The notes below the pieces were generated by a model, which saw only the letters and a list, made by a program, of their open reading frames with translations, had not been told where the DNA came from and searched no databases. Shown here piece after piece: positions 1 to 64,000 of a stretch of 64,000 nt of DNA. Within the stretch, counting starts at the first letter, position 1. Each line of letters begins with the position of its first letter. The DNA is taken from NCBI GenBank assembly GCA_040767105.1, contig JAXGPE010000002.1:5392-69391 (forward strand), read 5' to 3'. The position numbers were made by a program, and so were the translations under genes. This stretch comes from Peptococcaceae bacterium (lineage in GTDB: Bacteria; Bacillota; Peptococcia; DRI-13; PHAD01).

Positions 1-28
1 CTGATATTAAACGCAAATGCTTATTGTG

Positions 29-57
29 TTGACATAATTATGGAGTTTTTTTATCAT
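29..57 (+). promoter_or_regulatory. sigma-A promoter of the SDR-thiolase-DUF35 operon
   Basis: TTGACA (29-34), 17 bp spacer, TATCAT (52-57). Confidence 0.7.
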
Positions 58-83
58 TTGACTATAGTCAATGACTATAGTCA
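58..83. promoter_or_regulatory. tandem palindromic operator (TGACTATAGTCA x2)
   Basis: Two perfect 12-bp palindromes at 59-70 and 72-83 directly after the -10 box. Confidence 0.6.
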
Positions 84-187
84 GTTTAAAATAGTTGCTG
101 CTGAACTCTTTCCAGATAATGAAAGTATAAAAGAAAAACTCCGCTTATTCAATTGTTTTGTACTTTATATAATAAGGAGGGGCTTTT

Positions 188-928
188 ATGTTGTTAGAAA
201 ATAAGGTCGCGATTGTAACAGGTGCGGGAAAAGGAATCGGTGAGACCATAGCCAAAAGATATGCGAAGGAAGGAGCAATGGTGATTTGTTGTGCACGTAA
301 TATCCAGCAAGTCAGTGCCGTGTCCGCGGAAATAATTAAAAGCGGCGGTAAGGCGAAGGCTTTCAAGGTCGATGTTTCCAAGAAAGCCGATGTGGAAAAC
401 ATGGTGAAGAGTGTGCTTGCTGAAGAGGGGAAAATAGATATACTTGTCAATAACGCTGGCATAATCGACGATGCTCAGCTTAAGAACATGAATGATGAAC
501 AATATGAAAAAGTTATTAGCATAAACCTGACTGGTACATATAATTGTGCCCGTGCTGTTGTAAATACGATGATCGCGCAAAATTCCGGAGCAATAATCAA
601 TACCTCCTCGATTGTCGGTATTTACGGTAACTTTGGCCAGACAAACTACGCCGCTTCAAAATTTGGAGTGATCGGCTTTACTAAAACCTGGGCAAAAGAG
701 CTTGGCAAATACAATATACGCTGTAATGCAGTGTGTCCAGGATTTATTGCAACAAGCATCCTTGACCCTATGCCGGAAAAAGTGATCAAATCTCTGGAGG
801 ACAAAGTTCCTTTAAAACGTTTGGGTAGGCCCGAAGAAATTGCCAGCGTTTTTGCCTTCCTCGCTTCAGATGAGGCCAGCTATATGAACGGAGCAGTCCT
901 GGAGGTCACCGGCGGATTAGTTATCTAA
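188..928 (+). CDS. fabG: SDR family 3-oxoacyl-ACP/acetoacetyl-CoA reductase (FabG/PhaB-like)
   Basis: TGAGKGIG, NNAG, GNFGQTNYAASK motifs; AAGGAGG RBS. Confidence 0.85.
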   Translation: MLLENKVAIVTGAGKGIGETIAKRYAKEGAMVICCARNIQQVSAVSAEIIKSGGKAKAFKVDVSKKADVENMVKSVLAEEGKIDILVNNAGIIDDAQLKNMNDEQYEKVISINLTGTYNCARAVVNTMIAQNSGAIINTSSIVGIYGNFGQTNYAASKFGVIGFTKTWAKELGKYNIRCNAVCPGFIATSILDPMPEKVIKSLEDKVPLKRLGRPEEIASVFAFLASDEASYMNGAVLEVTGGLVI

Positions 929-1111
929 AGTAATGTGATATTAAGTTTTACTTTTGATCAAACTGTTATTAAAAATGAAATTTGTTTAGCGTTTTGCTTA
1001 AATTCCTTGTTTATTTAGTATTGTTGTTCTAGTATTAATCTAGTATCCATGTTTATAAACAGATTTATGCTGTTTATTAAATATATCCCCAATATTGAGA
1101 GGAGTGACAAA

Positions 1112-2275
1112 ATGAGAAGTGTATCTGTAATCGGTATCGGCGAAACAAAAATGGGCAGGCTGAGTGGTCGGTTCCTTAAAGACCTTATCACTGAAGCCGG
1201 CAACAAAGCCATTGAGGACGCCAATATCCAAAAAGAAATGATCCAGGCTTTGTATATGGGCAATTTCAATGCCTCGTATTGGTCCACCCAAAGCCACATG
1301 GGTCCTTTGGCCGCAGAAACTCTCGGTCTGGGAACAATCCCGACGATAAGAACTGAAGGAGCTTGCGCTTCAGGCAGTCTGGCTTTCCGCGAAGGACTTA
1401 TTGCCGTAGGCGCAGGTGTATACGACATCGTGCTCGTCGGCGGTGTAGAAAAAATGACTCACAGGGCCACAGAAACGATCACGACTGGATTAGCCAGTGC
1501 AGCTGATTGTGAACTTGAAGCAAATATGGGTGCTACTTTCCCCTCCCTCTTTGCTCTCATTGCCAACCGTTATTTTCACGAATACAGCAATATAAGAAAA
1601 GAAATGGCTATGGCAGCTGTTCAAAATCACGAGAATGCCTTATTGAACCCAAATGCTCAAATGCAAAAGAAGATAACCGTTGAAGATGTTTATAAAGGTT
1701 TCCCGGTTGCTTCTCCTCTTACAGTATTTGACTGTTCGCTAATAACTGATGGTGCTGCTTTTGTTGTTTTGGCAGCCACCGATGTTGCACAGAAGCTTGG
1801 TTTAACAAGAAGTGTTAAAGTTATTGGTTCTGCTCAAGCAAGCAGCGCATTGACTCTGGCTGGCAAAAAGACTATCACTTCTTTCGAGTCCACTCTCAGA
1901 GCTGCAGATGCTGCCTATAAACAAGCCGGCATCAAGCCCAAGGATGTTGATTTGGCTGAAGTGCACGACTGCTTCACGATCACACAGATCATCAATACAG
2001 AGGATCTTGGTTTCTTCCCCAAGGGTCAGGGTGGTAAAGCTCTCGCGGAAGGAAAAACCGCTCGTGATGGAGAAATCCCGATCAATACAAGCGGTGGATT
2101 AAAAGCCAAGGGTCACCCCATTGGAGCAACCGGATTAAGTCAAATTTACGAAGTCGTCACTCAGATTCGCGGGGAAGCCGGCGATCGCCAGATCAAAAAA
2201 GCAGATATCGGTCTCACTCAGAATTTAGGTGGAACAGCAGCAACCTGTGTCATAAATATCTTTTCGGGGAGGTAG
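1112..2275 (+). CDS. thiolase, archaeal/SCP2-type
   Basis: EGACASG, EVHDCFT, GHPIGATG, QNLGG; RBS GAGGAG favours ATG 1112 over 1049. Confidence 0.85.
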   Translation: MRSVSVIGIGETKMGRLSGRFLKDLITEAGNKAIEDANIQKEMIQALYMGNFNASYWSTQSHMGPLAAETLGLGTIPTIRTEGACASGSLAFREGLIAVGAGVYDIVLVGGVEKMTHRATETITTGLASAADCELEANMGATFPSLFALIANRYFHEYSNIRKEMAMAAVQNHENALLNPNAQMQKKITVEDVYKGFPVASPLTVFDCSLITDGAAFVVLAATDVAQKLGLTRSVKVIGSAQASSALTLAGKKTITSFESTLRAADAAYKQAGIKPKDVDLAEVHDCFTITQIINTEDLGFFPKGQGGKALAEGKTARDGEIPINTSGGLKAKGHPIGATGLSQIYEVVTQIRGEAGDRQIKKADIGLTQNLGGTAATCVINIFSGR

Positions 2276-2279
2276 TGAA

Positions 2280-2498
2280 ATGAGTCAAAAAGGGAAAATA
2301 TACACCTTTTCTATATTATCAGCGGCAAGTGAAGATTTCGTTGCTAAATTGCCATATGTCATCGCAATCATTGAAAGTGACGGAAAGCGTTTTCTTACCA
2401 GGATAGACAATTACAACGAGAATATGAAAATCGAAGTTGGCAGCGAAGTGGAATTAGCCGGGGAAGAAAACGGCGTCCCACTCTGCAAAGTTGTTTAG
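2280..2498 (+). CDS. DUF35-type OB-fold thiolase partner without zinc ribbon
   Basis: GKIYTFSI...LPYVIAIIE...GKRFLTRI...IEVGSEVE pattern; GGAGG RBS; 4 bp after thiolase. Confidence 0.75.
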   Translation: MSQKGKIYTFSILSAASEDFVAKLPYVIAIIESDGKRFLTRIDNYNENMKIEVGSEVELAGEENGVPLCKVV

Positions 2499-2545
2499 CC
2501 TCAAGATTTCGGCTGATTTATAGGCAGACTATCATATTGGATATT

Positions 2546-2602
2546 TAAAGCGGGGTTGGTACCCTAAAATCTAGGCTGTGTACCAACCCCGCTTTATTTT
2601 TT
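2546..2602. terminator. intrinsic terminator between convergent genes
   Basis: 17-bp inverted repeat TAAAGCGGGGTTGGTAC/GTACCAACCCCGCTTTA then T-run. Confidence 0.8.
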
Positions 2603-2625
2603 CAGATCAGTGATGTTCAAAATAT

Positions 2626-3315
2626 TCATTCAGCCATACTTACAAGCTGTGCTACATCTTTTATTTGTACGGCTGAACGGTGAAAATCTATCAGACCCTC
2701 ATCCCTCATCCGGCACATTTCCCTGGATAAAGATGGCCTTGAAACATTCAAATAATCGGCTATCTCATTACGGTTCATTGGCAGCATAAATCTGGTCGCT
2801 CCGTTCTTTTTTTGTTCTTCAAGTAAATACGTGCTTATTCTGCCCCGTAAATTTTTCATTGCTAAATAAGCTACTTTTTTATCAAGCATCAATGCTTTAT
2901 TTGATATAACACTAAGCATGTTAGTGATCAATTTACGGTGTGCAGAGCACTGTCGCTCGCAATTACCGGCGATCTTATCCGGCGATAAAAATGTAACTAT
3001 GCTGCTTTCTAAAGAAATAACCGTTGCCGGCCAAATACGACTTCCTGAAAATGCTGCCATTTCACCGAACATCTGTCCCGGGCCAATAACCTCCATGATT
3101 ATTCTTTTGCCTGCTATGCTTTCCTTAGTCACCGAGGCTTTGCCTTCGATGATTACCCCGATTCCTGTATATTTTTCGCCTTCTAATGTAATTATCTCGT
3201 TTCTTCTGAATTCTTTGATCATTGGATTGAAACAGGTCATCATTTCTTTTAGATCAACCCGGGATGTTCCTCTGAACAAGGGACATTTCAGCAACGAATC
3301 AATATAATAGCACAT
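2626..3315 (-). CDS. hcpR: Crp/Fnr family regulator (HcpR-like)
   Basis: cNMP-type domain (GQMFGE), HTH (NRNEIADYLNVSRPSLSRE); divergent from hcp. Confidence 0.8.
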   Translation of the reverse strand: MCYYIDSLLKCPLFRGTSRVDLKEMMTCFNPMIKEFRRNEIITLEGEKYTGIGVIIEGKASVTKESIAGKRIIMEVIGPGQMFGEMAAFSGSRIWPATVISLESSIVTFLSPDKIAGNCERQCSAHRKLITNMLSVISNKALMLDKKVAYLAMKNLRGRISTYLLEEQKKNGATRFMLPMNRNEIADYLNVSRPSLSREMCRMRDEGLIDFHRSAVQIKDVAQLVSMAE

Positions 3316-3338
3316 TGTTTTTTCACCCGTTCTATTTC

Positions 3339-3379
3339 GTAACTTATGTTACCGTATATTTTACTCAATTATATATAAT
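3339..3379 (+). promoter_or_regulatory. HcpR-type palindrome and -10 box of the cupin-hcp promoter
   Basis: GTAAC-TTAT-GTTAC (3339-3352), TATAAT (3374-3379); class II Crp/Fnr spacing. Confidence 0.6.
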
Positions 3380-3430
3380 TAAGATATATAAGACAAGTTT
3401 CTAAAACCTAACCGGAAAGGAGGTCCGCAA

Positions 3431-3757
3431 TTGGTCGAAACTTCTTTTGATTTTACCGTTAGTGATACAAAAACCATTGAACGGGTCATCGAAGATGATA
3501 ATCTGGGTTTGAATCATATTGTCTTAGCACATGGTGACTCTATGCCGGAGCATTATTCGAACTCAAATGTCTATATGATAATTATCCGTGGCAAGGTTAC
3601 ACTACGTTTGGATGATCAGAGAGATCACGACTATGCGAACGGAACTATCGTAACCATACCATTTAAAACAAGAATGAATGTCAGTAATAATGGTAATGAG
3701 CCGGCAGAATTCTTTGTGGTAAAATCACCTAGTCCGCGTTTGATGCCTAGTTTGTGA
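3431..3757 (+). CDS. cupin domain protein
   Basis: Cupin motifs (MPEHYSNSNVYMIIIRG; NVSNNGNEPAEFFVV); AAGGAGG before TTG. Confidence 0.8.
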   Translation: MVETSFDFTVSDTKTIERVIEDDNLGLNHIVLAHGDSMPEHYSNSNVYMIIIRGKVTLRLDDQRDHDYANGTIVTIPFKTRMNVSNNGNEPAEFFVVKSPSPRLMPSL

Positions 3758-3806
3758 TAGTTTTGTTCCAAGATCAAATGACTGATTATTAAGGAGGTCT
3801 ATTTTA

Positions 3807-5375
3807 ATGAGCGATATGTTTTGTTTTCAATGTGAACAAACAGCCGGGGGTAAAGGATGCACCAAAATGGGTGTTTGCGGCAAAAATCCCGATGTAGCCC
3901 AAAGGCAGGATGAACTGACTTATGATATGATCGATTTGGCTTTTGCGGCAGAAAACAAAAAACCCTCGCCTTTGGCTGACGAATTGATGATGCAGGGTCT
4001 TTTTGCCTGTATAACAAATGTCAATTTCAGCAATGATCGTATTGATGGTTACAGATATGGGGTCAAGGCTGAAATAAATAAACTTGGCGGGCTCTCACCA
4101 GCCCAACCGGCTAGGATAGCACTTTGGGAGGGCGACCAAGATGTAGTATCCCTGCGCTCCACGCTTTTATTGGGTATGCGTGGCATGGCTGCTTATGCTT
4201 GGCATGCTTATATATTAGGTAAAAAGGATCCGGAAGTGACTGACTGGTTATACAAGGGTATGCGTGCAATCGGCAGTGATCATTCGATTGAAGAATGGCT
4301 TGATTTGTTGATGGAATTTGGTCAAATAAACCTAAAATGTATGGCTCTTTTAGATGATGCCAACACTACAGCATTTGGTCATCCTGTTCCGACGAAAGTT
4401 ACGATGAATGTTGCCAGAGGTCCTTTTATAGTAGTTACCGGTCATGACCTGCACGACCTTAAGACGCTTTTGGAGCAAACTGCCGGAAAAGGCATCAATA
4501 TTTATACCCACAGCGAAATGCTTCCCGCTCACGGTTATCCGGAATTAAATAAATACAGCCATCTAAAGGGTAATTTCGGTACGGCCTGGCAAAATCAGCA
4601 AAAAGAATTTGAAAATCTTCCGGCACCTATACTTTACACCACAAACTGTCTGATGCCTCCCAAGCCTTCCTATGCCGGAAATATTTTTACCACAGCCGTC
4701 GTTGGTTATCCTGGCTTAAAACACATTCCTGACGTGGATGGTAAAAAAGACTTCACGCCTTTGATAAATAAAGCCCTTGAACTTGGAGGCTGGGAAGAAG
4801 AGAAGCGTTTCACCGGAATAAACGGTGGATCAGAATTAATGACCGGTTTTGCCCGCAATGCCGTCCTGGGGGTTGCCGATAAGGTCATTGATGCAGTAAA
4901 GACAGGGGCAATAAAACACTTTTTCCTCGTCGGTGGATGTGATGGAGCAAAACCGGGCAGAAATTACTATACTGAATTCGTCAAAAAAACGCCAAAAGAC
5001 ACTGTGATACTCACTCTGGCCTGCGGAAAATACCGTTTCAACGATTTGAACATAGGAGAAATTGGCGGGCTTCCCAGGATCATGGACATGGGTCAGTGCA
5101 ATGATGCTTATTCTGCTATCCAGGTTGCCGTAGCTCTGGCCAATGCCTTCAGCTGCAGTGTTAATGAGCTCCCCTTAACGCTTGTGTTATCTTGGTACGA
5201 GCAAAAAGCCGTATGTATCCTGCTCACTTTGCTGGCTTTAGGTATAAAGAATATTTATATCGGCCCATCCATTCCAGCATTTTTCTCCACAAATGTCTTA
5301 AATGTCCTTGTCGAGAAATTTGGCATCAAGCCAATCAGTACACCTGAAACCGACTTAAAAGCTATGATTGGCTGA
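3807..5375 (+). CDS. hcp: hybrid cluster protein (hydroxylamine reductase)
   Basis: MFCFQCEQT...GC...GVCGK, GHDLHDL, YTHSEMLPAH, GGCDG, GQCND, SWYEQKA. Confidence 0.95.
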   Translation: MSDMFCFQCEQTAGGKGCTKMGVCGKNPDVAQRQDELTYDMIDLAFAAENKKPSPLADELMMQGLFACITNVNFSNDRIDGYRYGVKAEINKLGGLSPAQPARIALWEGDQDVVSLRSTLLLGMRGMAAYAWHAYILGKKDPEVTDWLYKGMRAIGSDHSIEEWLDLLMEFGQINLKCMALLDDANTTAFGHPVPTKVTMNVARGPFIVVTGHDLHDLKTLLEQTAGKGINIYTHSEMLPAHGYPELNKYSHLKGNFGTAWQNQQKEFENLPAPILYTTNCLMPPKPSYAGNIFTTAVVGYPGLKHIPDVDGKKDFTPLINKALELGGWEEEKRFTGINGGSELMTGFARNAVLGVADKVIDAVKTGAIKHFFLVGGCDGAKPGRNYYTEFVKKTPKDTVILTLACGKYRFNDLNIGEIGGLPRIMDMGQCNDAYSAIQVAVALANAFSCSVNELPLTLVLSWYEQKAVCILLTLLALGIKNIYIGPSIPAFFSTNVLNVLVEKFGIKPISTPETDLKAMIG

Positions 5376-5404
5376 CATTCTGAATTGATTTATTACAAGT
5401 ATCG

Positions 5405-5441
5405 AAAAAGGCAGTGAAAAATAATTTTTCACTGCCTTTTT
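5405..5441. terminator. bidirectional intrinsic terminator
   Basis: AAAAAGGCAGTGAAAAA/TTTTTCACTGCCTTTTT between hcp and atoA. Confidence 0.85.
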
Positions 5442-5461
5442 ATCGTATTTGATTCTTTGCT

Positions 5462-6115
5462 TTACTCCATGATTCCTATTTCATCATTTATTATTAGTTT
5501 AACTCCGGTTTTGGATTTGAGCTCATCTATAGTTATCCCCGGGGCCAATTCTTTTAATAATATCCCTTCGGGGATAATTTCCATGAAACCGAGCTCAGTG
5601 ACTATATAATCAACTACTCTAGCCCCGGTCAGGGGAAGCGTACATCTTTTAATTATCTTAGGTGCTCCATCTTTTGTCGTATGTTCCATAGCGATTATCA
5701 CTTTTTTTGCTCCGGCCACAAGATCCATAGCCCCGCCCATTCCGGCGATCATTTTGCCGGGGATTATCCAATTCGCAAGATTTCCTTCTTCATCAACCTG
5801 CAAAGCTCCAAGGACAGTTGCAGACAAATGTCCTCCCCGAATCAAGGCAAAAGACATTGAACTGTCGAAGCAGGCACCTCCGGGTAAAATAGTTGTTGGC
5901 TGTCCACCGGCGTTTACAGTATCCTTGTCTTCACAGCCTTTTTCCGGAGTTGGTCCGATCCCAACATATCCATTTTCGGAGTGAAGAAAAATATGCAGAT
6001 CCTTTGGGAGATAGTTTGGCACTAATGTAGGCAGTCCGATTCCCAAATTGACCAGGTCTCCATCTTTAAACATCCTTGCCACACGTCTGCTGATTAATTC
6101 ACGCGGATCATTCAT
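5462..6115 (-). CDS. atoA: 3-oxoacid (acetoacetate/butyrate) CoA-transferase subunit B
   Basis: [13 protein letters not shown] catalytic Glu, GMGGAMDL. Confidence 0.9.
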
Positions 6116-6774
6116 ATATTTTCCTCCCCAGCCTTCACTACCATGTCGATCAGTACTCCAGGAGTCATGACCTCATCCGGATCAAGCTCTCCGATTTCGA
6201 CAATTTCCTCTACTTCTGCTATCACAAAATCGGCGGCCATCGCCATCAATGGGTTAAAATTACGAGCTGCACGCCGAAAAACAAGATTTCCGGCAGCATC
6301 TGCCTTATCAGCTTTGATTAATGCAAGTTCAGCTTTCAGAGGTCTTTCTAGAATATATTCTTTCCCGTCTAAAATAATTATTTGTTTTCCTTCCGCAACT
6401 ACAGTTCCTACTCCGGTAGGTGTCAATATTCCGCCCAGTCCCGAACCACCGCAGCGGATACGTTCGGCAAAAGTTCCCTGAGGGATCAGCTCTACTATTA
6501 TTTCTCCTGCATTCATTTGTCTTCCTGTTTCGGGATTAGTACCAATATGTGATGCAGTAATTTTTCTTATTTGTTTATTAACTATAAGTTTGCCGACACC
6601 TTTGTCCATAACTGCAGTATCGTTAGTTATCAGGATCAAATCTTTAGCTTTTTTATCAACAAGGGCATCGACCAAGCCCTCCGGTGTGCCTACGGCAAGG
6701 AACCCTCCGATCATAATTGTCTGACCATCTGCGAACTTTTCCATTGCTTTGCTTCTGCTGACAACTTTATTCAT
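6112..6774 (-). CDS. atoD: 3-oxoacid CoA-transferase subunit A
   Basis: [30 protein letters not shown]; 4-bp overlap with subunit B. Confidence 0.9.
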
Positions 6775-6798
6775 AAAGATTCACCTCATTTGACAGTA

Positions 6799-8099
6799 CG
6801 TTTTGTAAACTTAAATGAAAATTGAGGACCCGTCATCCTTTCTGGTACAATGTTTTTGCTACAAAACAACGTACTCCCAGAAAGGAGCGAGTCCTCGTGC
6901 AAAAAATTGTATCATTAAGATGTCCAAGGTGCAACAATACTCATTCATTTTATCGTTTCGGCAAAGATGTTGATGGTTACCAAAAGTATCAATGCCGGAA
7001 CTGTAACCATCAGTTTGCTCCTGACCGACCCGCGGCCAAAGCAACCTCAAAATATCCTCGATGCCCTGTCTGTGGCAAAGCATCCTTTATCCACCATGAT
7101 TACAAGCATTACTCTAATTTTCGTTGCGGCGATAAACGCTGCAGTCATTCTTTTTTCGTGCCTAAACATACTTCCATAGAACCAACTTCATTATCCGGGC
7201 TCTTTGGTAAAACCGATTTTAAGCGAATGCGTCATCCGGTGCATTTGATTATCACAGCTCTTTCGATGTTCTACCTTGGTAAAAACTCTTTTCGTAATAT
7301 CGCCTTGATATTACGGGTTGCCTTCAACATCAAGGTTTCTCATACCACGATCAGCAACTGGTGTAAGAACTTCGCACCTTTGTTCAATAGCTATAGCTTG
7401 CATCTCATCCCCAGTCTAAATTTCGACTCTGATGAATGGCATACTGACGAAACTGTAGTTAAGATCAACGGTGTGAAGCATTATATTTGGTTTATCATTG
7501 ACGCTGAAACCCGTTTCATTCTAGGCTATCACCTATCACCTCACCGTGATTCTCCGCAAGCTTTTTCCTTAATGAATTCCGTTAAATCACTTGGCAAACC
7601 AGTCTCCATCGTTTCTGACCGCTACAGCGCCTATAAGGTGCCTGTTAAGTCTATTTTCGATGATACAAGGCATATCAGGGTTGAGTCGTTTAAGGATGAT
7701 ATCTCTAACAACATAATCGAATCTTTCCATCACCAGTTCAAAGCCTGGTATAGGACAAAGCAGGGATTCAATTCTTTTGATTCCGCTAACAATTTAATCA
7801 GCATGTTTGTGTTCTTCTTTAACTTTGTCAGACCACACTCTTCACTTAATGGTCTTACACCGGCCCAGGTTGCCGGGCTGAAACTATCGCCAAGAGAAAA
7901 ACGGAAGTTTTTACTTGTAGCCTAAATTATTCTTATAACCATTTCAAAGGCTTGCTCTGTGGATTGTCATAGGGCAAGCTTTAGCCCTGTTTATTTTACT
8001 CTTTATAATCCGTAGAAAAGCATTTAGTACCTTTCTTGCGGAATTTTAAGCTATGCTGCGTTTCATTGTGCTAGTTTTTCATTTTAACTTTACGGAGTC
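6799..8099 (+). mobile_element. IS6/IS240-family insertion sequence (~1.3 kb)
   Basis: 8-bp direct repeat TGACAGTA at 6791-6798 and 8100-8107; imperfect subterminal inverted repeats GTAAACTTAAATGAAAA / TTTTCATTTTAACTTTAC; one DDE transposase. Confidence 0.8.
6897..7925 (+). CDS. IS6-family DDE transposase with two N-terminal zinc ribbons
   Basis: WHTDETVVK, IVSDRYSAY, NNIIESFH; CPRC/CRNC and CPVC/CGDKRC; AAGGAG before GTG 6897. Confidence 0.85.
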   Translation: MQKIVSLRCPRCNNTHSFYRFGKDVDGYQKYQCRNCNHQFAPDRPAAKATSKYPRCPVCGKASFIHHDYKHYSNFRCGDKRCSHSFFVPKHTSIEPTSLSGLFGKTDFKRMRHPVHLIITALSMFYLGKNSFRNIALILRVAFNIKVSHTTISNWCKNFAPLFNSYSLHLIPSLNFDSDEWHTDETVVKINGVKHYIWFIIDAETRFILGYHLSPHRDSPQAFSLMNSVKSLGKPVSIVSDRYSAYKVPVKSIFDDTRHIRVESFKDDISNNIIESFHHQFKAWYRTKQGFNSFDSANNLISMFVFFFNFVRPHSSLNGLTPAQVAGLKLSPREKRKFLLVA

Positions 8100-8123
8100 T
8101 GACAGTATTCTTTTTTAGACTTT

Positions 8124-10238
8124 TTAAATTTTTGCATTATCAAGTGCTTCCAAACCATAACGTTTAATTATGTCGATAAGCTTAAGCGGGTATTTTGAAT
8201 CCGTTGCGTAGCCACATCTCCGCAAAGCCCAGGCTCCCTGGGTGCTGTCGTGCATAACTTCTCTGAAAGGGCTGTACCTATCTCTGGTCAATAGCAAGTC
8301 CTTATGATCCGCCCAGCTTTCCTGGGGATCATTGTATGCACGGAACTCAGCATCTATGCGGTAAGAGACCCCATTATACTCCTCCCATGTGTTCGAAGTA
8401 ACAGAACCTGCAGGACCGCTTCCTTTGATACCAAAGAGGTTTTTTGATATTTGTCCTGTATACTTATCAACCGGTGTGCTTTGGCCCCATCCTGTCTCCA
8501 AAATTGCTTGGGCCGTTTGTAAAGCCGCAGACATACCGGTTTTTTCTCTAGATTCCACAGCCATTACCGCGGCAAACTCCTGAAATTTACTCTTTTCGAT
8601 TATTGGCACTGGTCCATAAAGCTTTCCTGTATATACCTGTATTTCTAGGCTTGGACTGCTAACTTCTGCGCCATTATTCTGAATGCCGGTCGCCTGGATC
8701 AGCCAGCTTCCGTTATGTTTTTCCAGCGGTATCCAGGAATATTCAATAGATGGATCATTGCCACCGCCAATCCTTTCTTTCTGCCCAGTTATTTTGTTTA
8801 TCAAATAGTAATCAACTCTGTTCAAAGGCGTATTATACTGTGCCTTAAGCTTGACCTCCCCTGTCAACACAGCCTTTGGGCCAATGCCTGCCAGATTGAT
8901 AAGCGCAGTTTTTGGCAATGTAAAACGAATGGCCCCGGTATCGTAAGTCTTTCCGGAGGTGTCAGTCACTCGAGCTATCATATCCCATGTTCCTGCTTTT
9001 TCAGGTCCCGGGAACCACCAGGCACTCAAAAGCCCAGAAGAATTTGGTATTTTTTCTTCAATTCCTGTTTGCACATTCTTTATTATATATTCGACAGAAC
9101 TTACCAAAAAGTTGCGAGATACCCAAAGCGTCAAAGGCTGTTGACCGGCATATGAAGAGGTGATCCCTTTTAATTGCATTTCTCTGGGAACATTCACTGT
9201 CAAGCTCACAGGGGAACCTTCGTAAGCATTGCCCTGATGATCATAAGCGATTGCCCGAACAGATACGACCCCGTTATCTCCCAATTGAGGTGTCCATAGA
9301 TATGTCCCATATGGATCAGTCTCACTCGATAATGTTTTCGAAACTTTACCCTCTTGAACAAATTCATATTTAACATATTCAACGGCCATATTGCTTTCAA
9401 AACTCAGTGAAACAGTACCGTTTATTTTTTGACCTTCAGCAACACCAACCAGACGGACCATCGGTGTGACTTTCATAACTACAGGTACTACACCACCGGA
9501 AAGCAAGACTCCTTGTCCGGAATAAAAAGCGGCCGCTATGACTTTGGTGCCGTGAAGCAAAGGATCAGGTTTCCATGTATATGTCGCGTTTATATCATTG
9601 CCTCTGGCGATGACCTTCCCTTCGCCAGAAAGGGGTTCAAACAAATAGAACCTTATCTCATTTGCACCGAGTTCTGTCGCCTCTTTTGAATAGGCGCTCA
9701 GAAGAGTCGTCCCGCTAATGATCTGATTCTCTTTTATATTATTTATCGTGGTCTGATAGATTTCGAGGAATCCTGCCGATCTTTCTGAATCAACGAATAC
9801 TGTCCTTGTTTCTGCTTCCCAATCGACATATATACCCAAAATATTAGCTACTAATCTAAGCGGGACAAATGTTCTGTCATTGTATATCAATGGTGCAGTA
9901 TCACTAATTCCGAAAACGCTTTCTTTATCGCTGGAGCAAAATAGTTTATTATCAATCCATAACAATGCGGTACTCCCATCTTTTGATACCTTTACACTTC
10001 TATCTGTCTCGGACCACTCTACTTCAGCTCCGAGATTTTCCGAAATCAAACGCAATGGTACCATGGTTCGAGAGTCCCTGATCATCGGAGCCGGATCAGC
10101 AGATATCTCACGGCTATTGATGAACAGCCTGACTCCCTCCGCGGCCTCTGCTGTCGGAGATGATAAATTCAATATCAGCAGTGCTAAGCACAATATTAAA
10201 AATATTATCGATATATGCTCTATCTTACTTTTCAACAA
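8124..10238 (-). CDS. secreted peptidoglycan hydrolase: copper-amine-oxidase N-terminal (stalk) domain, Ig-like repeats, GH73 glucosaminidase
   Basis: Signal peptide; RTMVPLRLISE/RTFVPLRLVAN; AQAILETGWG, NLFGIK, GYATDSKY; GGAGG 8 nt before TTG 10238. Confidence 0.85.
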   Translation of the reverse strand: MLKSKIEHISIIFLILCLALLILNLSSPTAEAAEGVRLFINSREISADPAPMIRDSRTMVPLRLISENLGAEVEWSETDRSVKVSKDGSTALLWIDNKLFCSSDKESVFGISDTAPLIYNDRTFVPLRLVANILGIYVDWEAETRTVFVDSERSAGFLEIYQTTINNIKENQIISGTTLLSAYSKEATELGANEIRFYLFEPLSGEGKVIARGNDINATYTWKPDPLLHGTKVIAAAFYSGQGVLLSGGVVPVVMKVTPMVRLVGVAEGQKINGTVSLSFESNMAVEYVKYEFVQEGKVSKTLSSETDPYGTYLWTPQLGDNGVVSVRAIAYDHQGNAYEGSPVSLTVNVPREMQLKGITSSYAGQQPLTLWVSRNFLVSSVEYIIKNVQTGIEEKIPNSSGLLSAWWFPGPEKAGTWDMIARVTDTSGKTYDTGAIRFTLPKTALINLAGIGPKAVLTGEVKLKAQYNTPLNRVDYYLINKITGQKERIGGGNDPSIEYSWIPLEKHNGSWLIQATGIQNNGAEVSSPSLEIQVYTGKLYGPVPIIEKSKFQEFAAVMAVESREKTGMSAALQTAQAILETGWGQSTPVDKYTGQISKNLFGIKGSGPAGSVTSNTWEEYNGVSYRIDAEFRAYNDPQESWADHKDLLLTRDRYSPFREVMHDSTQGAWALRRCGYATDSKYPLKLIDIIKRYGLEALDNAKI

Positions 10239-10344
10239 TCTACCCGCCTCCTTCTTTGAAAATATAATTGCTTCCATTAATCTTTGCTGTAAGGTACAAT
10301 AACTTCGAACACCTTTATATTCTATAGAATCACGAGGATAACCT

Positions 10345-11508
10345 ATGTCCATAGAAAAAATAATTTATCAGGATAAAGAGATCCTGCTTGTAGGAACAGC
10401 TCACGTTTCTCGGCAAAGTGCGGATGAAGTTTCCGAAATAATTGAACTGGAGCAGCCCGACACTGTATGTGTGGAGCTTTGTGCATCAAGATATAGATCA
10501 ATCATGGATCGTGACGGCTGGCAGAAAACGGACATAATCAAGGTCATCCGCGAACATAAATCATCTTTGCTTTTGGTTAATCTGATATTATCCTCCTTTC
10601 AAGGACGATTGGCAAAGCAGTTCGGGATACGTCCTGGGCAGGAAATGATCCAGGGTATCCTTTCCGCCCACGCGATCGGTGCTGATCTTGTACTGGCTGA
10701 TCGTGAAATTCAAATCACCTTTCAACGTTTATGGCACGGATTGGGTATCTGGGATAAAACCAAACTTTTATTTATGATAATATTGAGTATTTTTAACGAT
10801 GAGGAGCTTAGTGAAGCCGAGATCGAAAAACTGAAGTCTGCGGATATGCTTGCGATGGCTCTTAACGATATGTCTGAAGGATTTCCACAGTTGAAAAATA
10901 TTTTGATAGATGAACGGGATATTTATTTAGCACAAAAAATCAAGAATGCTCCTGGGAATAAGATCGTTGCTATTGTAGGTGCCGGGCATATGACCGGTGT
11001 CATGGACAGGATCACAGATGAATATGACCTTTCTTCTCTTGAATATGTTCCCAGCAAATCAAAAAAAACTCGAATCTTATCCTGGATAATTCCCCTGTTT
11101 ATTATAATTATGATAATTTCGACATTTACCATTGATAGTTCTATTGGACGAGGACAAATTCTCTCCTGGATCTTATGGAATGGTACTTTGTCAGCTTTGG
11201 GAGCCCTTATAGCTTTTGCTCATCCCATTTCTATCCTTGTTGCTTTTCTTGCCGCACCATTTACATCACTCAATCCATTGCTTGCTGCCGGTTGGTTTGC
11301 CGGCCTTTGTGAGGCATACCTAAAAAAGCCTAATGTTGCGGATTTCGAGAGTCTTCCGGAAGACCTCGTAAGCATTAGAGGATTTTGGACCAACAAATTC
11401 ACTCATATTCTTATTGTAGTTGCACTGGCAAACATCGGCAGCACTGCCGGAACTGTAATCGGCGGAACTGAAGTAGTCAAGACTTTTATCAACACCCTGC
11501 TGAATTGA
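10345..11508 (+). CDS. TraB/PrgY/GumN family membrane protein
   Basis: LVGTAHVS, VCVELC, LIDERD, VGAGH; C-terminal transmembrane helices. Confidence 0.85.
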   Translation: MSIEKIIYQDKEILLVGTAHVSRQSADEVSEIIELEQPDTVCVELCASRYRSIMDRDGWQKTDIIKVIREHKSSLLLVNLILSSFQGRLAKQFGIRPGQEMIQGILSAHAIGADLVLADREIQITFQRLWHGLGIWDKTKLLFMIILSIFNDEELSEAEIEKLKSADMLAMALNDMSEGFPQLKNILIDERDIYLAQKIKNAPGNKIVAIVGAGHMTGVMDRITDEYDLSSLEYVPSKSKKTRILSWIIPLFIIIMIISTFTIDSSIGRGQILSWILWNGTLSALGALIAFAHPISILVAFLAAPFTSLNPLLAAGWFAGLCEAYLKKPNVADFESLPEDLVSIRGFWTNKFTHILIVVALANIGSTAGTVIGGTEVVKTFINTLLN

Positions 11509-11585
11509 AAAGACATTATAGAAATTTCAGGGAAAAATCGATCTAACAACATTTAATTATATATGACAAAAGAAGAACAGAACTA

Positions 11586-11613
11586 TTGAATTTTTGGTAC
11601 CGAGTAGTATAAT
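11586..11613 (+). promoter_or_regulatory. putative sigma-A promoter of the Ehr operon
   Basis: TTGAAT-N16-TATAAT. Confidence 0.5.
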
Positions 11614-11652
11614 TCATTATGTGTTTGTAAGTTTTAGGGGGCCTGCATTGCT

Positions 11653-13683
11653 GTGTCTTATTTACTCGGTCTTATTGTCCCAGCCTATCTGTCAACTATT
11701 GGCCTATCTTTGTTATTAAACAGGAACAAATCATGGAACAATTTCATTATCAATTTATTAAGCGCAGCCGTATCAATGTTCGCGCTTATTTTGCTTTGTA
11801 TTTATTTATATACTGGAACTAACGCAATTGACTTAGTCTATTTTAAACTCCCAATTTCTTATCTGACCTTTGAACTTCAACTAGATCCCCTATCGGCTCT
11901 CTTCTGCATATGTCTTTCTTTGCTTTCATCTCTGGTCGCTGTATACTCGGTAGGGTATATGAAGCAATACCTGACGAGGATCAATATTGGTCTGTTCAAC
12001 GCTATGATCAATGCTTTTATCCTTTCCATGTTTTTAGTCTTTACCGCAGCAAATTTAGTTACATTCTTGTTTTGTTGGGAAATAATGTCGCTCATTTCTT
12101 ATGCTTTGGTTGTTTTTGACACGGAAAAAACTGAAAATAGCAAGGCAGGGCTTCTATATATAATTATGACCCATTTGGGGACAGCATTTTTAATGATCGG
12201 CATCATGCTACTTTACACCTCAACCGGATCTCTTGAAATGCTCCCGATTGAAAATACACTTACCCCTAAAATAAGAAATTTAATTTTTATCAGTTTCTTG
12301 ATTGGTTTCGGAGTGAAAGCAGGAATTATCCCGCTGCATATCTGGCTACCGAGAGCGCATCCCGCTGCACACAGTAATGTTTCCTCTCTTATGTCGGGGA
12401 TCATGATCAAAACTGCAATCTACGGATTTATTCGTTTCACTCTTTATATCCTAGGGATCAATGATACATGGTGGGGAACTTTGATCCTTATTCTTGGGAT
12501 CATCTCATCATTGCTTGGTGTCGCTTACGCTCTGATGGAACACAATTATAAAAGGCTTTTAGCTTACCATAGTATTGAAAATATAGGCATCATCCTTATT
12601 GGTATAGGGACATCGTACATCGCTTATGCGACAAACCACATGCCTGTTGCAGCCTTGGCATTAGCTTCCGCTTTATTCCACACCCTCAACCACACAATAT
12701 TTAAAGGCGCCCTGTTCATGGGAGCCGGAGCGCTTCATTATTCCACTGGGACAAAAGACTTGGAGGAACTTGGTGGGTTAATGAAAAGGATGCCTTACAC
12801 CGGTCTTTTTGTGCTTTTGGCTTCCTTGTCCATTTCTGCTTTACCCCCCTTTAACGGTTTTGTCAGCGAATGGTTAACGTATCAATCTGTTTTCCAGCTT
12901 TTTTCTTTTTCAACAAAAGAAGTAACTATTTTATCGATATTATCGGTAGCTGCTCTTGCCATGGCCGGAGCTATGGCCTTGGCCTGTTTTGTTAAATTTA
13001 TTGGTATTGCTTTTTTGGGCCAATCGCGAAGTCCACATGCGGCAAAGGCAAGTGAAGTTTCAAAATCTATGCTTTTGGGCCTCGGAATTCCGGCGTTCCT
13101 TTGTCTGGGGATCGGTATTTTTCCTCAATCTGTTACACTGCTATTAAATTCAGTGATTGTTGACCATTTTAATTTCCCTCTTGAAAAGCAAATGAATATA
13201 TTTGTTTTTCAAGACTTTGCTCCTATACACACCAATAATACTTCAATATCCCTATTGGCAGTTCTTTGTTCTCTTATATCAATTCTGATTTTTTTCTATA
13301 TTTTGATCAGGTTTCTAAGCCGCAGCAGCATAAAACGTCTGTATAAAACCTGGGATTGCGGTTTTGGTACGCTTTCTCCACGTACACAGTATACGGCTAC
13401 CGGTTTTTCCAAGCCTTTCCGCATAGTCTTTCGTTTGCTTTACCGCCCGACAAGAAAACTTTCCATGGTCAAAGGTCCTTCTGATTATTATCCGCTTGAT
13501 TTAGATTATACGGTATCCACTGAACCGGTTATTGAAAAATACTTTTATATGCCTTTGGTCAAGAGGTTTACTCGTCTCGCTCGAAAAACACGCTTCTACA
13601 TCCAGACCGGGAGCGTCCATATCTACCTGGTTTATATATTTATAGCTCTGATACTTTTTCTTGTCTATAATTTGATTTATTAA
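11653..13683 (+). CDS. hyfB: hydrogenase-4/Ehr antiporter-like membrane subunit
   Basis: PLHIWLPRAHPAA, KRLLAYHSIENIG, LPPFNGFVSEW, WDCG. Confidence 0.85.
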   Translation: MSYLLGLIVPAYLSTIGLSLLLNRNKSWNNFIINLLSAAVSMFALILLCIYLYTGTNAIDLVYFKLPISYLTFELQLDPLSALFCICLSLLSSLVAVYSVGYMKQYLTRINIGLFNAMINAFILSMFLVFTAANLVTFLFCWEIMSLISYALVVFDTEKTENSKAGLLYIIMTHLGTAFLMIGIMLLYTSTGSLEMLPIENTLTPKIRNLIFISFLIGFGVKAGIIPLHIWLPRAHPAAHSNVSSLMSGIMIKTAIYGFIRFTLYILGINDTWWGTLILILGIISSLLGVAYALMEHNYKRLLAYHSIENIGIILIGIGTSYIAYATNHMPVAALALASALFHTLNHTIFKGALFMGAGALHYSTGTKDLEELGGLMKRMPYTGLFVLLASLSISALPPFNGFVSEWLTYQSVFQLFSFSTKEVTILSILSVAALAMAGAMALACFVKFIGIAFLGQSRSPHAAKASEVSKSMLLGLGIPAFLCLGIGIFPQSVTLLLNSVIVDHFNFPLEKQMNIFVFQDFAPIHTNNTSISLLAVLCSLISILIFFYILIRFLSRSSIKRLYKTWDCGFGTLSPRTQYTATGFSKPFRIVFRLLYRPTRKLSMVKGPSDYYPLDLDYTVSTEPVIEKYFYMPLVKRFTRLARKTRFYIQTGSVHIYLVYIFIALILFLVYNLIY

Positions 13684-13703
13684 TGCTAATAGGGAGAATC
13701 AGC

Positions 13704-14654
13704 ATGAATCAAATCTTGTATATCATCATCCAGCTTATTTTAATAATACTTATAGCTCCTGCCGTTAACGGAGTAATTGGAAAAATCAAGGCTTTTTCTC
13801 AGAAGCGCAAAGGACCGCCCCTGCTTCAAATGTACTATGATCTGCTGAAATTGTTAAAAAAAGACGTGGTCGTATCCGAAACCGCTTCCTGGATCCACTG
13901 CGCCACTCCTTATATCTCTTTTGCCACATCCACTTTGGCAGCGATGTTTTTTCCCTTAACAGGATCCTTGAACAGCATCTCTTTTCAGGGTGATATGATC
14001 CTTGCTGTCTATATTCTCGCTGTCGGCAGATTCTTTATGACTTTGGCTGCTTTGGATACAGGAAGTACTTTCGGTGGCATGGGAAGTAGCAGGGAAGTTC
14101 TGATAAGCTCGCTGATGGAACCGGCACTGATAATTGTGCTTTTCACGCTTGGCTTGATCAGCGGCTCAACCTCTGTTTCTGATGTTATGCTTAAAAATAT
14201 TTCGGATGGTCCGTTGATTTATAACCCCCACGTATTATTGATATTTGCATCAGTTTTGATAATTCTGATCGCAGAAACCTCCAGGATACCTGTCGATGAC
14301 CCGTCAACACACCTTGAATTGACCATGGTCCACGAGGCGATGCTGCTTGAGTACTCAGGCAAATATTTAGCACTTATGGAAATGTCCTCGGCAATAAAAC
14401 AGTTGATTTTTATTACCCTTCTCGTAAATCTATTTTTACCTTTAAACCCTTCCATCTCAGGTCTTTCATGGCCGCTGGTATTTTTGGCGGGATTGCTTGT
14501 ATATCTTTTAAAAGTATTATTTATATCCATTATCGTTGCCTTTATCGAGATTTTCACTGTTAAGCTTCGTTTCTTCAGTGTACCTAATCTTGCTGCTATC
14601 TCTTTTGCTCTGGCGTTTATCGGTTTTATGCAATATTTTGTCATCGGGAGGTAA
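13704..14654 (+). CDS. hyfC: hydrogenase-4/Ehr NuoH-like membrane subunit
   Basis: FGGMGSSRE, AETSRIPVDDPSTHLELTMVHE; GGGAG before ATG 13704. Confidence 0.85.
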   Translation: MNQILYIIIQLILIILIAPAVNGVIGKIKAFSQKRKGPPLLQMYYDLLKLLKKDVVVSETASWIHCATPYISFATSTLAAMFFPLTGSLNSISFQGDMILAVYILAVGRFFMTLAALDTGSTFGGMGSSREVLISSLMEPALIIVLFTLGLISGSTSVSDVMLKNISDGPLIYNPHVLLIFASVLIILIAETSRIPVDDPSTHLELTMVHEAMLLEYSGKYLALMEMSSAIKQLIFITLLVNLFLPLNPSISGLSWPLVFLAGLLVYLLKVLFISIIVAFIEIFTVKLRFFSVPNLAAISFALAFIGFMQYFVIGR

Positions 14655-14656
14655 CC

Positions 14657-15313
14657 ATGGTCGCTTTTCTAGATTCACTCTCTGTGCTTATTCTTGCTTC
14701 TGCGATTGCTTTGACTGCAGCGAAAAGAATCAACTCCTATATCAGAGTTTTTTGCCTGCAATCATTTTTACTCTTCTTAGCCACCTTTAGTATAGGTATT
14801 AATAGCTTGTTTGCTGACGGACATTTTGATATCTTATTGCTTTCTATAGTAATTTTCATGCTCAAAGTTATCTATATCCCGAATTTGTTGAAAAATATTT
14901 ATGCTAAAACCGCCTATAAAGTCGAAAAAGATTTTTTTATAAATATTCCAAGTTCGATAATAATATGTATTTTTATAATAATTTTGACCTACTTCTCGCT
15001 TAACACACTTGAAGGACTTATTGATGGTCACACTAGATACTATCTAGTCAATTCCATATCTGTCGTCCTGATAGGAATGTTTTTTATGATCGCACGCAAA
15101 AAAGCGATCGGACAAATCGTTGGTTTTCTAGTACTCGAAAACGGTATGTTTACTACGGCGATCCTTTCGGCTCATGGAATGCCAGTCATAGTTGATTTGG
15201 GTATTTTGATAGATTTGCTGACAGCGGTTATGATCATGGGTGTTCTTGTTTTTAGAATAAACGAACGCTTCGACTCAATAGATATTAATCGGCTGAGAAA
15301 CTTGAGGGGTTAA
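14657..15313 (+). CDS. hyfE: hydrogenase-4/Ehr membrane subunit E
   Basis: QIVGFLVLENG, C-terminal LRNLRG; operon position. Confidence 0.8.
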   Translation: MVAFLDSLSVLILASAIALTAAKRINSYIRVFCLQSFLLFLATFSIGINSLFADGHFDILLLSIVIFMLKVIYIPNLLKNIYAKTAYKVEKDFFINIPSSIIICIFIIILTYFSLNTLEGLIDGHTRYYLVNSISVVLIGMFFMIARKKAIGQIVGFLVLENGMFTTAILSAHGMPVIVDLGILIDLLTAVMIMGVLVFRINERFDSIDINRLRNLRG

Positions 15314-15314
15314 G

Positions 15315-16790
15315 ATGGGTTTATTGTTAATTATTGTACCGTTGATCGAATCGCTAGGTTATTTTATGCTTCCTTCAAAGAGGAGCTTATTTGTGCTGAA
15401 TGTCCTCGGATCAGCTTTACTGCTCACCATTGCGGCTTATATTACCTTCCAAGTTCATATCAACGGCCCATTGACCTACCCTTGGCTTAACGGTTTCTTT
15501 TATATCGATGCTTTAAGCATATTAGTGCTCGACATAACCGTGATCATCGGATTGCTAGTTGCTGTCTATTCAATCGGTTACATTGGATATGAATATAAGG
15601 GGACTGATAGTTTCCCCCGTGTACGCCTGTTTTATGCACTAAAAGCTATTTTTATCTTTACTATGATCATGGTCACTACAACTCAGAATTTTGGCCTGAT
15701 GTGGATCGCGCTTGAAGCAACAACGCTTGCTTCGGTTTTTCTCGTTGGCTTTGCAAACAATAAGCGTTCACTTGAAGCAGCTTGGAAATATATTATTATT
15801 TGTTCTGTCGGTATAGCTTTAGCTTTTTTAGGAATAATACTTTTATATTTTTCTTCATTGCAATCGGCACAGAACATTGCTCCTTCTTTAAACTGGACTT
15901 TTTTATTAGAGAACTCTGAACGATTACATCAAGGTATTTTAAAAATAGCTTTTATTTTTATTCTTGTTGGCTTTGGGACAAAAGCAGGTCTGGTCCCTAT
16001 GCACACCTGGCTGCCGGATGCACACAGTGAAGCTCCTTCGCCAATAAGTGCACTGCTTTCAGGGGTTTTGCTCAACAATGCCATGTACGGTATAATCCGT
16101 TTCCTCTCCGTCATTGATAAGAGTCTGCATGATTCTCTATTTACAGGAAGACTGATGATCTTTCTTGGTCTGCTCTCTCTGAGTGCTGCCGCAATATTTA
16201 TTTTGGCTCAGAAAGACTACAAGCGTCTGCTTGCATATTCCAGCATCGAACATATAGGCATTATCTCCCTGGCCTTAGGAATTTTCACTCCGGTATCTTT
16301 ATTTGCTGCATTCCTGCACATGTTCAATCATTCAATGACTAAAGCGTTGCTCTTTCTTGCATCCGGAAATATTTTTCAGCGATTTAAATCTAAAGATATT
16401 AACCATGTGCGTGGTTTGCTGAAAATAATGCCCTTAACAGGCGGGGTTTTTTTCCTTGGTGCTATGGCAATATCCGGCCTGCCTCCTTTTAGTATATTTT
16501 TCAGCGAGCTCGCTGTTACCATTGCCATCTTCTCTGCAGGGCATCAAAATATTGGCATGCTCTTTATATTTCTGCTGGCTTTCGTCTTCTCCAGTATAGC
16601 GTACACACTTTTTAGAATTTTTTTTGGTTCGCCAAAAAATCTGCCGGTATCCTTTTACAAGAATAGAGCAGGAGATGCAGTGCTCATTGTTTTAATTGCT
16701 GTTGTATCGATAAGCGGTCTTTTCCTCCCGGAACAAATAGTGAAACTTATTAATGCCGCTGTGCTTACTATAAGTGGAGGAGGTTACTAA
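15315..16790 (+). CDS. hyfF: hydrogenase-4/Ehr antiporter-like membrane subunit F
   Basis: SLEAAWKY, PMHTWLPDAHSEAP, KRLLAYSSIEH. Confidence 0.85.
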   Translation: MGLLLIIVPLIESLGYFMLPSKRSLFVLNVLGSALLLTIAAYITFQVHINGPLTYPWLNGFFYIDALSILVLDITVIIGLLVAVYSIGYIGYEYKGTDSFPRVRLFYALKAIFIFTMIMVTTTQNFGLMWIALEATTLASVFLVGFANNKRSLEAAWKYIIICSVGIALAFLGIILLYFSSLQSAQNIAPSLNWTFLLENSERLHQGILKIAFIFILVGFGTKAGLVPMHTWLPDAHSEAPSPISALLSGVLLNNAMYGIIRFLSVIDKSLHDSLFTGRLMIFLGLLSLSAAAIFILAQKDYKRLLAYSSIEHIGIISLALGIFTPVSLFAAFLHMFNHSMTKALLFLASGNIFQRFKSKDINHVRGLLKIMPLTGGVFFLGAMAISGLPPFSIFFSELAVTIAIFSAGHQNIGMLFIFLLAFVFSSIAYTLFRIFFGSPKNLPVSFYKNRAGDAVLIVLIAVVSISGLFLPEQIVKLINAAVLTISGGGY

Positions 16791-16794
16791 TTAT

Positions 16795-18384
16795 ATGCAG
16801 CATATAATCGATGATTTTAAGATCGCTTTTCCCGATATGTATAACACCTATCGTCCTCTTCATGATACAGAACTTTATATTGATATTTCTGCTGCACAGA
16901 TCAAACCTTTTTGTCATTATATTCTCCAAAAATATAATGCTGCACTAGTTTCCATGTATGCAAATGATGAACGGTCGATCAATGGCAGCTATGCAATATA
17001 TTATGCATTCGCTCTGCGCAAACAAAAAATGCTCGTGATCTTAAAAACTTTGCTATCTCCTGAACAAGCTTCTTTCCCATCGATCACTCCTGAGATCCAT
17101 GCCGCTCACTTGTACGAAAGAGAGATCCGCGATCTCTTCGGCCTGGAGCCTAACGGTCATCCTGATAAGCGCTCAATGATATTCCATGACAGGCAAAATC
17201 CACATTTCTACCCTTTACGCAAGGATTCTGCGGTCAAAACATTTCATTTGTCAAATTCAGCGGATCAACTATCCTCAGAAGATTTCATACGCGTGCGCGG
17301 GGAGGGTGTTTACGAAATACCCGTTGGACCCGTTCATGCGGGGATCATCGAGCCGGGCCATTTTCGTTTTAGTGTTGCCGGAGAACCGATAATCAATCTT
17401 GAAGCTCGCTTATACTTCGTTCATAAGGGTATTGAAAAGCTTGCGGAAAAAATGTCGATTACTCGAGCTCTTTTCCTGGCTGAGCGGATTTCCGGAGATG
17501 AATCCTTTGCAAATTCATTTGCATACTGCCTCGCGGTCGAAAGAGCTGCCGGGATCAAAGCCCCTGAAAGAGCCGCTTATACGCGGGTAGTATTCGCTGA
17601 ACTTGAAAGATTGACAAGCCACCTTGGAGATTTAGCCGGGATCTGTATCGATGTCGCTTATAGTTTCGCCGCATACCAGTTCAGAATGATGCGCGGTTGG
17701 TGTTACTTGCTGGCTGAAGAACTCGCCCATAATCGTTTCTTGCGAAATATCAACAAACCCGGTGGGATCCGCGATGATTTTCTTAAAGATAAGAAAAGCT
17801 GTATATTAGAATACTTGACCAAAACAAAAAAAGAACTTGCCGAAACTGTCCGGATAATCAAAACAAATCCACTGTTCATTGATCGTATCGAAAATACTGG
17901 CATTCTCAGCTCAACAGCCGCAAAAGACTTCAATGCGGTTGGACCACCGGGAAGAGCCTCCGGACAAACATTTGATTTACGTAAAAATCTTCCCTATTCA
18001 AATTATGATCAGCTCGAATTTAAGATTCCCCGTCATCGCAATGGTGATGTTAATTGCCGAATGAATGTCAAGATCGAAGAATGCTTCAGTTCTATCGAAC
18101 TCATTCTTCAAGTCATGGAAATAATGCCTGCTGGTCAACATTTTGCAGAGATCGGCTTGATTGAACCATTCACTTATGCCATGGGTTACTGTGAATCACC
18201 CCGAGGTGAAAATATGCATTGGCTGATGATCGGGGAAAGCAATGAAATCTTTCGCTATAAGATCAGAACTCCCTCATTCTGTAACTGGCCCGCATTATGT
18301 GTGGCAGTCAAAGGAAACATAGTGCCGGATTTTCCACTTATCAATAAAAGTTTCAACCTTTCTTATGCTGGAAACGATTTATAA
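16795..18384 (+). CDS. Ehr large subunit (HyfG/NuoCD-like) without NiFe cysteines
   Basis: GPVHAGIIEPGHF; ERISGDES where RxCGxC is expected; ends FNLSYAGNDL where DPCxxC is expected. Confidence 0.85.
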   Translation: MQHIIDDFKIAFPDMYNTYRPLHDTELYIDISAAQIKPFCHYILQKYNAALVSMYANDERSINGSYAIYYAFALRKQKMLVILKTLLSPEQASFPSITPEIHAAHLYEREIRDLFGLEPNGHPDKRSMIFHDRQNPHFYPLRKDSAVKTFHLSNSADQLSSEDFIRVRGEGVYEIPVGPVHAGIIEPGHFRFSVAGEPIINLEARLYFVHKGIEKLAEKMSITRALFLAERISGDESFANSFAYCLAVERAAGIKAPERAAYTRVVFAELERLTSHLGDLAGICIDVAYSFAAYQFRMMRGWCYLLAEELAHNRFLRNINKPGGIRDDFLKDKKSCILEYLTKTKKELAETVRIIKTNPLFIDRIENTGILSSTAAKDFNAVGPPGRASGQTFDLRKNLPYSNYDQLEFKIPRHRNGDVNCRMNVKIEECFSSIELILQVMEIMPAGQHFAEIGLIEPFTYAMGYCESPRGENMHWLMIGESNEIFRYKIRTPSFCNWPALCVAVKGNIVPDFPLINKSFNLSYAGNDL

Positions 18385-18397
18385 TTTGGAGGACAAA

Positions 18398-19165
18398 ATG
18401 TTTAAGATCTTTAAAAAGTTTATCCAGTATCCTCGTCTTACCTTGAAATATCCCGACCAACCCCTGAATACCGCTAACATACATGGGAGACCTTCTATAT
18501 CTTTGAATTCCTGTGTTAGTTGCGGAAAATGCGTTGCTTCTTGTCCTGTCGAAGCAATCGTTTTTAACTCGAAGAATTACCCGCGAATCCATTTGGACAA
18601 ATGTATCTTCTGCTATACTTGTGCAGAAGTCTGCCCTGCTTTTGCCATTCACATAACTGAAGAGTTCGAATTGGCAGAAAAAAACCCGCTTGCCCTGAGA
18701 GGTGAACGAGAGCTGGCTGAAAAAATAAGCAGGACTTCGCATGAACTTTTCGGGCGCAGCCTGCAAATCCGGGAAATAGATGCCGGATCTTGTAATGGTT
18801 GTGATTATGAAATAAATGGTTTAAATAATCCTTTCAATGACATAGAGCGATTTGGGATACATTTTGTCGCCTCTCCCAGACATGCTGATATGCTGCTGGT
18901 CACCGGGCCGGTTACACATAACATGACTTCTGCCCTTCTGCGCACATACGAAGCAACTCCTGACCCAAAACTTGTTGTTGCTGTCGGTGCCTGTGCTTGC
19001 AGCGGAGGTATTTTCAGAGATTGTTATGCAGTTCATAAAGGAATCGGATCGCTCTTGCCAATAGATATTTATATTCCCGGGTGCCCTCCACGTCCGCAGG
19101 CTATTTTGTACGGTATCTTAAAAGCTCTTGACAGGCACCCTGCCAAACCCATCGCGAATACTTGA
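18398..19165 (+). CDS. fused 2[4Fe-4S] ferredoxin (HyfH/NuoI-like) and small subunit (HyfI/NuoB-like)
   Basis: CVSCGKCVASCP and CIFCYTCAEVCP, then GSCNGC, GAC, PGCPP; GGAGG before ATG 18398. Confidence 0.85.
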   Translation: MFKIFKKFIQYPRLTLKYPDQPLNTANIHGRPSISLNSCVSCGKCVASCPVEAIVFNSKNYPRIHLDKCIFCYTCAEVCPAFAIHITEEFELAEKNPLALRGERELAEKISRTSHELFGRSLQIREIDAGSCNGCDYEINGLNNPFNDIERFGIHFVASPRHADMLLVTGPVTHNMTSALLRTYEATPDPKLVVAVGACACSGGIFRDCYAVHKGIGSLLPIDIYIPGCPPRPQAILYGILKALDRHPAKPIANT

Positions 19166-19220
19166 CTCCGGCATCGCCGGAGTTTATTATTTAATTCAAC
19201 AAATGCCGGAGGTGCAAAAA

Positions 19221-20636
19221 GTGGGAACTCTTTTGATTATTCTCGCCGTCATCATATTTATGTATATGGCTTATAAGGGTTATTCTATAATCCTTTTTGC
19301 TCCTATAGCCGCGCTGATTGCCGCTTTGGGCAGCGGATACGGACTATTGCCAGTTTACAGCGAATTATATATGGCTAAAGCTGCTGAATATCTTAAGGTT
19401 TATTTTCCAGTTTTTCTCTTAGGAGCAGTATTTGCGAAAATGATGGAAGAAACTGCTCTAGCCGCTTCCATAGCCTCCGCGATCATTCGTTTCGCCGGCA
19501 AAAAAAACGCGGTTCTTGCCGCGATCATCGGCTGTGGTATCCTTAGTTATGGAGGGCTGAGCGTATTCGTTGTTTTTTTTGTCATGTATCCTTTCGCCGC
19601 TGTTTTATTCCGCGAAGCTGGTGTACCCAAACGGCTTCTACCCGCAACGATTTGGGTAGGTTCCTTTACTTTTGCTATGGCCGCTCTGCCTGGATCGCCG
19701 CAAATCCAAAATATTCTACCCACAGCTTATCTTGGTACAACTACTTGGGCCGCACCGACTATTGGCCTTTTCGGGGCTTTGATCTATTTTATTTTCGGCT
19801 GGTCATGGATCCAGTATCGTTTCAAAAAGTTAAACCTCATTGGAGAATATTACGGAGAAGGACATCATAACGAACCAGACCCACAACAGAACGAGCATCT
19901 GCCCCACTGGTCCTTGTCGCTTGTCCCCATAGCATTGGTTTTACTGGTAAACCTTTATCTGAGCAACCCTTTTGACTGGTCCTGGGCTTACCATTGGGAT
20001 GAGAATAGTCTTCTTGCTATACAGGGTTTTCATCTTGGCATGATCAACTCTTCAGTTGAAAAAGTGCGTTCTATCTGGTCTCTGCTTCTTGCCTTGAGTT
20101 CCGGAATAATCTGCACAGCTTTTATTGGTATACGCCAGCTTAAGCACACTGGTTTACTAAAGCCGCTTAACAGCGGTACGCTAGCATCTATCACTGCGGC
20201 ATTGAATATAGCTTCCGGGTATGCCTTCGGCAGTGTTGTAACCAACATGCCCGCTTTCCAATCTGTAAAAACTTCATTGTTAAGCTTTACCCTAGGCAAC
20301 AGCCCTCTGCTTTCAGCTATTGTCACTACAGATATAATGGTTGCCTTTTCGGGCGGTGCCTCGGCAGGGATCACATTAGCTCTGGATACCTTCGGTAAAG
20401 CATGGCTCCAAATGGCTCAAACCGCGGGAATACCAGCTGATGTTTTACACCGGATAATCTGCATCGCCTCGGCTGGTCCGGATAGTGTCCCGCACGCAGG
20501 CTCGATGGTGACGATTCTGATGATCAGCGGTTTAACACATCGGGAATCATATTATGATCTTTTTATTTTATTATTAATAAACACTTCCGTAGCTTATATT
20601 TGCATGCTCTTCTATCAGCTGACCGGATTAGTCTAA
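19221..20636 (+). CDS. GntP-family carboxylate permease (YxjC-like)
   Basis: FPVFLLGAVF, SYGGLSVFVV, LPGSPQIQN, DSVPHAG; GGAGG before GTG 19221. Confidence 0.75.
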   Translation: MGTLLIILAVIIFMYMAYKGYSIILFAPIAALIAALGSGYGLLPVYSELYMAKAAEYLKVYFPVFLLGAVFAKMMEETALAASIASAIIRFAGKKNAVLAAIIGCGILSYGGLSVFVVFFVMYPFAAVLFREAGVPKRLLPATIWVGSFTFAMAALPGSPQIQNILPTAYLGTTTWAAPTIGLFGALIYFIFGWSWIQYRFKKLNLIGEYYGEGHHNEPDPQQNEHLPHWSLSLVPIALVLLVNLYLSNPFDWSWAYHWDENSLLAIQGFHLGMINSSVEKVRSIWSLLLALSSGIICTAFIGIRQLKHTGLLKPLNSGTLASITAALNIASGYAFGSVVTNMPAFQSVKTSLLSFTLGNSPLLSAIVTTDIMVAFSGGASAGITLALDTFGKAWLQMAQTAGIPADVLHRIICIASAGPDSVPHAGSMVTILMISGLTHRESYYDLFILLLINTSVAYICMLFYQLTGLV

Positions 20637-20663
20637 ATCTGAAAGAGAGGCGAAAATAAAATA

Positions 20664-21152
20664 ATGTTCATCGATTTGTTACTATATTTTATAACATTTG
20701 TTTTATTGACTTTATCATTTATTAAAGATCCTGCTAAAACAACACAAGCCCTGATGAAGGCTTGGAAATCTTTCGAAAACATCCTGCCTCAATTATTGAG
20801 CATAGTGATCATGGTGGGTATCATGCTTTCATTTTTTGATGCAGAAACGATATCATCATTGATTGGTGACGGTTCAGGTATAAAGGGTATACTGCTTTCG
20901 CTCTTTGTAGGTTCTATAACACTTATTCCCGGCTTTATAGCTTTTCCCACAGCTGCAATGCTTCTCGCTAACGGGGCTGGTTATATGCAGGTGGCAGCGT
21001 TTGTTTCATCACTGATGATGGTTGGTATAATTACCTTACCTGTTGAGATCCGTTATTTTGGGTTTCGGCTTTCTTTAGCGCGTAATTCCTTGTCTCTTCT
21101 TTTCTGCTTTTTTGTCGCCTGGATAGTCGGAAAGGTGGTAGGCGCCATATGA
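20664..21152 (+). CDS. half-size permease (DUF318/ArsP-like)
   Basis: AWKSFENILPQ, GSITLIPGFIAFP, PVEIRYFG; hydrophobic. Confidence 0.65.
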   Translation: MFIDLLLYFITFVLLTLSFIKDPAKTTQALMKAWKSFENILPQLLSIVIMVGIMLSFFDAETISSLIGDGSGIKGILLSLFVGSITLIPGFIAFPTAAMLLANGAGYMQVAAFVSSLMMVGIITLPVEIRYFGFRLSLARNSLSLLFCFFVAWIVGKVVGAI

Positions 21153-21679
21153 AAATATTTATGAGGTATCGTTTTTCTGTAGTCTCTGTGTTTATATTGA
21201 CGCTTATTATTTTTTTTGATCAAAAAATCGGGATGCGTGCTGCCCAACTGGCTATATCAAGTTTTCGGGAAATGGCCCTGATCATTCCGCCGATATTTAT
21301 CTTGCTCGGTCTTTTAGATTCCTGGATCTCAAGAGAAGTAATGATGCGTCTAATGGGCGATGATTCAGGACTAAAGGGGATAGCCCTGGCTTTTTTCCTG
21401 GGCTCTGCAGCGGCAGGTCCTTTGTATGGGGCATTTCCTGTTGCCGGTGTTTTTATGAAAAAAGGGGTGAGTCTGTTAAATGTCTTGATCTTCATTGGTG
21501 CCTGGTCTTCAACGAAAATCCCGATGCTTCTCTTTGAATTATCTTCACTGGGAGCCCCTTTCACTTTAACTAGGCTTGCGGTAAATATTCCCGGGATAAT
21601 ATTGATTGCGTTAATATTATCAAAAATCACTCGCAAGAAAGATATTGAAAATTTGTATGAAAAGGCGCGCTTATTCTAG
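21149..21679 (+). CDS. half-size permease (DUF318/ArsP-like), partner subunit
   Basis: PPIFILLGLLD, AAAGPLYGAFP, KIPMLLFE; ATGA overlap. Confidence 0.65.
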   Translation: MKIFMRYRFSVVSVFILTLIIFFDQKIGMRAAQLAISSFREMALIIPPIFILLGLLDSWISREVMMRLMGDDSGLKGIALAFFLGSAAAGPLYGAFPVAGVFMKKGVSLLNVLIFIGAWSSTKIPMLLFELSSLGAPFTLTRLAVNIPGIILIALILSKITRKKDIENLYEKARLF

Positions 21680-21690
21680 ATTTATCCTAT

Positions 21691-21731
21691 AATAAAAGCC
21701 GGGATGGCTATTTGCCATTCCGGCTTTTATT
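21691..21731. terminator. bidirectional intrinsic terminator
   Basis: AATAAAAGCCGGGATGGC/GCCATTCCGGCTTTTATT. Confidence 0.85.
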
Positions 21732-21747
21732 TGATATATCGAAATTA

Positions 21748-23574
21748 TCATTCAACTGTTACGGATTTAGCAAGATTTCTCGGTTGATCCACATTGCAGC
21801 CACGCACAACTGCCGTATAATAAGCAAGAAGCTGCAGCGGAACTATTGCCAGCACAGGACTGACAATATCTTCAATAATCGGTATATAGACGGCAGAATT
21901 AACCGTTTTTAAAATATTCTCATTACCTTCAAAAGTAACCCCTATTACGTGTGCATCTCTGGCAACGACCTCCTTGACATTACTCATTGTCTTTTCATAG
22001 GTCTTCTTTTGCAGAGCAATGGCTATTACCGGGGTTTCGGATGTTACAAGCGCTAGTGTGCCATGTTTCAATTCACCTGCAGCGTAGGCTTCTGCGTGTA
22101 TATATGATATCTCCTTTAATTTCAGCGCACTTTCCTGAGCAACATTATAATCATAGCCTCGGCCGATAAAGAAAAGGCTATTACAGTCTTTGATCTCACA
22201 GGCAAGCTTCAAATAAAGCTCTCTGCGGTCTAAAATTTGTTGCGTTTTACCTGGCAATTCCTGGAGTGCCAGCAAAATAGCACTGGCACGGCTTGCGGTT
22301 ATAGTATTTTTTACCTGAGCCAGGTATACAGCCAGAAGATACTGAGCAATAAGCATTGTTGTATAGGCTTTAGTAGAAGCAACGGCAATTTCAGGTCCTG
22401 CCCAAAGATAAATGGTATAATCAGCTTCCCGGGCAATTGAACTGCCAACTACATTAGTAATTGCCAGCACGGCTGCCCCTCTCTTTTTGGCTTCGCGCAT
22501 TGCCGCTAAAGTATCTGCTGTTTCTCCCGACTGACTTATAAAAATAGCCAGCGTATGCTCATCTACTAATGGCTCACGGTATCTAAATTCTGAGGCTACG
22601 TCAACTTCTGCTGGTACTTTTAAAAATTCTTCAATCAGTGGTTTTCCTATCAATCCTGAATGATAGGCAGTTCCACAGGCAACTATAAATACTTTTTTCC
22701 ATTGATCGACCTGTTCTTTTGTGAAATCCAATTCTCGCAAACATACCCGGTCATCTCTGATCCTGCCGGTAAGCGTTTTTCGGAAAGCTTCGGGCTGTTC
22801 CATGATCTCCTTTTGCATAAAGTGTTCATACCCGCCCTTTTCCGCCTCTTCGGCATCCCATTCAACATTAAAAACCGGGCGGATAACGGGAACATCATCC
22901 TTATCCAAAATAAGCACCTGCTCATCGGTAAGAACAACTACTTCTCCATCCTCAATCAAGTTGATCTTTCTGGTATAAGGCAGTATTGCCGGAATATCCG
23001 AGGCTATGTAGTTTTCCTCATTGCCGAGGCCGACGATCAGGGGACTGTCTTTTCTCGCTGCAACAAGCTTATTTGGTTCGAGAACAGTTATTACGCCAAT
23101 GGCGTATGAACCATTGACCATGCTCAATGTTTTGCGGACCGCAGCTACAAGATCACCGTTATAATATTCTTCAATTAAGTGAGCAATGACCTCCGTATCG
23201 GTTTCGGAGGCAAAAAGATGACCTTTGTCATTTATCAACCACTCTTTTAATTCTATATAGTTTTCAATGATACCATTATGGACAACAGCAAAATCTTCTG
23301 AACATCCCTGGTGAGGATGTGAGTTTACATCACTTGGACGCCCGTGAGTCGCCCAACGTGTATGGCCGATACCAATTCTCCCTTTCGGATATTCTTCTTT
23401 CAGGATCATTTCTAAATTGACCAGTTTGCCTGCCGCCTTAAGGACTTTCATTTTTTTGTTTTCGATCACAGCAAGCCCGGCCGAATCATATCCCCTGTAT
23501 TCCAACCTTTTAAGCCCTGACATCAAAATGTCTGCTGCATCATTTTTACCTACATAACCAACGATACCACACAT
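21748..23574 (-). CDS. glmS: glutamine--fructose-6-phosphate aminotransferase
   Basis: MCGIVG, GHTRWATHG, SQSGETADT, PRNLAKSVTVE. Confidence 0.97.
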   Translation of the reverse strand: MCGIVGYVGKNDAADILMSGLKRLEYRGYDSAGLAVIENKKMKVLKAAGKLVNLEMILKEEYPKGRIGIGHTRWATHGRPSDVNSHPHQGCSEDFAVVHNGIIENYIELKEWLINDKGHLFASETDTEVIAHLIEEYYNGDLVAAVRKTLSMVNGSYAIGVITVLEPNKLVAARKDSPLIVGLGNEENYIASDIPAILPYTRKINLIEDGEVVVLTDEQVLILDKDDVPVIRPVFNVEWDAEEAEKGGYEHFMQKEIMEQPEAFRKTLTGRIRDDRVCLRELDFTKEQVDQWKKVFIVACGTAYHSGLIGKPLIEEFLKVPAEVDVASEFRYREPLVDEHTLAIFISQSGETADTLAAMREAKKRGAAVLAITNVVGSSIAREADYTIYLWAGPEIAVASTKAYTTMLIAQYLLAVYLAQVKNTITASRASAILLALQELPGKTQQILDRRELYLKLACEIKDCNSLFFIGRGYDYNVAQESALKLKEISYIHAEAYAAGELKHGTLALVTSETPVIAIALQKKTYEKTMSNVKEVVARDAHVIGVTFEGNENILKTVNSAVYIPIIEDIVSPVLAIVPLQLLAYYTAVVRGCNVDQPRNLAKSVTVE

Positions 23575-23609
23575 AGCTATATCTTCCCCCTGCTTTGGTT
23601 GATCATTTT

Positions 23610-24884
23610 TTATTTTTGTTTCAGAGCTCTTTTAGCAATATCTCGCCGATAATGAGCTTTTTCAAAAGATATCTTTTCCACAGCATTATATGCCTTTTTT
23701 AACGCCTGAGCAATATTATCTCCTTGAGCTGTAACCGAAAGAACCCTGCCCCCTGCAGTTGAGAAGCATCCATCCTTCTTTTTTGTACCGCTGTGAAAAA
23801 TCAAGGCGTTTTTTGAAGCATCATTAATTCCATATATCGGTATGCCTGTTTGATAATCTCTCGGATAACCTCCTGAGGCCATTATGACTGTGACGCAGGT
23901 GCCATTTTGCCATTCTATTTCAATTTCTGACAAACGTTCATCGACGACCGCAAGAATGATTTCGAGCAGATCTGTTTTAAGCAGCGGCAGTATTACCTGA
24001 GTTTCGGGATCACCGAAACGGCAATTAAACTCAAGGACCTTTGGTCCGTCTTTGGTCAGCATTAATCCTGGATAAAGGACTCCGCTGTACGGACGTCCTT
24101 CCTCTTGCATGGCTTCCATTACCGGTCTTAAAATCTGCCGGTCTATTTCTCTCATTAATTCGGGAGTCGCAGCAGCAACTGGAGAATAGGCGCCCATTCC
24201 TCCAGTATTCGGTCCCTTGTCATCATCGTAAATCCTTTTATGATCCTGAGCAGGGACCATGGCAACAATATTTTTTTTATCGCAAAAAGCTAAAACACTC
24301 AGTTCTTCTCCTTCTAGAAACTCTTCAATTACTATTTTCTCCCCGGCCGGACCAAGTATTTTTCCGCTCAAAATTTCCTCAATAGCACTATCCGCTTCAG
24401 CAACGGTTTGAGCGATCAGAACGCCTTTTCCTGCCGCCAGTCCGTCCGCTTTGATGACCCATGGCCCTTCCATACCGCGTACAAATGCCCGGGCTGGTGC
24501 AGCGCCTTCAAATACTCCATATTTTGCCGTTGGGATACCATATTTAAGCAGCAACCCTTTCGAAAACACTTTGCTTCCTTCAATTTCTGCTGCTAATGCA
24601 TTTGGTCCAAAAGCCTTGATCCCTGCTTTTGTCAATTCGTCGACAAGACCCATTGTTAATGGCACTTCTGGTCCGACTATCACTAAATCGATACTTCTCT
24701 CCTGCGCAAAGCTTACCAGGCCTTTTATATCATCTGTTTTAATTGGAACACATTCCGCGATTTCACTGATCCCACCATTACCGGGCGCACAATAAATCCT
24801 CCCTGCCAATGGACTGTTCGAAATTTTCCATACTATCGCATGTTCCCGACCACCGCTGCCAACAACCAAAACATTTGTTTTCAT
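23610..24884 (-). CDS. purD: phosphoribosylamine--glycine ligase
   Basis: GSGGREHA, QDHKR, GPNTGGMGAY, RFGDPETQ. Confidence 0.97.
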   Translation of the reverse strand: MKTNVLVVGSGGREHAIVWKISNSPLAGRIYCAPGNGGISEIAECVPIKTDDIKGLVSFAQERSIDLVIVGPEVPLTMGLVDELTKAGIKAFGPNALAAEIEGSKVFSKGLLLKYGIPTAKYGVFEGAAPARAFVRGMEGPWVIKADGLAAGKGVLIAQTVAEADSAIEEILSGKILGPAGEKIVIEEFLEGEELSVLAFCDKKNIVAMVPAQDHKRIYDDDKGPNTGGMGAYSPVAAATPELMREIDRQILRPVMEAMQEEGRPYSGVLYPGLMLTKDGPKVLEFNCRFGDPETQVILPLLKTDLLEIILAVVDERLSEIEIEWQNGTCVTVIMASGGYPRDYQTGIPIYGINDASKNALIFHSGTKKKDGCFSTAGGRVLSVTAQGDNIAQALKKAYNAVEKISFEKAHYRRDIAKRALKQK

Positions 24885-24896
24885 TCTGGATCACCC

Positions 24897-26435
24897 CTAG
24901 TGTTTAAAATGGCGCATACCGGTAAACACCATGATCAAGCCATATTCATTTGCTTTTTTTATGGTATCTTCATCACGGATAGAACCTCCCGGTTGAATAA
25001 TGGCTTTTATACCTTGTTTAGCGGCTAATTCGACCGTATCTGAAAACGGTAAAAATGCATCTGATGACATCACTGAACCACGCACGTGCTTCCCTGCCTG
25101 TTCGAGGGCGATCCGAGCAGCACCCACTCGATTCATCTGTCCGGCACCTACTCCAAGCGTGCGCTTATCTTTGGTTATTACTATTGCATTTGATTTAACG
25201 TTTTTAACTATCTTCCAGGCGAAAAGCAGCTCCTTGAGCATATCTTCATCAGGCTTTTTGGTTGAGACAATTTGCACATCTTCTGTATTAAGCTCAAGCT
25301 TATCCCATTCCTGGATCAAAAAACCCCCGCTGACAGGCTCAAGCCAATATTCCTGATTTGTGGCAGTATTTGTGCCCATCGCCATTAGTCTTAGATTCTT
25401 TTTATCTGATAAAATATTCAAAGCTTCCGGAGAAAATTCCGGTGCAACTACCGCTTCTAAAAATGTTTTGCTTATTTCCCGGGCTGTTTTGGCATCAACT
25501 ATCTGATTCAGACCTACTATTCCACCGTATGCTGACGTCGGATCCGAAGAATATGCGCGGATATATGCTTCGAGTATATCTGTTCCAAGCGCCGCACCAC
25601 AGGGATTTGTGTGCTTGATGACTGATGCCGCGGCTACATCAAATTCCCTGACAACAGACCAGGCTGATTGCAGATCAACTAGATTATTGTAAGATAGCTC
25701 CTTCCCTTGAAGCTGTTTTGCCTGAGCCAAGGTGCCTTCATTTTGTCTGTTTTGGGTAACATAAAAAGCTGCCTTTTGATGTGGATTTTCCCCATAGCGC
25801 AGTTCCTGCTTCTTATGTCCGCTCAAAAACCAGACATTCGGAAGATCCTGGGTATTTGACTGTGTTCCGAGATATGTGCTGATAGCCATATCGTACTCTG
25901 CTGTATGCGTAAATGTTTCCAAGGCAAGTTGAAAACGAGTTTTCAAATCAATATTTCCTGTAGTACGAATTTCAGATAAAATATCCGAATATCTTTCCGG
26001 ATTAACGATTACCGCAACTCTTTCATAATTCTTGGCTGCACCGCGAAGCATCGATGGCCCTCCAATATCGATGTTTTCAATGGCTTCTTCCAAAGATACA
26101 CCTGATTTTGCGATCGTTTCACAAAAAGGATAGAGATTGACTACAACCAAGTCGATTGGATCAATATGCATATTATTTAGTTGTTCTTGGTGTGAATTCT
26201 CTGATTTGGCCAGTATTCCTGCGTGAATGATCGGATGCAGTGTTTTGACCCGTCCGTCAAGTATTTCCGGAAATCCGGTCAGCTCGGAAACCAGCTTCAC
26301 TTTGATCCCATTTTCCCTCAGAGACTTTGCTGTCCCTCCTGTTGATATGATAGTGTATCCCAGCTGGACAAGTTCTTTTGCGAAATCAACGATCCCCGTC
26401 TTATCGGACACACTGATCAAAGCTTGTTTTTTCAT
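24897..26435 (-). CDS. purH: AICAR transformylase/IMP cyclohydrolase
   Basis: ALISVSDK, GRVKTLHP, LRYGENPHQ, RHFKH. Confidence 0.97.
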   Translation of the reverse strand: MKKQALISVSDKTGIVDFAKELVQLGYTIISTGGTAKSLRENGIKVKLVSELTGFPEILDGRVKTLHPIIHAGILAKSENSHQEQLNNMHIDPIDLVVVNLYPFCETIAKSGVSLEEAIENIDIGGPSMLRGAAKNYERVAVIVNPERYSDILSEIRTTGNIDLKTRFQLALETFTHTAEYDMAISTYLGTQSNTQDLPNVWFLSGHKKQELRYGENPHQKAAFYVTQNRQNEGTLAQAKQLQGKELSYNNLVDLQSAWSVVREFDVAAASVIKHTNPCGAALGTDILEAYIRAYSSDPTSAYGGIVGLNQIVDAKTAREISKTFLEAVVAPEFSPEALNILSDKKNLRLMAMGTNTATNQEYWLEPVSGGFLIQEWDKLELNTEDVQIVSTKKPDEDMLKELLFAWKIVKNVKSNAIVITKDKRTLGVGAGQMNRVGAARIALEQAGKHVRGSVMSSDAFLPFSDTVELAAKQGIKAIIQPGGSIRDEDTIKKANEYGLIMVFTGMRHFKH

Positions 26436-27057
26436 TATTATCAGACTCCTCTCGAATGATAACCTTTCTGCCCTGGCAAAGGATCCTTTTCTCGGCCAAG
26501 AGCTTTATTACATATGGATAGATCCTATGTTCCTCGTTAAGAATTCTTTTTGTCAGTGCCTCCTCCGTGTCCTCTTGAAGCACGGGCACAACTGCTTGCA
26601 TGATTATTGGCCCCGAATCTATCCCCTCATCGACAAAATGAACGGTACAACCGCTGAAACGCACCCCATATCTTATGGCTTGTTCCTGAGCATTAAGGCC
26701 AGGAAATGAAGGCAATAATGATGGATGGATGTTTAGTACAGGGCAGCCGGCATTTTTTATAAAATAAGGTGAAAGTATACGCATATAACCCGCCAGAATT
26801 ATATAATCTACCTGATGTAAACTGATTTTTCTCAACAAAGTATCCTCAAAATGCTGCTTGCAAGAAAATCCTTTTGGATCCACATAGCAGGCTTCAATTC
26901 CAAAATCAGCTGCTATTTTAAGTGCCCCTGCCGCTTCCCGGTCGGAAAACACAGCCACGATAGAGGCATTTATACCCATATTACAGCATCCATCAATGAT
27001 CGCCCGCAAATTACTGCCTTTTCCGGAAGCCAGTACAGCGAGCCGCAATACAGCCAT
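26401..27057 (-). CDS. purN: GAR transformylase
   Basis: ASGKGSNL, LAGYMRIL, NIHPSLLP. Confidence 0.95.
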   Translation of the reverse strand: MAVLRLAVLASGKGSNLRAIIDGCCNMGINASIVAVFSDREAAGALKIAADFGIEACYVDPKGFSCKQHFEDTLLRKISLHQVDYIILAGYMRILSPYFIKNAGCPVLNIHPSLLPSFPGLNAQEQAIRYGVRFSGCTVHFVDEGIDSGPIIMQAVVPVLQEDTEEALTKRILNEEHRIYPYVIKLLAEKRILCQGRKVIIREESDNNEKTSFDQCVR

Positions 27058-28103
27058 CAGCTTAACCCCCTAATGGTGACTCCTGGTTCTCCCGTTGTTA
27101 TTTTACCAATCGCCCAGGCTTTTTCTCCTTTATTTTCAAACCATTTGAGCATAGCGGGAGCGTCATTGGCATCAACGACGATTACATAACCAATACCCAT
27201 ATTGAAAGTTCGCAACATTTCCAGGGTATCTACGGGCCCATTTTCCATCATAAGTTTGAATATGGCAGGAACTTCCCAAGAGCCGTATTCGATCTGCATG
27301 TGTGTTCCTTTAGGAAGAACTCGCGGAGGATTTTCGAGCAAGCCTCCTCCGGTTATATGTGCCATTCCCTTTATTTTGAAATCATTTGTCAATTTGCGGA
27401 TCAGAGCAACATATATCTTTGTCGGGCGCATTAGTTCCTCTCCTAAGGAGCATCCCAAAACTTCAATATGCTTTTCGGGTTTCAAGTCAAGTTGTTCAAA
27501 GAATATTTTCCGGACAAGGGAATAACCGTTTGAGTGCAAACCGGATGAGGCAACCCCTATGATGACATCTTCTGGAACAATGCTTTTGCCATCAATGATC
27601 ATGCTTTTTTCGACAACTCCAACAGCAAAGCCAGCAATATCATATTCTCCCTGCTTATAAAAGCCGGGCATTTCTGCAGTTTCCCCACCGATCAAAGCGC
27701 AGCCTGCCTGCGCACAACCTTCTGCGACGCCTGCAACAATTTGTACAGCCTGTTTTGCTTCCAGTCTTCCTACCGCCAGATAATCAAGGAAAAAAAGCGG
27801 TTCAGCTCCTGAAACCAAGATATCGTTAACGCACATAGCAACGCAATCTATGCCCACAGTATCGTGCTTATTCAGTTTATGAGCCACAGCTAGTTTTGTC
27901 CCCACACCGTCTGTTCCTGAAACAAGCACAGGCTGTTTATATTTTAAAATATCAAGGGCAAAAAGAGCCCCGAAACCACCGAGCCCACCCATCACCTCTT
28001 TTCGATGAGTTTTGGCTACCAGTGGTTTGATTTTTTTGACCATTTCATTGCCCTGAGTGATATCGACCCCTGCTTGCTTATATGTCACTGCTGATTTGTG
28101 CAT
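27057..28103 (-). CDS. purM: AIR synthase
   Basis: YKQAGVD, GTDGVGTK, GGETAEMPG; start at MHKSAVTY after AAGGAG. Confidence 0.95.
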   Translation of the reverse strand: MHKSAVTYKQAGVDITQGNEMVKKIKPLVAKTHRKEVMGGLGGFGALFALDILKYKQPVLVSGTDGVGTKLAVAHKLNKHDTVGIDCVAMCVNDILVSGAEPLFFLDYLAVGRLEAKQAVQIVAGVAEGCAQAGCALIGGETAEMPGFYKQGEYDIAGFAVGVVEKSMIIDGKSIVPEDVIIGVASSGLHSNGYSLVRKIFFEQLDLKPEKHIEVLGCSLGEELMRPTKIYVALIRKLTNDFKIKGMAHITGGGLLENPPRVLPKGTHMQIEYGSWEVPAIFKLMMENGPVDTLEMLRTFNMGIGYVIVVDANDAPAMLKWFENKGEKAWAIGKITTGEPGVTIRGLS

Positions 28104-29551
28104 GATTTTTTCTCCTTTCTTTGATTTTGAGATTCCAAAACAGACTTTCCTAATTCTATTTCTTCCTGAGCAGGAATACCCATCGGATAGCAGCCACTCA
28201 GGCAAGCAGTGCAAAATCCTTTGTCTTTGCCCATAGAAAGGAAAAGTCCCTCCAAACTCAAATAATGCAACGAATCTGCAGCAATATAGTTTCTGACTTC
28301 TTCTACAGTTTTATGCGCGGCGATAAGCTGGCCTCGCTCCGATATGTCAATGCCGTAATAACAAGGATTACAAACCGGAGGAGAGCTGACCAGCATATGG
28401 ACTTCTTTGGCTCCGCGTTTTCGGATCAATTCGACGATTCTTTTGCTGGTGGTTCCTCGAACGATCGAGTCATCCACTACGACCACTTTTTTGCCTTCAA
28501 CTATTCGGGAAATAGGATTCAGTTTTAAACTGACCCCTAATTTGCGTTCACTTTGTTCCGGCTGAATGAAAGTCCGTCCGATATAACGATTTTTCATTAA
28601 CGCCGAATCATAGAGTATTCCAAGTTGTTCTGCATATCCTAAAGCCCCTGCGATCCCGGAATCAGGTACTGCCATTACCAGATCCGCTTCAACAGGATGT
28701 TCCAAGGCAAGCCTTCGGCCCATAGCCCGACGTGCCTGCATCACATTTATCCCGTCTATGTTTGAATCCGGTCGCGCAAAATAAATGTATTCGAAAATAC
28801 AAACGGCCGGATCATTTGGTGTGAAAAACCTCCGGCTTTGCAACCCATTCTTATCCAAAATGACTATTTCGCCTGGAGCTATATCCCTGACGAAATCAGC
28901 GCCGAGTGTATCCAGAGCACAGGATTCTGATGCTATTACATAGTCTCCCTCAAGCTGACCCAAACATAATGGTCTATTGCCGTATGGATCTCTTATTCCG
29001 ATTACCTTATCTTCAGTCATGACCAAAAGTGAGTATGATCCCTGTAAATCGATCATGCATTTCATCAAGGCTTCCTCGATTTTACCCTGACCGTATCTGG
29101 CAATCAAGTTGACAATGACTTCGGAGTCAATTGAGGATTGGAAAACAGAACCATTCTCAGCAAGTTTTTGCCGAAGTTCACGGGCATTAATCAAATTTCC
29201 ATTATGTGCAACAGCCAGGCTTCCTCTCAAGTATTGGCAGACAAGCGGTTGGGCATTTACTGCCAGGCTTGATCCAGTCGTCGAATAACGCACATGACCG
29301 ATTGCGGAATGTCCGGAAAGTTTTTCGAGCACTTGTTCATTAAATACCTCAGAGACCAATCCCATCCCTTTATGCAAAGAAATGCCTGAATCATTGGCTA
29401 CAGCAATTCCGGCACTTTCCTGTCCTCTATGCTGCAGTGAATATAATGCGTAGTACGTCAATAACGAAACATTTTTCTTTGTTGAATAAATCCCGAATAC
29501 TCCACATGCTTCTTCCATCTTATCGGATCCATCTATGAATTCATCAAGCAC
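28085..29551 (-). CDS. purF: amidophosphoribosyltransferase
   Basis: [26 protein letters not shown]. Confidence 0.95.
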
Positions 29552-31737
29552 GATATAGCCTCCCGATATTTATCCTCCATTACAGCAACCTCAAGGCGTA
29601 TCTTCCAACCAGTTCCGGTTATGTTCAATTCCTTTCCTCCAACATTGCCAAGCACTTTATAAGGTAGCCCGGCATTGCTAAGGATATTCAATACTTGGTC
29701 GACTTTTTCTTTCGGAGTACTGACGATTATTCTTGATTGACTTTCTCCGAATAACAGGCTGGCTGCCTTGATGCCTTCTGTGAGTAATATCTCTGCTCCG
29801 ATCCTTCCGGATATACAGCACTCTGATATGGCGACAGCTAGACCACCTTCCGCACAATCGTGAGCGGACGACAATAAACCTCTGTCGATCAAATTCAAAG
29901 TAGTCAAATGCAATAGTTTTTCCTTTTGCAGATCGATCTCCGGTGGCTTCCCAGCCTCCAATCCATGGATACTGCTCAAAAAAACACTGCCGCCAAGCTC
30001 GTCCTTATTTTGACCCAGAAGGATGATTATATCGTCTTCATTTTTAAAATCCATCGTAACTGTTTTCGCAATATCATCGATCAATCCAACCATTCCCACA
30101 ACAGGAGTCGGGAAAACTGCTTCCCCTTTAGTCTCATTATAAAAGCTGACATTTCCTCCGGTAACAGGTGTATCAAGAATATTGCATGCTTCACTCATGC
30201 CTTTTACGGCTTCACGGAATTGCCAAAATATTTCCGGTTTTTCCGGATTGCCAAAATTAAGGCAATCCGTTACAGCTAAAGGTTTAGCACCAGTACATAT
30301 AAGGTTTCTTGCCGCCTCCGCAACTGCGATTTGTCCACCGCGGTAGGGATCAAGATAAACATAACGTGAGTTGCAGTCCGTGGTGCAGGCCAAGCCCTTT
30401 TTTGTGCCTTTGATCCTAAGGACCGCCGCATCCGCAGAACCTGGAGCAACGATAGTATTTATCCCAACCATATAATCATATTGACGGAATACCCATTCCT
30501 TGCTTGCAATAGTTGGTGTTGAAAGTAAAGCCAATAAGGTTTGTCCGCAGTCTTCAATTTCAGGCAGTGTACTCAAATCATGTTGCTGAGCTTTGGCGAG
30601 GTATGCTGGTTCAGTGGCTTCAGGCTCATACATCGGGCATTCTTCCGTAAGAGCCTTTGCAGGTATACGGGCAATAGTCTTATCGCCATCAAGCAAAGTC
30701 ATAAAACCGTCGTCGGTCACCTGACCAACAACAACTGCTTCCAGCCCCCACTTTTCAAATATAGCTTTTACCTCGTTTTCCTTGCCCTTCTTCGCTACCA
30801 CCAACATACGCTCTTGGGATTCGGACAGCATGATCTCATAAGGAGTCATTCCTGTTTCACGACGCGGTATGCGGGCTATATCCATCTCAATGCCTGTTCC
30901 GGCTCTGGAGGCCATTTCACAGGATGAGCTTGTCAATCCAGCTGCACCCATATCCTGCATTCCAACCACATATCCTGTTTTGATCAATTCTAGGCAAGCT
31001 TCCAAAAGCAATTTTTCCATAAAAGGATCGCCGACCTGAACAGCTGGACGTTTCTCCTCTGAAGCTTCGCTTAATTCTTCCGAAGCAAATGTCGCTCCAT
31101 GTATACCGTCCCTGCCTGTACGGGCACCGACGACCATAACAGGGTTCCCCGGCCCTGCAGCCGTACCCTTCGCAATATCTTTCTGTTCGATCAAACCAAC
31201 ACACATAACATTAACCAGGCAATTGTCTTCATAAGAAGGATGGAAATATACCTCGCCGCCTACAGTGGGTATCCCAATGCAGTTTCCGTATCCTGCTATA
31301 CCTGCGACAACGCCATTGAAGAGAAATCTTGATTTCTTGCTCTTGCTTAATGAACCAAAACGTAGAGAATCCAAAAGAGCGATCGGTCGGGCACCCATGG
31401 TAAAAATGTCTCGAATTATGCCGCCAACTCCGGTCGCCGCTCCCTGATAGGGTTCTATCGCCGAAGGGTGATTATGACTTTCTATTTTAAAAACCGCGGC
31501 TTGCCCATCTCCAATATCGATTATCCCGGCATTTTCTCCGGGTCCTTGTAATATTTGCGGACCGCTTGTCGGAAAATTTCTGAGCACATTCTTAGAATTC
31601 TTATAACTGCAATGCTCAGACCACATAACACTGAACATACCTAATTCAACATCATTAGGTTCACGCTCTAGGAGCCTCACGATCATTTCATATTCTTGAT
31701 CTGTCAAGCCAAATTCGCGCCATTGTGCCTCTTTCAT
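29533..31737 (-). CDS. purL: FGAM synthase subunit PurL
   Basis: [24 protein letters not shown]; start at MKEAQW. Confidence 0.95.
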
Positions 31738-32438
31738 CAATTGCCACCTTCCTGCCACCATTTGACCAAAGATTTGAAAACAAATAACCCGTCGGCGTTC
31801 CCCAGGATATCTTCTGCACACCTTTCAGGATGCGGCATCATGCCCATGATATTACCTTTTTCATTTATGATACCGGCGATGTTGTTCTGCGAACCATTTG
31901 GATTGGCAGCGACAGTTGCTGCCCCATGCTCATCACAATATCTGAAAACTATTTGTCCTTTCTCCTCCAGTTTTTCAAGTGTTTCTCTATCGGCAACATA
32001 ACTTCCTTCACCATGAGCAATAGGAACACGCAAGATTTGTTTTTTTGTATAAAGGCAGGTAAATGGGGTATCGTTTCTTTCAACACACAGATAAGTGTCA
32101 TGGCATTGGAACTGAAGACTGGGATTACGGATCAGTGCTCCGGGCAATAGTCCCATCTCAGTAAGCACTTGAAAACCATTGCAGATGCCAAGGATCAGTC
32201 CTCCCTTTTCCCCGAACTCCCTTATACTATCCATCAAAGCAGAAAAGCGGGCAATTGCGCCTGTACGGAGATAATCACCGTATGAAAACCCTCCCGGTAG
32301 AATAAGACAATCTATATCCTTCATTTCGCTTTGGCCATGCCATAAGTATTCTGCCGGTTGTTCGAGGACTTTATCAACTACGTGGAAACAGTCCGCATCA
32401 CAATTAGAACCAGGGAAAACAACAACACCGAATCTCAT
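31737..32438 (-). CDS. purQ: FGAM synthase glutaminase subunit
   Basis: FPGSNCD, GICNGFQ, MPHPER. Confidence 0.95.
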
Positions 32439-32689
32439 TTTATTACCTCCGTGATCTCAACTAAATAATCCTCGATGACTGGATTTGCCAGGAGCTTTTT
32501 ACACATCTCCTCAACTTCTTTTTTAATGATTTCGGCGTCGGTACCATTGACCATGACCTCGATATGTTTTCCTACCCTTACATCTTCAACGTTCTGATAT
32601 CCTAAAGATTTTAATGCTTTCAGCACTGCAGTACCTTGAGGATCTAGAATACTTTTTTTGAAATTTACCGTGACAACTGCTTTATACAT
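32435..32689 (-). CDS. purS: FGAM synthase subunit PurS
   Basis: [15 protein letters not shown]. Confidence 0.95.
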
Positions 32690-33405
32690 TATTTCATTAC
32701 CCCCTTCAAACGTCTTAAAATCTCCTGATAGGCTTCTTCAACTCCGCCCAGATCGCGGCGGAAACGGTCCTTATCCATTTTCTCCTGTGTTTTTATATCC
32801 CAAAAGCGGCAAGTATCCGGTGAAATCTCATCGCCCAAAAGGATCCCTTTTCTGTAACGTCCGAATTCTAGTTTAAAATCGATCAACTCTATTCCGCGAG
32901 GTACAAGATATTCTCTTAAAATATGATTTATTTCCAGAGCCATTTTTTCTATCTGGGACATTTCGCTCTCACTGGCCAAAGCTATAGACTTGATATGATA
33001 ACTGTTGATCATTGGATCGCCCAAGGCGTCATTCTTATAATAGAATTCCAGCACCGGAGAATCAAGCCTTGTTCCCTCCTCCTGGCCGATACGCTTTGCC
33101 AAAGAACCTGCCACAATGTTGCGCACAACAACTTCGACCGGAATTATTTCAAGGGGACGAACAAGCATACCACGATCTCCATCCATGGCAACAAAATGGT
33201 TGGATACTCCTTTAGTTTGTAGCAATTCAAAAAACATGGTCGAGATCTGGTTATTCAGACAACCTTTGTCCTTGATCTGCCCTTTCTTTAAACCATTGAA
33301 TGCTGTGGCATCATCCTTGAAATAGACATAATAGACATTGGGATCGTCAGTTTTATAAACCTTTTTGGCCTTGCCTTCATAAATGAGTTCCCCACGTTTT
33401 ACCAT
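32689..33405 (-). CDS. purC: SAICAR synthase
   Basis: [25 protein letters not shown]. Confidence 0.95.
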
Positions 33406-33418
33406 CTCGTCATCTCCC

Positions 33419-34735
33419 TCAATTCCGGTTTGATCCAATTTTCAAAATACCGGCTCTTTCAAAAATATAATCAATATTCTTCATGTGATATGAGTAATCA
33501 AAGAGTATTTCGACTTTTTCCGGAGAAAGAAGCTCCATTATTTCAACGTCTTCAAGGATCAATTCTTTTAACGGCTTTTTCTCGTCCCAGGATCTCATGG
33601 CGTTGCGCTGTGTATAATAGTAAGCTTTTTCTCTTGATAGGCCCGCATCGATCATCGCCAGCATGATCTGCTGGGAAAAAATCAAGCCCAAGGTTTTTTC
33701 CATATTACTGAGCATTTGCTTTGTATTTACTTTTAATCCTTTCAATACCTTTGCAGTTTGGTCCAAAATATAATCCAAGGCAATAGTGCTATCAGGAATA
33801 ATGACCCTTTCAACAGAAGAATGACTAATATCTCGCTCATGCCAAAGAGCAACATTCTCCATTGCCGGGATACAATTGCCCCGTATCAGTCTTGCTAAAC
33901 CAGATATCCTTTCGCACATCACCGGGTTTCTTTTATGAGGCATAGCCGAAGATCCTTTTTGACCTTCGGCGAATGGCTCTTCAACTTCAAGAACCTCGGT
34001 GCGCTGCAAATGCCGTACCTCTGTCGCGATCTTATCCAGGGAGCTCGCGATCACTGCCAGTACTGCCATATAATGAGCATGACGGTCACTCTGGATTATC
34101 TGAGTTGATACCAAGGCCGGCTTCAATTCCAAACGAGCACAAACACTCTCCTCTACACCCGGCGGCACATTAGCGAAGGTACCAACTGCACCCGATATCT
34201 TGCCCACAGCTATTGTATCGATCGCTTCTTTCATTCTAAGGATGTTGCGTTCATTCTCAGTATACCATAAGGCCAATTTTAAACCGAAGGTGACGGGTTC
34301 GGCGTGTACGCCATGCGAGCGCCCCATCATTAAAGCATCCTTATAAATCGCGGCTTTTTGCTTTAATATTGCTCCAAGCTCATCCATCTTTCTAACAATG
34401 ATTTCTCCGGCCTGTTTCATTTGAACAGAAAGCGCTGTATCCAGAACATCCGAAGAAGTCATCCCCATATGGATATATTTTGCATCCTCACCGACATATT
34501 CACCAACATTTGTTAGAAATGCGATCACATCGTGCCTTGTTACCTCTTCAATTTCTTTGATCCTTCCAAGATCAAAGTTAGCCTTTTGCCGGATGTTATT
34601 TGCTGCTGTAGCCGGGATCAATCCTAATTCAGCCATCGCTTCCGAAGCAAGGATTTCAATCTTCAGGATCACCTGCCAGCGATTCTCTTCCGTCCATATT
34701 CTGCCAATTTCTTCTAAAGTATAGCGTTCGATCAT
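33419..34735 (-). CDS. purB: adenylosuccinate lyase
   Basis: [27 protein letters not shown]. Confidence 0.95.
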
Positions 34736-34758
34736 AGCTTTCCTCCTGTGCTAAACAT

Positions 34759-35259
34759 CTATTGCTCTTCCTTATCAAGATGCTGTATTTTTTTGTTTTT
34801 TTCCTGGACCTCAGCCGCAAGTTTCTTTTTATATTCAACTATTTTGATCCGTAGTTCTTCATTTCCCGTGCTTAAAATCTGAACTGCCAATAATGCAGCA
34901 TTTTTCGCACCATCTATTGCTACGGCTGCGACAGGAATACCTGAAGGCATCTGTACGATAGCATAAAGAGCATCCTTGCCAGCAAGACTTGTGGCATTGA
35001 TCGGAACACCTATTACAGGCAATGGTGTAACTGCAGCCAAGACCCCAGGCAAATGAGCAGCGGCTCCAGCTCCGGCAATAATGACATCGATACCTCTTTC
35101 GGCCGCCTGCTTGGCTAACCCTAAAGCCAGGTCCGGCGTTCGGTGCGCTGAAGCAACATTGATCTCATATCCGATATCAAACTCGCGTAAAGTTTGAGCA
35201 GCCTTCTTCATAATCGGCCAATCCGAATCACTGCCCATCACGATCAGCACCTTTTTCAT
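34759..35259 (-). CDS. purE: (N5-)carboxyaminoimidazole ribonucleotide mutase/carboxylase
   Basis: MGSDSD, SAHRTP, AAHLPG, QMPSGIPVA. Confidence 0.95.
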   Translation of the reverse strand: MKKVLIVMGSDSDWPIMKKAAQTLREFDIGYEINVASAHRTPDLALGLAKQAAERGIDVIIAGAGAAAHLPGVLAAVTPLPVIGVPINATSLAGKDALYAIVQMPSGIPVAAVAIDGAKNAALLAVQILSTGNEELRIKIVEYKKKLAAEVQEKNKKIQHLDKEEQ

Positions 35260-35380
35260 TTTTGCTTCACCCTCCATATCATTTGTTTAACTTTTGCTTG
35301 TATACAAACAAAGGGCGAGACTTGTCTTATTGTTCCAGCCAAGGCCCACCCGATTAGTTCCAGCACGAACTTACAACTTA

Positions 35381-35443
35381 ATATTAATTATTAATAGGCC
35401 TTATGTCAAGTAAAAAACGAACATTTAAGAAATGTTCGTTTTT
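35381..35443 (-). promoter_or_regulatory. pur operon promoter with adjacent PurBox-like inverted repeat
   Basis: TTGACA-N17-TAATAT on minus; 14-bp IR AAAAACGAACATTT/AAATGTTCGTTTTT (35413-35443). Confidence 0.65.
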
Positions 35444-35462
35444 ATCATTCGTCTATTCGTCT

Positions 35463-36035
35463 TTATTGCTTGTATCCGAATTCAAAAGCACACAGGTTTT
35501 CATCGAGGGCTTTTTCGGGTACTTTATCTTTTAGTGAAGCTATCCAGCTTTCTTTGGCAAAATCCAATCTGCGAGCCAATACACCCATCATCACTATATT
35601 GGAAACTTTCGGGTTGCCGCATCTTTCCGCAGCAGCGAGAGCATCAATATCAAATATTTTTCCGGTCTTTTCCTGCAACGCCGCTACTATTCCCTGCGGA
35701 TAAACTGCTTTGCCCAGTATTACAGGTATCGGTTCAATGATTTGTGTACTGATAAGCATTTCTCCATCCGGTTTGAGATATTCTGCCCAGCGCAAAGCTT
35801 CCAGCTGTTCGAAGGCTAAAATGATATCCGCCTCACCCTTTTCCACCAAAGGTGAATTGATTTGACGACCCATTTTCACGTGCGTTACCACGCTTCCTCC
35901 ACGCTGTGCCATCCCGTGTATCTCTGACATTTTTACATCAAGTCCGCTTTGCAAAGCTACGTCAGCCAGCATCTTGCTTGCCAGGATAGTTCCTTGTCCG
36001 CCCACACCAACCAATAATATATTGAGGTCATTCAT
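35463..36035 (-). CDS. iorB: indolepyruvate:ferredoxin oxidoreductase beta subunit
   Basis: GVGGQGTIL, SEIHGMAQRGGSV. Confidence 0.92.
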   Translation of the reverse strand: MNDLNILLVGVGGQGTILASKMLADVALQSGLDVKMSEIHGMAQRGGSVVTHVKMGRQINSPLVEKGEADIILAFEQLEALRWAEYLKPDGEMLISTQIIEPIPVILGKAVYPQGIVAALQEKTGKIFDIDALAAAERCGNPKVSNIVMMGVLARRLDFAKESWIASLKDKVPEKALDENLCAFEFGYKQ

Positions 36036-37788
36036 TTTTTCCACTCGCTTTCCTGATTGCATCAAACCTGCAGATTTGAGTGCAGACATTACATCCAGAG
36101 CACAGCGCTCCATTCAAACTCACTTTCCCCTCGCGCAAAGCGATAGCAGGGCAGCCAATCGTCATACACTGTTTACAGTTTGTGCATTTTTCCGGATCTA
36201 TGCTGGCACTTTTTCCTGTGAATTTTTTTAGCAAAGCACATGGCTGCTTGGCAATAATTACCGACAACTCGGGAGCAGCAAGCTCTTTCTTTACAATATC
36301 TTCAAAATTCTTAAGTTCAAACGGATCCGCCTCTACGACCCTCCTGATCCCAAGAGAATTTACTAAAGCACCAATATTTATTTGTTTCGTGCTCTCCTGC
36401 ATCAGAGTAAATCCGGTCGCCGGGTGATGCTGATGCCCCGTCATTGCGGTAGTGCTGTTATCAAGGATCAATACAGTGCCTTTCGATTTGTTATAGACCA
36501 TATCGATCAGTCCTGTTATCCCGCTATGGAAAAATGTCGAGTCCCCAATTACAGCAACAAGTTTTCCTGCTAAATCAGGATCAGCTTTCTCCATGCCCAG
36601 CGCACCGCTAATGCTTGCTCCCATGCAAATCGTCGTGTCTATTGCTTCGAGCGGCGGCAAACTGCCCAGTGTATAACACCCGATATCTCCCGAAACTGTG
36701 AGCTTAAGTTTTTTCAATACGTGAAAAACCGCTCGATGAGGACAACCCGGGCAGAGTACAGGAGGACGCGGCGGAGCGACAGGCAACTCCGAAATATCAG
36801 CAATTTTTTGTGGTTCATATTGATATTTCATACTCATACTTATTCTTTCTCGTACTAGCGCTGCATTCAATTCTCCTATACGCGGGAAAATCTTTTTCCC
36901 CTCCACTTTGATACCCAGAGCGCATATTTCTTCTTCCCAAAAAGGTTCAAGCTCTTCAACCACAAAAATCTTTTTTATTTTTTTGGCAAACTCCCGAAGC
37001 TTGTTCTCCGGCAGCGGATATGTCAGACCAAGTTTGAATATGCTCGCCTGGGGAAAAGCTTCTTTTACGTATTGATAACATATTCCGCCGGTGATTATCC
37101 CCAATTCCTGGTCCTTATATTCTATTTTATTCAAATCAGTCTGATCGGCCCAAATCTTAAGCTCCTCCATCCTTTTTTCAACGATGATATGCCGTTGACG
37201 GCCATTTGCCGGGACCATTACATATTTAGGAGCATTCTTTACATATGGTCTTTTTGTTTGCTCAGCGGGCTCAGACAAGTCAACCATGCTTTGCGAATGG
37301 GCGATACGTGTCGTAAGGCGAAGCATCACCGGCGTATCAAATTTTTCGCTCATTGTATAAGCTGCCGCCGTGTATTCTTTTGCTTCCTGACTATCACTTG
37401 GTTCCAGCATGGGTATTTTAACAAATTTGCTGTAACGACGGTTATCCTGTTCATTTTGAGAACTATGCATCCCCGGGTCGTCGGCAGAAATAAAAACGAA
37501 TCCTCCGTTCACGCCGGTATATGCAAATGTGAATAGCGGATCAGCCGCTACATTCACTCCGACATGTTTCATTGTGGCTAATGCTCTGGCTCCGGCAATG
37601 CTGGCTCCGGCAGCTACTTCAAAAGCGACCTTTTCATTTGGTGACCATTGCGAATAAATTCTAGAGTATTGAACGATGCTCTCTAAAATCTCGGTGCTTG
37701 GTGTGCCTGGATATCCGGCAGCAACCGCTACTCCGGCTTCATATGCTCCCCTGGCTATAGCTTCGTTGCCTGTAAGCAGTGCTTTCAT
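36028..37788 (-). CDS. iorA: indolepyruvate:ferredoxin oxidoreductase alpha subunit
   Basis: GNEAIARG, LCPGCPHR, GDSTFFHSG, C-terminal 2[4Fe-4S]. Confidence 0.92.
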   Translation of the reverse strand: MKALLTGNEAIARGAYEAGVAVAAGYPGTPSTEILESIVQYSRIYSQWSPNEKVAFEVAAGASIAGARALATMKHVGVNVAADPLFTFAYTGVNGGFVFISADDPGMHSSQNEQDNRRYSKFVKIPMLEPSDSQEAKEYTAAAYTMSEKFDTPVMLRLTTRIAHSQSMVDLSEPAEQTKRPYVKNAPKYVMVPANGRQRHIIVEKRMEELKIWADQTDLNKIEYKDQELGIITGGICYQYVKEAFPQASIFKLGLTYPLPENKLREFAKKIKKIFVVEELEPFWEEEICALGIKVEGKKIFPRIGELNAALVRERISMSMKYQYEPQKIADISELPVAPPRPPVLCPGCPHRAVFHVLKKLKLTVSGDIGCYTLGSLPPLEAIDTTICMGASISGALGMEKADPDLAGKLVAVIGDSTFFHSGITGLIDMVYNKSKGTVLILDNSTTAMTGHQHHPATGFTLMQESTKQINIGALVNSLGIRRVVEADPFELKNFEDIVKKELAAPELSVIIAKQPCALLKKFTGKSASIDPEKCTNCKQCMTIGCPAIALREGKVSLNGALCSGCNVCTQICRFDAIRKASGKNE

Positions 37789-37921
37789 CAAATAATGTAC
37801 CACCTTTCTGTCCTGACTTAGCAGTTGAAGATCCGATAAAACAGTCATAAAATGATGATCTCTGTCATTTCACGCTTATACTGACACATTTTTTGCCTGA
37901 ACGATCATAATATACTATTAA

Positions 37922-39220
37922 TTAAAGTTCTCTTCTATCGATCACTCTTTTTGATTTTCCTGTTGTTCGCTCTATTGATCCCGGTGCAACAAGGGTTATT
38001 TTAGCATCGAGCCCAAGAACCTTTTGGAGACCTTTGTGTATTTTTTCTTCTATCCGCACCATGTCACGATAATTATCGCTGAACCATTCCGGACGGATCT
38101 CTACATTTATTTCAAGCTGATCAAGGTGGTTTCTTCGGCTGACAATAATTTGGTAATGAGGTGTTATTCCTTCGATATCAAATAATACCGACTCTACTTG
38201 TGAAGGAAATACATTGACGCCTCTGATTATCAGCATGTCATCAGTGCGGCCTTTTGTTTTTGCCATCCTGGCTGTTGTACGTCCACAAGCACAAGGCCGC
38301 AGATCAAGTCTGGTAATATCCCTCGTCCGGTAACGAATAACTGGAATGGCCTCTTTCGTCAAAGTCGTAATGACCATTTCGCCCTCAAGACCCTCAGCAA
38401 GCTGTTCGCCTGTCTCCGGATCGATTATTTCGACCAGAAGGTGGTCTTCGTTTATATGCATTCCTGGCTCAACACCGCATTCTCCAGCAACTCCTGGCCC
38501 CATAACCTCAGTCAGTCCATAATTATCTGTCGCCTTTATCGGCCATTGTTTTTCTATCTCGCGTTTCATGTTCTCGGTGCATGACTCCCCGCCGAATAAG
38601 CCAACACGCAAAGACAAGGATCCGAGATCTATCCCCAGCTCTTTGGCGACTTCGGCCATGTATAAAGCGTAACTCGGCGTGGATACCAAGGCCGTTGTTT
38701 TAAAATCGCGCATAAGCATCAATTGTTTTTCCGTGTTTCCGGAAGAAGCCGGCACAACGGTGGCTTTAACTCTCTCCATTCCGTAATGTAAACCGAAACC
38801 ACCGGTAAAAAACCCATACCCAAAACAAATCTGCGCAACGTCTTCATTTGTTACCCCAGCCATGGTAATGACCCGTGCGACCATATCCGTCCAATTTCTT
38901 AGATCGTTCTCTGTATAGCCGACAACTATCGGTTTTCCCGTGGTTCCTGATGAAGCGTGGATACGTACGACATCCTTCAATGGGACAGCAAACAATCCAT
39001 AAGGATAATTATCCCTCAAGGATGATTTTGTAGTAAAAGGCAAGCGGGAAATATCTTTCAAGCTCCTTATATCCTCGGGCTTCACACCCGCAGCATCAAA
39101 TGCCTGACGATAGTAGGGCACCTTATTGTAAACCCGATTTAAAGTTATTTTCAACCTATCCAGCTGTAATTTTTGTAGTTCGCCTCTGCTCAGACATTCG
39201 CCCTGCTTGTCCCAAATCAT
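37922..39220 (-). CDS. paaK: phenylacetate--CoA ligase family
   Basis: IHASSGTTGKP, YGLTEVMGPGV, RYRTRD, GRTDDMLIIRGVN. Confidence 0.9.
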   Translation of the reverse strand: MIWDKQGECLSRGELQKLQLDRLKITLNRVYNKVPYYRQAFDAAGVKPEDIRSLKDISRLPFTTKSSLRDNYPYGLFAVPLKDVVRIHASSGTTGKPIVVGYTENDLRNWTDMVARVITMAGVTNEDVAQICFGYGFFTGGFGLHYGMERVKATVVPASSGNTEKQLMLMRDFKTTALVSTPSYALYMAEVAKELGIDLGSLSLRVGLFGGESCTENMKREIEKQWPIKATDNYGLTEVMGPGVAGECGVEPGMHINEDHLLVEIIDPETGEQLAEGLEGEMVITTLTKEAIPVIRYRTRDITRLDLRPCACGRTTARMAKTKGRTDDMLIIRGVNVFPSQVESVLFDIEGITPHYQIIVSRRNHLDQLEINVEIRPEWFSDNYRDMVRIEEKIHKGLQKVLGLDAKITLVAPGSIERTTGKSKRVIDRREL

Positions 39221-39340
39221 CGTTTTCACTCCATCCAGTGTCTTTTTTCCCTTATATGACATATATAAACAAGAAATCCCCCGGAAGACAAAAAGCCACC
39301 ATGATCATTGCAAGTTTTCAAGAATCTTCAGCTCACGAAT

Positions 39341-39415
39341 TCATCTTGATAAACAATGCTGGCAGGCATTTTTTCCGAGGCAACGATAAAGATATGTTCG
39401 AACATATTCTGCCAT
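39341..39415 (-). CDS. candidate 24-aa leader peptide MAEYVRTYLYRCLGKNACQHCLSR
   Basis: Mini-ORF with GGAGA upstream inside the paaK leader; too short for the ORF track. Confidence 0.3.
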   Translation of the reverse strand: MAEYVRTYLYRCLGKNACQHCLSR

Positions 39416-39487
39416 GCTTCCGTTCTCCATATGTGAGTTATTTAGATCATCTTTGATTGTCCAGCACAAGCTTCCCAGCCAGATAAT

Positions 39488-39517
39488 ATTTTATCATAAC
39501 GATCCGACCAGGGGCAA
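39488..39517 (-). promoter_or_regulatory. putative extended -10 promoter upstream of paaK
   Basis: TTGCCC-N18-TAAAAT with TG extension. Confidence 0.5.
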
Positions 39518-39594
39518 GTTATCATGGTGTTTTTAGCATTTTTTTGGCTATTCAAATATTTTTGATGTAGAATATATACAATAATTCATACAGG

Positions 39595-40113
39595 GTGGCT
39601 AAAATGAAAAAACGGAAAACCTTCTTTTGGGGCAGTCTGTTGCTTTTAAGCTTTTGTAGTGCGCTCGTTGCCGTGCTTAACCCTTCAGACAGGCAATCAC
39701 AATTGCTTATGTTGGGGTGTCTAATTTATTTATGCCTTTTTATACTTATGCCAGCCGCGCTTGCTTCTTTGCGTGTCAAGCACCCGGTCAAGGGAGGCCT
39801 TTTATTGATTTTGATGCTTTTTCCCCTTGTAGCCGCTATATCTTTTCCATCTTTATCACTGACTGATTTTGAACTTATCTTAGACAAAGTCTTCTTTTTA
39901 TCCGACATTCGTCCAGGACTTATAAATTTTCTAATGCATGCCTTGATTCTCTTTTCGACAGGTTGTTGGTTCATTTCCGCAAACAGAAAATACATTTCAT
40001 CATGGAAGGGTGTCCCGGCAATAACAACTCTATACATCGCCTTTTATATTTTCCTGTTTATATTTTTATATATCCAGCCTCCTCAGTTAATGCATTTCTT
40101 TAGAATATTATAA
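39595..40113 (+). CDS. hypothetical membrane protein
   Basis: About five hydrophobic segments; no family recognised. Confidence 0.6.
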   Translation: MAKMKKRKTFFWGSLLLLSFCSALVAVLNPSDRQSQLLMLGCLIYLCLFILMPAALASLRVKHPVKGGLLLILMLFPLVAAISFPSLSLTDFELILDKVFFLSDIRPGLINFLMHALILFSTGCWFISANRKYISSWKGVPAITTLYIAFYIFLFIFLYIQPPQLMHFFRIL

Positions 40114-40139
40114 CTGCTATCTCTTAGCAGCAGAATCTC

Positions 40140-40831
40140 TCACTCTTCTAGAAATTTCAGTTCTTCCTCACTAAGCGGTTTGATCCCAGCAAGCCTATAT
40201 CTCAGGCTAAGCTGGGCATATTTATTTTCGCCCAAATTATGGTATGCAATGAGTTCTGTCCGGGAAACATTAGGGATTTTTTCAATGAATTTTTAAGGCG
40301 CCGAATATGTTCTTTATTATCGGTCAATCCCGGCACAACAACATGACGTATCCATACATCCGCGCTGCATTCCGCAAGTGCTTGGATAAATGGCTCCAAT
40401 GCCTGCATTTCAAAACCGGTTATTCTCTTATATCCTGCGGCTTCATAATGCTTGATATCTAAAATAACCAAATCTGTTAATCTCAAAATTTCCTTGTATT
40501 CTCCTAACCCAATACCAGCAGTATCCAGAGCAGTTCTGATCCCAGCATTTCTACAAAGCGCCAGCATTTCTAAAAGGAACTCCGCTTGAAGCAAAGGCTC
40601 TCCTCCGGAAAATGTAACACCTCCCCCAGAGGCTTCAAAATAGGGTCGAAAGCTTTCTATTTTTTTAAGCAGGTCTGCGGCCTCGATTTCTTCTCCTGAG
40701 TAAATATCCCAGGTGTCTGGGTTATGACAATACACGCATCTCAATGTGCAGCCTTGCATAAAAACCACGAAACGAACTCCAGGTCCATCCAAAAGACCCA
40801 TGCTTTCAACTGAATGAATGCGTCCTTTCAT
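40140..40831 (-). CDS. pflA: pyruvate formate-lyase activating enzyme (one frameshift near 40290)
   Basis: DGPGVR, GCTLRCVYCHNPDTW; adding one A to the run restores IPNVSRTELIAYHNLGENKY to a stop at 40140. Confidence 0.9.
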
Positions 40832-40836
40832 ACTTA

Positions 40837-43066
40837 TCAGCCAACCATTCTCTGATGAAAAGTACGCGCAATAACTTCCAGCTGTTGTTCACGGGAAAGT
40901 CTGTTAAAGTGTACAGCATAACCGGAAACTCGGATTGTCAGCGTTGGATACTTTTCAGGTTTTTCCATAGCCTCAAGCAGCATTTCCTTATTCAGTACAT
41001 TCACATTCAGATGATGTCCGCCCTTTTGAAAATATCCTTCTAAAATCGCCGCAAGATTTTCAGTTCTCATTTGATCATTCTTTCCAAGGGCTTGAGGCAC
41101 TACAGAAAACGTATTTGATATCCCATCCTCGCAAACAATGTTATATGGAAGCTTTGCGATCGTATTCAGTGAGGCTAACGCTCCGCTGCTGTCCCGACCA
41201 TGCATTGGATTGGCTCCCGGAGCGAAAGGCTGTCCCTTTTTACGTCCGTCCGGTGTTGAACCGGTCTTTTTACCGTAGACTATATTTGAAGAGATCGTAA
41301 GTATCGACATAGTAGCGCGGGCATCACGATACAACGTATGTTTTTTCAATTCCGGTTAAATTTATTTAAATTTCAATAGCTATACTGTCCACACGATCAT
41401 CGTCGTTGCCGTATTTCGGATAATCCCCTTCGACATTGAAATCCACCGCCACGCCGTTTTCGATTATCGGACGGACAACAGCATATTTGATTGCACTCAA
41501 GGAGTCTGCAGCAACCGAAAGCCCGGCCACTCCAAATGCCGTCATTCTATCCATTTCAGTGTCGTACAGAGACATTATCCCTGCTTCGTAAGCGTATTTA
41601 TCATGCATATAATGGATTATATTGATCGCTTCTACATAAACCCGCGCAATATGCTCGAGTACTTTTTCGTAGTTCTTCATCACGCGGGAATATTCCAGTA
41701 TACTTCCCTGTGTATTTTCGACGCCTTCAATACTTTTTCGCCGCTGATCTCATCGATCCCACCATTTATCGAATAGAGCAAGGCCTTCACTAGGTTGCAT
41801 CTTGCTCCAAAAATTGCATTTGTTTTCCTATGCCCATCGCCGAAACACAGCAAGCAATGCCGTAATCATCTCCATATATAGAACGCATCAAATCGTCATT
41901 CTCATATTGGATCGAATCTGTAATTATAGACATTCTTGAACAGTATATCTTAAAAGAATTCGGCAAGTTTTTTGACCATAAAACAGTCATATTTGGTTCG
42001 GGGGCTGGACTAAGATTGGTCAGAGTATGCAAAAAACGAAACGAGTTTTTAGTTACCAATGGTCTTCCATCTATCCCGACTCCACCGATCGCTTCCGTTA
42101 TCCAATTTGGATCGCCGGCAAAAAGTTCATTATATTCCGGGGTACGCAACTGCCTGACCATCCTTAGTTTTATCACAAACTGGTCAATCAGCTCCTGTGC
42201 CTCTTCTTCACTTATCAAGTTCTTTTTAAGATCCCGTTCGATGTAAATATCCAAAAAGGTACTGCAGCGGCCCAGAGACATCGCCGCTCCATTATTTTCT
42301 TTGACTGCGGCAAGATATGCGAAATATAAAAACTGCACTGCCTCGCGGGCATTTTGGGCCGGAAGTGAAATATCGATCCCGTAACGTACAGCCATCCTCT
42401 TCATAGCTTCAAGTGCCCGAATCTGCTCGCTGATCTCTTCACGGAGTCTTATGGTTTCTTCAGTCATTGGACCGGTTATTTTCATTAAGTCTTCTTTTTT
42501 GTACTTAATAAGGAGATCTATTCCATAAAGGGCTACCCGTCTGTAATCTCCGATTATTCTGCCTCTTCCATAAGTATCTGGCAGCCCGGTCAAAAGACCT
42601 GCAGAACGGAAGCGTTTGATCTCCGGAGTGTAAACATCAAATACCCCTTGATTATGAGTTTTTCGGCATTGATCAAAAACATCGAGCAATTTACGATCCA
42701 TTTCATGACCATAGGCACTAAGTGCTTCTTTAACCATTCTTATACCGCCGAATGGGTTTATTATCCTCTTAAGCGGGGCATCTGTCTGCAGGCCCAAAAT
42801 GATTTCGTTTGCCTGATCGATATATCCCGGACCGAAGCTATCAATACCCGCTATTTTATCTGTATCGACGTCAAGTATCCCTCTTTTTATTTCCTGGGTG
42901 ATGAGTTCCTGACACTTTGCCCACAAATTTCGAGTGCGAATGGAAGGCATAGCCAAAAACCCCTCGTCTTCGAGATAAGGGTATAGTTCTTTTGTATAAA
43001 GTCCCTTACATTGAGTGCAGAAGACCATTCCCCATGGACAAAGCCTCTCCATGCTTCATATGACAT
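40837..43066 (-). CDS. pflB: pyruvate formate-lyase (frameshifted; probably sequencing error)
   Basis: [23 protein letters not shown] glycyl-radical motif; real start MSYEAW; breaks near 42980, 41810, 41735, 41360. Confidence 0.88.
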
Positions 43067-43130
43067 GCGAATCCCTCCCTAAAATATTCAGGTATGGAAT
43101 CCGGGCAAACAAAATACCGCCCGGACTTTC

Positions 43131-43200
43131 GCCCAGGCGGTCGGCTTCCAAAAGATCACACTCCACGTGGTATCTCCACTTCCGCCAGTCATGTGATCCC
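43131..43200 (-). ncRNA. ZMP/ZTP riboswitch (pfl motif)
   Basis: GATCACATGACTGGCGGAAGTGG...CCACGTGGAGTGTGATC...GCCGACCGCCTGGGC, then overlapping terminator; upstream of pflB. Confidence 0.92.
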
Positions 43201-43227
43201 AACAAAATTATTTATATTTCTATAGTC

Positions 43228-43257
43228 ATTCTACCGTAAAAATAATATTTATGTCAA
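43228..43257 (-). promoter_or_regulatory. sigma-A promoter of pflBA
   Basis: TTGACA-N18-TAGAAT. Confidence 0.65.
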
Positions 43258-43291
43258 TTAGATATTTAAAATATTTTTCATAATATCCTTA

Positions 43292-43513
43292 TTATTCCTT
43301 TATATCCAAATATTTTATGTTTACATTCTCCTGTTTCGCATTCTCTTCTTCATCAGCATGATAGTTCGGAGTTTTTTTATTGTGCAGACATTTCGAACAG
43401 TCAAGAATACATGTACGCGGACCACCAAGTACACAGCACCAATAAGTGATCGTTTCCTTAACGTCCGTGTTTTCGAGTCCTGTTTTATTCTTCTCAGCCA
43501 TATGTTTCATCAT
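43292..43513 (-). CDS. small cysteine-rich hypothetical protein
   Basis: WCCVLGGPRTCILDCSKCLH; AGGAG overlaps upstream stop; start uncertain. Confidence 0.5.
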   Translation of the reverse strand: MMKHMAEKNKTGLENTDVKETITYWCCVLGGPRTCILDCSKCLHNKKTPNYHADEEENAKQENVNIKYLDIKE

Positions 43514-43516
43514 CTC

Positions 43517-43846
43517 CTATGATTTAAAGATAACCCTAAAATCCTCGATCTTATCAAATACTTGCCAAACATATCGCGAAGTGCCTTTTTCCCTGTGAGC
43601 GTGCATTTCAACTAATTGAGGATCGTTAAGATAATCAATAAAATCATTATATGTTTTCCATTCAACTACGATCATCAGCTGCCTGGGCTCAACATCCCCC
43701 GCCTGATTATTCCTGTATTTACCAAGAGCTGCTACTTTCCCGTGATGACGTGCAACTTCTCTGGCTGAGTTTCGGACATACTCAAGATACTCCGACTTGT
43801 TTTTTACATCAAAGAGGTTCAATACAAAAACTGATCCTTGGTGCAT
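43517..43846 (-). CDS. DUF1330-like dimeric alpha/beta barrel protein
   Basis: EYLEYV...RHHGKV...MIVVEW...YLNDP...HAHRE pattern. Confidence 0.7.
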   Translation of the reverse strand: MHQGSVFVLNLFDVKNKSEYLEYVRNSAREVARHHGKVAALGKYRNNQAGDVEPRQLMIVVEWKTYNDFIDYLNDPQLVEMHAHREKGTSRYVWQVFDKIEDFRVIFKS

Positions 43847-43939
43847 TTAGTTTGTCCCCCTCGATTTGAATGATCCTAATCAATGACATTATTCATACCA
43901 TATAAATCTGCACTAAGCCAACCTGGGATAAAATCAGTT

Positions 43940-44848
43940 TTAGCTGCCGAAAGCGAACATCAATGTGAAATAGCTTGTTGTTTCCATTTGTTCTTTTTGG
44001 GTTATCATCCCGGAATTTGTGTGATCAATAATGATGACTTCCTTATTGTTCACTCTCTCTGCACGGCGCATGGCCATGGAAAGCGCAGCCGGTGAATCAA
44101 GATGATCATTGCCCATAGCATACAGAGCAGAATAGTCATAATCAAAAATCGCGCGGATGGTTTGCTCATCCTTGGCCGCTGCTTTATCATAAGTAAGATA
44201 ATGCGAAAAGTCAACCGAAGCTAAAAGCAAATACCCTTCTTTGCCTAATTCGGCATCAAGGTGATCCAATAAATTTTCGATCTCAGACAGCTTGACATCA
44301 TGATGAAAAATCAACGGCAAGACTTGAGCGTTAGGAAGATAGAATTTTATAAATGGTATCACAGCGCCGATAGAATGTTCCTTTGCCAGCACTCTCTCAT
44401 CTATCTTCACAAGTCCTTTCTGAGCCAGCACTGATATTGCTCGCCTTTCAGCCGACAGCGGACCGCTGGGTGTTGCCCAACTATTTGATCCACCGATTAT
44501 CCTGGCCCCCGTGTTCGTATGATTAGGCCCCACCAGCACGATGATTTTAGGATCATTTTCAACAATAGCTTCAAAATAGCGGGCGTTTAAATGTCCAGCA
44601 GCAAGATGATGCGGAATTACCCCTGACGCAAGCGTCACGGGGACGGGAATCTTTTCACGCGATAGCGTTTTTTTCAACCCCAGATAATAATAAAAATCAT
44701 CTCTGCTAACAAATGAAGACTCATGGACAGAGATTGACCGTTCAGATCCATCTGCATCATTTATGTTCCTTCTGTCAGCTGCGCAACAGCTTAGGAGCAG
44801 CATTAAGAGCGTGAAAACAGCTAAATATAAGAAGCGGGCTGGTTTCAT
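43940..44848 (-). CDS. Memo/AmmeMemoRadiSam protein B family, predicted lipoprotein
   Basis: GVIPHH, VGPNH, EHSI, ASVDFSHY; signal peptide ending LLSC; ATGA overlap with the macroglobulin stop. Confidence 0.8.
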   Translation of the reverse strand: MKPARFLYLAVFTLLMLLLSCCAADRRNINDADGSERSISVHESSFVSRDDFYYYLGLKKTLSREKIPVPVTLASGVIPHHLAAGHLNARYFEAIVENDPKIIVLVGPNHTNTGARIIGGSNSWATPSGPLSAERRAISVLAQKGLVKIDERVLAKEHSIGAVIPFIKFYLPNAQVLPLIFHHDVKLSEIENLLDHLDAELGKEGYLLLASVDFSHYLTYDKAAAKDEQTIRAIFDYDYSALYAMGNDHLDSPAALSMAMRRAERVNNKEVIIIDHTNSGMITQKEQMETTSYFTLMFAFGS

Positions 44849-47800
44849 TTTATTTTTATCCATTTTTCTGTACCATAAGTACTGACCTGATCGTTACGCA
44901 CATTAAACAGCAGCGCTGCTTCCGCTTTATACTCTCCTGGATTTACCGGTCGAGCATAATAGATCAGCTTCTTATCGTCCTTGTTCACGACGAAGTGTAT
45001 AGCCTGCCCTTTCACCTGTGTCGGATAGGCGGTATCTTTATTCCTATCTTTTAGATCAATATTTTCTAATGCGACATAGCGGAGTCCTGCTGGTAAAAAG
45101 TCAATTATTTCATAATTCCCGGATGGAGCCTTATCCTTTATTTCAAATTCTAAATTGACCTCGACCAAATCAGACCTGTTCAGCATTTCGCGTTCTACAT
45201 TTTCAACTTTATAGATTCTTTTGATAAAGAGGTCAGGGTCTTTAGTAATCTCTTCAGGCTTATACGGCGAAGAATAAAACACCATTACTCCGACATCGCC
45301 CTGAATATCCATGAATGAAATTCTTGAAGCCTCCTGAGGCAACAAAGTCAACCTGAAACTTTCCCTGCCGGATAATTCTTTGGTCACCTTTTGATCTTCG
45401 TTTGAATAAGTAAATCTAACAGGTTCCGGATCCATATTATATAGATTATGCGTAAGAATTACCGCCTGCTCAGCCATATTCAACACTTTTTCACTCGGAT
45501 TATCTAGCAGGTATTGAAAAAGCTTGTCTTTTTGGGGATGGTCTAACCTTGCTGCCAGCATAGCCATGCGTGAGGTCGCCATGATGACATCATCCTGATC
45601 TTCGCCTACATTTATCCTCATGACTGCTCCCAAATCCTCTCCATACTTTGTGATCAAATCGTCACACATCATCTCCGCAGCATGACCATTGCCCAAATCA
45701 AGCATAGCTAGAGCTAGATTAATATTTTCGGCTAATGATAAACCATTCTCCTTTAGCATTTGTTCTACCTGAAGCAACACAGGTTCACGCAGGGCCCCCA
45801 ATCCCCACAATGCAGCACTTCGGTCAATTTTCTTTTCTTCTTCGAGCATTCGGTACATATATGCAGCCATCGCATCCTTATCCAGTTTTTCTGCAATCAA
45901 GGAGGCAGCCAAGGCCGTTAGCTCAAGGTCGCTTTCTGCGTAAGGCAGAATAGCGACTCCTCCATCCTCGCGCTGATAACGCAGTAAATCATCCGCAGGC
46001 TGTTCGCCGATCACATTGTGCAATGTCTCAGGAAAGTACTCCTGCATCAAATCCAAACCGATCTGTGCTGCCATTTTTTGTTCAAAACGCATCCCATTCT
46101 GACCTGACAAGAGGTGAAGCCCTCGTATATACTTGCTCTCCTGACTGTCACAAAAAATAATTTCAATCGGTTCACTTTCTTCGCTGAAATCTTTCAGCAA
46201 CTGTTCCAGCCTGAAGCTCTCATCCAGATGTGCGTCAAATGATTTTGTCCATTCTAAAAAAGAATCCTCGACTGTAAAGCTCATACTTATCGAGTCCTTG
46301 TGATTCTTCACATTACCTTCCACTTTAAGTCCATACTTTCCGGGCTTCAATTTCGGCAGCTGCCAGTCTAAGGAAGAGTATGCATCTGCTGATGCTGTTC
46401 CCGTGAAAGTTTTACCTTCGGTATCCGACAGAGTATATTTATAAGTGATCCTATCATTTGCTCCCAGCCCTTCGCCATACCCGCGCAGAATAACTATCGG
46501 GCTATCTCCAGTCAGATATTTATCTTTCGCTACCAGGTCCACGAAGAAAGGTAATTTTGCCGAGATCTTTTTTGTGCCGCTTGCTGCCTTTAAATCAGAA
46601 CTCAATACGTGGTAAGTCAATCGCCAGGAAGTAATATTGTCAGGAAGCTTAAAATTAGTTTGGGCCTTGCCTTGAGCATCAGTTTTCAGCGAAATGAATA
46701 TTATTGTGTCGCGGAAATCCTTGCGATCGCTCCCGCCTTCTCCTCCCTTTTCAGCACCCGCCAAAACTGCTTTGGTAATGAGACTTGCGGGTGTTCAGTG
46801 GCATATATGAAATCTCCATAAAGCGGAAGTAAGAATATCCACATTTTGCTCAGCTAAATCAAAAATCGCCTCATCGACGAGATTAAGATTGATTTCCGCC
46901 GTGACAGGCTCTCCATTTAAGTCTTTTATATTTATACTGGCAATAACCTGCTCTCCGGGGCCATATTCAGCTTTATCAGTTGATATTTCAACTTGTAAGC
47001 GTTGTTTTTCCCTTTCAAACGCAACAATATACCCGGGTGTTTCATGATAAGCGTTTCCATCGAAAAATACCCCGAAAGCATTAAGATTTGGTTTGTCTTT
47101 AGCGTTGAAAATGAATTTATGTTCCGGCGAATCAGATACTTCATAAGCATTGATTTCATCTTGCCCGCGATAGTATAAGAAAGCATTCGTTTTCTCTATA
47201 AGCTGCAACTCATTTTCCATGAAGAAAAGGTTGACAGCTTCTTCTTCTGCATAACGCTGCCCTTCTTTCGACCCTTTCAAATGGTAATATTTGTAATCGT
47301 CCCATTCTCCGCTTTCTGCGGACGGTATCTCGATCCTGCTTTTAGCCATTCTCCCTGAACTATCTTGAGCTGTGAGCAGCACATAATAAGAAGACTTTTC
47401 ATCCAAGCCGCTCTCATAGAAGATGCTGCCTTTCTCCCCGCTGGTCACTTCGAAATCTTTGATATGCTTTGTTGAATGGTTATAATAATAATCAGTGACT
47501 ACCTTTTTATTTATGTAATCGTATCTTTGCCCCGCTTCGACTTTTTCCCAGACATTTTGATGTATGCTTCCTCTGATCAAAACATTTGCTGCCGGGGCAG
47601 CCAGAAAATTTTTCTCCTCAACGCTGGCTCCGGAATTTATGCTTTCAAGCTCTATATCATAGACCTCTCCTTCAAGTCTAAATCCATCCGCCTGACGTTT
47701 TGCTTCTCCCTTGATATACAGTTTGCTGTTAAATACTAGAATGCTTTCTGACGCCCTAATTTCCGCAGCCTCTGGTAAAGAGGCACGCACATGCATGTAT

Positions 47801-49750
47801 CGATAGCGGTATGGATTATAATATTCCTCAGATATCGTTTCCCCGATATACGATATTTTTGAGCTCCCGTTTTCGTTTGTTACTGTCTGTCCATTTTTAT
47901 CATACGTTTCGTAATCTACCGCCAGATCAGGCAACGGGGTTCCTTCATAAAAGCTTGCTCGTAATTCGAACGAGATTTTTTCTCCGGCAAATATAGCTTT
48001 TTTTTCTGGATTTAATTGCAATTGGTAGGCGGGTTTGGTATATGTTTCTACAGAAAAACCTTTTGACAATAATGTTGTTTCTCCGATACACAACCGTAAA
48101 TAATAGTAATCAGGCTTGAGCACCGGCAGATCGATCTTTCCGCTGAATGTTTTATCCTGTACGGGGACATTCTGAATAAGTATTGGTGATGATTCTTCGC
48201 CGTAATAAGATCTTCGGCTGCTCCATAACTCTACCCTGACTTCATTTAAATTTTCCAAACCGTTTTCTCTTGATCCAACTATACCCCAATAATTTAGTTC
48301 ATCACCAGGTTTAAATATCTCTCTTTCGAGGTATAAGTACTTCCAATATTTTTGAGCTTTTGTATCATCCCACCAGCTGTAGTAGAGATTATTCTGCATA
48401 AGCGGTATTATCGTTTCTTTTCCTTCTCCACTAACCCTGGCATACAGTGCATCATTTTCTTCTTTAGTTGAAAATATCGGCTTAATAAGCACCGCTCCGT
48501 CCTAGATCAGTGATCGCTTCAATTTTCTGTCCCAGGACCTCTACTTTGCCTTTTTCAAGTGGTTGTTTTTTGGCAAGATCATTTACCCAAATAAGTGTAT
48601 TCTGTCTCCCTATCGCCGCGTAAGTCGCCAGATCAGTAATCTGCATCCATACTTGTCTTATATGATCCCCGACTTTTATATCGGCAACATAATAACCGGC
48701 TGGCAAACTCTGTGGGAAAATCAAATAATGGCTGTACTCATTCAGGGTCAAGAAATTAGTCTTAAATTCAGCTGCCTTTTGCAGTGAGCTTATATCCGTC
48801 CTGTATTCTCTGGACATATATGTCCATTCCGGGTATTCGTCTTTTTTTGCCAACGACGAGGCAAAATGTTCTCCATCTCTGAATGCGTATACAGTTATCT
48901 CTATTTCCATGTTTTTTATTTCTTGGACAGAATTTTCTCCCTGGATAAACCTATAGTCAAAATATGCATCAAAAACCGGTTCTTCGCCTACAGCGAATTC
49001 GTGCAGGACATTGCTTATATCAAAAGAAAACTTATCCTTATCTTCAGTATCGCGACTTGTTTCAAAAACAAAATGGTGATCCTCCGCCAATAGCTCATCG
49101 CTTCCAAGCATTGGCAAACCTTTTTTTACTGTTACCCTATAATATGTTCCGGCTTGGAGTTTTTCCGGAACAAACACCAACGAACGTTTATTTTGTTCGA
49201 ATGAACCTTTTGTTTCAGGTGATATTTGGAAATATTTTTCTATTTGCTTGAGATCAAAGTTTGCGTGCGAAAAATAAATTTCTATTCCTGAATCAATCGG
49301 TACATCGGTAGATCGTTGCGCCGGCATTGATCCCAAAACCTTAAAGCTGCCTTTCGTCTGAAATGCCCAGCTCAATTTCTCTTGTTTTTTACCATTGAGA
49401 TCGAAACTAAAACTGTATATCGTATCAGGCAGCAAGGGAGCCGAAGGTATTATACTGTATTCGTGCGCTGAATCCTTAATTGCCAAATCATAGGAAAATG
49501 AGGGTTGAATATTCAAGCCCCTCTTCAGGTCCGCCGCCGTCAGCTCACCCGAAGTCTTTATGGTAAACATGCTGGACAAGCTTATACCCATAGCGTCCTG
49601 TTCATCTGCAACTATATTTATCGTCTGGGTATCTTCTATTGAATTATCTTTGATAAAACTGAGCTTGCCCATTAGTAGGAATATAGCCGCGAACATCCCC
49701 ACGGCCATCAGAATACCTAAGCCTGCTTTCAACTTCTTTTTGTTTTGCAT
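44845..49750 (-). CDS. alpha-2-macroglobulin family protein with N-terminal Ig-like domains (three frameshifted pieces)
   Basis: N-terminal TM; LEREIFKPGD, VETYTKPAY, LVDEAIFDL, RKDFRDT, KLPDNITSWRL, YQREDGG, IDFLPAGL; breaks near 48490 and 46765-46810. Confidence 0.8.
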
Positions 49751-49957
49751 ATAGACACCTTTCCTTCTTTGCGAACAAAAAATCAGTTTCTCATTAATAC
49801 CTCTTCTCAATAACTTACCTTGTTAATATTATACTATTTTGTTTAAAAAACAAAAACCGCCGCATATTCAGGTATCGTTCATTAAATCATACCCCTTTCG
49901 GCGTTTTTGTTTTTATTTACTATCTCTCGTCAATAGATCATACTGATAAGTCTGCTA

Positions 49958-51010
49958 CTAACCATTGTAATTGATTTTTTTATTCACCGCTGGCTTGATC
50001 CATTCTTTAGCCGCAAGCAACTCAGCAATTTGCACGGCATTAAGCGCGGCTCCTTTTAGCAGATTATCGGAAACGACCCACATATTCAATCCGTTCGCTA
50101 TCGTATAATCCTTTCGGATACGTCCCACGAAAACCTCATGTTTTCCTGCGCAATCGATCGCCAGTGGGTAATCATTATTTTGAACATCATCGATCACTAC
50201 CACTCCGGCAGCCTTTTTACCAATAAAGCTCTGATATCTGTACTGAGGCAGCGGTTTTTCCGTTTCAATATTCACCTCGAATATTAGCGTATGACTGGCA
50301 CACGAACTGTTGTCGCTGTAACCATGATTTTCATCGTCACGAATATTTTTCTGGTTTCGTTGTGCATTTTCATTTCTTCTTTTGTATAACCATTTTCTAA
50401 AAACTTATCAATGTGTAGTAATACATTGAAAGCGATTTGGTGTGGATAGACAGTGTGCGTAATTTCTCTTTCTCCCCAAAAAAATCACTGACTGCTGTTT
50501 CAATTCATCGATAGCCTGATATCCGGTTCCTGATACGGCTTGATACGTTGAAACTACTATCCTTTTGATTTTATAAATATCATGGATCGGTTTCAATGCC
50601 ACGAGCATTTGGATCGTTGAACAATTTGGATTCGCGATCAATCCGTAATGCTTCCCGGCTTCCTGAGGATTCACCTCCGGTACGACTAACGGAACATCAG
50701 GGTTCATTCTAAAAGCATTGCTGTTATCAATCACAACTGCGCCTTCCGCGACGGCCTGCGGTGCGATCTCACGGCTGGCATCTTCTCCGGCGGAGAATAA
50801 GGCAATGTCCACATCGGCGAAGGAGCCTTCTTTGATCAACTGTGAATAAAACATTTTGCCCTGAAAAAGAACACTTTCGCCTTCATTACGCCGAACCATC
50901 GGAACAACCTCTGCTATCGGCAGCGAAGATTTTTCCAAGGTCGCGACCATCTCACGGCCAACCGCGCCCATTCCCACAACAGCGATTTTATACTTTTTCA
51001 CGCTAAACAC
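49958..51010 (-). CDS. asd: aspartate-semialdehyde dehydrogenase (several frameshifts; probably sequencing error)
   Basis: ANPNCST, STYQAVSG, IAFNVL...NGYTKEEMK in another frame, DNLLKGAALNAVQI. Confidence 0.9.
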
Positions 51011-51130
51011 TCCTTTTATATATTATTGAATACTCATCCTTAACCACTTCCCGCTTTGATCAGCCGGAAAAACAAAAACAGCTAAAGCTGCCTTTAGCTG
51101 TTTTAAGCCACGACACCTCAACCTGCCCCC

Positions 51131-51303
51131 GCGGGATAGTTCTCCACCGTACATTGGGCTTCATATACGGTGACAGTACTGTATTTCTTAAATACAATTG
51201 TACAGCATTGGCAAATACTGCACTTCGGCAAAGGACCCTTTCTGTCCGGTTCATCACGGCCAGGCTTCCCGGAATACTGATGACCTTTGCGCCCCTACCC
51301 CAC
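51131..51303 (-). ncRNA. lysine riboswitch
   Basis: GGTAGGGGCGC...ATCAGTA...GATGA...GAAAGG...TGCCGAA...ACTGTC...GGAGAACTATC; terminator AAAACAGCTAAAG/CTTTAGCTGTTTT follows; upstream of asd. Confidence 0.9.
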
Positions 51304-51336
51304 CTGTTCCGGTGAGGTAAAATTCAATTTTACCCT

Positions 51337-51365
51337 ATTTTATGCCCTCACCATAATTTTGTCAA
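51337..51365 (-). promoter_or_regulatory. sigma-A promoter of asd
   Basis: TTGACA-N17-TAAAAT. Confidence 0.75.
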
Positions 51366-52716
51366 CCTTTCTTATCCATGGCGATCCTGCCTTCTAAATG
51401 ATCAATGAATTGACGCGCTGTTCGAGCTGAACGCGCATTGAAACTCAATTCCCATTTTAGGAGCCAAGCTTTGTTAATTGATCTTTTTCTATATTCAAAC
51501 CTCTTTCTCTGGCAAGTTTTTCTACAATACCCAAATATTTTTGATCAGGAGCAATGAATGTTACGGCTATACCGAAACGGTCAATAGAAAGTTTTCCTGC
51601 AGTGTATCCATACTGCGCATATCTTCATCACTATTGCCGGTAAAACTCTGTTTCGATCGTTTGCTCTTTCGTAAACCAGGTAAAGCGTCTGTTTGAAGTT
51701 GCATAAATTAGAACATTTTGCGGCTTGGTCTCAACGCCGCCTTCCAATAGGGCTTTCATCTGCCTATATTCAGTTTCATTTTCTCCGAAGGACAGATCAT
51801 CAATAAACAAAATAAAACGCTGCGGTCTCCTAGCCAAAGCAGATATTATCTGTGGAAAATCATCAAGATCCTGCTTCTGGATCTCGATCAGGCGGAGCCC
51901 CATATCCCCATATTTATTGATCAGAGCTTTGATCGTGGAAGATTTTCCTGTACCACGATCTCCATAAAGCAGTACATTGTTTCCGCGATAACCTGCCAAA
52001 AATTGTTCAGTGTTATTAATTATACGCTCCTGTTCCCACTCATATTCATAAAGCTGTTTAAAGCTTATCGGATCAGGATTATCGACCCCGGCAAGATAAC
52101 GCTGTCCGTTATCATTGACCCACCGCAGTGTATTATATTCTCCAAAAAGCCCGGTGCCATTCCGATGAAAATATTCACTCAATACAGTTATTCCTTTGCT
52201 CCAATCAGACATCTCGCAAAAAGCCGAAAATAATTTGCGTTTTTTTTCAGCGACTATATCAATAAAGGGACTGTGTACTTCATTCCAATCAAGAAGTATC
52301 TCAATGCTGTTTTGTATTTTGCGGACTTTTTGTTTGAATATCTCCTGACACATTTGCGGAGAGAAAGAGGCCAATATCTGAATGTTCTGCAAGTCTGATA
52401 CTGCAAGTGTCTTAGTCGCAGCTGGTATTTTTTCAAAGCAGAGTTTTTCTGCCTGAAGGCTAAAAATGTTTTCGTCAGCAAGCATCAAATTAAGTACATA
52501 ATTTGGCCATGCATCTTTCCCTTGGTTTGAAAAAATCTCAGCCCAGGGAATAAAGGCAGCGAGGAATTCATTATATTTTTTTTTCCACTCCTCATACTGC
52601 AAATCGCCTGAATTCATTAAATCGATCATAATAACTATCAAGGGGTCTCTCTTTAAACCACGAAAAAGGATTATATCATTGTACGCTTCTTTGAATTTGT
52701 TTAAATATTCTCCCAT
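51362..52716 (-). CDS. DUF815-like AAA+ ATPase (frameshifted C-terminus)
   Basis: GDRGTGKSS, FIDDLSF, YATSNRR; SIDRFGI and SARTARQF appear downstream in other frames. Confidence 0.8.
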
Positions 52717-52896
52717 TGTTCGCCTCCTTTTATTCAATCAACATTTTACCAAATATCAAGGCATTTGACGCAGGTTATTTACTTCAAACAGCTAATCCAT
52801 TAAAATTGAGTAAATTCTGATGCAAAACATTTTAAGAAATGATCTTATTCAAACTTTTTGCACTATATAAATAGTTCGCGAGGTAAATCCTAAAAT

Positions 52897-54883
52897 ATGA
52901 AAAATCTTGCGCACTTACACTTATTTTTTCGATCATAACTTATTCGATAGTCCCTCTTTCATCTTTTGCTGCACAAGAACCTTCCCTTATCAGCACCCCT
53001 CTTCTTCCCTAATGCCGTAGATAACACTTCGTGCAGCTGATAGAACTTGCTGTAGATGCTTATCCTGGAGAATTCGAAACCAAGTACACTGCGACTTATA
53101 ATTTAAATAATATTAGCTCTCTAGAAACCACCCTGCACTTAGAAACAGCTTGGACAGATTTGTTTGTTGGAGAACCGCAACTGGTTCGTAAAGATACTGT
53201 TGAGATAATAAGTGGTCAGCACTATAATAGCGATGGAACCTTTTTTTGGGATATTGATTTTGCCGCTAACGAAAACATTATGCTTGAATTTATTTTTAAT
53301 TTTATACATCCTGCAGCTAAAGATGATTTGGTCTACACTGGTATTGCGGGATAAGCAGAACGTTTCCTGGTACGGTCCGGCAGGAAGCTTCTCAGTCCTG
53401 CTCCATTTTGGCGAATTGCCTCGGTTTGTTCACCTACATTGAACCGCAAAAATTCGACCTGACTGACCACAGGGGATCAACTGGTCCTGGGACGATTTGC
53501 CTGATTCGGGGAAAATCGATATCCGGGCTGATTTCACTACTGAAAAAGTTCCTGGGAAAAACCACTAAATAAAAGAAGAATCAGCGCTTTTACAGCAATT
53601 TCTACTAAATGATAATTATCGTGCAGCCGCCTTTTGTTTTCAAAACGCCGTAAAAAAAGCTTCACATAATGATCGGACTCCACTAAAACTTGGTCAGGCT
53701 TATTACCTGAATAAATCAGGCTCATTCGATAAAGCTCTAACTATATAGGAAGAACTTTTTCAGGATAACAATTCTTTTTCACCTGTATTACTCCGGAATT
53801 TAGCAAATTATTATTCCAATGAACCGCAAAAAACTTAAGAATATATATAACAGAGTGCGTGAGTTTATGATCGACCCCTTGCTCCAACAGTGGTTATGTT
53901 TAAAGTTAGAAGATTTTTCAGTTTCTAAAAGTCCTCCAGAAATCCTATCTCGGGGAGCTAGTGTCGATGAACTAAAAGCCGGGATCAATTTGACAGCTGT
54001 GTGCTCCGATCCTGATGGCGATATTGAACTGATGACGCTTTTTTACCGGTTGGCAGGCCAAGATTATATAAAGATCGAACTGAAACCGGATCCTTTTTCC
54101 TACACTCAAGCAATTACTCATTTGGTTCCCATGCAAAACACTATGCAGAATATCAGTTATTATGTTTATGTTTCCGATCGTGATCAGCATGTTTTACAAA
54201 GTGAACCGGAAGATTTTTTCTATATGTCTAAGGAAATAGCAAGTGCAACCTATTCCTTGCGCGGAGCAAAACTGGTTTTAGGCGAGTACTCCTTCGAGGA
54301 ACAAATCAAATATTTTGATTGGTTCAATAATTATATGGAAACCGCTGGTAATACCGGCTTTGTACCCGTCGAAGGCAAAATGCCTTTGTTTATTCTTGGA
54401 GATTCTCCGCTAATTGACGATTATCAAAGGTCCCTTCTTCTTCAAATACTTTCCTGAACCATTTTCTCCTAAGGATATCAAAGCGCCTGTTTCAGCGCTA
54501 TTATCTTGCTTATTGGTATGGAGAGGGCTGGTCGCAGCTTGAAGATGAGCTTTTCTTAGATTTGTCCGATGCTCTGATGTCTGACAAAGGATCTTTTTCA
54601 CGTTTACTTAAATATCTCAAGATATAGATCCGTTGGTTTTTCCAAGATATGCTTTATTCTATCGGAAAAGGAAATGATTTTGAAACTGCCCTCCTTCAGA
54701 ATTATAAAATCTCGCTCCTCAAAGCGAGAATTGCCTGCATGGTCAATTTATGGCAATAACTTTTTGGCGTTAGCTTTGATTTTTACTTTTACCTGGGCGG
54801 CTAAAACGGGCTTGTTTAAAAAGATTGCTCCGTTTATTGCATCGTTGATCATTAAAATATTCATCTCTATTTGGCTTATATAA
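52897..54883 (+). CDS. large hypothetical exported/membrane-anchored protein, fragmented
   Basis: Consecutive protein-like + strand pieces (53031-53354, 53819-54457, 54674-54883); joining them is inferred. Confidence 0.45.
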
Positions 54884-54921
54884 AACAAGGGCTTTATGGT
54901 TTTCGCCATAAAGCCCTTGTT
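54884..54921. terminator. bidirectional intrinsic terminator
   Basis: AACAAGGGCTTTATGG/CCATAAAGCCCTTGTT. Confidence 0.8.
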
Positions 54922-54940
54922 CTCTGCTTAAAATATATGC

Positions 54941-56119
54941 TTACCGCTTAACAATGATTGTTGTTCCCATGCCCCCGCCAATGCATAATGTTGCGAGACC
55001 ATATTTGGAATCGCGTTTCTGCATTTCATAAAGCAATGTAACCAATATCCTGGCTCCGCTTGCACCAATCGGGTGTCCTAAGGCTATGGCTCCCCCGTTG
55101 ACGTTGACCTTGCTCATATCAAAGCCTAAATCTTTGGCTACTGCGAGAGATTGTACTGCAAATGCCTCGTTAGCTTCGATGAGGTCGATATCATCCAAGC
55201 TAAGTCCAGCTTTTTTCAGTGCTTTCTTCGTTGCCGGTACCGGTCCAAGTCCCATGACCTTCGGGTCAACTCCGCCTGATGCCCATGCAACTATCTCAGC
55301 AAGAGGCTTGATCCCAAGTTCCTTAGCTTTTTCTTCGCTCATGATGACCAGGGCAGCAGCTCCGTCGTTTATGCCTGACGCGCTTCCCGCTGTGACTGTG
55401 CCGTCCTTTTTGAAAGCTGTCGGCAATTTTGCCAAACCTTCGGCGGTGACACCAGCCTTCGGATGCTCATCAGTATCAAATATTTTGGGGTCACCTTTCC
55501 TTTGCGGGATTTGCACAGGAACTATTTCATCCTTGAACCGACCCTCTTTGATAGCCTTTTCTGTCTTTTGCTGACTGGCAGCGGCAAATGCGTCCTGTTC
55601 AGCTCTGGTGATGCCATACTGCTCGGCAATGTTCTCAGCGGTTACTCCCATATGATAACCATTGTAGATTTCCCACAGGCCATCGTAAACCATTCCATCA
55701 ATAACCTTTGAATCCCCCATGCGAAAACCCCATCTGCCTTTAGGCAGATAGTATGGGGCATCGGTCATGCTCTCTGTACCACCAGCTACAACTATATCGT
55801 TGTCACCAGCCAGGATAGATTGGAAGGCTAAGCTTACTGCTCTTAGACCTGATCCGCAAACCTTATTTATAGTCATCGTAGGCACTTCTATCGGGATCCC
55901 GGCACGTAGAGCTGCCTGTCTGGATATGTTTTGACCCAAGCCGGCTTGCAGCACGCAACCAAAAAGCACTTCATCCACTTGTTCCGGTTTGACATTTGCT
56001 CTTTTCAGTGCTTCAGCAATAACGATCTTGCCGATCTCGGCCGCGCCGACCCCGGTCAATGATCCGCCGAATGTTCCAATCGCCGTTCTTGCAGCACTAG
56101 CAATTACAACTTTTTTCAT
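54941..56119 (-). CDS. thlA: acetyl-CoA acetyltransferase (classical thiolase)
   Basis: [27 protein letters not shown]. Confidence 0.93.
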
Positions 56120-56306
56120 ATTTTCACACCTTCTTATTCATTTTATTTGCAAAGAGACCACAAAAAGGGTTCAGATGCACCCACCCCTTGCATCTCTCCT
56201 TATTTTCCCCTAAATAATTAATATAAATAAACATGCATTAAATTTTTCTTTTTCTATTATTTATTGTATCGTCTTCTGAAATAATAACTCTTTCTTGATT
56301 GTGGAT

Positions 56307-57047
56307 CTAGAGAACTACGCCGCCATCAACGCTTAAAACAGCGCCTGTGATGTAGCTTGCTTCGTCAGAAGCCAGGAATACAAACGCATTTGCAATATCC
56401 TCGGGTGTTCCAAGTCTTCCGAGCGGAACTTTTGCTTTGATGCCATCAAGAACCTTTTCCGGCATTTTAGCAACCATTGGTGTGGCGATGAACCCAGGAG
56501 CTACGGCACAAGAACGTACACCTTTAGGACTAAGCTCTTTTGCCCATGTTTTAGTCATCCCTATAACACCAAATTTTGCTGCGGCATAGTTTGTCTGACC
56601 AAAGTTGCCATACAAACCTACGACTGAAGAAGTGTTGATTATTGCGCCGCTTCCTTGAGTCAGCATGATTTCAGCTGCTTTTTGTCCACACATGAATACG
56701 CCCTTGAGGTTGATATTGATAACATTATCCCATTGTTCTTCCGTCATTTTTACCAAGCGACCGTCAGCGGTTATTCCGGCGTTATTGGCCAAGATATCAA
56801 CTCTGCCGCATTTTTCCATTGCTACCTTGAATAAGTTATCAACATCTTCCTTTTTACTTACATCTGTCCTTACTGCCATGCCTTGTCCACCAGCAGCCTT
56901 GATCTCATTGATGACTTTCTCGACTTTTTCAAGTGTTCTTGCGCAACCGATCACAAAAGCACCTTCTGCGCCGTAAGCTTTTGCTATTGCTTCACCGATT
57001 CCGTCTCCAGCGCCTGTTACGATAGCTATTTTACCTTTTAATCTCAT
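56307..57047 (-). CDS. fabG: SDR family acetoacetyl-CoA/3-oxoacyl reductase (FabG/PhaB-like)
   Basis: TGAGDGIG, NNAG, GNFGQTNYAAAK. Confidence 0.85.
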   Translation of the reverse strand: MRLKGKIAIVTGAGDGIGEAIAKAYGAEGAFVIGCARTLEKVEKVINEIKAAGGQGMAVRTDVSKKEDVDNLFKVAMEKCGRVDILANNAGITADGRLVKMTEEQWDNVININLKGVFMCGQKAAEIMLTQGSGAIINTSSVVGLYGNFGQTNYAAAKFGVIGMTKTWAKELSPKGVRSCAVAPGFIATPMVAKMPEKVLDGIKAKVPLGRLGTPEDIANAFVFLASDEASYITGAVLSVDGGVVL

Positions 57048-57063
57048 TTTAATTCCTCCTTTT

Positions 57064-58619
57064 TTATAGTTTCATTCCCATCGGTCCAAGCTTGAATATC
57101 GAAGCATCCATCACTTTCAGTTCCTTGGAAATTATAGGCTTAAAGCCCATCTGTTGGAGCACATCTTTTTCGAGATCTATACCCGGAGCTATTTCTCTAA
57201 GCTCCATCCCGGCGGAGGTGAGCTTGAAAACGGCGCGTTCCGTAACATAGAATACCTCTTGTCCACTTTGGGAAGCGTACTCACCACTAAAAGAGATTTG
57301 CTCGACCTTGGAAACAAACTTCTTGGATTTACCTTCCTGAACAATGACCATCTTATTATCTACATACTGGACCTCAAGTCCTCCCGCGGTAAATGTTCCG
57401 CAGAAAATTACTTTTTTGGAGTTTTGTGTAATGTTTATAAAGCCGCCAACTCCGGCTATACGAGGTCCAAATTTACTAACGTTGACGTTTCCGCTGCTGT
57501 CCGTCTCCGCCATCCCCAGACAAGCAAGGTCTATCCCGCCGCCGTCATAAAAATCAAACTGATACGGCTGGTCAATTATTGCTTCCGGATTGATTGCTGC
57601 CCCGAAGGCCAGACCACCCTGCGGTACACCCCCGATGGGTCCTGATTCGACTGTAAGATGTATCATATCCCCAAAACCTTCTTCATTTGCGACTGCAGCA
57701 ACACCCTCAGGTATTCCTATCCCCAGGTTCACTATCGAGTCCGGTTTAAGTTCCATGGCAGCCCTTCGGGCAATTGTTTTACGCTCACTCATAGGCATAG
57801 GCTTGATTTCAGCCAGCGGTAATCTTATCTCGCCTGTGTAAGAGGGATTATAATCCTCTATGTAATCCTGCATGTGGTTCTCAGGTTTGGCTATGACAAC
57901 TGCATCCACATATATCCCGGGAATCTTGACCAGTTTAGGATCTAATGTCCCGTTTTCTGTCAACCTTTCAACCTGAACGATTACAATTCCACCTGAATTT
58001 TTAGCTGCCTGGCAGACTGAGAGGACTTCAAGCGGCATAGCTTCTTTCTCAAGAGTAACGTTGCCATTGGTGTCCGCCGTTGTTCCGCGGACCATAGCGA
58101 CATTTACAGGAATAGTCTTATACATCAGCCATTCCTTTTCACGGAGTGTTACCAATTCGACCAGGTCCTCAACAGTTTTGGGATTCAACTTGCCTCCCTG
58201 CACACGCGGATCGGCAAGCGTTTTAAGTCCTACATGAGTTATCGTCCCTGGTTTTCCCGCGGCAATATCTCGGAAAAGGTGCGATATTACCCCCTGTGGA
58301 AAATTGTAGCCTTCTATCTTATTTTCTACAGCTAATTTACCAAGCTTCGGCGCCAAATTCCAGTGGCCCCCGATGACTCTTTTTACCATACCCTCATGAC
58401 CAAAATGATTTAGGCCTTTTCTTTTCCATCACCCTGTCCAGCGGCGTAGAGTAATGTTAGATCTCTTGGATGACCTGTCTCCAGAAATAGTTTTTCGATT
58501 GCTATTGAGAGCTCTTCAGGATGTCCAAAACCGACAAAACCATCTATTCCAATAGTTGAACAATCTTTAATAAGTTTTACGGCTTCATCCGCGCTCATGA
58601 CTTTATTCTTTTTTGCCAT
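57064..58619 (-). CDS. single-chain acyl-CoA:acetate CoA-transferase (YdiF/Pct family; one frameshift near 58420)
   Basis: AAGQGDG then [28 protein letters not shown]; one extra A gives GDGKEKGLNHF. Confidence 0.88.
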
Positions 58620-58732
58620 ATTGAACCCACCTTTATACCTTAGTTGCAACACCTGGCACGTGCAGAATAAATTTACTGCTGCACGGTCAAACGCAAAGGT
58701 ATCTAAAACGGTATTAAAGTTCATTTCTAAGA

Positions 58733-58770
58733 TAAAAGATACCTCGACCTCCCTTAGGGAGGTCAGGCAC
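58733..58770 (-). terminator. hairpin/terminator after the TRAP genes
   Basis: GACCTCCC/GGGAGGTC stem followed by a T-rich tract on minus. Confidence 0.5.
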
Positions 58771-58840
58771 CTTTTATTAATATTAAGATCCAACAAACAA
58801 GATGCAACCAGGCAATCGACATTGCTTGGTCTGTTTCAAT

Positions 58841-60165
58841 CTAACCGACGAAATGACTCGGCGCCCACATAACGATCTGCGGGAATGCCGTCAATAGATA
58901 ACTGTAAAGAGGATTATTATGATAAATGGTATAACGCCTTTATAAATATGCATAAGGTTCATCTCCGGAGGAGCAATACCCTTCAGGTAGAATATTGAGT
59001 ATGCAAACGGAGGAGTGAGGAAGGATGTTTGCATTACAACAATGTTCATGATCGCGAACCAAATAGGATCGAAGCCAAGCTTGACAGCTATCGGTGAAAA
59101 CAGCGGAACTACGATCATAACGATTCCGATCCAGTCAATGAATGCACCCATAATAAATATTATAAACCACATTACGGCCAAGATCCCCCACTTGCCAAAC
59201 GGAAGACCTAGGATAACATTCTCAACGACTGCCCCGCAGCCTAAGCGCATAAACACACTTGTAAAGAAGGCTGCTCCGACCATTACCAGCATGACCATTG
59301 ATGTGGTTGTAACAGTATTGATACATGCTTCCCTGACACCCTTCCAGGTCAGTCCGCGATAGGCGAGAGCCAGGAAGACAGCAAAGAAAGCGCCAAGAGA
59401 AGCTGCTTCAGTAGGTGAAGCCAGACCAAAAAAGATCGAGCCGAGCACCGCAAGGATCAAACCAGCAACGGGCAGAACCGAAGTGAATATCAATTTGATC
59501 CTATCCCAAGCGCTGTATTGTGACAAAAGCTCTTTCTCAATCGCCGGTCCATCTGTTGGTATGATCAAGCAACGGACTGCAATATATATAATGTACATCA
59601 ACGCTAAGAAAAATCCGGGTACAAAAGCTCCAATGAGCATTGCACCAACTGAAACGTTCGCTGTAGGAGCATAAACCAGGATCATGATGCTGGGCGGGAT
59701 CAAAATGCCCAGAGCTCCACCGGCACAAATCGATCCGGCGCAAAGAGACTGGTTGTATTTGTATTTCACCATTGAGGGCAAGGACATCATGCCCATGGTT
59801 ACAACTGTAGCTCCGACAACGCCAGTAGCTGCGGCAAATATTGTGCATGCCACGACAGTAGCTATGGCCAAACCACCGCGCAGTCCACCGAATATAATGA
59901 ACATTGCGTCATAAAGTTTGGTCGCCAATCCCGATTTTTCGACGATGACGCCCATGAAGATGAACAGCGGTATCGCTATTAGGATGTAATCTGCAAATGT
60001 TACGTGCATGCGCAGCATAAAAGAAGAGGTGATCTGAGGTCCGACAAATATCGTACCAAAGATCATCGCTGTACCTGCTAAGGCAAGGCCGATCGGAAAA
60101 TCGAGCAGGATGATCAGGATAAGGACGGCCAGCATTAAAAAGGTCAATAATCCAGCACTCACCAC
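58841..60165 (-). CDS. dctM: TRAP transporter large permease (frameshift near 58897)
   Basis: AIPLFIFMG, LGILIPPS, SFLTPPF; C-terminal FPQIVMWAP in a shifted frame. Confidence 0.9.
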
Positions 60166-60705
60166 TCAACGCCCCCTTCCTCGATTCTTGATTTCCCGGT
60201 TATGATGTCTTTACCGGTAATCGCGATACTGAGATTTCTGATCAGTTGTGAAATACCCTGGAGTAAGAAGGTAACAACACCCAAAAGCATCCAGGTCTTA
60301 TAAGGATATACGGGAGGCATTGATCCGGAAGCCGCTTTTTGTTTGCGGGCCCAAGCCAGAACAGCATCTCCGAACATGGAGTTGGCGATCAAGCCCCAAG
60401 TAGTAAAGAAGAGAGCGATCAATAAAATAGATGTTACAAGCGCTCTGACTCTGTTCGGCAGAAAAGCGCTTATTAGGTCGACACTGACGTGTCCGCCTTT
60501 TTTCCAGGTGTATGCCAAACCAAAAATCAGCATGATGCTGCTTATAAAATACGTGGCATCAAAACTCCACAGATTCGGCTTATTAAGCACATATCTGCAG
60601 AACACTTCATAAACAAGCTGTATAACGAGAAGGATCGCTAGGTAAGAAAAAAATCCTGGCAATCTTTTCATTAATCATGTCGATGAAAAGCACTACCTTT
60701 TTCAC
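60159..60705 (-). CDS. dctQ: TRAP transporter small permease (frameshift in T-run near 60650)
   Basis: YEVFCRY, GHVSVD; natural N-terminus MKKVVLFIDMINEKIA from GTG 60705. Confidence 0.85.
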
Positions 60706-60750
60706 GAATATGCATACCTCTTTTCCCTGCAAATTTTGCAAAGGCAAGGT

Positions 60751-60777
60751 GTATGCCCGGATATAATCCGGGCATAC
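60751..60777 (-). other. stem-loop after dctP
   Basis: GTATGCCCGGAT/ATCCGGGCATAC. Confidence 0.55.
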
Positions 60778-60816
60778 CATTTGCTTTTTGGATCAGGATT
60801 CTATAATCTCTAAGTC

Positions 60817-61977
60817 CTACTTAGGAGCTCCGAATTGTCTGTCTTTGTCAGCAACGGGATCACGCTCAGGAACGATGAACCATTCATAGTCATCAAAGTC
60901 TCTGATGAATTGTTTGTATGAGGTCCACGCTTTGGTGAACAGAGCATTTTTCGCGTCTTGTTCGGTCTTGTCAATATAAGCCCAAGACATTTCTCTGATC
61001 TTAAGTTGGTCTTCCACAGAGAATTTTGACAATGTCCACTTCGGATTAGCCTGCCACTCTTTCAGCACTTCCAGGTCACCAACGATACCATAAGTCCAGC
61101 TCCACATCGTTGATTCAATGGTAGCATACTCAAGTATTTTTTGGTATTCTGCAGGAAGCTTGTTCCATTCATCCTTGTTCACGCCCAGCTCAAAAGCACA
61201 AGTCGGCTGGTGCATGCCAGGTCCGCAAATAAATGTTGAAACTTCATGGAAGCCCATTTGCTTGTTAACCATCGGGATGTTGAATTCGACAGCATCGATA
61301 ACGCCTTTTTCCATTGAGGGATAAAGTTCCTGTGAAGGAAGCAGTGTAACGTTAACGCCAACGCTTCTCAGGATTTGTCCCCACCAACCAGGAGCACGAT
61401 ACTTCAGTCCATCGAAGTCTTTTAATGTTTGAACCTTCTTGTTGGAATGAGCCAAAATCTCAGAGTGGGTTACACCACAATAGAATATTTTGATATTGGA
61501 ATTAAGCTCATCAAACATTTCCTGCATCATTTCCTGACCGCCGCCAGCATATATCCAAGCTAAGTGCATCGCCGGCTCCATGCCCATCGGGGTGGAAGCG
61601 AACAGCGGAGCTGCCGGGTGACGATCCAGCCAGTAACCTGTCCAGCTGTGATATGCTTGTACAGTGCCTGCGGAGCAAGCATCCAATACTTCCAAGCTGC
61701 CTACGATAGCGCCGGCCGGGAGAACTTCGATATCAAATTTTCCGCCGGTCATTTCTCTTACGTCGTCAGCTACACGGATAGCCATGTCATGAAGCAGCCA
61801 GCCCTGGCTCCAGCCAGTCTGGAGAGTCCACTTTACTTCCGGGAGACCACTGTCGCCGGAAGCAACCGGTGCTGCAGGAGCAGCAGGCTCATCGGAGCCG
61901 CCGCCGCATCCGGCCAGTACGAACGAGAACACTAAAAGAACTGCAATAAGGGCTACAAACTTTTTGTTCCTACTCAA
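60817..61977 (-). CDS. dctP: TRAP substrate-binding lipoprotein (TakP-like)
   Basis: LAGC lipobox, DFDGLKYR, KGVIDAVE, PGMHQP. Confidence 0.88.
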   Translation of the reverse strand: MSRNKKFVALIAVLLVFSFVLAGCGGGSDEPAAPAAPVASGDSGLPEVKWTLQTGWSQGWLLHDMAIRVADDVREMTGGKFDIEVLPAGAIVGSLEVLDACSAGTVQAYHSWTGYWLDRHPAAPLFASTPMGMEPAMHLAWIYAGGGQEMMQEMFDELNSNIKIFYCGVTHSEILAHSNKKVQTLKDFDGLKYRAPGWWGQILRSVGVNVTLLPSQELYPSMEKGVIDAVEFNIPMVNKQMGFHEVSTFICGPGMHQPTCAFELGVNKDEWNKLPAEYQKILEYATIESTMWSWTYGIVGDLEVLKEWQANPKWTLSKFSVEDQLKIREMSWAYIDKTEQDAKNALFTKAWTSYKQFIRDFDDYEWFIVPERDPVADKDRQFGAPK

Positions 61978-62496
61978 TTATCTCTACCTCCATTTTTTTA
62001 CTTTTACTGCCTAAAACAAGAAATGCCCTACTAAACGCGATACCCCCTTTCATAAAAGCTTTAAAAATACGATATATATTTTGCCAAGTGTTGCCGATAA
62101 TAAAATAACAAATCTGTAACAAATATTCATTAAATTTAAAAAATATCATTAAAATTTTTATACAACTTTATATTATACGATAGGCCAGGATTAAACAAGA
62201 GGTAAAAGCAAACCATCACACTTAATCGGTAATATTATTTATGTAAAAGCGATGAAACTCGCACCACTGCGTAATTGCTCTAAAGTGAAATATTTTTCCT
62301 TACAACCAGCATCCTAGCTTCTGACGATAACAATTTTGACATCGATAAGAGAATTCCTTCCTGAAAACATAAAAAAACCGATAAAATTAATCCAATATTA
62401 TAGACATTGTCTATTATTTAAGATATTTTATGTTATAAAGGTTTCGGTTATTACTTAAGAACTATCTCTTCTACTTGCTTATGGGGAATACTTTTT

Positions 62497-64000
62497 ATGC
62501 TGGTAAAAGAACTTATTGCTGAGAATAGCATCCTTTGCTCTTCGGGCACAAAAATTGGTCTTGCGGCACAAATGCTTGCCCGTTCTGACTCTCCGCGTAT
62601 CGCAGTGTTGCACAATAACAAAGTTGCCGGAATCTTCACAGCCCGCAGTCTTGCTCAGGCATATCTCGATCACGCTTCACTTGAAACCCCTGTAGACAAT
62701 TACCTTGAAAAAGCTATGCTTATCAGTCGCAATGCAATTTCTTCCGAACTGTTGCCCTATCCCCTCGAGCAGACGATCATTGTTGATGACGAGGGACATT
62801 TTGTCGGATTCATTTCTTCGAACAAATTAGCCGCTTCCCTGCGCAGTCAACGCGACAGCGCAAGCGGCAACCTGGAAGCTATTCTATCCGCGAGCATCAA
62901 CTGCATTTTATGCATTGATACGAAACATAAAATAGCCTACCTGAATGAAAGAGCGGCCAAGCTCATCGGGCTTTTGCCCGAAGATGCACTTGGCCGTGAT
63001 ATCAATCAGCTGATACCCAACAGCCGCCTTCCGGAAATTCTGAAAACCGGCCAACCGGAAATCGGCTATCGTTTCGAATTCAGCGATAAACATTTTATAA
63101 CCAATCGTACTCCAATCCTGCACAAAGGCTCAACCATCGGCGCTTTAGCAATCTTCCAGGATATCACCGAGATGCAAACCGTGATTGACGAATTGAGCAA
63201 TGTGCGGAAATACAAAGAAACCCTGGAGACTATAATCGATAATGATTATGACTGTGTAGTCGTAGTCGACACCGAAGGTATCATTACCATGTATAACAAG
63301 GCTTATGAGAAATTTATCGGTATTCCCAAGGACAAAGCCGTTGGCAAACACGTTACTGAGGTCATCGAAAACACGCGGCTGCACATCGTGGTTAAAACTG
63401 GAGTCCCTGAGCTTGCCGCTTTGCAAAAGATCTGCGGACGCGAAATGATTTGTAACCGCGTACCCATAAAGGAGAACGGCAAAATTATCGGAGCTATAGG
63501 TAAAACAATGTTCCGGGACTTCAATGATTTTAATGCTTTCGTTGAAAAATTCAGTAAAATGCAGGTCGAGCTTGAATATTACCGGGATATTGTGAAGAAA
63601 ATCCAGGGTACCCAATATACCTTCGATCATATAATCGGAGCTAGCCCGGAAATGCAAGAGCTTAAAGAAATGGCCCAAAGAGCAGCTCAACGTAATTCCA
63701 CCGTTCTGGTTCGCGGCGAAAGTGGGACAGGCAAAGAACTTTTCGCGCATTCCATTCATTACGCAAGTCCACGCAAAAACGGTCCCTTTATCAAGGTGAA
63801 CTGTTCGGCTATCCCCGAAACTCTTCTGGAATCAGAACTTTTCGGTTATGAAGAAGGTTCTTTTACCGGCGCCAAGAAAGGCGGAAAGCCGGGTAAATTC
63901 GAGCTTGCCCACCGTGGGACTCTCTTCCTTGATGAAATCGGCGATATGCCCACAAATATGCAAAGCAAGCTCTTGAGGGTCCTGCAGGAAAAAGAATTGG
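62497..64000 (+). CDS. sigma-54-dependent activator with CBS-like pair and two PAS domains (truncated by window end)
   Basis: Frame open from ATG 62497 to the end by my translation; [30 protein letters not shown]; absent from ORF track because there is no stop. Confidence 0.9.

Follow-up and report, generated by a model that had tools for sequence, protein, structure and literature searches.

An α2-Macroglobulin Gene Coupled to a Gene for a Predicted Exported Memo-Fold Protein: A Conserved Pair with a Candidate Bait-Directed Role

Gene Layout of the Locus

The DNA analyzed here (the window, 64,000 nucleotides of contig JAXGPE010000002.1 from the Peptococcaceae bacterium assembly GCA_040767105.1) encodes on its minus strand an α2-macroglobulin (A2M; 44845..49750, start ATG at 49750, stop at 44845) and, directly behind it, a Memo-fold protein of 302 aa (43940..44848), recognized from HMM, fold-model, and conservation evidence. 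The two genes are translationally coupled, the A2M stop and the Memo start sharing an ATGA at 44845..44848 on the same strand as read from the sequence. This overlap, already reported in an earlier interpretation made without database searches (the sequence-only reading), is real if the Memo protein begins at MKPARF; were the ORF finder's upstream ATG (44863) used instead, the genes would overlap by 19 nt. An ATGA overlap recurs in about 49 of the 77 A2M-Memo pairs of the GTDB set, as counted by eye.

As assembled, the A2M gene is split into three ORFs (48482-49810, 46795-48492, and 44845-46764). Contigs from all four sequencing runs compared with the assembly, which come from four studies at most, carried the same four indels relative to it in the span 46756..48504 of the minus strand (48504 -1, 46825 -1, 46802 +2, and 46756 +2). 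Since independent runs lack the splitting, it is due to assembly errors, and correcting the indels yields a single frame of ~1,635 aa (length by arithmetic), close to the ~1600 aa proposed earlier. The earlier description of a long unbroken ORF was right for the 639-aa third piece, which carries the thioester-site motif, and wrong for the whole A2M.

The pair is flanked by asd upstream and by a DUF1330 gene downstream. The assembly is error-rich, with pflB and asd likewise in pieces. The one radical SAM gene nearby, 3.1 kb downstream of the pair, is pflA, adjoining pflB, and the claim that no AMMECR1, radical SAM partner, or pbpC is adjacent was borne out. AMMECR1 was not found in a search of the source genome, itself only 64% complete, and the sole tblastn match of E. 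coli PbpC lay on another contig at 28% identity. A scan for promoters and terminators stayed at chance (21 vs. 17.5 and 7 vs. 5.1, respectively). The asd, DUF1330, and pflAB genes were considered as members of the module and rejected, since only close relatives share them as neighbors.

The Macroglobulin and Its Thioester Site

The window's A2M matched the Pfam models Big_5, bMG3, MG2, A2M_BRD, and A2M. It has the features of the A2M/complement superfamily, arranged as an N-terminal anchor (predicted), Ig-like and MG domains, a bait-region domain, a TED-like helical domain, and a C-terminal MG domain. A sequence search of the PDB with a piece of the protein returned only weak matches to human A2M. 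A model of the C-terminal 814 aa of a relative's A2M (pLDDT 87) matched ECAM, Salmonella Sa-A2M, and CD109, the top structural matches being 5a42 (E 4e-39) and 4u48 (E 1e-35). A membrane helix is predicted from the sequence at about residues 10-28 (49667..49723, minus strand), and most relatives have a single N-terminal hydrophobic segment. The first 100 residues contain no Cys, so a lipobox is absent.

The thioester-site equivalent reads GMRFEQ (46078..46095, minus strand), whose Arg codon (46087-46089) coincides with the Cys position or adjoins it, and MAFFT aligned the motif to GCLEQ of E. coli YfhM, as the sequence-only reading had anticipated. Of the 50 run-versus-assembly differences, the 40 listed all lie outside the motif. 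Arg occupies the thioester column in 84 of 88 aligned rows, the other four being gaps, and Cys in none; neither the polished sequence nor the orthologues thus restored CxEQ in the window's clade. A profile-profile alignment placed a six-residue gap at the site and paired the Arg with the Arg of TTSR. The MAFFT alignment with YfhM and the helix start in the model favor the Arg as the Cys position and, judging from the aligned sequences, the thioester Cys is absent across the clade under either alignment.

A FastTree tree, which contains four mis-cut rows on false long branches and was used only for the split given here and the nesting mentioned below, separates the A2Ms into two clades, an Arg-type that includes the window's protein and a Patescibacteria-type that keeps CxEQ and shares the Memo partner. 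An intact PYGCxEQ A2M was paired with the same Memo type at 31 of 71 metagenome loci and at seven GTDB loci. Because the same Memo also pairs with CxEQ A2Ms, thioester loss is, on these sequences, not the hallmark of the system that the sequence-only reading took it to be, and thioester-less bacterial A2Ms were already known (type II, MagD).

Fold, Metal Site, and Predicted Export of the Memo Protein

The Memo protein carries the PHH, GPNH, EHS, and SVDFSHY motifs, so all four motifs named earlier (PHH, PNH, EHS, and DFSH) are present, and it scored above the HMM cut-off (120 bits for TIGR04336, cut-off 26; 84 bits for PF01875). Searches of the PDB by sequence, single and profile, gave no match. 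In structural searches with its model (pLDDT 90), the best matches in both Foldseek and VIA were to MEMO1 (Z 26.2, rmsd 2.8 over 256 residues), and LigB-type dioxygenases (LigB, DesB, and aminophenol dioxygenase) matched at Z 16-19.

The residues H80, H110, D213, H216, and D251 are invariant in 143 of 143 Memo cores, and a 2-His-1-Asp metal site is predicted. Its spacing and secondary structure make D251 the probable counterpart of MEMO1 Cys244, a position at which the HH alignment is gapped. D251-S-P is invariant, and a Cys occurs near the third-ligand position in one of the 143 cores. By the same kind of mapping, the 2-His-1-carboxylate Fe-site residues and the catalytic His of the LigB type would also be present. 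The named Memo carriers are largely anaerobes, which makes oxygen chemistry outside the cell unlikely, and no aromatic catabolic genes recur near Memo loci.

The Memo N-terminus reads as a basic stretch, a hydrophobic stretch, and an LLSC or LSCC lipobox-like site, a predicted lipoprotein signal (44783..44848, minus strand). Export, as claimed earlier, is predicted from the N-terminal hydrophobic segment that a hydropathy scan found in 151 of 155 Memo homologues. The lipoprotein part of that claim is less general: a strict lipobox pattern was present in 41 of the 155, with G-C at its place in many close homologues, and by these patterns lipoprotein status is variable.

Conservation of the A2M-Memo Pair

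Our survey found the gene pair conserved, with an A2M gene upstream of this Memo type at 77 of 80 GTDB loci and at 71 of 80 metagenome loci, the remaining nine of which end at contig edges. When 401 genomes were drawn evenly from the phylum, each of the 26 Memo matches (E<1e-8) had an A2M-like gene next to it, and Memo was the neighbor of 22 of 25 close A2M genes. One genome (G008) has the two genes on separate contigs. Memo is the sole partner common to the 80 loci, where the next commonest neighbor, an ECF sigma factor gene, was found in 12 and no AMMECR1 plus radical SAM cluster recurred. The pair is spread over many lineages of bacteria, with frequent occurrence among anaerobic Bacillota and Patescibacteria. 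Members of this Memo clade are often fused to CapA/PGA_cap, as are 119 of the 120 best-scoring longer homologues; one of 10 such fusions lay near an A2M, and four of 19 stand-alone Memos had no A2M nearby.

A Bait Motif That Co-Varies with Memo

The bait region of the window's A2M contains the conserved motif A-E-K-G-G-E-G-G (46732..46755, minus strand), at which relatives carry a Hint insertion. Of 111 distinct Memo-paired A2Ms, 104 matched the pattern A-E-x-G-G, and all seven misses keep the Glu on inspection. In a mixed set, all 38 Memo-paired A2Ms had the motif and none of the 21 others did, a comparison in which two negative rows (G504 and G524) are unreliable, 11 unparsable loci are left out, and the absence of Memo was read from fragmented MAGs. 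Only three independent pairs on well-supported branches bear on the motif-partner link, all of them concordant (p 0.25). Two Memo-less members of the window's clade lack the bait motif, and in one family (two loci), the Memo histidines are lost and the adjoining 1,200-aa A2M has neither the motif nor a bait-domain Pfam match. AMMECR1-paired A2Ms have a variant bait, mostly G-G-A-D-K; one of them (L271) has A-E-K-E-G-G. As G-G-[DE]-G occurs in the YfhM bait too, the motif is partly a trait of the family. On these sequences, it is the bait motif that co-varies with Memo, and Memo would accordingly act on the bait rather than be a passive scaffold.

A Hint domain is inserted immediately behind A-E-x-G(G) in 24 of 28 CxEQ-type and two of 83 Arg-type A2Ms, which marks that bond as a functional cut site. 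Memo is retained in the Hint-bearing loci, arguing against Memo as a needed bait protease.

Sigma Factors and Other Neighbors of Related Macroglobulins

An ECF sigma factor gene is found directly ahead of 12 of the 54 full-length Arg-type A2M genes of the GTDB set. A cytoplasmic segment of at least 78 residues precedes the helix in all 12 of these A2Ms, against two of the 42 other Arg-type proteins. A second, SigV-like ECF, 27-33% identical to the first type, takes the same position ahead of the A2M in seven of seven loci examined from one family. The extension behind the ECF gene in some relatives is likely an anti-sigma domain; the extensions matched none of the three anti-sigma Pfam models tried. 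The window's A2M nests among the ECF-linked genes in the FastTree tree and has neither an adjacent ECF gene nor a cytoplasmic anti-sigma-like extension before its helix. No ECF gene adjoins 42 of the 54 Arg-type genes or the CxEQ-type genes examined. Some other A2Ms have an exported AMMECR1 in place of Memo; among the other surveyed A2Ms, PBP1C lies beside three loci and VanW with AMMECR1 elsewhere (VanW was found in five of five proteins expected to hold it).

A Possible Role of Memo and the Alternatives

We tentatively propose, with somewhat less than even confidence, that Memo binds the A-E-x-G-G bait motif and controls a bait-triggered switch of the coupled thioester-less A2M. Both proteins would lie outside the cytoplasmic membrane. 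A divalent metal would be bound by H80, H110, and D251, while H216 and D213 would line a pocket that may take the Glu-x-Gly tag, by likeness to human MEMO1, which holds glutathione (gamma-Glu-Cys-Gly) via H192 and whose metal ligands are given in the same source (PMC11081632). Memo would guard, prime, or read out a cut directly after G-G, and binding or readout of the tag fits best, over cutting or modifying it. The bait cut would then change the conformation of the A2M and lead to non-covalent capture of the protease, a mode of trapping described for the thioester-less MagD (PMC5764988); in relatives with an N-terminal anti-sigma-like domain, the same change might release the ECF sigma factor. 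A complex prediction with Memo and a fragment of a relative's A2M (678 aa, bait domain to TED/CUB) scored 0.00 and counts neither way.

A broader form of this proposal, which we consider unlikely as a whole, is that A2Ms carry interchangeable bait readers from AmmeMemoRadiSam (exported Memo for A-E-x-G-G, exported AMMECR1 for A-D-K). The bait would act not as a generic lure but as a programmed switch that the partner, an inserted Hint, or an attacking protease cuts, and it would be wired to ECF sigma factors in at least two Bacillota lineages. If true, a Memo-family metal site would for the first time have a defined peptide substrate, and there would be a testable lead to the function of MEMO1 and AMMECR1.

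It is somewhat unlikely that the A2M is instead a stand-alone non-covalent trap and Memo a co-expressed envelope enzyme, probably a metal-dependent hydrolase of a wall or capsule polymer, that fills the PBP1C/VanW slot without acting on the A2M. Such a division into trap and repair has been stated for type I A2M (PMC5764988) and agrees with the PBP1C or VanW and AMMECR1 found beside other A2Ms and with the frequent fusion of the Memo clade to CapA/PGA_cap, for the most part at a distance from A2M genes. It leaves unexplained, however, why the bait Glu tracks Memo, why the two decay jointly in one family, and why the bait is conserved at all. Memo could also be a stoichiometric subunit that tethers or stabilizes the A2M, like MagA, MagB, and MagF with MagD, or, as the sequence-only reading suggested, an enzyme scaffolded by it, the motif tracking only through shared ancestry. 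The translational coupling does suggest equal amounts of the two proteins, and MagD is described as making 1:1 complexes with its operon partners (PMC5764988), but five invariant pocket residues would be needless in a purely structural subunit and the A2M already has its own predicted membrane helix, and we find this improbable.

Very doubtful, in our opinion, is a module that serves mainly as a receptor of envelope attack, with the A2M ectodomain as sensor, Memo as co-receptor, and a signaling tail lost from the window's version. The 12 ECF-linked genes with their long cytoplasmic segments, the SigV-like ECF of one family, and the nesting of the window's A2M would suit it, yet the ECF gene is missing beside most Arg-type and the examined CxEQ-type genes, the extensions resemble no anti-sigma model tried, and the window's A2M has neither element. 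Finally, the fragmented pflB and asd might raise the suspicion that a sequencing error removed the Cys and that the two genes adjoin by chance; the orthologues, with their Arg and near-universal adjacency, refute this, and its probability is practically nil.

Comparison with Known Systems

We found no published description of the A2M-Memo pair, in agreement with its earlier designation as uncharacterized; Budd 2004 and Burroughs et al. 2019 (JBC), the latter said to survey the Memo superfamily, were outside that search and could mention it. Literature searches on ECF, anti-sigma, and macroglobulin combinations and on AmmeMemoRadiSam gave nothing relevant to A2M, judged by titles and abstracts. 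The accounts of bacterial A2Ms consulted here describe two types, one with a thioester and PBP1C, the other lacking the thioester and encoded in a six-gene operon; both come from Gram-negative bacteria. The A2M-Memo pair is a further arrangement, defined by partner and bait and not by the thioester. Human MEMO1 is described as an iron-binding protein whose substrate is not known (PMC11081632), and in the exported Memo this family of open molecular function has a member with a short peptide as candidate ligand. As the ECF fusions suggest, macroglobulins may be able to act as receptors for attacks on the envelope.

With the LigB-type extradiol dioxygenases, Memo shares the superfamily fold and would share a predicted 2-His-1-carboxylate metal site; it is structurally nearer to MEMO1 and has no recurring aromatic catabolic genes nearby. 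It has the fold, the HMM match, and the His-His-Asp-His pocket of MEMO1 and of AmmeMemoRadiSam protein B. In contrast to these proteins, it is predicted to be exported, and an Asp would replace the Cys ligand (C244) in the register proposed above. It also has neither AMMECR1 nor a radical SAM partner as a neighbor and belongs to a distinct clade that is A2M-paired or CapA-fused.

Type II A2Ms (P. aeruginosa MagD; E. coli YfaS class) are described as having exported partners and no CxEQ (PMC5764988, PMC3735191). Like them, the window's A2M keeps the A2M fold and bait region, lacks CxEQ, and has a predicted exported partner encoded alongside. It differs in forming a two-gene unit with Memo instead of the six-gene mag/yfa operon, in its own predicted membrane helix, in its Bacillota host, and in the invariant Arg at the thioester site, and the sister of its clade keeps CxEQ with the same Memo partner. 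Type I A2Ms (E. coli ECAM/YfhM and Salmonella Sa-A2M) provide the best structural matches, a two-gene layout with a downstream envelope protein, and the shared G-G-[DE]-G in the bait; the window's A2M departs from them in lacking the thioester Cys, the lipobox, and pbpC, and in having A-E-x before the bait G-G and Memo as its partner.

Organization of the gene pair

The A2M gene lies on the minus strand (start 49750, end 44845; ORF finding and Pfam) and is split into three ORFs in the window assembly, with Pfam matches to Big_5, bMG3, MG2, A2M_BRD and A2M. The long unbroken ORF described in the sequence-only reading holds in this assembly for the 639-aa third piece, which carries the motif. 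Contigs of all four runs compared carry the same four indels, giving a single frame of ~1,635 aa, and in two of these runs one contig covers the whole stretch. Because the indels recur in 4/4 runs, the frame breaks are assembly errors. The pflA-pflB and asd genes are also fragmented (window 40202-43052 and 49958-51010). As the assembly, a MAG that is 64% complete, is rich in indels, broken genes in the window should not be taken as pseudogenes.

The A2M stop codon overlaps the Memo ATG in an ATGA at 44845-44848 (minus strand), as had been read. The asd gene lies 5′ of the A2M gene, and DUF1330 followed by pflB-pflA lies 3′ of Memo; the only radical SAM gene identified near the pair, pflA, belongs to pyruvate formate-lyase, in agreement with the claim that no radical SAM partner is adjacent. 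The closest named loci among the matches fetched were Clostridia, Peptococcaceae and Desulfitobacterium records, and the runs containing the stretch were mostly sludge, sediment and wastewater metagenomes.

Conservation of the A2M/Memo association

With the Memo alignment as query, 160 loci were confirmed in GTDB and the best 80 were fetched. A same-strand A2M gene was found upstream of Memo in 77 of these (one of them a weak, fragmentary match where a contig ends), directly adjoining in 75 and separated by one or two small genes in 2. Two of the remaining three loci stop at a contig edge, and the third encodes a Memo-CapA fusion without an A2M. An upstream A2M was also present in 71 of the best 80 metagenome loci, the other nine having <200 nt of upstream sequence. 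Since both sets had been selected by Memo, an even draw of 401 genomes from the phylum was analyzed: 22 of the 25 close A2M genes (>500 bits, 24 genomes) had Memo next to them, and each of the 26 Memo matches at E<1e-8 adjoined an A2M-like gene. The link was looser in a Patescibacteria-centered draw of 251 genomes. There, the 29 best Memo matches (from 46 places) comprised 19 stand-alone proteins, 15 of them with an A2M no more than 5 kb away, and 10 CapA-sized fusions, only one of which was so placed. Memo was present for 16 of the 42 A2M genes. In one relative (G008), the two genes are on separate contigs. This survey, whose counts include non-independent kin and some genomes shared between sets, shows that the pairing proposed from a single genome is conserved.

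The record titles of L124, L088, L128, L131, L133 and L138 (Mycobacterium leprae, Methylocystaceae, Gammaproteobacteria) do not match their Bacillota- or Patescibacteria-like proteins; these records are probably mislabelled, and the phyla in their titles were left out of the counts.

The thioester site

When the GMRFEQ motif (46078-46095, minus strand) was aligned to YfhM, the E. coli type I A2M, its Arg fell on the thioester Cys. Of the 88 rows of the window's clade (Arg-type), 84 have Arg in this column, in the context G-x-R-[VLIF]-[ED]-Q, and the other 4 have a gap. A profile alignment gives an alternative register with a six-residue deletion at the site, and in neither register does the clade have a Cys there. 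In the model, however, a helix begins immediately after the Arg, as would be expected of C-x-E-Q. The C-terminal 814 aa of a relative, when modelled (pLDDT 87), best matched ECAM (YfhM) and the Salmonella A2M. The same Memo is, however, paired with an intact PYGCxEQ A2M in 7 GTDB loci and in 31 of the 71 metagenome loci, and these CxEQ-type A2Ms form a separate clade in the tree, four of whose named members are Patescibacteria records. The absence of the thioester holds across the window's clade (Cys in 0 of 88 rows), but it is therefore a feature of that lineage and does not define the system.

A signal-peptidase-like A-x-A, ~8-15 residues outside the membrane helix, is found in 34 of the 54 Arg-type A2Ms (L061:4932-5100 and relatives) and is absent from the window A2M. 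It could permit A2M release or regulated site-1 cleavage.

The Memo protein

The Memo gene (43940..44848, minus strand) encodes 302 aa scoring 120 bits against TIGR04336, and its model (pLDDT 90) matches MEMO1 with Z 26.2 and dioxygenases with Z 14-19. H80, H110, D213, H216 and D251 are unchanged in all 143 distinct Memo cores. PMC11081632 describes iron in human MEMO1 as bound by H49, H81 and C244 (equivalent to LigB H12, H61 and E242) and glutathione as held via its glycine carboxyl on H192. Judging from spacing and comparison with canonical AmrB, D251 likely replaces the MEMO1 Cys, predicting a 2-His-1-Asp site.

The N-terminus carries a predicted lipoprotein-type signal. In our own scan, an N-terminal hydrophobic segment was found in 151 of 155 homologs, versus a strict lipobox in 41, and so predicted export is the constant feature and lipidation optional; of the exported lipoprotein first proposed, the predicted export extends to nearly all homologs and the strict lipobox to a minority.

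At E<=1e-30, the Memo family comprises 1,752 clusters, possibly with other Memo types, and CapA fusions make up 119 of the best 120 long members. Predicted exported Memo-CapA (PGA_cap) fusions (L125:2170-3993, L135:9749-11611) are common in Patescibacteria records, mostly away from A2M, and L281:2761-4512, on a Rhizobium plasmid, appears to resemble them. Many relatives (G001:C21, G011:C12 and others) have a second weak TIGR04336 match elsewhere, in a 470-540 aa frame; this frame, the size of a Memo-AMMECR1 fusion, is probably the ordinary cytoplasmic system.

A conserved bait motif

The bait loop of animal A2Ms is a variable lure. That of Memo-paired A2Ms is conserved as H-x(7-9)-A-E-x-G-G-[EDG]-G, found by pattern in 104 of 111 proteins, with the Glu retained in the other 7. 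A mixed set of 59 A2Ms had the motif in 38 of 38 Memo-paired proteins and 0 of 21 others, which reduce on the tree to three independent pairs, all concordant (p 0.25). In this set two of the negative rows are unreliable, 11 unparsed loci were excluded, the absence of Memo is judged from fragmented MAGs, and one AMMECR1-paired A2M has A-E-K-E-G-G. Of three Memo-less members of the window's clade, the two that were read have both lost the motif. In family f108 (L253:2664-7105, L254:1262-5808), a Memo without the catalytic histidines lies beside a shortened A2M-like protein of ~1,200 aa without the motif, a pair that is retained although both members look decayed.

Among Memo-paired A2Ms, a Hint domain directly follows A-E-x-G(G) in 24 of the 28 CxEQ-type proteins and in 2 of the 83 Arg-type ones. 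This insert of ~129 aa (L119:4797-9920, L133, L144 and others) ends in H-N, and since the next residue is mostly Q, E or D, also N, and usually no nucleophile, it likely cleaves rather than splices. Such cleavage would expose A-E-x-G-G as a new C-terminus.

ECF sigma factors

Twelve of the 54 full-length Arg-type GTDB A2Ms come after an ECF sigma gene, overlapping it or with a 9-nt gap. The ECF is BldN-like (L064:4289-9923, L065, L068, L070, L073, L076, L077, L080, L086, L089, L092 and L093), and a long cytoplasmic segment precedes the membrane helix in all 12, versus 2 of the 42 other Arg-type A2Ms. Seven loci of another family (L053-L059) share this arrangement, but their ECF is SigV-like, and its identity of only ~30% to the BldN-like type suggests two separate captures. 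These N-terminal extensions gave no match to the three anti-sigma Pfam models compared; they resemble short anti-sigma domains, and the proteins are likely anti-sigma/A2M fusions in Bacillota. L078 has the extension and no adjacent ECF gene. The window A2M, with neither ECF gene nor extension, nests among ECF-linked genes in the tree, which fits a loss of both in its lineage.

Possible roles of the pair

We infer every functional step of the following model, which we favor over the alternatives while holding it to be possible rather than probable. The Glu-x-Gly tag of the bait would sit in the Memo metal pocket, where Memo would control or read out cleavage after G-G; A2M would then change shape and grip the protease non-covalently or, where fused, free the sigma factor. 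In PMC5764988, MagD is described as holding its protease non-covalently. That Memo persists beside the self-cutting Hint versions makes it unlikely to be the only protease acting on the bait. The A2M could also be a stand-alone trap, with Memo as an envelope repair enzyme. The Memo-CapA fusions, and PBP1C and VanW as analogues, speak for this arrangement, which we regard as somewhat unlikely. It is doubtful that Memo is a structural subunit tethering or stabilizing the A2M, and quite improbable that the pair is first of all a receptor sensing envelope attack.

Comparison with known systems

Within the phylum, a separate group of CxEQ A2Ms is directly preceded by a gene for AMMECR1, predicted to be membrane-anchored, in all 17 loci with upstream DNA (L257-L259, L261-L272, L275 and L276), out of 23 examined, 3 of which are truncated and 3 have PBP1C. 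Most of these A2Ms have the bait G-G-A-D-K, VanW is downstream or fused where checked, and nearly all A2M-linked AMMECR1 proteins retain R-[GA]-C. Memo and AMMECR1, the two members of the AmmeMemoRadiSam trio besides the radical SAM enzyme, have thus each been recruited, separately, as predicted exported A2M partners.

No paper joining A2M and Memo was found in a literature search whose reach excluded Burroughs 2019 and Budd 2004, which may bear on novelty. The pair is a real, conserved variant of bacterial macroglobulin systems and, as first supposed, apparently an undescribed one. It recalls type II A2Ms in the thioester-less window A2M and type I A2Ms in its two-gene layout, although it does not have all the defining features of either type. 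Memo shares its fold with AmmeMemoRadiSam protein B but differs from it in context, location and the Cys ligand.
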